Part shown: in pieces, positions 1 through 11,898 of the stretch
Layout of the letters: every line of letters begins with the position of its first letter
Position numbering within the stretch: position 1 is the first letter of the stretch
Source of the DNA: a virus
Direction: 5' to 3' (one strand)
DNA length: 11,898 nucleotides
Virus record (IMG/VR): IMGVR_UViG_3300045988_036506
The notes under the pieces: model-generated
The model's database searches: none
What the model was told of the DNA's origin: nothing
Seen by the model: the letters and a program-made list of their open reading frames with translations, nothing else
Made by a program: the position numbers and the translations under genes

Positions 1-62
1 AAAGGTACACTAGGCACCCAAATTTAACATTTCCCAACAAAATTTAACTCTAATTAAAACAG

Positions 63-164
63 TTTGGCACGCTTTTTGCTGCGAGCCGGATTTACGATTC
101 TTTAACACACTTTGGCACACTTTGGCACGCTTTTTGCTGCGAGCCGGATTTACGATTCTTTAAC
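63..164. repeat. 44-bp perfect direct repeat inside the ITR, 2 copies (63..106 and 121..164); mirrored at 11735..11836
   Basis: TTTGGCACGCTTTTTGCTGCGAGCCGGATTTACGATTCTTTAAC is read twice. A third partial TTTGGCAC lies at 111..118 between the copies. Confidence 0.95.
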
Positions 165-218
165 GCATTTAACGCATTTAACACATTTAACACATTTAAC
201 ACATTTAACACATTTAGC
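165..218. repeat. 9-bp tandem repeat array, 6 units, inside the ITR; mirrored at 11681..11734
   Basis: The units are GCATTTAAC x2, ACATTTAAC x3 and ACATTTAGC x1, head to tail. Isolated ATTTAAC copies also occur at 22..28 and 42..48. Confidence 0.95.
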
Positions 219-258
219 ACACCGTTACTTTTGTTAAACTTTCACAAAAATAATGTTT

Positions 259-308
259 CAAATGTTTCACGTGGAACAGTGGCGACAAATGTTTCACGTG
301 AAACAAAT
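259..308. promoter_or_regulatory. Two copies of the CACGTG-centred motif (reverse complement of CACGTGAAACATTT) in ITR-L, a putative protein-binding site
   Basis: CAAATGTTTCACGTGGAACA lies at 259..278 and AAATGTTTCACGTGAAACAAATG at 288..308. GTTTCACGTGAAAC at 291..304 is a perfect 14-bp palindrome. The two cores are 27 bp apart and lie about 60-110 bp upstream of the left promoter. Confidence 0.6.
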
Positions 309-367
309 GAGGGGTGAATTGTTAAAAAGATTAAAATTAAAACTTTTACACTATTTAACAAAAATAA

Positions 368-399
368 TTTGGTGGTTTCGTAAAAAAGTCGTATCTTTG
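368..399 (+). promoter_or_regulatory. Left-arm promoter, Bacteroidota sigma-A type (-33 TTTG, -7 TAtcTTTG)
   Basis: TTTG lies at 368..371, followed by a 20-nt spacer and TATCTTTG at 392..399. This matches the published Bacteroides consensus TTTG/TAnnTTTG. A near-identical copy sits at the right end and a third at 6637..6668. Confidence 0.65.
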
Positions 400-445
400 C
401 AACGTGATTAAGAAAAAGAAGTCAAACCCCTTAAAATATAAAATT

Positions 446-691
446 ATGGCAAAGTACAAATTTAATGTTAACGTTGATATAACATCTTTCAAAGGTGATA
501 ACGTTGCAACAACTGAAACAGTTACATTATCAAATTATGGTAATGATAACAAAGGTTTTAAAACCTTACATGATGCAAAAAATTTCTTTAAAGAAATTGT
601 AGAATCTTTGGCATCTAGCGACAACAAAGAAGACGTTTCATACATTATCAAAGATAATAAAAACTTTCTTTGGTTTATTATGATAAAGTGA
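446..691 (+). CDS. Hypothetical small protein (81 aa), first gene of the left arm
   Basis: This is ORF 404..691 trimmed to the ATG at 446 (MAKYKFNV...). The GTG at 404 lies at or upstream of the predicted transcription start, just after the -7 box at 392..399. I recognise no motifs. Confidence 0.55.
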   Translation: MAKYKFNVNVDITSFKGDNVATTETVTLSNYGNDNKGFKTLHDAKNFFKEIVESLASSDNKEDVSYIIKDNKNFLWFIMIK

Positions 692-743
692 ATAGAGAGT
701 TCATAAATAGAGAATATAAAGTTGTAAGAATTTAAGTTTAACC

Positions 744-769
744 GCCTGTAAGGTCCACCCCTTACAGGC
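744..769 (+). terminator. Stem-loop (10-bp perfect stem, 6-nt loop), a possible attenuator or weak terminator
   Basis: GCCTGTAAGG tccacc CCTTACAGGC is followed by TTAAAATAA, which is only a weak U-tract. It sits between the 81-aa ORF and the downstream ORF and endolysin. Confidence 0.5.
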
Positions 770-785
770 TTAAAATAACTGATAT

Positions 786-995
786 ATGGGATATTCATAT
801 TTTAGAATCACATTGAAACAAGCCGATAAAGTTACGGTTTTTATGGTACGCTCTGACAAACTAAGCGAGTTCTTCAATAATAAGATTGATTACTTACAGG
901 GCGATTGTTCAATAACAATTAAGGGGCGTTTTCCAACGCACAAAGATTCTCGCAAGTGGTTTTTAGTTCCACCAACAGAAAGTAAATATTTTTAG
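786..995 (+). CDS. Hypothetical protein (69 aa)
   Basis: The ORF fills the gap between the hairpin and the endolysin gene with tight spacing (21 nt to the next ATG). It has no recognisable motifs and no transmembrane segment. Confidence 0.4.
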   Translation: MGYSYFRITLKQADKVTVFMVRSDKLSEFFNNKIDYLQGDCSITIKGRFPTHKDSRKWFLVPPTESKYF

Positions 996-1015
996 TTCAA
1001 CAAATAATATGTTAT

Positions 1016-1441
1016 ATGAAAAAGATTAAGTATTTTAAATTGTCTGAGTTTATCAACTCAGCAACTGCAAAACGTTTGGGTATTGATAATATGCCATCGT
1101 TTGAAGTAGTTGACAACTTGAATCGTTTGGCTGATTATTTAGACGGTATTCGTGCAAAGTTGGGTAAGCCTATTTTAATTAGTAGTGGGTATCGTTGCCC
1201 GATGCTTAATAAGGCGGTCGGGGGTGTTGTTAACAGCCAACACCAAAAAGGTTTAGCTGCTGATTTGGTTTGTGCTGATATGAAATCTTTGGAAAAGGTT
1301 CTCAGAGAAACAGGCGGTTTTGACCAACTTATTAAAGAACACCGCAAAGGTTCTCCGAACTCGTTTTGGTTTCACGTTTCAGTTTGTGCACGCAACGGCA
1401 AACCACGAAATCAAATAATTATGAATCTAGAAAAGAAATGA
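1016..1441 (+). CDS. Endolysin, zinc peptidase M15 family (D-Ala-D-Ala carboxypeptidase or L-Ala-D-Glu peptidase-like, Peptidase_M15_3 type)
   Basis: The translation shows FKLSEF...TA..LGIDN.P, then SGYRCPMLNKAVGGVVNSQHQKGLAADL (the H-x6-D zinc-ligand motif) and a distal WFHVS histidine. This is the characteristic layout of phage M15 peptidoglycan peptidases. There is no signal peptide or transmembrane segment. Confidence 0.88.
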   Translation: MKKIKYFKLSEFINSATAKRLGIDNMPSFEVVDNLNRLADYLDGIRAKLGKPILISSGYRCPMLNKAVGGVVNSQHQKGLAADLVCADMKSLEKVLRETGGFDQLIKEHRKGSPNSFWFHVSVCARNGKPRNQIIMNLEKK

Positions 1442-1481
1442 AAGAACATTTTCAACTTTTGAAAGATTCTATTTCACTAAC

Positions 1482-1522
1482 AAAGAAAACAGGTGGTAAC
1501 AACTTTACCACCTGTTTTCTTT
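1482..1522. terminator. Bidirectional intrinsic terminator between the convergent arms
   Basis: AAAGAAAACAGGTGGTA (1482..1498), loop acaactt, then TACCACCTGTTTTCTTT (1506..1522) form a perfect 17-bp stem. The A/T-rich arm ends supply a U-tract in both directions. The right arm abuts the stop codon of the minus-strand 510-aa gene. Confidence 0.85.
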
Positions 1523-3054
1523 TATAAATAAACGCCTGTTTCCAACTGATTTATAATATCGTTGTACTCGTCAACTAACAAATTTGCAGCGTTCAAATTC
1601 ACGTTTTCAAACTGTGCAAACCCTGTAACGTCTTTTACTGTTACGTTTTCCTGTGTGTTGTTTACAGGAACGTTTACGGTTAAATTTTCAGTAATTAAAA
1701 CGTAAGGTTCTAAACCGTACAAAATTTGTTCGTTCCATTGTTCACCGCCAACAACGTTTAAATCTGTGCCCAAACGGTAAATAACATCACGTGACAACGA
1801 AAAACTTTCAAGTTGGAACGTTACACCATCACACGACAACAACGCCACGGCATCACCTGTAATCACGTTTACTTTGATAGATAAATTAATCGTTTTACCG
1901 ATGTAATTATTATCAATAGAAACAACGCCACGGCACGGGATAAACATTTGAATCTGTGCGTTATAGTCTTCATTATTGCCGTTTGCACCTGTTAGTTCAA
2001 CGTTGCCGAAATCAAGTAACATTATGTCACTTTCGGGGTATTTAACCGTTATGCCCGTGTTGTAGTTACCGCATTTCAAAACATCGTCACCGCCAACAGG
2101 AACGGGTGCAAAGATTCTTTTAATACGGTTCACATATTCACCCAAATTCACCTCAGAATAAGTTGTGCCCGTATCGCTTTCGCCCGTTGGCTTAAAGAAA
2201 CGTTTCTTTGCGAACTCGTCTAAGTTTTCCAACGTAACGATATAAACGTTTATTGCACCGTAATTTTTAATCGTTGGCGGTTGCACTACATCGGCATTTG
2301 CATAAACCGTTAAATCTGTTGCACCCGATGTTAATTTAAATGTTACAGTGCCCGTTTGCTTATCTTCTGAAATTGTGCCGTTACTTACAACTGTATTACC
2401 GTTGTTATTAGTGAAATTTGCCTGTATCTCGGTTAATTCCGCATTCGGGTTCGCTTTGAAATTAAACGTGTAACTTTGCCTCGTCTTCACTTTTACGGGT
2501 TTATCGCCTACAATTTCGCAATTTGTCAAACTGTAATCTACTGCGATATAATTACCCAAAAGATATTCACCGTTTATAATAACCGATTCCGTTGCAATAG
2601 GAACAATAATTGTTGCCGTTTGGTCGTTAACGGTCATATTGTATGTTTCACCCCCGTAAGTTATTGTAGGTGTACCGTTAAACATTCCCTGTGCCTTTCC
2701 CTCAACTGTTACGGTGTAATTTGTTTTACTTGCCACCGCTTTTGCAGTAGTGTTTGCAATATTGTTCGTTATTTGCAGTTCCTTTGCACCAGAAACAAAT
2801 TTACCTGTTATTGTGATTTCGTCATCGCTAGAGCAATAAACAGTAAGTGTTGCAACGTTGCCCGAAACATTAAACGGTGTATCTTCAATCCAATAGCCAT
2901 CCCAATTTTGATAACTAGCTTTTAAATCGGTAAATGTTCCATCACCGTTGCCCGTTACCGTTATATCGAAATGGTTGGAATCTGCTCCCTGTTTGTCGGT
3001 TATTGTAACGTCACCCGTTAACCCCGTTGTATCATAAGTTAATAAATTAGCCAT
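1522..3054 (-). CDS. Tail or receptor-binding structural protein (510 aa), last gene of the late operon
   Basis: This is the largest structural ORF. The N-terminal ~260 aa is T/N/G/V-rich, beta-strand-like, and appears to form about three tandem modules that each end in an alternating pattern (DEITITGKF, ESVIINGEY, ATDLTVYANAD). The C-terminal ~250 aa is a distinct domain. The functional call is positional and compositional only. Confidence 0.55.
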   Translation of the reverse strand: MANLLTYDTTGLTGDVTITDKQGADSNHFDITVTGNGDGTFTDLKASYQNWDGYWIEDTPFNVSGNVATLTVYCSSDDEITITGKFVSGAKELQITNNIANTTAKAVASKTNYTVTVEGKAQGMFNGTPTITYGGETYNMTVNDQTATIIVPIATESVIINGEYLLGNYIAVDYSLTNCEIVGDKPVKVKTRQSYTFNFKANPNAELTEIQANFTNNNGNTVVSNGTISEDKQTGTVTFKLTSGATDLTVYANADVVQPPTIKNYGAINVYIVTLENLDEFAKKRFFKPTGESDTGTTYSEVNLGEYVNRIKRIFAPVPVGGDDVLKCGNYNTGITVKYPESDIMLLDFGNVELTGANGNNEDYNAQIQMFIPCRGVVSIDNNYIGKTINLSIKVNVITGDAVALLSCDGVTFQLESFSLSRDVIYRLGTDLNVVGGEQWNEQILYGLEPYVLITENLTVNVPVNNTQENVTVKDVTGFAQFENVNLNAANLLVDEYNDIINQLETGVYL

Positions 3055-3056
3055 AA

Positions 3057-3500
3057 TTAAACGTTACCCTTAATTGTTACCATAATAATGTTACCCGTTT
3101 CATTCAGCAAATCTTTATTCGGAAAATCTAGTTTTCTGATATTCGGGCGAACATCAACCACATTTGAACGGTTTGAAAGATATTTGTTTCCGTTCTCGCT
3201 TTTTGTTAACGTTGCAGTACTGTTTAAGATAATATCCTTATAAGTAAAAAGAACGTCAACACGCAAACGAACGGTGCAAATATCGCCATCCTGTTGTTTT
3301 TCCGAAACGAAATAATAACGATTCAAACTTTCGATGTAAACGTAATTAAACGTAACAGGCGTGCGAGTTCTGAAACGAACAACAGGCGTTAACACGTTGA
3401 ACGTTGCATTTAATACGCCCGTGTATTCTTCGTTTGCCTGTAAATTCTTGTTTACTTCGTTGGGTTTGCCGTCGTAAACGAAAGTTTTAATTTTAATCAT
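3057..3500 (-). CDS. Hypothetical structural (tail or head-tail joining) protein, 147 aa
   Basis: This is ORF 3057..3539 trimmed to the ATG at 3500..3498 (MIKIKTFVYDG...). The TTG at 3539 lies inside the terminator hairpin at 3518..3554. The gene sits between the capsid and tail genes. Confidence 0.6.
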   Translation of the reverse strand: MIKIKTFVYDGKPNEVNKNLQANEEYTGVLNATFNVLTPVVRFRTRTPVTFNYVYIESLNRYYFVSEKQQDGDICTVRLRVDVLFTYKDIILNSTATLTKSENGNKYLSNRSNVVDVRPNIRKLDFPNKDLLNETGNIIMVTIKGNV

Positions 3501-3517
3501 ACCACTAAAAGTTAAAA

Positions 3518-3554
3518 GGGGGCATTCCTGTGCTATCAACTACAGGAACACCCC
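3518..3554 (-). terminator. Intrinsic terminator or attenuator just downstream of the major capsid gene
   Basis: The minus-strand RNA would read GGGGUGUUCCUGU-aguugauagc-ACAGGAAUGCCCC followed by UUUUAACUUUU. Partial termination after the capsid gene is a common arrangement. Confidence 0.7.
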
Positions 3555-3572
3555 AACAGTTAAACAACCAAA

Positions 3573-4757
3573 TTAGGCTACAAAGAACACGACAAAATTC
3601 TCGTTTGTGTCATTGAAGTAACCTGCATCGAATTTGTAGTAATTGTTAAAAAATTCTGCTTTGGCGTTGTAGTTGGTTGTTACTCGCTTATCTAAGTTTG
3701 TAACACCGAGAGCGTCACGGTCAAACATCACGCCCAAAACGCCACCGATAGAAACGGTCGCACCGCTTGCAGATTTCACATCTACCTTTGAAACGTTGGC
3801 GAAAGCGTAATCTTTTCCCGATGCTTGCCAACTTGCAACGGTTTCAGCCTGTGGCAAAAGAACATTCTCGTTATGGAATGTATCTGCATACAGGTAGGTT
3901 TTTGCAGCTGCTGCAAAGTCGGACAAAAGAACGGTGTGCAAAACGTCTTTTGGTGTGAAACGTTCCTTACCGCCAACGTTGAACAAAGTTGAAATTGTTT
4001 GCAAACGGTCGGCATACAAGCCCATCATATATGCAGCAAAACGGATAAAATCGGGGGTTGTTACCGCAACATTTGCAGCCAACGATGCACCAGTCTTCTC
4101 GTTGTAAAGTTTCAACAGGTTAACACAACGAACGGTTGATGCACTAGCATAATCAACTTTTTCGTTAGTTGATGCAACGAAACCGAATGCGGCCTTGTCG
4201 GCATCCAGCGTTTCAGCAATCATATTGTTAATCGTGCGCATAATAAGAGCATCGGTCTTGATAGTCATTGACTTCTCAACTGCTGAATAAATCATTGACA
4301 AAAAGCCATTCAGCTGTTCTGCGCTGCTGAAAGATTCCCTTACCTGTCGTTCGGTGATAGACACGGGAACTTCAAAAGTTACCTTTGAGTTAAAGAACTT
4401 AGCTGAAACGGTCGGTTTGTGGAACACGTCTTGGCTGTATTCCTTACCGTCAGTAAGATTCCACGTGTCGTTCTCTTCTGCTTTGGGAACGTCAGCGGAA
4501 ATTTTTTCCAATACAGACCCAAATTCCCAAGCATCCATCAACACGCTAGGAACTTTACCCGAATAAGGGCGGTTAACGAAAATCACTTTGCCGATGTGGT
4601 TTACAAGTGATTTCACGTAATTGTCAACGGCTTTCTGATTAAACACCTCATTACCCAAATCAACAATACCTGTAAGGTCTTCATGTACCAAATCGGTTTT
4701 GCCTAAAACTTCACCTGAAACGCTATTAATAAGCGTGTAAATTTGCTTTACTTCCAT
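3573..4757 (-). CDS. Major capsid protein (HK97-fold, phi29 gp8-like N-terminal and core regions)
   Basis: The 394-aa product lies downstream of the portal. DNYVKSLVNHIGKVIF and FSSAEQLNGFLSMIYSAVEKSMTIKTDALIMRTI resemble my recollection of phi29 gp8 ([47 protein letters not shown]). There is no Ig-like C-terminal extension. Confidence 0.78.
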   Translation of the reverse strand: MEVKQIYTLINSVSGEVLGKTDLVHEDLTGIVDLGNEVFNQKAVDNYVKSLVNHIGKVIFVNRPYSGKVPSVLMDAWEFGSVLEKISADVPKAEENDTWNLTDGKEYSQDVFHKPTVSAKFFNSKVTFEVPVSITERQVRESFSSAEQLNGFLSMIYSAVEKSMTIKTDALIMRTINNMIAETLDADKAAFGFVASTNEKVDYASASTVRCVNLLKLYNEKTGASLAANVAVTTPDFIRFAAYMMGLYADRLQTISTLFNVGGKERFTPKDVLHTVLLSDFAAAAKTYLYADTFHNENVLLPQAETVASWQASGKDYAFANVSKVDVKSASGATVSIGGVLGVMFDRDALGVTNLDKRVTTNYNAKAEFFNNYYKFDAGYFNDTNENFVVFFVA

Positions 4758-4774
4758 TTTATAAAATTTAAGTA

Positions 4775-5344
4775 TTAATAAATATCTATTGTTAACTCTT
4801 TTGCAAGTTCTGCGATAACTTGCATTTTGAAATTTGTTCTTCTGAGAATCATTTCTTTTTGAACAATTTCACTAACAGGAACACCATTCGGCAAACTGTT
4901 CTTAACAGTTGTTTTCGTGCTCGTTTCTTGTCGGTTTCCTGTGGAATCTCTTTGCTGCTTTGTGTCATTTCCGAAATCTCCATTATTAAACGTTACACTT
5001 GAATCGACCGTGCTATTATTACCTGTTTCGTCAACGGTGTTATTTGTTGTTTCCGTCAACTTTTCAGTAACAGGGTTTAATGGGTCATATTCGTTATTAA
5101 ACACTTGAATTTGTTTTTGCCATTCGTCAAACTTAACTGCTATGATACTTTTTACAATATCATTTGCAGTTTCGGGCGTAACGGCATTTACCAGCGTTCT
5201 GTTTCCATATTTGAAACGAAAATCAATATCAATCAAAAGCGGGTCATCTTCATTAAATATTGATTTGTACAAAGCAGGAAACAGGGGTTTAAAGATTTTT
5301 TCAAACAAACCATTTTCACCCGTGAAAAGTTCATTAATTGTCAT
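4775..5344 (-). CDS. Structural-module protein (189 aa), possibly a scaffolding or head-completion protein
   Basis: It lies between the portal and capsid genes, the canonical scaffold position. The middle is polar and low-complexity (N/T/S/D/Q-rich). The start overlaps the portal stop by 11 nt. No diagnostic motif was found. Confidence 0.55.
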   Translation of the reverse strand: MTINELFTGENGLFEKIFKPLFPALYKSIFNEDDPLLIDIDFRFKYGNRTLVNAVTPETANDIVKSIIAVKFDEWQKQIQVFNNEYDPLNPVTEKLTETTNNTVDETGNNSTVDSSVTFNNGDFGNDTKQQRDSTGNRQETSTKTTVKNSLPNGVPVSEIVQKEMILRRTNFKMQVIAELAKELTIDIY

Positions 5345-6410
5345 CTTTGTTTTCTTTTTCTTCTTTTTCTTCTGTTTCTTCTGTTTCCGTTTCTGTTTCT
5401 TCTGTTTCTGTTTCTGTTTCTTCTGTTTCTTCTGTTTCTTCTGTTTCTGTTTCCGTTTCTTCTGTTTCTTGCGTTTCTTCTGTTTCGTTTTCCGTTACAG
5501 TGTCAACGTCTTCTGTATCGGTGTGGTCGTGCCCGTCTTCTGTGGCTTTGAGCAACGATAAATAATTTTCGTGTTCAATCTTCCAGCTAGACCCCAAAGT
5601 TACGGTTATGTCCGTGCCGAACATTTCGTTAACACGTTTCACACCCTCAACACGTTCATTTAGCATTGAATCAACGAACGGCATTAAAGCGTCAATATTC
5701 ATTGAAACCTCTTGCGTGTTCAAACGTTCACGTTTCATATTATAGTTTGCATTCAAACCTAAATCGTTGAACATTGATGCTTTGTAATACTGCAAAAGTT
5801 CAATTAATTGCCCGATTTGCTGGTTTCCCTGTGTCGGTGGGGTCTGCAGGTTAACACCTTTGAAAAAGGCATTTTCCCCGATTACTGAGAAATCACCGTT
5901 CAAAATCTTCTGCAAAAAAGATTCTGCGCTTTGTTTTGTTTTATCATCACTAGCAGAAATAAGCATTGTGATTCTAGTTAAAATACTAGCCAAATTAAGC
6001 GTTATTGTTGCGTCGGTGTAAAGAACGCCATATTTGCCAATTAACGGCAAAAGTGAATCTGCAAACGGTGTGTTGTTGATAACGACAATATCGGAATCAA
6101 TTTTAAACGTTTTGTTCACATTCAACCACGGGTTTGCTACAACGTAATATTTGCCGTGATAATAGGCATCACATTCACCAACCCGTGTTCCATTCAGTGC
6201 ATACAGTTCACCGTTCACTTCTGCTATTCCAACGTTACCCGATGTCTGCAGAATCTTTTCAAGTTCAACGGGCGGCATCGTTTCGGGTGCGCCCGTATAT
6301 TCAAACATCCTTGAAGTCATACAAAGAACTCGTTGCATAAACGTGAATAATGCTGAATCTTTGTTTTTAACTTCTGTTTGATACCTGTTGTATAAGTTTT
6401 CTTTCTCCAT
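5334..6410 (-). CDS. Portal (head-tail connector) protein, phi29 gp10-like, with an acidic Glu/Thr repeat C-terminal tail
   Basis: [31 protein letters not shown] resembles phi29 gp10 [57 protein letters not shown] resembles [26 protein letters not shown]. Both phi29 strings are recalled from memory. The last ~60 aa read ...[52 protein letters not shown]. Confidence 0.85.
   Translation of the reverse strand: [358 protein letters not shown]
5345..5490. repeat. Imperfect GTTTCT / TCT (6- and 3-nt) tandem repeat tract encoding the portal acidic tail
   Basis: The plus strand reads ...ttctgtttcttctgtttccgtttctgtttcttctgtttctgtttctgtttcttctgtttc.... It also generates the spurious F/C-rich and S/V-rich plus-strand ORFs 5142..5561 and 5338..5565. 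Confidence 0.9.
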
Positions 6411-6604
6411 TATTTAACATGCGTTTTAATTAAGGTACAAAGTTCTGTTAACACCTTAGTGTTACTTTGCACGGTTTCGTTCAACTTGTCGGTTTCCTGC
6501 TGGTGGCGTTCGTTTTGTTTCTCCATATAGAAGAAAAGGGCGATACAAACCGCTACAGGAAAACCAACGTTACCAACTAGGGATACAATAGCGTTCACAT
6601 CCAT
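6410..6604 (-). CDS. Small single-pass membrane protein (64 aa), a holin candidate with possible YvrJ-family resemblance
   Basis: The N-terminal hydrophobic segment IVSLVGNVGFPVAVCIALFFY is followed by a charged helical tail. It is the first gene after the late promoter, and its stop overlaps the portal ATG by 1 nt. The LVGNVGFP...Y..EK pattern recalls YvrJ-family proteins from memory only. Confidence 0.6.
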   Translation of the reverse strand: MDVNAIVSLVGNVGFPVAVCIALFFYMEKQNERHQQETDKLNETVQSNTKVLTELCTLIKTHVK

Positions 6605-6636
6605 ATAGCAAAATTTAACTTTGTTATTTTACGATG

Positions 6637-6668
6637 CAAAGATAATACTATTATTTGGTATTACCAAA
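6637..6668 (-). promoter_or_regulatory. Late (structural-operon) promoter, Bacteroidota sigma-A type
   Basis: The minus strand reads TTTG (6668..6665), a 20-nt spacer, then TATCTTTG (6644..6637), followed by CATCGT. Spacing and the extended -7 box (TATCTTTGCAnCGT) match the two terminal promoters. The -33 box lies within the 21-bp palindrome at 6651..6671. Confidence 0.65.
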
Positions 6669-6671
6669 TAA

Positions 6672-6715
6672 AACGGGGGAAAAGTGTTCCACGTGAAACA
6701 TTTTTAACCCCCGTT
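6672..6715 (-). terminator. Terminator hairpin after the early operon, with a CACGTGAAACATTT motif copy embedded in the stem
   Basis: AACGGGGG (6672..6679) pairs with CCCCCGTT (6708..6715). The interior TGTTCCACGTGAAACA is largely self-complementary. On the minus strand the hairpin is followed by UUAUUUGG. It lies 9 nt after the ATPase stop codon. Confidence 0.7.
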
Positions 6716-6723
6716 AACAGATA

Positions 6724-7863
6724 TTAAGTAATAATGTTACTTCTTGCGCTTGCCATCAAGTAATTACGCACAATTTCACCTATTTCGTTATTTTGATAAA
6801 ATACCTTATCGGTTGCGAAATACTTCGTTATCTGAGATTCTACAAACGTTGCATTGCTCAACAACTTTCGCTTATAGTTCGGCTTGCCGTTCATCTGCAG
6901 CGAATAAATCAAACTGTTGTCCGTGTCCTTAATCGGGGTTGTCTTGCTGTGAATGTAAATGAAGTTATTCACCCCCGTTTCTTCGTCTTCCAACTGAATA
7001 ACGTTGCCCTGTAAGGTCATTTCGTTAAACTGAATGTAAAAGACAAACAATACGTCATTCGGTTTGTATTTTACAGGCAAATGGGGATATGCAGCGAGTT
7101 CCCATTTACCGCCCGTAATCATTTGCAAATTCTCATTGTCGAAACAGAAATACTTGTTGCTCGCCTTGTGCTTGACAATCGTGCTGCAATATTCTACTGC
7201 AACGGTTGCACCGTGTTCACCGAATTTATAAATATCTATTGTTCCCTGTTCCATTGCACGAACTTGTTTCAATCCCATTTCTGAGAAATACGGGCAAAAC
7301 TGATTCACGGTGTTACCCAGCATAAAAACTTTAACATCGTTTCTCTGTCGAATAATCGTGCTTAACAGGTTCATATACAGCATAAATTCATCGGGTAAAT
7401 AATAACGTCTTGTCAGGAACTCATCAAATACCACGGTTGTTATATTCGGGTAACTGCTGGATTTTTCGTGTTCCTGTTCTGATAAACAGAAACCAAAACA
7501 AAACGGGGTGCTGTCGGGTACACGTTTCTTTGTTTCGGCATCGTAGGACGAAAGAAACCATTTACCCGAAATATAAAACACTTCGTTAAACTTACCACCT
7601 GTCAGTTCCTGTATTACGCCATTTGCAACGTGATTTGAAAACAGACTTTCGGCACGTTTGCCCCTTAAATCTTCGCGCCATCTACGAATATACGCCATTT
7701 GCTTTCCTGTGCGCAAATATTCTTTGATGCCATACAATAACGTTGCATACGTTTTACCGTTGGAACGTTCACCAAAAATAACGTTGTAATCGGCATTCTT
7801 TGATAAAATGCGATTCAACGTGTAAAATTTCGGCGTTTCTACATTTTCTTTCTTCTGTTTCAT
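6724..7863 (-). CDS. DNA encapsidation (packaging) ATPase, phi29 gp16-like
   Basis: Walker A is FGERSNGKTYA (nt 7750..7773 encode GERSNGKT). Walker B is PNITTVVFDEFL. MAYIRRWREDL, SSSYPNITTVVFDEF and LPDEFMLYMNLLSTIIRQRNDVKVFMLGNTVNQFCPYF are collinear with phi29 gp16 FIYVRRYKPEL, SNAYPNVSTIVFDEF and IPNEVSALLNLMDTVFRNRERVRCICLSNAVSVVNPYF, recalled from memory. Confidence 0.9.
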   Translation of the reverse strand: MKQKKENVETPKFYTLNRILSKNADYNVIFGERSNGKTYATLLYGIKEYLRTGKQMAYIRRWREDLRGKRAESLFSNHVANGVIQELTGGKFNEVFYISGKWFLSSYDAETKKRVPDSTPFCFGFCLSEQEHEKSSSYPNITTVVFDEFLTRRYYLPDEFMLYMNLLSTIIRQRNDVKVFMLGNTVNQFCPYFSEMGLKQVRAMEQGTIDIYKFGEHGATVAVEYCSTIVKHKASNKYFCFDNENLQMITGGKWELAAYPHLPVKYKPNDVLFVFYIQFNEMTLQGNVIQLEDEETGVNNFIYIHSKTTPIKDTDNSLIYSLQMNGKPNYKRKLLSNATFVESQITKYFATDKVFYQNNEIGEIVRNYLMASARSNIIT

Positions 7864-7864
7864 A

Positions 7865-10072
7865 TTATTCTTTCTTTAATCTGATTCCCATTAAATAATT
7901 AATATAAAGAACTGAAAGACTTAAAGTGTACCCCGTTGGCTCTAAGTGAACACCAGTTAACGTGTCGTAACTTGAAACCGTACCTTTGTAATCTTTTATC
8001 GTTCCCGTCTGTTCATAATCAATATATGTGTGAATGTTCTTACCTGTTGCCGATGGCGGTATATCTAGATAATTTGTGAATGCGTCAAATATCCCACTTT
8101 CACCAAACGTTTCTAACATATACGGGATAGCAGATTTTTTGTTAACGCCCGAAACGGTCATTGAGTAATCGTAATCTTTGCCGTTTACTGTAAGGGCGTT
8201 TTCTTCCTGTACCATATAGCGTTTTGCACCTAAAGTTTTGAAACGGGTGTAACGCCCCTCATAGTCCCAAACCCCCAACGGTTTTGCGATTCCCCTTATC
8301 GTGACGGGTTCAACCTTTTCAAACGGTATTTTATGATGCTTACAGGCGGCACGTAATTTTCTTTGCGCTAAATCGTTGTAGGCCTTGAAATATTCTTTGT
8401 GTGCATCACCGTTCATTATTTTAACGGAATCTGTGTCACTGTATATGTAATCGTCACCACATTCCGAAATACCCGTAAAAAGGTTGCGTCTGGCATAAGC
8501 GGTAACATAAATACCCCACGGGTAAAACAAAAAGCGGTTTTTACTATCATTATATTTATTTAGCATTACTAATTGTTTTTCGCCTGTAAGGTGTTCAATA
8601 TCCCACGTTTCACCATCACATAAAATTTCATCACGCAACGGGTTTGTAACACACATACCGTAACAACTGTTCAGCATTTCTTTGCTATTCAAATACTCAA
8701 CCTCTTTTCCCTTAACACCTTTTAATTTTGTTTTCATTTCATACAGGTGCAGAATAGATTCTACAAATTCGGTCGGCAAATATTCTTTTCGGTAGCATAT
8801 CATTCGCCCGATTCTTATTTGTTCCCACGTGTAAAACTGTGAAAACACTTTGTAATCTATTTCTGTAATAGTCATACATATTTTCTTAGCACAAACCAAA
8901 CGCCCGTTGTTTTCGGAAACATTTTCTTTCACGAAGCATTTACTAACAGAAATTGGATTCTCGTTTTCTGATTTTGCAAAAATGTTTGTTATCTCTACAT
9001 CAAACACGCAACAGAATTTACTACACATAAACTCAAATTGTTTCATTGATTTAACAGGAACAACAACACCCGTGCTCATCGGAAACTTTTCTGAAACCAT
9101 CACATACGGGTAACTACTGGTAAAATCGTAACTGTCTACGTTTTCTATAACTTCATCGGTATATTTTGCGTTGGCGTGTGTAAAACCGCCCGAAAACGCC
9201 CGTTGTAACATTGCAAATTCTTCCATACCTGTTATATTCAAAGAATGAATCTTATCAATGTATTTAAAGTTTGGAATCGTTTTGCCTGTTTCGTCAGTTG
9301 CCTTAAAACATACCGAACGGCAATATTTACGCACAAACCCCGTTTTTGTAACCGGTAAACGTGTTATTCCTTTGTACTGTTCGATTAATTCCTGTATGTA
9401 ACACATCACCACTTTTATATCATTCAAGCAATAACCAATTTCTTTTTGCGTTAACGGTGTTCTACTGTGACGTAACAAACTGTAATCTAAATCACCTACC
9501 AACTTTTCACATTTATATTTGTGAAGCTGTTCACCCAATTTCGCCAACGAATAACCCGAAAGCAAATAAGAACATCGGAACTCTAGACCCGTTTTTGTTA
9601 CACCGTAAATCGGTTTACGCAAATCTATTGAGAAAACTTTTTCCCAATCTAACATTTCACGGAAAAATTGGAACTCGTATGCCAAATTGTGAACGTATAT
9701 GATAATGCGTTTCTTTGGGCAAAGTTTCAATATATCCACGATTTCGGATAACATTTGCAAAAATTCATCCCACGTTCTGCCAATTATGCAAAAACCGTTT
9801 ATTCCAAATTGCCAAACATACATTAAAGAACATTTTTCCATTTTGGTTTGCTTGCCGCCTAATTTCATATAACGTTCGTAACTGTATGTTTCCCCGTCTT
9901 CATCCCTGTAAAATGAAGTTGTTTCAATATCGAAAGATACAGGCACGTTTAAGAACTTTTCGCCCTTATTGTTGCCTGTAAAATTCTTTTCATTCACCGC
10001 CAAAGATAAAACCTTTGCAATATCTTTAGGCGTGTAAATTTCTGTATGTAGTTCAAAGGGTATTTTCTTCAT
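7865..10072 (-). CDS. Protein-primed family-B DNA polymerase (735 aa)
   Basis: All hallmark motifs are present in order. They are ExoI FDIETT (D48/E50), ExoII HNLAYEFQF (N129), ExoIII YCLNDIK (Y214/D218), FSGGF (the YxGG/A equivalent), motif A DFTSSYP (D316), motif B KEMLNSCYG (K464), motif C YSDTDS (nt 8426..8443, checked against the DNA) and KxY as GAKRYM (K617). Long inserts between motifs A-B and B-C fit TPR1/TPR2-type regions. Confidence 0.95.
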   Translation of the reverse strand: MKKIPFELHTEIYTPKDIAKVLSLAVNEKNFTGNNKGEKFLNVPVSFDIETTSFYRDEDGETYSYERYMKLGGKQTKMEKCSLMYVWQFGINGFCIIGRTWDEFLQMLSEIVDILKLCPKKRIIIYVHNLAYEFQFFREMLDWEKVFSIDLRKPIYGVTKTGLEFRCSYLLSGYSLAKLGEQLHKYKCEKLVGDLDYSLLRHSRTPLTQKEIGYCLNDIKVVMCYIQELIEQYKGITRLPVTKTGFVRKYCRSVCFKATDETGKTIPNFKYIDKIHSLNITGMEEFAMLQRAFSGGFTHANAKYTDEVIENVDSYDFTSSYPYVMVSEKFPMSTGVVVPVKSMKQFEFMCSKFCCVFDVEITNIFAKSENENPISVSKCFVKENVSENNGRLVCAKKICMTITEIDYKVFSQFYTWEQIRIGRMICYRKEYLPTEFVESILHLYEMKTKLKGVKGKEVEYLNSKEMLNSCYGMCVTNPLRDEILCDGETWDIEHLTGEKQLVMLNKYNDSKNRFLFYPWGIYVTAYARRNLFTGISECGDDYIYSDTDSVKIMNGDAHKEYFKAYNDLAQRKLRAACKHHKIPFEKVEPVTIRGIAKPLGVWDYEGRYTRFKTLGAKRYMVQEENALTVNGKDYDYSMTVSGVNKKSAIPYMLETFGESGIFDAFTNYLDIPPSATGKNIHTYIDYEQTGTIKDYKGTVSSYDTLTGVHLEPTGYTLSLSVLYINYLMGIRLKKE

Positions 10073-10743
10073 TATAAACCAAATTTTTCAAATTCTGATA
10101 GAATCTTTTTTAACGGTTCATCCGTTTTGAAATGGTCAACACCGTTCACGAAAGCCTCTGAATTCGGGTCTTTTGCTATTTGTTCGATAGCTGCATCTAA
10201 GGCGTTTTCAATTTTAACGGCATCGTCTTCGATTTGGTCGGACACGTCACGGGATTCTTGTTCAAGTTCACCCGTAAAATCTTTGTATTGCATTAAGTAT
10301 TGTTCCAAAAATCGTTCATCGGAAACACTTGCAATTTTACCCATCAATTTGTCTTGCATCAACTTAAATTCTTCATCATTTAATTTGTAAGACTTCTTTA
10401 AATGGTTTGAATATTCACGTGTACCACTTGCCGTTGATGTAGGCTGTTGCAAAAATGAAATCGCTTTGGAATATTCGATTTTTAAATCGTTCCAATCGTG
10501 TTTCATCGAAAACTTTGTGAATCGCTTAATATCACCCTTATTTAACGCAACAACTGCGGGCGAAACAAAACCAGACCTTTCCACATTCTGAATGCGCCTG
10601 TTTGCCTGTTGAAACACACGGGCGATTTCTTTGCGCAAATAGCCACGGGATTCTATTGCATCCATAATTTGCTTGTCAACGTGTATTTTTGCCGTTGATG
10701 CAAACGTTCTTTTTGAAAACCCAATCGGATTTAACTTTGCCAT
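10072..10743 (-). CDS. Putative terminal protein (223 aa)
   Basis: It lies immediately upstream of the polymerase, with a 1-nt stop/start overlap, as in phi29 gene 3 and gene 2. The N-terminal half is basic and the C-terminal half strongly acidic (ELEQESRDVSDQIEDDAVKIE...). The C-terminus KILSEFEKFGL recalls phi29 TP KILSYLEQY...KGF. Similarity is weak and recalled, and the priming residue is not identified. Confidence 0.6.
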   Translation of the reverse strand: MAKLNPIGFSKRTFASTAKIHVDKQIMDAIESRGYLRKEIARVFQQANRRIQNVERSGFVSPAVVALNKGDIKRFTKFSMKHDWNDLKIEYSKAISFLQQPTSTASGTREYSNHLKKSYKLNDEEFKLMQDKLMGKIASVSDERFLEQYLMQYKDFTGELEQESRDVSDQIEDDAVKIENALDAAIEQIAKDPNSEAFVNGVDHFKTDEPLKKILSEFEKFGL

Positions 10744-10771
10744 AATATCAACACTTTTAAATGAAATAAAA

Positions 10772-10811
10772 ACGGGGGTAACAATAACTTTTAATTACTG
10801 TTTACCCCCGT
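10772..10811 (-). terminator. Intrinsic terminator or attenuator between the small early genes and the terminal protein/polymerase genes
   Basis: The minus-strand RNA would read ACGGGGGUAA-...-UUACCCCCGU (10-bp stem) followed by UUUUAUUUCAUUU. Its G5/C5 stem arms match those of the 6672..6715 hairpin. Confidence 0.7.
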
Positions 10812-10838
10812 GACGTTATCCACCCTTACCCTACAAAA

Positions 10839-11204
10839 CTACTTATCTACAAAGGTAATACCGTAACACTTTTTGGTGTGCGATTCATATTCATAAATCG
10901 TGTAACCAACTTTGTTTGCTTTGATAGCGTCAACCGCCTCACTATTAGCGAGAATCTCTCGCACCGTGTCACCTGTGAACTGTGGCAAATTCACAAGACG
11001 CTTGTTTTCTGCGTCAATAATTACAGGTGAATCGCCCAACTGTGATTTGTGAACGTACATACCATTGACAGGGTGTACTACATCACCGCCACCGTCTTTT
11101 TTACTGTTGTAAATGTCGGTCAACTTCACAAACGGAAAATCGGTCGTATCAATACCAAAACTAGTCTTATTGAAAGTACTAGCAAAACTAAAACCCTTAG
11201 CCAT
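10839..11204 (-). CDS. Early protein (121 aa), possibly a single-stranded or double-stranded DNA-binding protein
   Basis: The ORF is clean, with an ATG start and a terminator downstream. Its size and early-operon position parallel phi29 p5 (124 aa). No diagnostic motif was found, so the function is positional inference only. Confidence 0.5.
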   Translation of the reverse strand: MAKGFSFASTFNKTSFGIDTTDFPFVKLTDIYNSKKDGGGDVVHPVNGMYVHKSQLGDSPVIIDAENKRLVNLPQFTGDTVREILANSEAVDAIKANKVGYTIYEYESHTKKCYGITFVDK

Positions 11205-11252
11205 AACTTTAAACTTTTAAAAACGTTGAACTTCTGATGCCCGTGAACTGTG

Positions 11253-11420
11253 TTACTTTACTTCATTCACCCCGTTTGCTGCTGCAAACTCGTTCAACCA
11301 CTTCTTAAAGCGGTTCAACTTGATAACCGCCTTATCGTCTTTTGCGACTTCGTTTGAAGTCATAAGAGCGTTAACACTAGTGATGCAGTTGAAAACAGTC
11401 TCATTAAAATTCTCATTCAT
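11253..11420 (-). CDS. Small early ORF (55 aa), not in the supplied track
   Basis: I translated it by hand as MNENFNETVFNCITSVNALMTSNEVAKDDKAVIKLNRFKKWLNEFAAANGVNEVK*. It is the first ATG (11420..11418) about 43 nt downstream of the right promoter's predicted start, and it fills an otherwise empty gap. Confidence 0.45.
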   Translation of the reverse strand: MNENFNETVFNCITSVNALMTSNEVAKDDKAVIKLNRFKKWLNEFAAANGVNEVK

Positions 11421-11469
11421 AATTACCTAATTTAAATTGTTAAACTTATATTGTTTCTTAAACACGGTG

Positions 11470-11501
11470 CAAAGATACAACGATTTTGCGAAACCACCAA
11501 A
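11470..11501 (-). promoter_or_regulatory. Right-arm early promoter, Bacteroidota sigma-A type
   Basis: The minus strand reads TTTG (11501..11498), a 20-nt spacer, then TATCTTTG (11477..11470), followed by CACCGTG. The 53-nt block 11463..11515 matches 354..406 at 47 of 53 positions in inverted orientation. Confidence 0.65.
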
Positions 11502-11557
11502 TTATTTTCGTTAAAAAGTCTTAAAGAAATAAATTAACTGTTGTTAACACTTGTAAC

Positions 11558-11640
11558 GGTCCACGTGAAACATTTGTAACATCACCCCTCATTTGTTTCA
11601 CGTGAAACATTTGTCGCCACTGTTCCACGTGAAACATTTG
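11558..11640. promoter_or_regulatory. Three copies of the CACGTGAAACATTT motif at the right end, one outside the ITR
   Basis: GGTCCACGTGAAACATTT lies at 11558..11575, inboard of the ITR boundary, with no counterpart on the left. The ITR copies lie at 11591..11611 and 11621..11640. The cores are at 11562, 11599 and 11626. Confidence 0.6.
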
Positions 11641-11898
11641 AAACATTATTTTTGTGAAAGTTTAACAAAAGTAACGGTGTGCTAAATGTGTTAAATGTGT
11701 TAAATGTGTTAAATGTGTTAAATGCGTTAAATGCGTTAAAGAATCGTAAATCCGGCTCGCAGCAAAAAGCGTGCCAAAGTGTGCCAAAGTGTGTTAAAGA
11801 ATCGTAAATCCGGCTCGCAGCAAAAAGCGTGCCAAACTGTTTTAATTAGAGTTAAATTTTGTTGGGAAATGTTAAATTTGGGTGCCTAGTGTACCTTT
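11582..11898. repeat. Right inverted terminal repeat (ITR-R), 317 bp
   Basis: It is the exact reverse complement of 1..317. It contains the mirrored 9-bp array (11681..11734) and the mirrored 44-bp direct repeats (11735..11778 and 11793..11836). Confidence 0.97.

Follow-up and report, generated by a model that had tools for sequence, protein, structure and literature searches.

The stretch of DNA analysed here (IMG/VR record IMGVR_UViG_3300045988_036506, 11,898 nucleotides, hereafter the window) very probably constitutes the whole linear dsDNA genome of a phi29-like podophage that is uncultured and represents a divergent sister lineage of the group formed by Astrithrvirus, Acinetobacter phage Phanie and Pectobacterium phage DU_PP_III. 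Judging from its expression signals, a gut member of the Bacteroidota, probably of the Bacteroidales, is the most likely host. Thousands of near-identical sequences and proteins were found in gut metagenomes and virus catalogues, and the window provides an end-to-end reference, with termini mapped to the base, for this extremely common uncultured gut phi29-like lineage.

The arms of the inverted terminal repeat (ITR; positions 1–317 and 11582–11898) are 100% reverse-complementary over 317 nt, the limits of the window coincide with those of the arms, and both ends open with 5'-AAAGGTACAC. A chance origin of the repeat is excluded, since the match is so long. That the two copies are perfectly identical may in part reflect the assembler, which gives both arms of an inverted repeat one common path; the repeat itself is certain, because the arms pass into different unique sequence at 317/11582. 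Beyond the ITR, a similarity of 81% extends for about 100 nt inward (317–415 vs 11454–11552). The left arm contains conserved blocks at 23–38, 43–48 and 63–78, a 58-nt direct repeat in two copies (43–158), eight copies of the 9-nt unit TTTAACRCA (150–221) and two CACGTG palindromes (265–276 and 292–303). The terminal blocks are unchanged across 16 relatives.

An origin of the ITR and of the apparent completeness as an assembly artefact, either a fold-back chimera or a piece of a larger element or prophage, is extremely improbable. False terminal inverted repeats can arise in assemblers, and several related IMG/VR contigs carry k-mer-sized artefactual "ITRs" of exactly 55, 99, 119 or 141 nt; furthermore, one related contig (L084, 20.3 kb) runs on into bacterial DNA. 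The latter, however, fuses the exact phage terminus to the mid-point of a truncated Bacteroides gene, as a chimera would. The divergence of the ITR arms into distinct unique sequence also speaks against an artefact, as do the Illumina adapters fused directly to the AAAGGTACAC terminus in seven independent related contigs (L013, L055, L057, L059, L061, L076 and L081) and the dozens of related contigs, from different samples, which start or stop at the identical base. All matches in the bacterial genome collection are stand-alone contigs of 11–13 kb, none of them embedded, and the genome is without an integrase. In IMG/VR, 107 contigs encode a PolB 89–99% identical to that of the window, and their sizes cluster at 11.4–12.7 kb. 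The complete linear genome bounded by perfect 317-bp ITRs, as proposed in the earlier note, is confirmed with respect to the repeat; the termini, judging from the adapter junctions and shared contig ends, are physical DNA ends.

Fourteen genes are located between the repeats, in agreement with an earlier count of about 14. The features of the window are as follows (coordinates, strand, feature, evidence).

1..317, plus: left ITR, presumed replication origin (adapter abuts base 1 in related contigs)
368..399, plus: predicted left-arm promoter, Bacteroidota type, TTTG-N20-TATCTTTG (motif scan, phage control)
446..691, plus: 81-aa ORF without assigned function, opening the left-arm operon (ORF list)
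786..995, plus: 69-aa ORF without assigned function (kept in close relatives)
1016..1441, plus: endolysin, peptidase M15_3, L-alanyl-D-glutamate/D-Ala-D-Ala peptidase type (PF08291, 1e-20)
1484..1520, unstranded: bidirectional intrinsic terminator, perfect 16-bp hairpin where the convergent arms meet (hairpin alignment, sequence reading)
1522..3054, minus: 510-aa tail protein (gp10 orthology, domain predictions)
3057..3500, minus: protein of about 147 aa, N-part of split tail knob, gp09 orthologue (orthologue comparison)
3573..4757, minus: major capsid protein, phi29-type HK97 fold family (PF25622, 2e-55)
4775..5344, minus: 189-aa protein, Astrithrvirus/Phanie gp07 orthologue (hhalign 96.4%, E 1.4e-9)
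5334..6410, minus: portal, upper collar connector (PF05352, 3.6e-13; phrog_2038, 5e-35)
6410..6604, minus: holin, 64 aa, first late-operon gene (phrog_4898, 9e-8; gp05 orthologue)
6637..6668, minus: predicted central (late) promoter, Bacteroidota type (motif scan)
6672..6722, minus: early-operon terminator hairpin (relatives)
6724..7863, minus: gp16-type DNA packaging ATPase (PF05894, 1.2e-23)
7865..10072, minus: protein-primed PolB (PF03175, 2.5e-16; phrog_1907, 1e-71)
10072..10743, minus: terminal-protein candidate, 223 aa (synteny, homology to Astrithrvirus gp02)
10839..11204, minus: 121-aa early protein (ORF)
11253..11420, minus: 55-aa early ORF without assigned function (ORF list, close relatives)
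11470..11501, minus: predicted right-arm (early) promoter, Bacteroidota type (motif scan)
11582..11898, minus: right ITR (mirror image of 1–317)

The family assignments made earlier for capsid, portal, packaging ATPase, PolB and lysin are all upheld by Pfam and PHROG matches. PolB contains the exonuclease motifs ExoI (D48/E50), ExoII (N129-Y132-E133, with E133 in place of the family consensus Asp) and ExoIII (Y214/D218) as well as the polymerase motifs A (D316), B (K464), C (YSDTDS, 544–549) and KxY (K617). In the ATPase, Walker A comprises residues 31–38 and Walker B residues 144–148. The gene of the 223-aa protein overlaps the start of PolB by 1 nt; its product is predicted to be all-helical and bears a conserved motif, PTSTAxG, at residues 101–107. 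From synteny and the gp02 homology, we infer that this protein may be the terminal protein; sequence profiles and structure lend it no support, as no PDB or Pfam match was obtained, hhalign against phi29 gp3 gave a probability of 0.2% and the AF2 model reached a pLDDT of 39.6. The 121-aa early protein has a position and size that would suit an SSB or a protein that binds DNA. The terminator downstream of the ATPase consists of a G5/C5 stem followed by a T-run, with a CACGTG palindrome in the loop, and its stem shows compensatory changes in relatives. A pRNA was not found with Rfam at E ≤ 1, and the fold of the terminal 445 nt did not surpass that of shuffled sequences (z −1.4 and −1.6); these searches leave room for a divergent pRNA. 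Since no pRNA was found, the motor used for packaging may be different from the phi29 one.

On the left arm, the lysin is, contrary to the earlier statement, not alone; it is the third of three operon genes (446–691, 786–995 and 1016–1441). For the first of these, the ORF list gives a GTG start at 404, ATG 446 being the likelier start. With lysins from B. fragilis and Achromobacter phages it shares about 46% identity, a similarity counted among the evidence on the host.

The late genes encode the virion. The holin has one N-terminal transmembrane helix, and the portal ends in a 68-aa acidic T/E-repeat tail. The protein gp07, to which the 189-aa protein is orthologous, is named lower collar in the literature (PMC11476376). 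For the gp09 orthologue, the start at ATG 3500, rather than TTG 3539 of the ORF list, agrees with the orthologues; the corresponding 160-aa family matches the N-termini of the tail-knob proteins of phi29, C1 and 8EGS. Orthology links the C-terminal 241 aa of the 510-aa protein to gp10 of Astrithrvirus and Phanie, the C-part of the split knob (hhalign 99.8%, E 8e-29), and its N-terminal half is predicted to form three confident Ig-like beta-sandwich domains. These Ig-like modules differ in copy number and sequence between near-identical genomes, and carbohydrate-binding domains occur in some relatives. No direct link of the 510-aa and 189-aa proteins to phi29 gp9 or gp11 was detectable.

The expression signals are the distinguishing trait of this clade. 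A Shine-Dalgarno (SD) signal is absent from the window (mean dG −1.1), compared to −6.3 in astrithr, −7.1 in Phanie and −8.3 in phi29. The motif TTTG-N19-21-TAnnTTTG was matched four times (0.66 expected), and three of the four matches occupy the three non-coding regions in the correct orientation; the sigma-70 consensus is not enriched in the genome. A promoter with TTTG at −33 and TAnnTTTG at −7 is specific to the primary sigma factor of Bacteroidota. The cultured B. fragilis phage vB_BfrS_23, used as positive control, shares both signatures, i.e. the lack of SD and the Bacteroidota promoter motif, in contrast to the negative controls astrithr, Phanie and phi29, in which the opposite was found. 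Among relatives, the combined signature is limited to those with at least 68% capsid identity. The chimeric contig L084, in which a phage end is joined to Bacteroides DNA, also counts in favour of such a host.

Another gut lineage with little reliance on Shine-Dalgarno, e.g. Gastranaerophilales (Melainabacteria), is a very unlikely host. Of the matches in the species-genome collection, the two closest, at 92% capsid identity, were binned in Gastranaerophilales/Melainabacteria MAGs by independent studies, and the GC content is similar (about 37%). These matches, however, are whole-phage contigs binned by composition and coverage, and the binning is inconsistent, since close relatives were also placed in Prevotella, Scatosoma, Tissierella and Staphylococcaceae MAGs. 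Moreover, the promoter type is Bacteroidota-specific and was reproduced in the Bacteroides phage control, and the huge number of sequences in gut metagenomes suits a dominant host such as the Bacteroidales better than a rare lineage. With the Bacteroidales as the probable hosts, isolation attempts are directed toward this order, with and without helper myophages. SD energy together with the TAnnTTTG motif offers a simple host-assignment signature for small phage MAGs misplaced by binning.

From what is established for the family, PolB would initiate replication at both ends with the 223-aa protein as primer, and the 3'-TTT terminus would permit sliding-back in the manner of phi29. Origins would lie in the 317-bp ITRs, together with repeat arrays to which proteins bind. 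Sequence signals suggest three Bacteroidota-type promoters for three operons: an early operon on the right arm (55-aa ORF, 121-aa ORF, terminal-protein candidate, PolB and ATPase, followed by the terminator), a central late operon (holin, portal, collar, capsid and two-part tail knob) and a convergent left-arm operon with the M15 lysin as its last gene. The gp16-type ATPase would then drive unit-length DNA, capped by the terminal protein, through the portal. The window also provides a compact pair of protein-primed PolB and candidate terminal protein from a new host background.

The self-sufficiency claimed in the earlier note is not established, as each virion gene has a one-to-one orthologue in Phanie and no fibre or appendage gene is among them. 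According to a review (PMC11476376, citing Pourcel et al. 2024), Phanie reportedly cannot infect unless a helper myophage supplies the tail, a need known for Phanie only. The phage of the window could likewise be a helper-dependent satellite, with its own replication, capsids and packaging and infectious only once joined to a contractile tail from an unrelated myophage infecting the same cell, a possibility considered unlikely, albeit not negligible. The virion module matches that of Phanie gene for gene (portal, gp07, capsid, gp09 and gp10), Pfam and PHROG family searches of the genome detected no tail-fibre, spike or appendage gene, and the same review reports a dependence of Phanie on myophage Aci01-1 and suggests that relatives may act alike (PMC11476376). 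On the other hand, Salmonella phage Astrid, an isolate with an identical gene set, is not a satellite according to its description (bioRxiv 10.1101/2025.06.18.659913), and the variable Ig-like modules together with the carbohydrate-binding domains of relatives form the pattern expected if the 510-aa protein itself touches the host surface. Still more doubtful is the broader proposal that the abundant gut lineage is a tail-borrowing satellite of Bacteroidota of the Phanie type, its capsids docking on the tail of a co-infecting gut myophage; if true, tail piracy would be widespread as a strategy in the human gut and not a lone Acinetobacter curiosity.

With phi29, a Bacillus phage of the Salasmaviridae, the window shares the protein-primed PolB with the (candidate) terminal-protein gene just upstream, the gp16-type ATPase, the gp10-type portal, the phi29-type capsid, the tail knob's N-terminal domain and a terminus of 5'-AAAG(T/G)A with a 3-A reiteration, as well as the layout of early genes toward the ends, late genes in the centre and a bidirectional terminator. 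Comparison of the gene maps bears out the earlier statement that the gene order differs: the ATPase is the last late gene in phi29 and follows PolB in the early operon of the window, where, unlike in phi29, the early operons read inward from the ends. The phi29 genome is larger (19.3 vs 11.9 kb), its ITR is shorter (6 vs 317 bp), and it has a pRNA (strictly a Salasmaviridae trait), head fibres, appendages (gp12), gp13, a scaffold gene, p4 and p6, for which no homologue was detected in the window.

The gut MAGs 2692_55609, MT836125 and MT836155 are likewise small (about 12–13 kb), related to phi29 and derived from human faeces. The capsids of the GenBank gut phi29-like MAGs are 29–33% identical to that of the window, and, unlike the window, these MAGs are SD-led and lack the Bacteroidota promoter motif. 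The idea of phi29-like phages reaching Bacteroidales is already published (PMC11476376); there, "Bacteriophage sp. 2692_55609" belongs to cluster 30, with Bacteroidales suggested as host, and is put nearer to Amedibacillus phages (PMC11476376). Going by this placement, it is probably a separate lineage.

This kind of phage is already known, as Astrithrvirus, DU_PP_III and Phanie show the same body plan. Astrithrvirus-type phages are the nearest cultured relatives (PolB 44–46%, capsid 57–59% identity). Nine core genes, from the one for the TP-like protein to gp10, are colinear and orthologous; the shared order, opened by a small ORF, is small ORF, TP-like protein, PolB, ATPase, holin-like protein of 62–70 aa, portal, gp07, capsid, gp09 and gp10. 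These genomes are linear with ITRs as well and have a size of 11.2–11.9 kb, the ITRs in the records being 171 bp (Phanie) and 219 bp (DU_PP_III). The small size and the PolB-ATPase operon are common to the described group rather than peculiar to the window. The two-gene tail knob, the Ig-like domains on its larger protein and the lack of fibre genes are shared, too (PMC11476376). Megablast yielded no match to any phage record, and nucleotide similarity to Astrithrvirus is below the ICTV genus criterion (~70%); on sequence grounds, the lineage would be a new genus or higher taxon inside or beside the Astrithrvirus-like clade. The termini of the window begin with AAAGG, as in phi29, those of the Astrithrvirus group with GGG. 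The lysin of the window is a non-homologous M15 peptidase, encoded on the opposite strand in the left-arm operon. A terminator and a promoter are located between the ATPase and the late genes, which abut in Astrithrvirus, and the Bacteroidota-type expression signals without SD contrast with the SD-led genes of Astrithrvirus. In the window, the phi29/Astrithrvirus body plan would have been equipped with promoters of Bacteroidota type and translation without SD, a clear example of a phylum boundary crossed by a minimal phage at the level of its gene-expression signals.

The two ends of the window (1-317 and 11582-11898) were 100% complementary in a self-comparison, in agreement with the perfect inverted terminal repeats (ITRs) described in the earlier note, and the similarity runs 99 nt further at 81% identity. 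Inverted repeats are collapsed by assemblers, so that a perfect match between the two copies cannot count as independent evidence; the arms diverge at the inner boundary, however, and the ITR itself is therefore real. Both ends start with 5'-AAAGGTACAC, and the following elements lie inside the repeat:

43-158: two copies of a 58-nt unit
150-221: about eight tandem copies of TTTAACRCA
inside the ITR: two copies of the palindrome TGTTTCACGTGRAACA

Scanning IMG/VR by PolB yielded 107 loci with a polymerase 89-99% identical to that of the window, the contigs of which cluster at 11.4-12.7 kb. When the ends of these relatives were compared with the window ITR, an exact start and stop at AAAGGTACAC was found in L010, L014, L022, L044, L054, L071, L077, L082 and others, and an Illumina adapter (...GCTCTTCCGATCT) was directly fused to the terminus in L013, L055, L057, L059, L061, L076 and L081. 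Base 1 of the window is accordingly a physical DNA end, to which adapters had been ligated. Blocks 1-10, 23-38, 43-48 and 63-78 are invariant in 16 relatives and the intervening spacers vary. One contig (L084) continues past the terminus into bacterial DNA. In this contig (ENA ERZ27310421 k141_31118), chromosomal DNA of Bacteroides (uniformis-type) follows directly on the exact terminus of the phage (...GTACCTTT) at 12080-12100; the join lies within a DUF3316 gene, which is cut short, and probably arose as a chimera at a free end, by ligation or during assembly. All matches in the species-genome collection were stand-alone contigs of 11-13 kb within MAGs, none of them a prophage. The genome is complete, and the claim of a complete linear molecule made from the sequence alone is borne out by both the shared terminus and the adjoining adapters.

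The terminal A-run comprises 3 to 6 A among the contigs (L009, L040, L048, L066, L060, L068, L083), which could be due to sliding-back slippage or to A-tailing during library preparation. Many catalogue genomes of the lineage are listed with 'ITRs' of exactly 55, 99, 119 or 141 nt that do not reach AAAGG (IMG/VR loci L011, L025, L028, L032, L033, L036, L039, L043, L052 and others). Such repeats correspond to k-mer lengths and are artefacts of assembly; the contigs carrying them are slightly truncated.

No nucleotide match to the window was found among 50,697 phage records. The nearest cultured phages by protein are all of the Astrithrvirus type (PolB 44-46%, capsid 57-59% identity), namely Salmonella astrithr, Astrid and assan, Pectobacterium DU_PP_III, Acinetobacter Phanie, Enterobacter Entb_47 and Shigella vB_SHGBLB0004. 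The gene order of their annotated maps corresponds to the window read on the minus strand. The 14 genes of the window cover 88% of the sequence; for nine of them, BLAST and profile-profile comparison revealed one-to-one orthology with the Astrithrvirus type (gp numbers are Astrithrvirus/Phanie gene products); the endolysin and the two terminator hairpins are listed after them:

10072-10743, minus strand: 223-aa terminal protein (TP) candidate; gp02, 30-33% identity
protein-primed PolB (PF03175; phrog_1907), catalytic motifs recognisable, Glu replacing the ExoII Asp; gp03, 45-46% identity
gp16-type packaging ATPase (PF05894), Walker A and B present; gp04, 50-53% identity
holin, 64 aa (phrog_4898, 9e-8); gp05, E 3e-10
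portal (PF05352; phrog_2038); gp06, 37-39% identity
4775-5344, minus strand: 189-aa protein; gp07, hhalign 96.4%
capsid (PF25622, 2e-55); gp08, 58-59% identity
160/147 aa; gp09, E ~1e-6
1522-3054, minus strand: 510-aa tail protein; its C-terminal half is orthologous to gp10, hhalign 99.8%, E 8e-29
plus strand, left arm: M15 endolysin (PF08291)
1484-1520: bidirectional terminator hairpin between the convergent arms
3' of the ATPase gene: terminator hairpin, stem with compensatory changes among relatives

The Pfam and PHROG family matches uphold the earlier assignments of capsid, portal, ATPase, PolB and endolysin. Neither tRNA genes nor an integrase were found in the window. A direct link to phi29 was detected neither for the 510-aa protein (with gp9) nor for the 189-aa protein (with gp11), and a 121-aa protein considered as SSB matched neither phi29 p5 nor any PDB entry. 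The C-terminal tail of the portal (68 aa, residues ~291-358; window 5330-5510) consists of 54% Asp/Glu in T-E-E/T-E repeats, encoded by DNA with a 9/12-nt periodicity. In relatives, assemblies are prone to end at this tail and at the ITR, resulting in many contigs of ~6.1 kb and ~5.5 kb. Close relatives harbor an additional 82-aa gene 3' of the lysin (L084, 10487-10735; L085, 10355-10603), which is absent from the window and could encode a spanin or another lysis accessory protein.

The window thus holds a linear genome with physical ends, ITRs and a PolB with catalytic motifs, together with packaging ATPase, portal, capsid and lysis genes and promoter and terminator elements. By analogy with the family, replication would be TP-primed from each end, with sliding-back over the 3'-TTT, unit-length TP-DNA would be packaged, and the early and late operons would be under temporal control. 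The gene of the 223-aa protein directly precedes that of PolB, the start of which it overlaps. The product has a size suitable for a TP, is predicted to be all-helical and is homologous to gp02, the Astrithrvirus protein called TP in the literature. A PTSTAxG motif (residues 101-107) is near-invariant in this family, with T104 and G107 invariant from the clade of the window to Astrithrvirus; candidates for the priming residue are S61, T102, S103 and T104. A PDB profile search with the protein returned designed repeat proteins only, hhalign against phi29 gp3 gave a probability of 0.2%, scanning all 16 members of the family against Pfam yielded no coherent result, and the AF2 model reached a pLDDT of 39.6. 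Among the proteins of the window, only this one is a plausible TP. For a pRNA, an Rfam E-value scan gave only spurious miRNA-like matches on a terminator hairpin, and folding of 1-445 on both strands gave z-scores of -1.4 and -1.6; neither approach detected a pRNA.

No Shine-Dalgarno (SD) signal was found at the 14 start codons, with a mean duplex energy of -1.1 kcal/mol compared to -1.5 for random background, whereas the same measure gave -6.3 for astrithr, -7.1 for Phanie and -8.3 for phi29. The Bacteroidota promoter consensus TTTG-N19-21-TAnnTTTG matched four times (0.66 expected in the window). Three of these matches share an identical TATCTTTG box and a 20-nt spacer and are located in the three non-coding regions, each directed into an operon; sigma-70-type sites were not enriched in the window. 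A cultured Bacteroides fragilis phage, used as positive control, showed a median dG of -0.4 and 10 motifs (1.1 expected), and the negative controls displayed neither absence of SD nor motif enrichment. Among 120 related loci, the SD-less, promoter-bearing signature does not extend beyond the clade whose capsid identity is 68% or more; relatives further away, other gut phi29-like MAGs among them, are nearly all SD-led and mostly devoid of the motif. On account of these two signals and their controls, the host likely belongs to the Bacteroidota. Host assignments from genome bins contradict each other across phyla and were therefore discounted. The nearest cultured relatives of the lysin include B. 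fragilis phages, which, like the Bacteroides partner in the L084 chimera, is weakly indicative but compatible with such a host. Bacteroidales hosts have been raised as a possibility for another gut MAG (PMC11476376).

All three promoters are adjoined by a palindrome, GTTTCACGTGAAAC, with five exact matches in the window (0.01 expected):

265-276, 292-303, 6687-6698, 11596-11607 and 11623-11634: palindrome GTTTCACGTGRAAC
11560-11573: degenerate copy

In the more distant relatives L114 and L119 (69% capsid identity), the palindrome lies within the promoter spacer. It resembles an operator of a dimeric regulator, possibly encoded by one of the small early ORFs.

In the AF2 model of the 510-aa tail protein, based on a shallow alignment, three N-terminal Ig-like domains are the only confident part, in agreement with the two-gene tail knob decorated by Ig-like domains in the Astrithrvirus-type group (PMC11476376). 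The module of ~95 aa occurs in one to four copies of varying sequence among otherwise near-identical genomes, giving homologues of 510, ~605, ~705 and ~800 aa (P0255-P0374), of which that of the window is the shortest; in a few relatives CBM_4_9 (PF02018) or PF21923 domains, carbohydrate-binding ones among them, are present. This combination of variable modules and carbohydrate-binding domains is typical of a receptor-binding protein. It argues against a phage dependent on a helper for infectivity, as does the description of Astrid as a non-satellite isolate (bioRxiv 10.1101/2025.06.18.659913). Such dependence is suggested by Phanie, reported in PMC11476376 (citing Pourcel et al. 2024) to be non-infectious without the tail of a helper myophage, since the virion module of the window is orthologous to that of Phanie gene for gene and a fibre gene is missing in the window. 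We consider a Phanie-type dependence unlikely for the window phage, although the same orthology and missing fibre gene leave the 'self-sufficient' replicon of the earlier note unproven.

The kind of phage is known: the window belongs to the phi29-like phages and therein to an Astrithrvirus-like clade of ~11-12 kb. Small size and a PolB-ATPase operon, both remarked on in the earlier note, are known traits of this group. A still smaller genome is suggested by the record of Vibrio phage K58 g2 (L127, OZ195715.1; 10,390 bp), but this is a permuted assembly that begins in the ATPase gene, ends in PolB and probably lacks its true ends. Being permuted and devoid of an ITR, it is not usable as a size record. 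Public metagenomes and virus catalogues contain the lineage of the window thousands of times, and it also occurs as GenBank MAG records (e.g. UVX96231.1); no paper describing it was found in the literature, and it probably represents a new genus or higher taxon. Several features distinguish it from the Astrithrvirus type. Its lysin, a non-homologous peptidase of the M15 family, lies on the opposite strand and is the last of three genes in the left-arm operon, not alone on its arm as the earlier note had it. A terminator and a promoter separate the ATPase from the late genes, where Astrithrvirus has no gap. The termini read AAAGG as in phi29, in contrast to GGG in the records of Phanie and DU_PP_III. 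The most informative difference is found in the expression signals. The lineage combines a well-supported shift of host phylum with termini mapped to the base.

Follow-up and report, generated by a model that had tools for sequence, protein, structure and literature searches.

A composite organisation is proposed for the repeat-rich inverted terminal repeats of a phi29-like gut phage family

The inverted terminal repeat (ITR) of the phage genome analysed here, a stretch of 11,898 bp that we call the window, contains several tiers of direct repeats. Comparison with related ITRs, which the initial annotation of this DNA had named beforehand as a test, revealed that the outer repeats are copies of conserved motifs whose orientation and distance from the DNA end are fixed and whose copy number is variable. 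The explanation that we favour, and consider moderately likely, is that the ITR combines three functional zones, and that its repeats are recent expansions of conserved cis-elements. Judged from the conservation and placement of the motifs, the outer repeats most likely serve replication of the ends.

The window is the complete linear genome of a small phi29-like podophage of the gut. Searches of Pfam and PHROGs identified genes of the phi29 lineage, namely a PolB (PF03175), a gp16 ATPase, a phi29 connector and a phi29 MCP. The PF03175 match (DNA_pol_B_2; E 2.5e-16; 7865-10072, minus strand) identifies a family B polymerase of the protein-priming clade. An ORF of 223 aa at 10072-10743 abuts the start of polB, as in phi29 and astrithr, and is a putative terminal protein, although we found no Pfam, PHROG or PDB sequence match for it. 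Phages of this family were seen in well over a thousand assemblies. For comparative analysis we used about 110 related genomes with PolB identities of 65-99%, mostly short-read metagenome assemblies. We found no near-identical DNA in INPHARED, and no PolB sequence identical to that of the window is on record. The closest isolates in INPHARED are astrithr-like phages (PolB 46%), with an 84-bp ITR that is unrelated in sequence. Enterobacterial and Acinetobacter relatives (Astrid, astrithr and Phanie; PolB 45-46%) have different, shorter ITRs that lack the boxes, indicating that the motifs are family-specific.

Several observations establish where the DNA ends. In 11 related contigs, TruSeq adapter sequence (...CTCTTCCGATCT) directly abuts AAAGGTAC, and in one further contig it abuts AAATATGC, giving 12 contigs in which adapter is joined to AAA. 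One ENA contig has bacterial DNA joined exactly at the terminus (...gaatg followed by AAAGGTACAC), a chimeric join. Since the adapter junctions lie right at the AAA, we conclude that the sequence ends are true physical ends, as had been claimed. The window has AAA at both ends; exactly three terminal A residues were found in 47 of 72 assembled ends of PolB-matched relatives (89-99%), and AAA also opens the complete ends of more distant clades, where bases 4-22 are clade-specific. AAA is kept in every clade even though the bases that follow it differ (AAAGGTACAC, AAAGGTACGC or AAATATGCAC). Sliding-back initiation needs a reiterated terminal nucleotide, with at least two copies (PMC4974454), and the conservation of AAA across all clades fits this mode of initiation, in agreement with the initial annotation. 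The perfect ITR ranges from 61 to 922 nt across relatives, its boundary shifting between genomes. We rejected the idea that the ITR acts as a structured single strand or hairpin telomere, since the single-strand DNA fold had a z-score of only -1.7 and left the outer 220 nt essentially unpaired. An Rfam search, covering for example a pRNA in the ITR, gave no relevant match, only spurious microRNA/sRNA matches (hairpin at 1466-1534), and we found no sigma-70-type promoters within the ITR.

All of the layered elements previously described in the ITR were present, and they are far beyond chance. The longest exact direct repeat in positions 1-317 is 44 nt; in 300 dinucleotide shuffles, the corresponding length averaged 9.4 and never exceeded 17. 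Positions 1-220 contain nine copies of TTTAAC and zero of GTTAAA, where 0.52 would be expected and the density in the interior is 1.2 per kb per strand. As reported, the 44-bp direct repeat is perfect, with a period of 58, and TTTGGCAC occurs at positions 63, 111 and 121. Of the two reported AAATTTAAC boxes, the one at 20-28 was placed correctly, and the other lies at 40-48 rather than 41-49, so that they are 20 and not 21 bp apart. The six 9-bp (G/A)CATTTA(A/G)C units at 165-218 form part of a longer array, for which Tandem Repeats Finder (TRF) reported 7.0 copies of TTTAACACA at 159-221 with 96% matches; the same program reported a repeat of period 10 at 106-133 (2.8 copies). TTTAACACA matches the DnaA box TTWTNCACA at 8 of 9 positions, which we presume to be a resemblance only and did not adopt. 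The features of the window are listed in Table 1.

Table 1. Coordinates of terminal repeats, conserved boxes, parS sites and promoters in the window.
Feature	Coordinates	Strand	Remarks
Left ITR, perfect arm	1..317	+	100% complementary to 11582-11898
Terminal AAA with decamer AAAGGTACAC	1..10	+	Invariant in 39/40 unique ends of close relatives
Invariant box TTTAACATTTCCCAAC	23..38	+	Near-invariant in relatives selected by PolB and not by this motif; equal end distance in 65%, 68% and 79% PolB clades
Conserved TTTAAC	43..48	+	TTAAC starts 21 nt upstream of start of box 1 TGGCAC
Box 1 TTTGGCACGCTTTTTGCT (TGGCAC 65-70, N5, TTGC 76-79)	63..80	+	Iteron-like core; exact sigma-54 -24/-12 match
First copy of 44-bp repeat (box, GGC..GCC inverted repeat and TTACGATTCTTTAAC)	63..106	+	Perfect direct repeat
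Partial extra TTTGGCAC, from 10-bp tandem duplication; lacks TTGC half	111..118	+	TRF
Second 44-bp copy, with box 2 (TGGCAC 123-128, TTGC 134-137)	121..164	+	100% identical to 63-106; 58 bp from box 1
Seven tandem 9-bp units TTTAAC(A/G)CA, expanded family TTAAC unit	159..221	+	TRF
parS TGTTTCACGTGGAACA	263..278	.	1 mismatch to consensus
parS TGTTTCACGTGAAACA	290..305	.	Perfect consensus; 27 bp after first site
Inward early promoter, Bacteroidota type (TTTG-N20-TATCTTTG)	368..399	+	Outside perfect ITR, within 81%-identical extension 317-415
Mid-genome parS TGTTCCACGTGAAACA	6685..6700	.	1 mismatch; inside terminator-like hairpin
Inward early promoter, right end (TTTG-N20-TATCTTTG)	11470..11501	-	Promoter-consensus scan
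Degenerate third parS-like site	11557..11572	.	3 mismatches; just outside right ITR arm
Right ITR, mirror of 1-317	11582..11898	-	Each element recurs at 11899 minus x

The approximately 110 relatives share a single terminal plan, in which AAA and about 20 nt of clade-specific sequence are followed by phased, invariant boxes and then by a variable zone of TTAAC units. In a footprint of 40 unique ends, positions 1-10, 23-38, 44-49 and 56-78 were at least 95% conserved, whereas positions 18-22, 39-43 and 50-55 varied freely. The box at 63-80 has the family form TTTGGCACGsTTTTTGY; all but 2 of the 182 unique family ends have its TGGCAC at position 65/66, and TTAAC precedes TGGCAC by 21 nt in 87 of 120 unique boxes. 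We detected no reversed TGGCAC box at any end, and only 6 matches in 1.18 Mb of interior sequence. Sixty-nine ends have 2-6 boxes, with a spacing of 58 bp and then of 48-50 or 68 bp; the 58-bp spacing of the window recurs in the 68% clade. Copies per end across the family range from 1 to 6 for boxes (up to six in tandem in genome L164) and from 1 to 10 or more for TTAAC units, numbers that, like arm identity, could be affected by assembly from short metagenomic reads. The boxes keep the same distances in clades in which PolB is 65-80%, the putative terminal protein 51-57% and a 121-aa early protein 32-82% identical, and the cores of the units are conserved across 65%-PolB clades while the flanking bases vary. 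As a separate observation, an inverted GGCAC...GTGCC partner is enriched beside the boxes (62/120, compared with 15/120 in shuffled sequence), with variable spacing.

Other layers of the window are not shared. The 44-bp repeat is single in L001, whose PolB is 99% identical, and in most close relatives, and we found no match to the junction of the window duplication in IMG/VR or JGI metagenome contigs. The second 44-bp copy is a recent, lineage-specific copy-number variant and not a fixed layer. In relatives, TTAAC units number 1-3 at mixed spacings of 9, 10 and 11 bp (at least 7-10 units in L055 and L050), and the seven-unit 9-bp array is specific to the window. On the strength of these comparisons, we regard the 44-bp repeat and the 9-bp array as recent expansions of conserved modules. 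The initial annotation had proposed that a protein bound at a 9-bp period would spiral around the DNA, recalling the phi29 p6 complex. The comparison did not support that proposal: the array with its 9.0-bp period is peculiar to the window, the terminal 80 bp are phased at 10.25-10.75 bp in the window (z 7-9), as they are in 103 relatives, and our searches yielded neither a p6 homologue nor any other DNA-binding protein. In the window and in L052, L164 and L055, the two arms have the same expansions. Genomes with a short perfect ITR, such as L078, have arrays that are not alike at the two ends. Arm-identical expansions of single lineages, together with the moving ITR boundary, fit ongoing end-to-end homogenisation; this had been deduced from the identity of the arms, which is itself weak evidence in assembled genomes.

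The placement of the boxes relative to genes is informative. In the 65% clade, all genes point in one direction, and the PolB-distal end has neither an inward gene nor a TAnnTTTG promoter, yet it retains two boxes. These face the 3' end of a converging gene, and the second lies outside the 101-nt perfect ITR. Retention of the box at ends without an inward gene, and its near-absence inside genomes, favour a function at the end or in the origin. In one clade, the second box of the PolB-distal end appears from its sequence to be part of a terminator-like hairpin, which could explain why the box is retained there.

We propose the following model. In zone 1 (position 1 to about 22), AAA and the clade-specific sequence would constitute the core origin read by the terminal protein and PolB, with positions 1-10 as the proposed core in the window; by analogy with phi29-family biochemistry, the 3'-TTT template would permit sliding-back initiation. 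Zone 2 (23-80, repeated at 101-164) would be an auxiliary origin made of rigid, helix-phased boxes, namely TTTAAC-ATTT-CCCAAC, TTTAAC, and TTTGGCACGsTTTTTGY placed 21 nt after TTAAC, at which a putative sequence-specific factor, encoded by phage or host, would help to assemble or open the end complex. The module of box and TTAAC (48-68 bp) and the TTAAC(A/G)C unit (9-11 bp) would grow and shrink by duplication and slippage, like iterons, and since viable relatives hold from one to six boxes and from one to ten or more units, the exact copy number is presumably not critical. Zone 3 (263-305) would be apart from the origin, its two canonical parS sites loading host ParB. End-to-end copying from the tips would keep the arms identical over a variable length. 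Pfam and PHROGs searches found no Rep-like initiator in any ORF, the replication genes being those for PolB and the putative terminal protein. The small early ORFs had no Pfam or PHROG match, and PDB sequence searches with candidate binders were negative. The AF2 model of the 121-aa early protein was poor (pLDDT 59) and gave no Foldseek match; a 55-aa protein was modelled confidently as a helical hairpin, with no informative structural match.

The parS assignment of zone 3 replaces an earlier reading. Two CACGTG sites, at positions 268 and 295, had been included as a layer of the origin or iteron series. Both are present, but by the 16-bp sequence around them they are canonical parS sites and not origin elements; the published parS consensus is the 16-bp palindrome TGTTNCACGTGAAACA. 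The alternative that the CACGTG palindromes are operators for a phage regulator was dropped once the 16-mer had been recognised. The window contains 5 parS sites with at most two mismatches, compared with 0.02 expected, the ITR pair being mirrored in the right arm, and this set lies in intergenic DNA. The mid-genome site is 24 bp upstream of the -33 element of a late promoter (6637-6668, minus strand), and its hairpin (-22.4 kcal/mol, z -3.4) is followed by UUUUAUUU. We detected parS in 110 of 111 family genomes, with 1-8 sites each, compared with a single match in 60 shuffled genomes. The positions shift between clades: elsewhere in the family, the sites are found beyond the ITR, either 620-800 nt away from the end or in mid-genome only. 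We found no ParB-like, partition ATPase or centromere-binding gene in the phage with Pfam or PHROGs, and we assume that host ParB binds the predicted sites; one study reported ParABS homologues in all of its 12 gut bacteria, including a Bacteroides.

The signals that bear on the host conflict. A Bacteroidota promoter consensus (PMC6847099) has 4 matches in the window, compared with 0.66 expected, and the promoters of this type, together with an absence of Shine-Dalgarno sites, suggest that the host belongs to the Bacteroidota. However, genome-bin associations were with Gastranaerophilales MAGs only. Members of the Cyanobacteria, the phylum with which Gastranaerophilales is grouped, are reported rarely to carry rpoN.

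The host matters for a different interpretation of the boxes, one that we consider unlikely, according to which TTTGGCACGsTTTTTGC is a sigma-54 (RpoN) promoter or holoenzyme docking site, either firing inward with a host enhancer-binding protein or holding a stable closed complex near the end. The boxes of the window (TGGCAC-GCTTT-TTGCT; 65-79 and 123-137) match the sigma-54 -24/-12 consensus TGGCAC-N5-7-TTGCT exactly, and may hence signal transcription or bind a host factor instead of acting in replication. They always point inward and hardly occur in genome interiors; they are invariant while phage early proteins drop to 32-56% identity, as would suit a host factor that is itself conserved; sigma-54 regulons occur in Bacteroidota; and one study reports sigma-54 holoenzyme residing on promoters in an inactive state (PMC4591121). 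Nevertheless, promoters require neither a fixed distance from the terminus nor conservation of the "free" spacer, of which TTT is 98-100% conserved, and sigma-54 promoters would not be expected as up to six tandem copies or at ends without a transcription unit. The -12 C is replaced by T in 17% of first boxes (83% keep GC) and is present in only about one third of later boxes. We found no gene for an enhancer-binding protein in the phage and no obvious upstream activating sequence, and the bin associations are with a lineage grouped with a phylum that rarely has rpoN. The suggestion in the initial annotation of an origin with iterons is partly supported by the boxes at gene-less ends and their scarcity elsewhere, with the exact sigma-54 match as a rival. 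The sigma-54 match also gives a concrete idea, testable by knockout, of how a host factor might be used at phage DNA ends.

A more speculative extension, to which we give little credence, is that the ends of this abundant family are docking platforms for host chromosome machinery and not for phage proteins, with ParB on parS and sigma-54 polymerase held closed on the boxes. The terminal protein caps and the bound arrays would retain sliding ParB clamps on the linear DNA, and the nominally lytic phage might persist and be segregated as a linear episome, a carrier state, in non-sporulating gut bacteria; if true, this would be a Gram-negative counterpart of the spore entrapment of phi29.

The repeats might instead have no function and have arisen as by-products when non-coding terminal DNA underwent replication slippage and unequal exchange. 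We consider this improbable. It would account for the free variation of copy number, for the terminus-to-first-parS distance (136-267 nt, longest in the window) and for the absence from L001 and most close relatives of the 44/58-bp duplication, the 10-bp duplication at 106-133 and five of the seven 9-bp units. However, slippage explains the number of copies and not the motifs, whose cores are conserved amid varying flanks and whose absolute orientation and fixed distances are described above.

Still less plausible is a partition or silencing complex, in which the TTAAC and TGGCAC arrays would act together with parS, for example through proteins bound between parS and the DNA end that keep sliding ParB clamps from leaving the linear genome, or in which the arrays would repress terminal promoters in the way that phi29 p6 turns off the end-proximal C2 promoter. 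In the window, as in the 68-99% clades, the arrays do separate parS from the free ends, and ParB-CTP is reported to build up only on closed DNA or behind protein roadblocks. Against this, the 65% and 79% clades have boxes with no parS near the ends, boxes occur at promoter-less ends, and the phage lacks recognisable partition genes. Finally, it is scarcely credible that assembly created the layered repeats or made the arms perfectly identical. Assemblers collapse ITRs, so that identical arms are expected regardless of biology, the inverted ends of many related contigs measure 55, 99, 119 or 141 nt, which may reflect assembler word sizes, and the window duplication junction was not recovered in IMG/VR or JGI metagenome contigs, but the same architecture was assembled independently more than 100 times, in several projects, arm differences are resolved in L066, L078 and L094, the window repeats (116 bp and 63 bp) fit within read length, and the ends are fixed by adapter junctions.

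To our knowledge, the origins of protein-primed phages have been dissected almost only in phi29, PRD1, Cp-1 and Bam35, in which little sub-terminal sequence information has been defined. The family described here has a sequence-defined, helically phased and modular sub-terminal layout, and its natural variants with one to six copies provide a ready deletion and amplification series for an auxiliary-origin role in a bacterial protein-primed replicon. The composite organisation that we favour resembles that of adenovirus, another protein-primed linear genome with ITRs of variable length, in which a core origin is followed by auxiliary NFI and Oct-1 sites at fixed distances and the primer can jump or slide back on the reiterated terminal sequence. 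Unlike those of adenovirus, the phage boxes are tandemly amplified, belong to a virus with a bacterial host, have a putative binder and are unrelated in sequence; TTGGC...GCCAA in the phage resembles an NFI site, but this is a resemblance only. The boxes also share with plasmid iterons a core of about 17 bp, direct repetition in one orientation, variable copy number and a position beside the presumed origin. They differ in being spaced by 48-68 rather than about 22 bp, in their association with protein-primed initiation at an end, and in the lack of a detected Rep gene; protein binding is a candidate function of the boxes.

The closest well-studied system is phi29 itself, which is of the same lineage (MCP, connector, gp16 ATPase and PolB) and shares the terminal AAA with its sliding-back logic, an end-proximal early promoter and a sub-terminal region with a presumed part in opening the end. 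Its ITR is 6 bp, compared with 317 bp in the window, and p6 is reported to bind with a 24-bp period (12/24-bp periodicity) and little sequence specificity, whereas the window motifs are sequence-defined and phased at 10.5 bp. Five parS sites have been reported in phi29, where they are used with the host ParB, Spo0J; ours is likewise a lytic phi29-like phage that carries canonical chromosomal sites and encodes no ParB. In the window, by contrast, two sites are inside the ITR, and in its family the positions shift between clades. Because the host is probably a Gram-negative gut bacterium that does not sporulate, spore entrapment cannot be the purpose of parS here. The occurrence of parS in phi29 of Bacillus, in phi29-like phages of Clostridium and in the window family, with its Bacteroidota-type signals, suggests that hijacking of host ParB may be a general trait of these small phages, which, if so, bears on persistence in the gut. 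Clostridium phage phiCP7R has a tandem parS pair with the same 27-bp spacing as that in the window.

The window is a complete linear genome of 11,898 bp in which 1-317 and 11582-11898 are exactly complementary, forming the arms of an inverted terminal repeat (ITR). Besides the family-B polymerase (PolB), Pfam assigned a gp16-type packaging ATPase, a phi29-type connector, a phi29-type major capsid protein and an M15 peptidase. A 223-aa ORF adjoins the polymerase start, the position of the terminal protein gene in phi29-like phages; searches run on the window ORFs detected no homology for it. INPHARED held no close DNA-level match, and the nearest isolates are Astrithrvirus phages (~11.5 kb) of Salmonella and relatives, with 42-46% PolB identity. 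At least 107 IMG/VR contigs have PolB 89-99% identical to that of the window, and a terminal-motif scan yielded extra clades with PolB ~79%, 68% and 65% identical. Between clades, the putative terminal protein is just 51-57% identical and a 121-aa early protein 32-82%; the 65% clade lacks a 55-aa early gene.

All the ITR elements listed in the initial annotation are present, although the second of its two AAATTTAAC boxes lies at 40-48 rather than 41-49, a spacing of 20 bp. Chance is excluded by shuffling: direct repeats reach 44 nt in the ITR and no more than 17 nt in shuffles. TTTAAC occurs in 1-220 nine times forward and never in reverse, against 0.5 expected. A 10-bp tandem duplication gave rise to the TTTGGCAC at 111-118, in which the TTGC half is absent. 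The 9-bp unit agrees at 8 of 9 positions with the DnaA-box consensus, TTWTNCACA; this is a resemblance only.

Repeat, promoter and gene features located in the window
Feature	Position	Strand	Remark
Direct repeat, 44 bp	63-106 and 121-164		perfect, copies 100% identical
TTTGGCAC	63, 111, 121		
9-bp array	159-221		7.0 copies of TTTAACACA
CACGTG	268 and 295		
parS	263-278		one mismatch
parS TGTTTCACGTGAAACA	290-305		perfect
parS, mid-genome	6685-6700		one mismatch
parS-like, sixth site	11557-11572		degenerate
parS pair, right arm	11594-11636		mirrored ITR pair
TTTG-N20-TATCTTTG	368-399	+	
TTTG-N20-TATCTTTG	6637-6668	-	late promoter
TTTG-N20-TATCTTTG	11470-11501	-	
Protein-priming family-B polymerase	7865-10072	-	Pfam

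The sequence ends are the true ends of the molecule, as had been supposed. In 11 related contigs AAAGGTAC is directly joined to a TruSeq adapter tail, and in one further contig, from the 65% clade, the adapter is directly joined to AAATATGC. In a 22-kb contig (L194; ENA ERZ27311769 k141_151061, junction region 9560-9640), ~9.6 kb of bacterial DNA with ribonucleotide reductase, FolB, LicD and DUF6080 genes is joined exactly at the phage terminal AAAGGTACAC, most likely a chimera made by ligation or assembly onto a free DNA end. Nextera remnants in related contigs lie 10-14 nt inside the end, and in the relative L071 the adapter adjoins GGTACAC, three bases in. Every clade retains the terminal AAA while the bases that follow differ, which fits the terminal reiteration required for sliding-back initiation (PMC4974454), as first proposed. 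Exactly three A are found at 47 of 72 assembled ends of PolB-matched relatives, and wherever an adapter is joined to an end that extends to the terminus. Seven assemblies of relatives (L006, L037, L045, L057, L063, L065 and L080) have a run of 4-6 A, which could be length heterogeneity from initiation slippage, or a library or assembly artefact.

Comparison of related ITRs showed that the boxes are conserved across clades at fixed distances and vary in copy number. Among 40 unique ends of relatives selected by PolB, positions 1-10, 15-17, 23-38 (TTTAACATTTCCCAAC), 44-49 (TTTAAC) and 56-78 (TAACACACTTTGGCACGCTTTTTG) are at least 95% conserved, with free variation at 18-22, 39-43 and 50-55. The 65-79% clades have these boxes at unchanged distances, and bases 4-22 are clade-specific. 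Over the terminal 80 bp, AAC/CAC and TTT motifs repeat with a period of 10.25-10.75 bp (z of 7-9 in the window), a phasing that also holds as an average across 103 relatives.

Of 182 unique ends, 180 have the box TGGCAC-N5-TTG(C/T) within this footprint, at position 65/66; TTAAC lies 21 nt upstream of the box in 87 of 120 unique cases. Two to six copies are found at 69 ends, none of them reversed among family ends, spaced by 58 bp and then 48-50 bp (68 bp in the relative L052); L164 has six tandem modules of box plus TTAAC. Genome interiors contain just 6 matches in 1.18 Mb. We rank first an end-related function for the box, probably as an auxiliary origin. The second-ranked reading, in which the box would be a sigma-54 site bound by a host factor, draws on the exact match of TGGCAC-GCTTT-TTGCT to the sigma-54 consensus, the inward orientation, and the constancy of the box while phage proteins diverge, as would suit a host factor; 17% of first boxes, however, have T for the -12 C, which is kept in just ~1/3 of later boxes. 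Also, the box spacer and the distance from box to terminus are both fixed, and there are up to six tandem copies. In the 65% clade, where all genes run in one direction, the polymerase-distal end has neither an inward gene nor a TAnnTTTG promoter, yet carries two boxes, of which the second lies beyond the 101-nt perfect ITR. These properties of the box point against a promoter role, hence our preference for an auxiliary origin. In L087, L138 and L158, of the 65% clade, this second box (~105-150 at polymerase-distal ends) supplies one side of a 13-bp stem (AATAGCGTACCAA...TTGGCACGCTATT). A T-run follows the stem on the opposite strand, which makes a terminator-like hairpin for the late operon running outward.

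The second 44-bp copy of the window lies at the standard 58-bp position of the family. Since the two copies do not differ (100% identity), and the second is missing in L001 (99% PolB) and most close relatives, we conclude that it is a recent duplication. More generally, the 44-bp and 9-bp repeats are recent expansions of conserved outer modules. Relatives have 1-3 TTAAC(A/G)C units spaced by 9, 10 or 11 bp (29, 56 and 8 instances); the strict 9-bp period, and with it the p6-like protein spiral that had been deduced from it, is not conserved. Long arrays occur in a few relatives, such as L055 (10 units or more) and L050, whose pattern alternates over 18 bp. The distance from terminus to first palindrome is longest in the window (267 nt; median ~156 nt). 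A distant gut phi29-like phage with Shine-Dalgarno sites, MT836125 (PolB 34%), likewise has TTAAC-containing direct repeats, ~2.5 copies of TTAACGTGGTAAAGTG, in the first ~60 nt of both ends. Small protein-primed phages may commonly carry sub-terminal repeats.

The layered-repeat description was confirmed, and its origin/iteron interpretation holds in part: in their behaviour the outer layers resemble iteron-like modules associated with an origin, whereas the inner layer, the CACGTG sites, is instead canonical parS. The 16-mer TGTTTCACGTGAAACA is what the ParB literature uses as search consensus for the chromosomal ParB/Spo0J site. Allowing at most 2 mismatches, we found 1-8 sites per genome in 110 of 111 family genomes, and one match in total in a shuffled control of 60 genomes. 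The sites are not ITR-specific, since their positions differ by clade: the 68-99% clades have them at the termini and in mid-genome, the 79% clade has them in mid-genome alone, and the 65% clade has them 620-800 nt from the polymerase-proximal end, with mid-genome sites in some genomes. The mid-genome site of the window lies within a GGGGG...CCCCC hairpin (6655-6725, minus strand; -22.4 kcal/mol, z -3.4). With the UUUUAUUU that comes next, the hairpin resembles an intrinsic terminator placed after the ATPase gene. The late promoter has its -33 element 24 bp downstream of the site; ParB binding here could disturb termination or promoter activity, and vice versa. INPHARED matches to the ITR were confined to tandem parS pairs, with the 27-bp spacing of the window, at the polymerase/encapsidation gene boundary of Clostridium perfringens phi29-like phages (phiCP7R, 318-362; phiCPV4; CPS2; the CPQ series). 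MT836125 has two parS, and Salmonella Astrid, astrithr and Acinetobacter Phanie have none. parS is thus recurrent in phi29-like phages of different hosts; phi29 itself has five sites, and Spo0J is implicated in spore trapping of its genome. The phage genome has no ParB gene, and we therefore assume that the partner would be a host ParB.

Comparison with relatives bears on the suggestion that the arms are actively homogenised. Expansions inside the ITR are the same in both arms, and arrays differ between ends in short-ITR genomes such as L078. In relatives the perfect ITR is between 61 and 922 nt long, and both ends are homologous beyond it (81% identity over 317-415 in the window). This pattern fits tip-inward copying over variable lengths; arm identity itself is weak evidence, because assemblers collapse repeats.

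Host signals conflict. TTTG-N20-TATCTTTG has four matches in the window against 0.66 expected, and fits the Bacteroidota -33/-7 consensus TTTG/TAHHTTTG (PMC6847099). All 14 window genes lack a Shine-Dalgarno sequence, as is typical of Bacteroidota. By contrast, the only matches in 185,579 species-representative genomes were whole-phage contigs (L191-L193) binned in three Candidatus Gastranaerophilales/Melainabacteria MAGs. Elsewhere in the window, 5330-5508 carries a long 9/12/21-nt tandem repeat with imperfect copies, which reads TTCTGTTTC... on the plus strand. Its minus strand codes for ETEETEETEETETETEE..., an acidic (T/E)-rich tail that is the connector C-terminus and overlaps the start of the next gene. 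A strong hairpin at 1466-1534, between the convergent M15 peptidase (+) and 510-aa tail (-) genes, is probably a bidirectional terminator; Rfam microRNA and CsrC matches to it are spurious. In very many Logan assemblies the phage is on ~6.0-6.2 kb contigs, about half the genome, pointing to a break that recurs between assemblies, perhaps where the parS/promoter segments are repeated.

What the first reader, a model, noticed from the sequence alone, without database searches (positions are those of the whole stretch)
259..308. A CACGTGAAACATTT motif occurs six times, only in non-coding DNA upstream of the three promoters
Copies were read directly at 259..278 and 288..308 (reverse orientation), 6684..6705, 11558..11575, 11591..11611 and 11621..11640. 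The consensus is (T/G)(T/C)(T/C)CACGTGAAACATTT. One version, GTTTCACGTGAAAC, is a perfect 14-bp palindrome. Bare CACGTG hexamers occur in coding regions (for example about 1788, 4463, 8826 and 10415), but I saw the extended motif in no coding region. Every copy lies upstream of a promoter: about 60-110 nt from the left promoter, about 55-140 nt from the right promoter and about 20 nt from the late promoter. This looks like the operator or enhancer set of a phage-encoded (or host) dimeric DNA-binding regulator that coordinates early and late transcription. Alternatively it could nucleate an origin-proximal nucleoprotein complex like phi29 p6/p4. Candidate binders are the unassigned small proteins of 55, 81, 69 and 121 aa.
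Basis: partly seen in the sequence, partly recalled or inferred. Interest (0 to 1): 0.8.

Follow-up and report, generated by a model that had tools for sequence, protein, structure and literature searches.

The report
Host parS centromere sites on phage
The repeated motif is the universal bacterial centromere sequence parS, so this small phi29-like gut phage most likely recruits its host's chromosome-partitioning protein ParB, as phage phi29 does in Bacillus, but here apparently in a host that does not form spores.

Summary
The 14-mer occurs six times, always in non-coding DNA, and 0.36 matches are expected by chance. Two copies are duplicates, because the window is a complete linear phi29-like phage genome with perfect 317-bp inverted terminal repeats (ITRs).

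The conserved unit is a 16-bp palindrome, TGTT(T/C)CACGTGAAACA. This is exactly the canonical chromosomal parS site bound by ParB/Spo0J. There are five perfect sites and one with two mismatches.

Among 75 near-complete relatives, 70 keep terminal sites and 67 keep the central site. A sister clade (polymerase 69% identical) keeps two perfect sites per ITR although the surrounding ITR sequence has diverged.

phi29, Nf and B103 carry the same sequence. In phi29 the sites mediate Spo0J-dependent spore entrapment. Relatives infecting Enterobacterales, which lack chromosomal Par systems, have none.

No window protein resembles ParB or any other DNA-binding family.

Promoter type (TTTG-N20-TAnnTTTG) and the total absence of Shine-Dalgarno motifs point to a Bacteroidota host, which does not sporulate.

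Best reading: host ParB loads at these sites. The downstream role is not settled; it could be partition or carrier state, transcription, or origin function.

This is a new variant of a known kind. The small phage proteins proposed as binders have no support.

The parts
263..278 (.). parS site L1 (TGTTTCACGTGGAACA; a perfect match to TGTTNCACGTGAAACA on the - strand), inside the left ITR
290..305 (.). parS site L2, a perfect 16-bp palindrome TGTTTCACGTGAAACA inside the left ITR, 27 bp centre-to-centre from L1
6685..6700 (.). Central parS site (TGTTCCACGTGAAACA), between the gp16-like ATPase gene and the holin-like gene
   Evidence: It is conserved in 67 of 75 near-complete relatives.
6670..6717 (-). 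Terminator-like hairpin (AACGGGGG...CCCCCGTT followed by TTTTATTT) with the central parS at its apex. It ends the early operon immediately upstream of the late promoter.
   Evidence: RNA fold of the 71-nt stretch 6655-6725 gives -22.4 kcal/mol, z = -3.4. The outer stem co-varies in relatives (GGGGG/CCCCC, AGGGG/CCCCT, CAGGG/CCCTG).
11557..11572 (.). Degenerate third right-end parS (CGGTCCACGTGAAACA, 2 mismatches). It lies in the short stretch 11553-11581 between the perfect right ITR (from 11582) and the 81%-similar promoter arm (11454-11552), which has no left-end counterpart.
11594..11609 (.). parS site R2, the ITR copy of L2
11621..11636 (.). parS site R1, the ITR copy of L1
1..317 (.). Left inverted terminal repeat (100% identical to 11582-11898). 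It contains 2 x 58-bp repeats, a 9-bp tandem array, and then the parS pair at its inner edge.
11582..11898 (.). Right inverted terminal repeat
368..399 (+). Predicted left early promoter, TTTG-N20-TATCTTTG. The parS centres lie 94.5 and 121.5 bp upstream of the TAnnTTTG box.
   Evidence: It is conserved in relatives. It is a prediction only.
6637..6668 (-). Predicted late promoter, TTTG-N20-TATCTTTG. The parS centre lies 48.5 bp upstream of the TAnnTTTG box.
11470..11501 (-). Predicted right early promoter, TTTG-N20-TATCTTTG. The parS centres lie 87.5, 124.5 and 151.5 bp upstream.

Best explanation
The motif copies are host-type parS centromere sites, 16-bp palindromes of the form TGTT(T/C)CACGTGAAACA. 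The phage encodes no ParB. Dimers of the host's chromosomal ParB are therefore expected to nucleate on the five or six sites: a pair (or three) at the inner edge of each ITR and one at the early/late boundary.

From there ParB should close as CTP-bound clamps and slide over the 11.9-kb genome. The covalently attached terminal proteins could keep the clamps from running off the ends.

This would give the phage DNA the identity of a host origin region. It would couple the DNA to the ParA/ParB segregation and organisation machinery, so that an infecting or slowly replicating genome is positioned and inherited with the chromosome in a carrier or pseudolysogenic state. This is the non-sporulating counterpart of Spo0J-parS-mediated spore entrapment of phi29.

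Shown here: sequence identity to parS, selection for the sites, and absence of a phage ParB.

Inferred: ParB binding, clamp retention by the terminal protein, and the biological pay-off.

My estimates: the sites bind host ParB, about 0.85. Given that, partition or hitch-hiking is the main role at about 0.4. Transcriptional control, origin activation and ParB titration share most of the rest.
For: (1) Identity. There are five perfect matches to TGTTNCACGTGAAACA and one with 2 mismatches, against 0.14 expected. The consensus is documented for Firmicutes, Actinobacteria and Proteobacteria (PMC7022226). A full-text search for the core sequence listed only ParB/parS/Noc and chromosome-origin papers among the 20 shown.

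(2) Precedent. phi29 carries 4 perfect TGTTCCACGTGAAACA, and Nf and B103 carry 2 each. The literature reports that phi29 has five parS sites and that Spo0J helps to trap its genome in the spore (PMC2731898).

(3) Selection. Of 75 near-complete relatives (polymerase 89-99% identical), 70 keep terminal sites and 67 keep the central site, with a median of 5 sites per genome. The CACGTG-anchored logo shows conservation of exactly the 16-mer. 199 of 231 distinct terminal CACGTG contexts are within 1 mismatch of parS, against 4 of 208 elsewhere. In alignments the sites are conserved islands between variable spacers. In the sister clade (polymerase 69% identical), 69 of 72 near-complete genomes carry parS, usually two perfect sites per ITR. 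Between the clades only the terminal about 140 nt, the parS and the promoter align.

(4) Recurrence in lineages that share no small proteins. L115 has 15 sites, L120 has 6, and L104, L119, Clostridium phage HM2 and MT836125 also carry sites. 27 of the first 120 IMG/VR contigs with a perfect parS are phi29-like. A composition-matched control palindrome gave only 22 contigs, and none was phi29-like.

(5) Negative control. Salmonella, Enterobacter and Pectobacterium relatives have none. Enterobacteriaceae chromosomes lack par genes (PMC7022226).

(6) No phage ParB, ParA or HTH protein was found.

(7) The likely host phylum has ParABS and consensus parS. All 12 OMM12 gut genomes do; B. caecimuris is named in the paper's text, and the membership of Bacteroidota species in that consortium is my own knowledge (PMC10197239).

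(8) ParB-CTP clamps need blocked DNA ends (PMC7053999).
Against: No binding data exist and the host is not identified. MAG binning of relatives is taxonomically incoherent; the two closest fall in Gastranaerophilales bins.

Recruiting ParB is not a general need of the family. Acinetobacter phage Phanie, Vibrio phage K58 g2, Cp-1, P68, asccphi28 and GA-1 have no site, although several of their hosts have ParB/parS.

Among cultured phages the sites are seen only with spore-forming hosts. The spore-independent role proposed here is therefore an extrapolation.

In this clade every site sits 50-150 bp upstream of a predicted promoter, which a pure partition role does not require.

Homologues of the 121-aa protein co-occur with parS among deeper relatives: 6 of 9 with the protein have parS, against 7 of 34 without it. 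This is confounded by phylogeny, and the protein's fold could not be determined.
Confidence: 0.6

Rival explanations
1. Host ParB binds, but the selected function is transcriptional. ParB complexes 50-150 bp upstream of the two early promoters and the late promoter would act as repressor, insulator or roadblock. This would link the early/late programme, or a lytic deferment, to ParB or cell-cycle status. The central site, at the terminator apex, would block read-through into the late genes.
For: All sites in this clade lie just upstream of the three predicted promoters. The promoter-proximal site keeps a similar distance at both ends (94.5 and 87.5 bp). The central site sits in the terminator loop next to the -33 element. 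ParB and KorB can silence or regulate genes near parS (PMC7022226, section 10). phi29 uses another host factor, Spo0A, at its promoters.
Against: In L115, L120 and phi29 the sites are scattered, some in coding DNA and many not near promoters. The sister clade has no central site. According to the review, chromosomal ParB has been shown to regulate only a limited number of genes in a limited number of species. Non-coding placement can be explained simply by tolerance of a 16-bp palindrome there.
Confidence: 0.15
2. ParB nucleoprotein complexes at the ITRs serve replication. They would organise or open the origin-proximal DNA, or tether the ends to the nucleoid or membrane. This would replace the phi29 p6-type complex, for which no homologue is detected.
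For: At least one parS lies in each terminal repeat in every Shine-Dalgarno-less lineage examined: the window clade, the L093 clade, L115 and L120. No p6 or p5 homologue was detected. Host Spo0A binding near the phi29 ends affects replication (PMC2731898).
Against: The sites are 260-310 bp from the ends here, and the distance varies widely among relatives (about 40 to 270 bp). Any element inside an ITR is automatically present at both ends. The phi29 sites are not terminal. The central site is unexplained by this reading.
Confidence: 0.12
3. ParB titration as host take-over. Replicating phage DNA would supply hundreds to thousands of parS copies, draining ParB from the chromosome origin and disturbing host segregation and division.
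For: There are multiple high-affinity consensus sites per 12-kb genome, up to 15 in L115. Par proteins are reported as not abundant (PMC7022226, conclusions section).
Against: parB is non-essential in many bacteria, with mild phenotypes (Table 1 of PMC7022226). The benefit to a fast lytic phage is unclear. This reading does not explain the ITR placement.
Confidence: 0.08
4. A phage-encoded regulator, for example the 121-aa or 55-aa early protein, binds the palindrome as an operator. The identity with parS would be coincidence or mimicry.
For: The 121-aa gene is the second early gene and is conserved. Its homologues are present in most deeper relatives that have parS. Its function is unknown.
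Against: The match to a universal host site is exact, 15 of 15 specified positions at five sites. The same site occurs in phi29, HM2, MT836125, L101, L104 and L117, which lack homologues of all four small proteins. None of the small proteins shows a DNA-binding domain signature.
Confidence: 0.07
5. The palindrome acts as a nucleic-acid structure, such as a terminator or processing hairpin or a cruciform, without a specific protein.
For: The central copy is the apex of a strong terminator-like hairpin. In L115 most copies lie in intergenic spacers.
Against: The ITR copies lie upstream of the promoters and are probably not transcribed. Variation among copies is by non-compensated point changes, and the primary sequence is conserved rather than the pairing. 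On its own the palindrome can pair only 6 bp around a 4-nt loop.
Confidence: 0.04

Closest known systems
parS sites of Bacillus phages phi29, Nf and B103, bound by host Spo0J (ParB) for spore entrapment (Meijer et al. 2005, as cited in PMC2731898)
   Same: The phage type is the same: terminal-protein-primed PolB, phi29-type capsid protein, connector and gp16 ATPase. The 16-mer is identical; TGTTCCACGTGAAACA is the phi29 form. Several copies occur per genome, and the phage encodes no ParB.
   Different: Here the sites are all non-coding, paired inside long ITRs, with one more in a terminator loop. In phi29 three of the four perfect sites are inside genes in the right half of the genome. There is no enrichment of Spo0A boxes. 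Promoter type and the lack of Shine-Dalgarno motifs indicate a Bacteroidota host, which does not sporulate. Spore entrapment therefore cannot be the pay-off.
Chromosomal ParABS centromeres (parS clusters near oriC)
   Same: The consensus sequence, the palindromic 16-bp architecture and the clustering of several sites are the same.
   Different: The sites are on a 12-kb linear viral genome with protein-capped ends, with no adjacent parAB genes. The copy number per kb is far higher than on chromosomes.
Partition sites of plasmid prophages (P1 parS/ParB; N15 dispersed sopC-like centromeres with SopB). This comparison rests on my own knowledge and was not checked here.
   Same: These are phage genomes that carry centromere sites. 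In N15 the sites are dispersed along a linear genome and lie near promoters.
   Different: Those phages encode their own ParA/ParB (SopA/SopB) with private site specificities and are temperate. This phage encodes neither protein, uses the host chromosomal consensus, and shows no lysogeny genes.
phi29 p4/p6 operator and nucleoprotein system
   Same: Repeated protein-binding sites lie between early and late transcription units and near the genome ends.
   Different: No p4 or p6 homologue was detected. The site sequence is a host consensus rather than a phage-specific one. The sites lie upstream of the core promoters rather than overlapping them.
ParB-family proteins acting as transcriptional regulators (KorB of IncP plasmids, P. 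aeruginosa ParB; PMC7022226)
   Same: parS-like palindromes placed upstream of promoters could silence or modulate transcription.
   Different: This is known for plasmid or chromosomal genes, not for a virulent phage programme. It was not tested here.

Membership tests
Chromosomal-type parS (ParB/Spo0J nucleation site) | 16-bp palindrome matching TGTTNCACGTGAAACA | tested here: met
   Five sites match 15 of 15 specified bases and one has 2 mismatches, against 0.14 expected. The consensus comes from PMC7022226 Table 1.
Chromosomal-type parS (ParB/Spo0J nucleation site) | Conservation of exactly the 16-mer under selection in related genomes | tested here: met
   70 of 75 relatives keep terminal sites and 67 of 75 keep the central site. 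69 of 72 sister-clade genomes carry sites. The flanks diverge while the 16-mer stays perfect.
Chromosomal-type parS (ParB/Spo0J nucleation site) | Specific binding by a ParB dimer and CTP-dependent spreading | not testable with these tools
   This needs EMSA or BLI and ChIP-seq. The mechanism is documented for chromosomal ParBs (PMC7053999).
Chromosomal-type parS (ParB/Spo0J nucleation site) | A ParB with this specificity is present in the cell (host- or element-encoded) | tested here: inconclusive
   No phage ParB was found. The host is not identified, and MAG bins conflict. Host signals point to Bacteroidota. ParABS and consensus parS are reported in all 12 OMM12 gut genomes, among them B. 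caecimuris (PMC10197239).
phi29-type phage-borne parS used for Spo0J-mediated spore entrapment | phi29-like phage (protein-primed PolB, phi29 capsid protein, connector, gp16 ATPase, linear genome with ITRs) | tested here: met
   Phi29_MCP 2e-55, Phage_connector 3.6e-13, Podovirus_Gp16 1.2e-23, DNA_pol_B_2 2.5e-16; a 317-bp ITR.
phi29-type phage-borne parS used for Spo0J-mediated spore entrapment | Several consensus parS sites on the phage genome and no phage ParB | tested here: met
   for the window. for phi29 (4 perfect sites), Nf (2) and B103 (2).
phi29-type phage-borne parS used for Spo0J-mediated spore entrapment | Spore-forming host, with Spo0A boxes (TGTCGAA) at the phage promoters | tested here: not met
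   TGTCGAA occurs twice against 2.0 expected, both times inside the ATPase gene. The window shows 0 of 13 genes with a Shine-Dalgarno-like motif, against 62-64% in phages of Firmicutes. Promoters are of the TTTG-N20-TAnnTTTG type. This indicates a Bacteroidota-like, non-sporulating host by inference; the host was not identified directly.
Operator set of a phage-encoded transcription regulator (phi29 p4-like) | A phage-encoded sequence-specific DNA-binding protein | tested here: not met
   There is no p4 homologue and no HTH, RHH or other DNA-binding domain in any unassigned ORF. The AF2 model of the 121-aa protein was unusable, with pLDDT 48.
Operator set of a phage-encoded transcription regulator (phi29 p4-like) | Sites specific to the phage lineage and co-varying with the regulator | tested here: not met
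   The same 16-mer occurs in phages that lack all four small proteins, and it is the universal host consensus.

The most novel reading that the evidence does not exclude
In non-sporulating Bacteroidota, virulent phi29-like gut phages may use ITR-embedded host parS sites to load host ParB-CTP clamps between their terminal-protein-capped ends. This would turn the infecting genome into an actively partitioned linear episome, a ParB-dependent carrier state with no phage-encoded partition genes. Alternatively, ParB may serve as the origin-organising or promoter-silencing nucleoprotein that phi29 builds with p6. Either way, ParB hijacking would be a general, spore-independent strategy of protein-primed phages rather than a Bacillus curiosity.
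Probability: 0.3. Interest if true: 0.8.

Novelty: new variant of a known kind. Interest (0 to 1): 0.62.

Why it matters
Host parS sites on a phage genome are known from one model system, phi29 and its relatives in Bacillus. There they are explained entirely by sporulation.

Here the same perfect sites are under clear selection in two abundant clades of about 11-12-kb gut phages. Their expression signals are of the Bacteroidota type. The sites also recur in many other metagenomic phi29-like lineages. This suggests that hijacking the host centromere protein is a broader phage strategy with a spore-independent pay-off.

It gives a concrete, testable handle on how nominally virulent gut phages persist with their hosts, whether by a carrier state or by pseudolysogeny. 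It also bears on how ParB-CTP clamps behave on protein-capped linear DNA.

On the practical side, parS scanning could flag such phages. It also warns that 'operators' read from raw sequence may in fact be host cis-elements.

Tried and rejected
- Megablast of the whole window against GenBank phages found no match. Protein-level relatives are astrithr-like phages at about 46% polymerase identity.
- The Rfam scan gave no pRNA or other credible RNA, only sub-threshold chance hits.
- The sigma-70 promoter and terminator scan was uninformative: 42 promoter-like sites against 33 expected. The Bacteroidota-type pattern was used instead.
- I tested the 121-aa early protein as an alternative binder. The profile search against PDB gave only a non-significant Rpo7 S1/OB hit (E = 0.017). 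The AF2 model had mean pLDDT 48, so no fold search was run.
- The 223-aa protein in the terminal-protein position shows no ParB or HTH similarity.
- Host assignment from MAG bins of relatives is incoherent: Gastranaerophilales, Prevotella, Phocaeicola, Clostridia, Staphylococcaceae and others. I rejected it as evidence.
- The IMG/VR search for relatives of the L115 polymerase found none.
- Spo0A boxes are not enriched.
- Isolated half-parS heptamers are not enriched beyond the full sites: 7 outside the full sites, against 4.9 expected in total.
- I considered CACGTG scarcity in some relatives as evidence of purging around retained parS. I rejected it, because only about 1.4 copies are expected per genome anyway.
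- Livny et al. 2007 (PMC2168934) is not held in the library.

Full report
WHAT THE WINDOW IS

The 11,898-bp window is a complete linear phage genome with 37.5% GC. It has a perfect 317-bp inverted terminal repeat (ITR), 1-317 / 11582-11898. A further 99 nt follow at 81% similarity and hold the two early promoter regions.

The genes are phi29-like. They include a phi29-type major capsid protein (Pfam Phi29_MCP, 2e-55), a connector, a gp16-type packaging ATPase, a protein-primed family-B DNA polymerase and an M15 endolysin. There are also several small unassigned ORFs.

Nothing similar at the DNA level is in GenBank phages. The nearest cultured relatives are Salmonella, Enterobacter, Acinetobacter, Pectobacterium and Vibrio astrithr-like phages, at 42-46% polymerase identity.

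CHECKING THE OBSERVATION

The 14-mer CACGTGAAACATTT occurs exactly six times, at the stated places. At up to 2 mismatches there are 9 matches against 0.36 expected, and no shuffle reaches that number. All six copies are in the 12% of the genome that is non-coding. The four other CACGTG hexamers are coding.

Two of the six copies are ITR duplicates, so there are four independent copies. The right end has one extra, degenerate copy at 11557-11572. It lies in the short stretch between the perfect ITR and the 81%-similar promoter arm, which has no counterpart at the left end.

WHAT THE MOTIF IS

A full-text search for the core sequence TTTCACGTGAAA found 30 papers. The 20 listed deal with ParB/parS/Noc or chromosome-origin biology.

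The canonical chromosomal centromere is TGTTNCACGTGAAACA. It is documented for B. subtilis, C. glutamicum, Caulobacter, Burkholderia and others (PMC7022226 Table 1).

The window contains five perfect matches and one with two mismatches:
- 263-278, perfect
- 290-305, perfect (a perfect 16-bp palindrome)
- 6685-6700, perfect
- 11594-11609, perfect (a perfect 16-bp palindrome)
- 11621-11636, perfect
- 11557-11572, two mismatches

Only 0.14 such matches are expected. The motif is therefore parS, not a phage-specific operator.

CONSERVATION IN THE CLOSE CLADE

IMG/VR holds at least 107 relatives with 89-99% polymerase identity, and I examined the best 80.

Among the 75 that are at least 11 kb long:
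- 70 carry terminal parS sites with at most 1 mismatch;
- 67 carry the central site;
- the median is 5 sites per genome;
- there are 209 perfect and 164 one-mismatch sites in total;
- only 4 sites lie elsewhere in the genome.

I then built a logo anchored only on the hexamer CACGTG, so that the flanks were not pre-selected. Information content is near maximal for exactly five bases on either side and collapses beyond them. 199 of 231 distinct terminal CACGTG contexts are within one mismatch of parS, against 4 of 208 elsewhere in the genome.

In an alignment of the ITR-to-promoter region from 44 distinct relatives, the two parS blocks are conserved islands. They are separated by variable spacers and by gains or losses of whole parS-containing units.

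CONSERVATION IN THE SISTER CLADE

A sister clade (L093-like) has a polymerase 69% and a capsid protein 80% identical to the window's. In that clade, 69 of 72 near-complete genomes carry parS. Typically there are two perfect sites 42 bp apart in each ITR, and no central site.

Between the two clades, only three parts of the terminal region remain alignable: the outermost 140 nt or so, the 19-mer AAATGTTTCACGTGGAACA, and the promoter elements. This is good evidence for purifying selection on the 16-mer itself.

OCCURRENCE IN OTHER PHI29-LIKE PHAGES

Cultured phages with perfect sites:
- phi29 has four perfect TGTTCCACGTGAAACA.
- Nf and B103 have two perfect sites each.
- Clostridium phage HM2 has one perfect site and one with one mismatch.
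- A human-faecal contig, MT836125, has one perfect site and one with one mismatch.

The literature states that phi29 has five parS sites. It also states that Spo0J takes part in segregating the phage genome into the prespore (PMC2731898).

Deeper relatives recovered from MAG assemblies also carry sites:
- L115 has 15 sites with at most 2 mismatches, 12 of them in short intergenic gaps.
- L120 has 6.
- L104 and L119 have 3 each.

Many of those contigs carry several copies, and 27 of the 120 encode phi29-type hallmark proteins from divergent lineages. A composition-matched control palindrome occurred on only 22 contigs. None of these was multi-copy and none was phi29-like.

NEGATIVE CASES

The Salmonella, Enterobacter and Pectobacterium relatives have no site, even at 3 mismatches. 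This fits the absence of chromosomal par genes in Enterobacteriaceae (PMC7022226).

Acinetobacter phage Phanie, Vibrio phage K58 g2, GA-1, Cp-1, asccphi28 and P68 also have none. The trait is therefore lineage-specific and not universal.

WHO BINDS

No window protein matches ParB, ParA or any DNA-binding family in Pfam, PHROGs, NCBIfam or PDB.

The 121-aa protein does co-occur with parS among the nearer relatives, but this is confounded by phylogeny. Its AlphaFold model was unusable, with pLDDT 48.

The parsimonious binder is the host's chromosomal ParB. I put this at about 0.85.

THE HOST

MAG binning of relatives is taxonomically incoherent and is not trustworthy.

Two sequence features point to Bacteroidota.
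- The three intergenic promoters have the form TTTG-N20-TAtcTTTG. The TATCTTTGCA part is invariant across relatives. This matches the Bacteroidota -33/-7 consensus TTTG/TAnnTTTG, which I take from established knowledge. The sequences can also be read as a weak sigma-70 promoter.
- None of 13 genes has a Shine-Dalgarno-like motif. The same is true of L093, L094, L115 and L120. The figure is 54-77% in phages of Firmicutes and Proteobacteria.

Spo0A boxes are at chance level.

ParABS homologues and consensus parS sites were reported in all 12 OMM12 gut genomes, among them B. caecimuris (PMC10197239). That this consortium includes Bacteroidota species is my own knowledge.

The host is thus probably a non-sporulating Bacteroidota member. 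This is inferred, not shown.

ANATOMY AND LIKELY MECHANISM

From each genome end inward, the order of elements is as follows:
- an origin-proximal block that is conserved between the clades;
- two 58-bp repeats;
- a 9-bp tandem array;
- the parS pair, 27 bp centre to centre;
- after about 90 bp, an inward-firing early promoter.

The central parS is the apex of a terminator-like hairpin. The fold of the surrounding 71-nt stretch gives -22.4 kcal/mol with z = -3.4. The outer stem co-varies in relatives, and its T-tract overlaps the -33 element of the late promoter.

ParB-CTP clamps load at parS and slide along the DNA. They run off free DNA ends unless blocked (PMC7053999). On this genome the covalently bound terminal proteins could act as the blocks. 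Sites at both ends and in the middle would then coat the whole 12 kb. This step is inferred.

The most likely consequence, by analogy with phi29, is that the phage genome hitch-hikes on host chromosome segregation. In a non-sporulating host that means inheritance or positioning in a carrier state.

Because every site in this clade is 50-150 bp upstream of a promoter, a transcriptional role remains a serious rival. That role could be silencing, insulation or a roadblock. An origin-organising role and ParB titration are also not excluded.

COMPARISON WITH WHAT IS KNOWN, AND NOVELTY

The closest known case is the phi29/Nf/B103 parS-Spo0J system. The phage type, the 16-mer and the lack of a phage ParB are all the same.

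The differences are these:
- The placement is exclusively non-coding and ITR-embedded.
- One site lies inside a terminator loop.
- There are no Spo0A boxes.
- The host signals argue against sporulation, so the known pay-off cannot apply.

A 2024 review of phi29-like phages contains no mention of parS or Spo0J (PMC11476376). My literature searches found no report of chromosomal parS on phages outside the Bacillus phi29 group. Absence from this library is not proof.

I classify the finding as a new variant of a known kind.

VERDICT

- Interest: 0.62.

Noticed in passing
window, genome-wide (e.g. 470-475, 494-499): The palindrome AACGTT occurs 30 times against 3.9 expected from base composition. 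In coding DNA it occurs 29 times against 16.4 +/- 3.2 after synonymous-codon shuffling, and it falls in all three frames. GTTAAC (18 copies) and TTGCAA (16 copies) are also about 4-fold enriched. This is unexplained.
   Followed up: partly
window 43-158 and 11741-11856; L252 60-190: Two 58-bp direct repeats in each ITR each contain TTTGGCACGCTTTTTGCT. The element recurs 2-3 times in the ITR of the sister clade despite 28% divergence. It may be a second protein-binding or origin element.
   Followed up: partly
window 159-221 and 11678-11740: A tandem array of six to seven 9-bp units (CATTTAAC[A/G]) lies between the 58-bp repeats and the parS pair. It is not conserved in the sister clade.
   Followed up: partly
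L012 (IMGVR_UViG_3300045988_044823), whole locus; parS at 35, 64, about 4940, 11679, 11708: This relative has lost every CACGTG in its genome, while its close neighbours have 9-12. Each parS carries a different core mutation (CATGTG, CACGCG, or a 1-nt shift). This looks like escape from a CACGTG-specific restriction enzyme at the cost of perfect parS.
   Followed up: partly
L115 (JAZUKR010000061.1), 39-11802: There are 15 parS-like sites (at most 2 mismatches) in 11.8 kb. 12 lie in short intergenic gaps, and one directly abuts a start codon (2556-2571, ATG at 2572). This is a far denser and differently placed arrangement than in the window.
   Followed up: partly
window, all 13 gene starts scored; also L093, L094, L115, L120: No gene has a Shine-Dalgarno-like motif at -18..-5. 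In phi29-like phages of Firmicutes and Proteobacteria the figure is 54-77%. Together with the TTTG-N20-TAnnTTTG promoters, this indicates a Bacteroidota-type host. The MAG bins holding relatives name many unrelated taxa.
   Followed up: yes
window 5342-5500 (- strand; 3' end of the connector gene 5334-6410): Tandem repeats of 9 and 12 nt (TTCTGTTTC...) encode a long acidic ETEETE... tail at the C-terminus of the connector protein.
   Followed up: no
window 10770-10812 and 1484-1520: Two further strong hairpins are present. ACGGGGGTAA...TTACCCCCGT lies between the 121-aa gene and the 223-aa gene, and may be an attenuator within the early operon. A symmetric hairpin lies between the convergent endolysin and tail genes, and is probably a bidirectional terminator.
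   Followed up: no
L144, L146, L184 (IMG/VR contigs): Viral contigs that are not phi29-like carry clusters of 5 perfect or near-perfect parS within 0.8-2.4 kb. They may be phage-plasmids or host origin fragments.
   Followed up: no

Follow-up and report, generated by a model that had tools for sequence, protein, structure and literature searches.

Predicted Bacteroidota-type promoters in an uncultured phi29-like phage suggest a gut Bacteroidota host

Next to the left end of the uncultured phage IMGVR_UViG_3300045988_036506, ahead of its first gene, lies a non-coding stretch containing the element TTTG-N20-TATCTTTG. Which polymerase would read such an element, and in which host, is the question that this locus raises. 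A sequence-only reading had attributed it, together with two further copies, to promoters of the Bacteroidota -33/-7 type, and had proposed a Bacteroidota host on this ground. We analysed the window, that is the whole stretch of 11,898 bp, together with its relatives.

The window is a complete and linear phi29-like genome of 14 genes, whose perfect inverted terminal repeats (ITRs) of 317 nt extend to both termini (1-317 and 11582-11898, 100% complementary to each other). It begins with AAAGGTA, which we take to resemble the AAAGTA end of phi29, and by analogy the base repeat at positions 1-10 fits a sliding-back initiation of protein-primed replication. Several of the features that define a phi29-like protein-primed podophage were found. 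Besides the linear genome with ITRs, these are a family B DNA polymerase of the protein-primed type (7865-10072, minus strand; PF03175; phrog_1907, E = 9.6e-72), a gp16-type packaging ATPase (6724-7863, minus; PF05894, E = 1.2e-23), a gp10-like connector (5334-6410, minus; PF05352) and a phi29-type major capsid protein (3573-4757, minus; PF25622, E = 2e-55), the four Pfam matches all exceeding the curated cut-offs. A holin is encoded by the first gene of the late operon (6410-6604, minus; phrog_4898, E = 9e-8), and a single-domain Peptidase_M15_3 endolysin, recognised by family match, by 1016-1441 (plus). The 223-aa product of 10072-10743 (minus) is a terminal protein candidate by its position directly upstream of the polymerase gene; it is syntenic with gp02 of phage astrithr, and gave no family match in profile searches. 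The tail protein gave a single weak phage match. No packaging RNA was found with Rfam at E <= 1, a search which a divergent RNA would escape, and the Rfam matches obtained on a terminator hairpin were spurious. Finally, the 14 genes, several lacking any family match, include no recognisable RNA polymerase or sigma factor gene, so that the phage most likely relies on host transcription signals.

Two genes were found to differ in length from their counterparts in relatives. The 3′ end of the connector gene (5334-5560, minus) is a run of 9- and 12-nt repeats encoding an acidic Thr/Glu tail, and the protein is 358 aa long here compared to 345 aa in the related contig L002, meaning that the number of repeats probably varies. 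The gene after the lysin (1438-1527, plus) encodes about 29 aa, compared to 82 aa in close relatives (L118, 1208-1456), and therefore appears to be truncated in this genome.

Exact matches to TTTG-N20-TATCTTTG were found at the three places previously described, 368-399 (plus), 6637-6668 (minus) and 11470-11501 (minus), where 0.01 was expected, and 0 of 200 shuffles reached 3. At all three sites the spacer between TTTG and the -7 box is 20 nt. The copies also have an extended box in common, as had been noticed: all of them run on as TATCTTTGCAnCGT, the extended boxes being TATCTTTGCAACGT, TATCTTTGCATCGT and TATCTTTGCACCGT. All three are non-coding, and each is oriented toward the operon downstream. 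This location ahead of an operon was correctly seen by the sequence-only reading, but not the distance between box end and first ATG, given as 25-45 nt and measured here as 46, 32 and 49 nt for the left, internal and right copies, respectively. The consensus promoter of Bacteroidota consists of a -7 box TAnnTTTG(Y) at -12 to -5, and of a TTTG near -33 (PMC7366714, PMC9723704, PMC12632263). The three sites fit it in the -7 box, in the pyrimidine that follows the box and in the 20-nt spacing to TTTG, for which about 19-21 nt would be expected; box and following base read TATCTTTGC at 3 sites out of 3, which fits TANNTTTGY with Y = C. A scan for sigma-70-type promoters placed none of its better matches within the three gaps.

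The looser pattern TTTG-N17-22-TAnnTTTG yielded 4 matches for 1.3 expected, a number reached by 11 of 200 shuffles, and TAnnTTTG is itself over-represented across this T-rich genome (35 matches for 18 expected). As the excess of the loose consensus is modest, significance comes from position and from the TATC box that the copies share, rather than from this consensus alone. The fourth loose match, TTTG-N19-TAGTTTTG (11156-11186, minus), is placed within the 5′ end of gene 10839-11204 and is also seen in many relatives. It may be due to chance or correspond to an internal promoter.

The three sites are real, but they are not three independent promoters, as had been counted. The perfect ITR continues inward as a degenerate extension, in which 317-415 pairs with 11454-11552 at 81% complementarity. 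Both terminal sites are carried by this extension and are therefore copies of one element, which leaves two independent promoters.

Relatives of this phage were readily found. In IMG/VR, 367 contigs match, and the best 80 of these 367 have at least 88% capsid identity. Genome collections gave 32 related contigs (L001 to L032), which derive from gut and faecal assemblies. A large protein search with the lysin gave more than 1,500 lysin clusters; all of the 120 listed are on contigs of at most 12 kb, and only the same phage lineage was present among the matches listed. The lineage is abundant in metagenomes, and the Astrithrvirus-related radiation around it is common in those of the gut. No match was obtained when public assemblies were queried for the exact capsid protein, or when the complete genome was compared to the phage collection by megablast.

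In the close set of 83 genomes, whose capsid identity is 88% or more, the full motif was present in 79 of 83 genomes at the early (right) position, in 82 of 83 at the late position and in 77 of 83 at the left end. Conservation in these genomes is 90% or more for the -33 TTTGG and for the TATCTTTGCA box, and parts of the spacer and of the downstream sequence vary. More diverged relatives (L003, L004, L005, L025 and L030), with 69-80% capsid identity and different flanks, have a TAnnTTTG box 17 to 54 nt ahead of the first ATG in both the early and the late operons, the late one being at the matching position. The exact TTTG-N20 spacing is found in this genome, L001, L002, L025 and L030, and the late promoters of L003 and L004 have no TTTG at -33.

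Translation signals were then compared, a Shine-Dalgarno sequence being scored as AGGA, GGAG or GAGG at -18 to -5. None of the 15 ORFs of this genome has one, which extends to all of them what had been noted for the start codons first inspected. Contigs L001-L006, L025 and L030 have 0 to 1 per genome, and the best 80 of 367 IMG/VR relatives have 28 for 1,123 genes, which is the background level. Values were 42-77% of genes in phages of Salmonella, Acinetobacter, Vibrio and Amedibacillus, and 25-73% in the other relatives, including some of lower G+C. The cultured control, B. fragilis phage vB_BfrS_23, had a low value of 16%. Leaders devoid of Shine-Dalgarno had an adenine frequency of 0.62-0.72 at -14 to -12, 0.54 at -6 and 0.57-0.62 at -3, and were depleted in guanine, whereas the other relatives have a guanine peak at -13 to -9. 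This adenine pattern agrees with that published for Bacteroidota, whose leaders have no Shine-Dalgarno and adenines at -3, -6 and -11 to -15 (PMC7366714).

Upstream gaps gave the same contrast. TAnnTTTG was present in 41-43% of those of the Shine-Dalgarno-less clade and in 43% of those of the cultured B. fragilis phage vB_BfrS_23, with 0% of sigma-70-like matches in both cases. The proportions were 8% and 31%, respectively, in the proteobacterial isolates, and 4% and 15% in the other relatives. On a neighbour-joining capsid tree, the Shine-Dalgarno-less genomes make up a single clade, which nests inside the Astrithrvirus-related radiation.

The closest cultured relatives belong to this radiation. 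They are the ∼11.5-kb Astrithrvirus-like phages of Salmonella, Pectobacterium, Acinetobacter, Vibrio, Enterobacter and Shigella, among which Astrithrvirus and allies comprise Salmonella astrithr, Astrid and assan, Pectobacterium DU_PP_III, Acinetobacter Phanie and Vibrio K58 g2. Genome size (10.4-11.9 kb), the phi29-type capsid, connector, ATPase and polymerase, and gene order (small early genes, terminal-protein candidate, polymerase, ATPase, small membrane protein, connector, capsid, split tail knob) are common to the present genome and this group. Protein identity, however, is only 55-59% for the capsid and 42-46% for the polymerase, and there is no nucleotide match. A phage genus usually corresponds to ∼70% nucleotide similarity over the genome; with no megablast match, and with 59% (capsid) and 46% (polymerase) amino-acid identity to astrithr, the present phage falls outside the genus Astrithrvirus. 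Unlike it, phages of the Astrithrvirus group use Shine-Dalgarno sequences and sigma-70-like promoters and have Gammaproteobacteria as hosts; they have no gap or promoter between the ATPase and the late genes, and their lysin is on the late strand. With phi29, the present phage shares the protein-primed polymerase, the gp16 ATPase, the gp10 connector, the capsid fold, a terminal AAAG and a layout with early genes at the ends and late genes mid-genome. In contrast, the phi29 genome is 19 kb long, with ITRs of 6 bp, a packaging RNA, Shine-Dalgarno sequences and TTGACA/TATAAT promoters for sigma-A.

Compared to the promoters of B. fragilis, B. thetaiotaomicron and Flavobacterium, the three elements have in common the -7 TAnnTTTG(Y), the -33 TTTG and Shine-Dalgarno-less leaders with adenines at the same positions. 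They differ from these host promoters in being predicted, in sitting in a phage genome and in having a box, TATCTTTGCA, that is unusually uniform within close relatives.

From these elements and from the terminators, we infer a coherent transcription map, with promoter activity, start sites and timing as predicted features. Start sites were placed using a -7 box position of -12 to -5 (PMC9723704). The left-end promoter (368-400, plus) consists of TTTG at 368-371, a 20-nt spacer, TATCTTTG at 392-399 and C at 400, with a predicted start around 404, and would drive 446-691, 786-995 and the lysin gene. The internal, late promoter (6636-6668, minus; TTTG at 6668-6665, TATCTTTG at 6644-6637, C at 6636, predicted start around 6632) would drive the holin, connector, capsid and tail genes, from 6604 down to 1522. 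The right-end, early promoter (11469-11501, minus; TTTG at 11501-11498, TATCTTTG at 11477-11470, C at 11469, predicted start around 11465), which is the paralogue of the left-end one, would drive the genes from 11420 down to 10839. No promoter was found for the block composed of the terminal protein candidate, polymerase and ATPase genes, and readthrough from the right-end promoter was therefore assumed for them.

The converging lysin and late operons are separated by a bidirectional terminator (1482-1522; about -30 kcal/mol and z around -7 on either strand). An intrinsic terminator follows the ATPase gene (6672-6715, minus; stem ACGGGGG/CCCCCGU, -21.4 kcal/mol, z = -3.7), and its U-tract UUUUAUUU merges into the -33 TTTG of the late promoter. 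Another hairpin, an intrinsic terminator or attenuator followed by UUUUUAUUU (10772-10811, minus; -25.5 kcal/mol, z = -4.1), is placed between gene 10839-11204 and the gene of the terminal protein candidate.

The mechanism that we propose is that the primary sigma factor of the host, of the Bacteroidota type, would read the -33 TTTG and -7 TAnnTTTGY of the three elements, the phage carrying signals recognised by the polymerase of its host. The two ITR-related copies would direct transcription inward from either end, the right copy toward the early and replication genes, the left copy toward two small genes and the lysin. The internal promoter, directly after a terminator, would serve the holin and virion genes. 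Translation would start without Shine-Dalgarno pairing, by means of adenine-rich leaders as in Bacteroidota.

Other elements were noticed in the ITRs and near the promoters. A CACGTG palindrome (up to TGTTTCACGTGAAACA) accompanies all three promoters, on their upstream side. In the form TTTCACGTG(G/A)AA, it is present at 265-276 and 292-303, upstream of the left-end promoter, with mirror copies at 11596-11607 and 11623-11634 and a variant near 11559-11572. It is found again at 6687-6698, inside the loop of the terminator at 6672-6715 and upstream of the late promoter, as a candidate regulator site. In L025 and L030, the palindrome lies within the -33/-7 spacer of the late promoter. It is likely to bind a putative dimeric regulator of the early-to-late switch; among the small proteins, no DNA-binding family match that could explain it was found.

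The element TGGCACGCTTTTTGCT occurs twice per ITR, facing inward (65-80 and 123-138, plus; 11761-11776 and 11819-11834, minus), and is an exact fit to the sigma-54 -24/-12 consensus TGGCACG-N4-TTGCW, with 4 matches for 0.11 expected. The termini of L025 and L030 also carry it, as do 50 of the best 80 of 367 IMG/VR relatives, with TTGT in place of TTGC in some copies. The element is confined to this clade, where it is always terminal and inward, and relatives with Shine-Dalgarno sequences lack it. It may act as a sigma-54 promoter or as an origin-binding site. The ITR further contains seven tandem 9-nt units (TTTAACACA / TTTAACGCA) at 159-221, mirrored at 11678-11740, which adjoin two 58-nt direct repeats at 43-158; the 9-nt units may bind replication proteins.

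The analysis establishes which motifs are present, how far they are conserved, what the translation signals are and how relatives differ. From this we infer that the three elements are host promoters of the Bacteroidota type, and that the host is probably a gut Bacteroidota, most likely a member of the Bacteroidales, acquired through a host shift in the Astrithrvirus-related radiation. We estimate the probability of this reading at about 0.75. Promoter conservation in relatives, adenine-rich leaders devoid of Shine-Dalgarno, and the controls all support both the promoter type and the host that had been proposed, the latter as a deduction from expression signals. Bacteroidales is suggested within Bacteroidota by the gut and faecal origin of the relatives.

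Lysin homology agrees with such a host but does not discriminate further, and bin taxonomy was rejected as a host marker. Phage homologues of the lysin are from Gram-negative hosts, B. fragilis among them, and Bacteroides and Achromobacter phages tie, both at ∼46%. The scan of genome collections returned only small mis-binned phage contigs, and no prophage copies were seen. The closest relatives there, L001 and L002, are in Melainabacteria and Gastranaerophilales bins; L025 and L030 are Shine-Dalgarno-less, yet in Christensenellaceae bins, and L027 uses Shine-Dalgarno sequences, yet is in a Muribaculaceae bin. As the bin labels are scattered over many phyla and contradict the sequence signals, they were not used as host evidence. 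More generally, small phages of this radiation are routinely binned into metagenome-assembled genomes (MAGs) of unrelated phyla (Omnitrophota, Bifidobacteriaceae, Melainabacteria, Clostridia), and then stand in genome databases as bacterial contigs.

Could the host be another gut lineage that makes sparing use of Shine-Dalgarno sequences, such as the Gastranaerophilales (Melainabacteria), the box being a promoter of that lineage or a phage-specific look-alike? The binning of L001 and L002 (92% capsid identity) in this group by two separate studies, and the phage G+C of 37.5%, would agree with such a host, and the literature search yielded nothing on Melainabacteria expression signals. Nevertheless, the bin labels of the 32 related contigs conflict with the sequence signals, the box fits TANNTTTGY with the -33 TTTG at the expected spacing, and leader adenines and upstream-gap statistics equal those of a cultured Bacteroides phage, so that we consider this host unlikely.

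It is also improbable, in our opinion, that the TTTGG...TATCTTTGCA module is a site for a protein of the phage or of a helper phage, acting in replication, packaging or a transcription switch, in a proteobacterial host. Two of the three copies do adjoin the replication origins, in the ITR extension, and two other conserved elements, the palindrome and TGGCACG-N4-TTGC, cluster there too. Moreover, the cultured relative Phanie, an Acinetobacter phage, reportedly depends on a helper phage, and by analogy the present phage may likewise be controlled by one. However, the remaining copy is internal and immediately follows a terminator, with the holin gene 32 nt further on, copy orientation always follows the downstream genes, and the clade has neither sigma-70-like promoters nor Shine-Dalgarno sequences, both of which are present in the proteobacterial relatives. 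As for a chance resemblance, inflated by ITR duplication and T-rich composition, it would account for the small excess of the loose consensus, for TAnnTTTG being common genome-wide and for the paralogy of the two terminal sites. It is very hard to reconcile with the near-zero expectation for the exact motif, with a box kept in position in relatives whose flanks have diverged and not lost in most relatives, or with an upstream-gap enrichment that is absent from relatives of similar or lower G+C, and we regard it as highly improbable.

Returning to the reading of a Bacteroidota-type host, the novelty claimed for it by the sequence-only reading was overstated. In that reading, characterised phi29-like phages infect Firmicutes and their relatives; given that the closest cultured relatives infect Gammaproteobacteria, phi29-like phages outside Firmicutes were already known. 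In a review, Evseev et al. (2024) have described phi29-like phages of Gram-negative hosts, and suggested from protein homology a Bacteroidales host for another faecal phage, Bacteriophage sp. isolate 2692_55609 of cluster c30, a ∼12-kb phi29-like metagenomic phage from human faeces (PMC11476376). Compared by description, this isolate is a singleton capsid cluster near Amedibacillus phage AD70P2, whereas the Astrid group is the one nearest to the present genome. The phage collection and the literature searched yielded no cultured phi29-like phage of Bacteroidota.

A broader scenario, which we consider possible though rather doubtful, is that a very common human-gut lineage of ∼12-kb phi29-like phages moved onto Bacteroidales and rewrote all its expression signals, becoming the smallest tailed-phage type there, and that it may carry a layered control composed of paired sigma-54-type elements in each ITR and of a 12-16-bp CACGTG operator at every sigma-A promoter. 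If true, this control system would be one not described for phi29-like phages.

Should the host be a member of the Bacteroidales, no tailed phages smaller than these would be known for a phylum that is dominant in the gut. The clade offers a clean natural comparison, in which a phage backbone would have switched promoters and translation signals along with host phylum. For Bacteroides genetics, the three elements, of 32 nt each, are candidates for compact promoter parts, and expression signals can assign hosts where MAG binning misleads.

Follow-up and report, generated by a model that had tools for sequence, protein, structure and literature searches.

The 223-aa protein encoded next to the DNA polymerase gene of the virus record IMGVR_UViG_3300045988_036506 probably acts as the terminal protein in replication of the phi29 style, which probably starts with dAMP (we put the probability of this assignment at about 0.7). 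The window, by which we mean the whole 11.9-kb stretch of DNA that was analysed, is an entire linear phage genome bounded by inverted terminal repeats (ITRs), and is best read as a complete phi29-like mini-podovirus with the candidate and polymerase genes as its replication core. A sequence-only reading had already proposed this role for the 223-aa protein. The proposal is the best-supported one with respect to gene position, charge, genome ends and the lack of a better candidate, all of which are contextual lines of evidence, whereas the marginal similarity to known terminal proteins noted there could not be detected. The kind of protein primer is itself already known, as a terminal protein counterpart has previously been reported for cultured relatives, namely Astrid, DU_PP_III and Phanie (review, section 2.6; PMC11476376).

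If confirmed, the assignment would provide a name and a function for a family of about 200 clusters which is blank in Pfam, PHROGs and NCBIfam, and would make the primer gene recognisable to annotators across thousands of gut phage contigs of 11-12 kb. It would also yield a compact polymerase/primer pair with a defined origin for in vitro replication of linear DNA, a purpose for which few protein-primed systems can be used so far. The general picture would remain unchanged, since terminal proteins are known to diverge past recognition and phi29-like replication has already been described for the cultured relatives.

Genome ends, gene layout and host

The two ITRs of the window measure 317 bp each and show 100% complementarity. 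The left repeat (1..317, no strand assigned) carries the terminus AAAGGTACAC, the presumed replication origin, and the terminus of the right repeat (11582..11898, no strand assigned) is identical to it. At least 13 related contigs, assembled independently, start at exactly the same nucleotide, and AAAGGTACAC is invariant among them. This conserved physical end of the window genome displays an AAA reiteration; the phi29 terminus reads AAAGTA, both thus being of the AAAG type, and reiterated termini are also found in relatives (GG, GGG and TTTT). The window therefore combines ITRs with a reiterated terminal base on a linear genome, as is characteristic of the terminal protein class. The length of the repeats differs widely between these phages: those of the window (317 bp) exceed the repeats of DU_PP_III (219 bp), astrithr (18 bp) and phi29 (6 bp).

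The window genome is compact, with genes that overlap or abut throughout, and one strand carries the replication, packaging and structural genes. Shine-Dalgarno sites are absent from it. A scan of the window against Rfam revealed neither a packaging RNA nor any other family over threshold, no tRNA genes were found in the window, and megablast found no match to the region among 50,697 phage records. A palindromic motif at 6685-6700 divides the block of polymerase and ATPase genes from the structural block. The numerous contigs of 6.15 kb were considered as a separate element, and this was rejected: they extend from the repeat boundary as far as the acidic tandem repeat of the connector, and it is this tandem repeat which breaks the assemblies.

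The gene layout of the window is normal among described relatives. In the Astrithrvirus-type phages (astrithr, Phanie, DU_PP_III and Vibrio phage K58 g2), whose genomes of 10.4-11.9 kb also have inverted terminal repeats, the gene order is that of the window genome-wide, and the counterparts of the candidate and the polymerase are gp02 and gp03 in astrithr and PHANIE_0020 and 0030 in Phanie. Their polymerases (701-708 aa) share 42-46% identity with that of the window and have the same Glu in the ExoII motif, while the upstream protein of about 200 aa is 23-26% identical to the candidate. Similarity at the DNA level is absent, however, and the window differs from these phages in an extra conserved 121-aa early gene, in about 20 additional residues after ExoI of the polymerase, in its terminus (A-type instead of G-type) and apparently in its host, which is uncultured. 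The phage type is common in gut metagenomes, and the lineage is very abundant and uncultured. Its closest members are co-binned with genomes of Gastranaerophilales (Melainabacteria), a host group for which, to our knowledge, no phages have been described.

The DNA polymerase

The polymerase gene (735 aa; 7865..10072, minus strand) was assigned to the protein-primed family B by means of Pfam, PHROGs and an alignment to phi29. DNA_pol_B_2 (PF03175) was matched with 60.1 bits at a cut-off of 25.8, PHROG 1907 with 9.6e-72, and the only match among PDB sequences is the phi29 DNA polymerase (6.6e-09). In agreement with the motifs claimed from the sequence, every catalytic residue could be aligned to its phi29 counterpart (given in brackets), with D48/E50 (D12/E14), N129/E133 (N62/D66) and Y214/D218 (Y165/D169) in ExoI, ExoII and ExoIII, respectively, followed by D316 (D249) in motif A, K464 (K383) in motif B, D546/D548 (D456/D458) in motif C and K617/Y619 (K498/Y500) in the KxY motif. 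The alignment likewise bears out that the ExoII motif reads NLAYE (N129 to E133; 9674..9688, minus strand), its Glu occupying the position of phi29 Asp66. This residue and the enlarged size of the polymerase had both been regarded as unusual, but they are traits of the clade: all 17 aligned related large polymerases, including those of Astrithrvirus, Clostridium phage HM2 and Amedibacillus phage AD70P2, are 627-752 aa long and have Glu at this position, a length of 681-752 aa being also given for related polymerases.

The window polymerase is 160 aa longer than that of phi29, which has 572 aa in the database record (575 by the usual numbering). The differences amount to +36 aa before ExoI, +31 between ExoI and ExoII, -18 between ExoII and ExoIII, +18 between ExoIII and motif A, +14 between motifs A and B, +9 between B and C, +29 between motif C and KxY, and +41 after KxY. 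The initial breakdown of the extra length was thus accurate for about 35 aa before ExoI and for the longer A-B and B-C spacers, whereas the approximately 70 aa placed after KxY in fact follow motif C, and the insertion between ExoI and ExoII had been overlooked. The alignment places an insertion of about 27 aa just after ExoI (residues 54-80; 9833..9913, minus strand), of which about 20 residues are missing from the Astrithrvirus polymerases. The segments which hold TPR1 and TPR2 in phi29 are present and slightly longer (A-B +14, B-C +9).

An enlarged polymerase raises the question of whether a separate terminal protein exists at all, as an extension of the polymerase itself could act as primer, which is the case in linear plasmids of yeast and mitochondria, or priming could occur de novo, as in primer-independent PolBs. 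The 160 additional residues, of which 36 precede ExoI at the N-terminus and about 70 follow motif C, are in favor of such a process. Fused terminal protein domains, however, extend over several hundred residues, whereas the N-terminal extension of the window polymerase does not exceed about 36-45 aa, and many small insertions account for the extra length. Furthermore, the enzyme groups with those of phi29-like phages rather than with pipolins, and ITRs with a fixed reiterated end suit a protein primer, all of which renders priming by the polymerase alone highly improbable.

The 223-aa protein and its family

The candidate gene (10072..10743, minus strand) directly precedes the polymerase gene. 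The TAATG overlap of its stop with the polymerase start (10070..10074, minus strand) was confirmed together with both minus-strand ORFs; the junction reads ...GGTTTATAATGAAG..., the final base of the stop codon TAA doubling as the first base of the start codon ATG. Among the gut-clade loci, TAATG occurs in 82 of 90, and ATGA in 3 further ones; the locus search was seeded with a 21-member subset of the family, the 113-member alignment being too diverse as a seed. Taken alone, the TAATG junction is weak evidence, because overlapping or abutting genes are general in this genome. The gene of the 223-aa family is, moreover, located directly upstream of the polymerase gene in four divergent phage lineages (the gut clade, Astrithrvirus, Clostridium phage HM2 and Amedibacillus phage AD70P2), and this placement adjoining and upstream of a protein-primed PolB, which is typical of the terminal protein class, is kept in 90 related loci. 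It is also the only family besides the polymerase which is common to the early regions of the gut clade and Astrithrvirus, and the window and the cultured relatives have no other unassigned proteins in common.

The 223-aa ORF does not represent a chance reading frame, since it has 3315 database relatives (197 clusters at 50% identity) and a confident alignment-based fold. Family members comprise 197-235 aa, so that the length of the candidate, initially described as short, is ordinary, and every database homologue bears the name "hypothetical protein". The family HMM matched astrithr, Phanie, K58 g2 and DU_PP_III with E-values of 1e-21 to 1e-26, Clostridium phage HM2 with 6e-10 and Amedibacillus phage AD70P2 with 8e-06; comparison of the family with the AD70P2 homologue by hhalign gave a probability of 43%, and a tblastn search of the candidate against phage records yielded one weak match, the homologue of Vibrio phage K58 g2 (E 0.4). 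By both homology and position upstream of the polymerase, the candidate belongs to an unnamed Astrithrvirus gp02-like family, with which it shares the motifs KE..R...ANKR, SPA, TST..G and QYL. The conserved core (residues 30-110; 10414..10656, minus strand) has the pattern KEIxRVFQxANRRIQN...SPA...F...Y..A..FL..PTSTAxG, in which R50 and S61 are invariant and S103 is present in 112 of 113 members.

The contrast between a basic N-terminal and an acidic C-terminal half, noted from the sequence, is real. Residues 1-111 of the candidate have a net charge of +10 (pI 10.2) and residues 112-223 of -11 (pI 4.6). Across 113 family members, the N-terminal part is positive in 97% (mean +9.0), and the C-terminal part, poorly conserved in sequence, is negative in 93% (mean -8.3). 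This layout matches that of the phi29 terminal protein, whose three domains carry charges of +7, +4 and -10. An alignment-based AlphaFold2 monomer is predicted to be all-helical, with a mean pLDDT of 84.9, a pTM of 0.76 and a helix of 52 residues, while the single-sequence model (pLDDT 43) was unusable; the phi29 terminal protein is likewise all-helical. In phi29, the primer gene also precedes the polymerase gene (p3 and p2; PDB 2EX3), and the catalytic residues of the polymerase are those of the window. A point against the terminal protein reading is that the conserved half of the family is the basic N-terminal part and not the acidic half, which in the phi29 terminal protein bears the priming serine.

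Similarity to known terminal proteins had been described as marginal, but proved undetectable. Pfam PF05435 matched neither the candidate nor any of the 113 family members, and scans of the candidate against Pfam, PHROGs and NCBIfam gave no informative match. The candidate and phi29 p3 (223 aa and 266 aa, respectively) show no similarity in sequence, profile or fold: BLASTP gave an E-value of 0.19, hhalign of the family against a phi29 terminal protein profile with 28 members a probability of 0.4%, and only helical-bundle noise emerged when PDB sequences were searched with a profile. Foldseek of the candidate model against the PDB reached a best E-value of 0.19 without returning 2EX3, which is not a strong negative because Foldseek is weak on helical bundles; against BFVD, it recovered only uncharacterised podovirus proteins. 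A search of the literature on this clade found no experimental identification of a DNA-linked protein.

A comparable situation is offered by phiCPV4, a Clostridium perfringens phage of the Guelinviridae, in which the 238-aa gp06 (charge +16 / -9, basic/acidic as in the candidate) is encoded upstream of the 727-aa polymerase gp07, whose motif A (Dx2SSYP) resembles that of the window polymerase. In this phage, no terminal protein was apparent at the BLAST level, and gp06 was assigned as the putative terminal protein by predicted structure and physical characteristics (PMC3362512). The terminal DNA fragments of phiCPV4 showed a protease-sensitive mobility shift, i.e. protein on the DNA ends (PMC3362512). 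However, the profiles of gp06 and of the candidate family showed no similarity in hhalign, and phiCPV4 differs from the window in the Asp of its ExoII motif, in its Gram-positive host and in its 18-kb genome.

As the 223-aa protein is without homology to any proven terminal protein, its role might also be that of a replication accessory, such as an initiation factor which binds the origin or the genome ends, or a protein which organises the nucleoid or the membrane in analogy to phi29 p6, p1 or p16.7, with another product acting as the real terminal protein. The conserved part of the family is a basic helical domain whose ANRR motif might bind DNA, and the gut clade keeps a further early gene beside that of the candidate, encoding the 121-aa protein (10839..11204, minus strand) just upstream of it. 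This protein, which could be the primer in such a case, was not detected in Astrithrvirus, however, where a primer is equally needed, and the other unassigned ORFs of the window encode only 55-95 aa; we know of no terminal protein as short as this. The conserved acidic character of the C-terminal part would moreover be unexpected in a simple DNA binder, and the linkage of the candidate to the polymerase gene persists across the four lineages. An accessory role is thus regarded as unlikely. For the 121-aa protein itself, scans of Pfam and PHROGs gave no family match and no similarity to the phi29 single-strand binding protein p5 was found; by position only, a single-strand binding role is possible.

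A long helix and an acidic C-terminal part are also frequent in scaffolding proteins, and no other protein of the window genome has been assigned this function, so that the candidate could be a capsid scaffolding protein which neighbors the polymerase merely by virtue of the single co-directional string of replication, packaging and structural genes. In HM2 and AD70P2, however, the candidate gene adjoins the polymerase gene, away from the capsid and connector genes. In the window, a 189-aa gene immediately upstream of the capsid gene occupies the more usual scaffold position, and the motif at 6685-6700 sets the polymerase/ATPase block apart from the structural one. A scaffolding function is therefore considered very unlikely.

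Proposed initiation and candidate linking residues

For the 223-aa protein as terminal protein, the following scheme is proposed by analogy with phi29. Candidate and polymerase would probably be produced jointly by termination-reinitiation, as the TAATG overlap and the lack of Shine-Dalgarno sites suggest, and would form a heterodimer which binds the conserved origin at both genome ends, where the 3' end of the template reads TTTCCATGTG. Opposite an internal T of the TTT run, the polymerase would then join dAMP to the terminal protein, with the hydroxyl of a Ser, Thr or Tyr as acceptor, and the initiation complex would slide back, whereby the first base is recovered. Strand displacement by the same polymerase would finally copy the 11.9-kb genome, leaving one terminal protein per 5' end. 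The primer role, dAMP as the linked nucleotide, the sliding-back step and the linked residue are all four inferred. In tectiviruses (PRD1, Bam35), which are of an unrelated virion type, the protein primer is also encoded upstream of a protein-primed PolB, the genomes have ITRs, and the initiation complex starts opposite an internal base of the template before it slides or jumps back; the comparison of the candidate with these phages comprised the Pfam and PDB scans, which were negative.

Candidates for the linking residue are S103 in the TSTxxG loop, the invariant S61, Y149 or Y153, and an unaligned residue of the acidic C-terminal part. Choosing among them by conservation was rejected on the basis of a control with the phi29 family, in which the column of the priming Ser232 is variable (13 S and 7 T in 28 sequences). 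The two tyrosines stay among the candidates because tectivirus terminal proteins use tyrosine as their linking residue.

Linkage within the conserved basic N-terminal domain, at S103 or S61, would make the family a structurally distinct class of terminal proteins, a reading to which we attach a small but appreciable probability; that such a class would serve the gut phage lineage co-binned with Gastranaerophilales is held with the same reserve. The TSTASG loop (T102 to G107; 10423..10440, minus strand), which contains S103 as a candidate priming site, is the most widely kept motif of the family, recurring as [TG][ST]T..G in the HM2 and AD70P2 homologues, and has a local pLDDT of 97. The alternative candidate tyrosines are located in YLMQY (Y149 to Y153; 10285..10299, minus strand), where the long acidic helix begins, and the corresponding motif (Q/E/R)YL recurs in the homologues of Astrithrvirus and AD70P2.

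A replication module with an enlarged polymerase

The 223-aa ORF (10072-10743, minus strand) and the 735-aa polymerase directly downstream of it (7865-10072, minus strand) form a real, correctly read replication module. Cultured relatives have already been described in the literature as phi29-like replicators, and an enlarged polymerase, a Glu in ExoII and an upstream protein of ~200 aa are all common to those phages. New are a large unnamed family, defined by the upstream protein, whose charge layout and not its sequence parallels proven or suspected terminal proteins; a conserved AAAGGTACAC terminus; and a short list of candidate linking residues.

The polymerase is recognized by Pfam DNA_pol_B_2 (60.1 bits, cut-off 25.8) and by PHROG 1907 (9.6e-72), and its sole relative of solved structure is phi29 DNA polymerase (6.6e-09). 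The sequence-only reading had held that all exonuclease and polymerase motifs are present and that ExoII reads NLAYE, with Glu at the position of phi29 Asp66, and a MAFFT alignment to phi29 agrees on both points. Residues D48/E50, N129/E133 and Y214/D218 correspond to phi29 D12/E14, N62/D66 and Y165/D169 in the exonuclease domain, and D316, K464, D546/D548 and K617/Y619 to phi29 D249, K383, D456/D458 and K498/Y500 in the polymerase domain. Measured between aligned motif landmarks, the total excess of 160 residues over phi29 is distributed as +36 before ExoI, +31 from ExoI to ExoII, -18 from ExoII to ExoIII, +18 from ExoIII to motif A, +14 from motif A to B, +9 from B to C, +29 from C to KxY and +41 after KxY. 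The earlier division of this excess was thus roughly right, though it misplaced part of the C-terminal surplus, put at about 70 residues after KxY, and omitted the insertion between ExoI and ExoII.

Size and the ExoII Glu had also been taken as unusual, a view which does not survive comparison with 17 related polymerases, drawn from gut-metagenome relatives, Astrithrvirus members, Clostridium phage HM2, Amedibacillus phage AD70P2 and a human-faecal phage record. These measure 681-752 aa, except for one 627-aa sequence broken by masked bases, and all 17 carry HN(L/F)x(Y/F)EFQ(F/Y) at ExoII; among 90 close relatives, every one reads HNL(A/S/T)(Y/F)E. Judged from these alignments, both features are clade traits, and since Glu occurs in all relatives aligned, it is an old, conserved and chemically conservative replacement of a metal ligand. 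The phiCPV4 polymerase, in comparison, is 727 aa long but retains Asp at this position. We infer that the exonuclease is active. The N-terminal extension of the enzyme is short and its affinities are phi29-like, which makes a primer fused to the polymerase, or synthesis independent of a primer, unlikely.

The upstream protein as putative primer

Relatives of the candidate number 3315 in a collection of 5.8 billion proteins and fall into 197 clusters at 50% identity, mostly of 200-235 aa; 334 IMG/VR loci encode one. In public sources, no homologue bears a name other than hypothetical, and no model in Pfam, PHROGs or NCBIfam covers the family. The conserved part of a 113-member alignment spans residues 30-110, in which R50 and S61 are invariant and A47, N48, A63, F78, Y91, A94, F97, T102, S103 and G107 are at least 90% conserved, while the C-terminal 100 residues are poorly conserved. 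In several phages the family profile matches the ORF that immediately precedes the polymerase: astrithr, Phanie, Vibrio phage K58 g2 and Pectobacterium phage DU_PP_III (1e-21 to 1e-26), HM2 (6e-10) and AD70P2 (8e-06 by HMM, 43% probability by hhalign). The HM2 homologue (1150-2088 of its record, unannotated) is 312 aa long and has two tandem copies of the conserved core, both with an xST..G loop. In DU_PP_III, the clear family member is a 210-aa ORF (468-1100; HMM E 1.6e-21); the GenBank record has no annotation there, upstream of the polymerase.

This family and the polymerase are the only early-region proteins common to the gut clade and Astrithrvirus. A replication accessory without a priming function is a conceivable alternative for the 223-aa protein, but the only other conserved early protein, the 121-aa ORF, is absent from Astrithrvirus. 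AlphaFold2, run with the family alignment, gives a confident all-helical model (pLDDT 84.9, pTM 0.76) with a 52-residue helix at residues 140-191. Helical and acidic character would suit a scaffolding protein, yet the gene stays linked to that of the polymerase in genomes whose structural-gene layouts differ, which is at odds with such a role.

Membership in the phi29 terminal protein family was considered and rejected. None of the 113 family members matches Pfam PF05435, hhalign of the family against a 28-sequence phi29 terminal protein profile gives 0.4% probability (0.2% against phiCPV4 gp06), and BLASTP against phi29 p3 gives an E of 0.19. Against PDB sequences, the candidate profile yields helical-bundle noise only, over the acidic half; Foldseek of the model finds nothing significant in the PDB (best E 0.19, 2EX3 not returned) and only uncharacterised podovirus proteins in BFVD. 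As sequence, profile and fold tests are all negative, the candidate must not be filed in that family.

The argument for a primer lies elsewhere. As the sequence-only reading had described, the N-terminal half is basic (residues 1-111, net charge +10, pI 10.2) and the C-terminal half acidic (residues 112-223, -11, pI 4.6). Across the family, 97% of members have a positive N-part (mean +9.0) and 93% a negative C-part (mean -8.3), so that the charge layout is a conserved property even though the sequence of the acidic half drifts. The phi29 terminal protein (+7, +4, -10) and phiCPV4 gp06 (+16, -9) have the same polarity. The phiCPV4 authors, too, found no terminal protein by BLAST, assigned the polymerase-adjacent gene on its phi29-terminal-protein-like predicted structure and physical characteristics, and demonstrated a protease-sensitive shift of terminal DNA fragments (PMC3362512). 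Astrid, DU_PP_III and Phanie are credited with a terminal protein counterpart, which may be their member of this family, in section 2.6 of a 2024 review (PMC11476376). Taken together, we put the probability that the 223-aa protein is the primer of this phage at about 70%.

The reported TAATG junction is likewise present: the ORF ends in TTA TAA, whose last A is the first base of the polymerase ATG. TAATG recurs in 82 of 90 related loci, with an ATGA overlap in 3 others, an arrangement that would be compatible with coupled translation. However, no gene start of the window has a Shine-Dalgarno sequence and adjacent genes mostly abut or overlap, and the junction is therefore not specific evidence.

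Genome ends and candidate linking residues

In thirteen independently assembled relatives the sequence starts at an identical position, with AAAGGTACAC in every case and a conserved TTTAACATTTCCCAAC after it; for comparison, phi29 ends in AAAGTA, and the termini of relatives have GG, GGG or TTTT runs. By their sequence, the ends of the window genome appear to behave like protein-primed origins. In phi29, Cp-1 and PRD1, reiterated ends allow a start at an internal template base and subsequent sliding back. In a phi29-style scheme, the 223-aa protein and the polymerase would form a heterodimer which recognizes the conserved end, dAMP would be linked to a hydroxyl of the 223-aa protein opposite an internal T of 3'-TTT, and the complex would slide back before the polymerase elongates by strand displacement. 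Some related contigs (L021, L050, L056, L065) start with 4-6 A's instead of 3 before GGTACAC, which could reflect real heterogeneity from sliding back or have been introduced during library preparation or assembly.

Among the hydroxyls, that of S103 in the TSTxxG loop is the most widely kept: it is found in 112 of 113 members, and the position holds Ser in the two HM2 copies and Thr in AD70P2. Within the family S61 never varies, yet HM2 has Asn or Gln at that position and DU_PP_III has Thr. The acidic half, for its part, offers a recurrent Tyr in a (Q/E/R)YL motif (Y149/Y153). In the genuine phi29 family, used as a control, the Ser232 column of an automatic alignment holds 13 Ser and 7 Thr among 28 sequences, and the best-conserved residues likewise lie in the basic N-terminal region. 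Conservation alone thus cannot decide the linking residue, which may lie inside the poorly aligned acidic part.

The terminal repeats (1-317 and 11582-11898) measure 317 bp, compared with 6 bp in phi29 and 18 bp in astrithr, and contain seven copies of a 9-bp unit TTTAACACA (159-221), 2.8 copies of a 10-bp unit CACACTTTGG and an internal direct repeat of ~58 bp. The palindrome GTTTCACGTG(A/G)AACA occurs at six window sites (within 264-305, 6685-6700 and 11557-11636), against 0.1 expected by chance. Each terminal repeat has two to three copies in its inner part, upstream of the early genes, and another copy occupies the gap that separates the ATPase gene from the holin/connector/capsid block; one relative has a similar copy in its candidate/polymerase junction. 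The palindrome is a candidate operator or promoter element.

Genome layout and relatives

With its 11,898 bases, the window comprises a complete linear phage genome, whose ends are perfect inverted repeats over 317 bp and show weaker similarity out to ~415 bp. The minus strand carries nearly all genes, arranged as 55-aa ORF, 121-aa ORF, 223-aa ORF, polymerase, gp16-type packaging ATPase, 64-aa holin-like protein, phi29-type connector, 189-aa ORF, phi29-type major capsid protein, 160-aa ORF and 510-aa tail protein; the plus strand encodes an M15 endolysin and two small ORFs. Gene set and order are those of the Astrithrvirus-type mini-podoviruses (astrithr, Phanie, DU_PP_III and K58 g2). Across the whole window, no packaging RNA of the phi29 type was detected.

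The sequence ahead of the genes is AT-rich and often carries TTAAA 8-15 nt before the start, which, with the Shine-Dalgarno-less starts, fits hosts that initiate translation without such pairing. In bacterial genome collections, the three closest matches are whole-phage contigs that different projects had binned into Gastranaerophilales/Melainabacteria MAGs, as is a fourth, less close match (L092, L093, L094, L099 group); other distant relatives fall in bins of Prevotella, Christensenellaceae and Clostridia. Co-binning is the sole basis of this host lead to Gastranaerophilales/Melainabacteria, on whose phages a literature search found no paper.

At its C-terminus (5351-5490) the connector ends in an acidic ETEETE tandem repeat of variable length among relatives, whose connectors measure 328-358 aa. 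Many database contigs of ~6.15 kb span from the terminal-repeat boundary to this tract, which therefore breaks assemblies. The large tail protein (1522-3054) varies in length: it has 510 aa, versus 692 aa in the related contig L007 (8585-10663), despite 97% identity of the two candidate proteins. A separate tail-fibre gene is absent, and the cultured relative Phanie reportedly needs the tail of a helper myophage (PMC11476376), which makes a satellite lifestyle worth checking. Between the convergent endolysin and tail genes lies a strong hairpin (1466-1534), with spurious sub-threshold matches only in Rfam, which is probably a bidirectional terminator.
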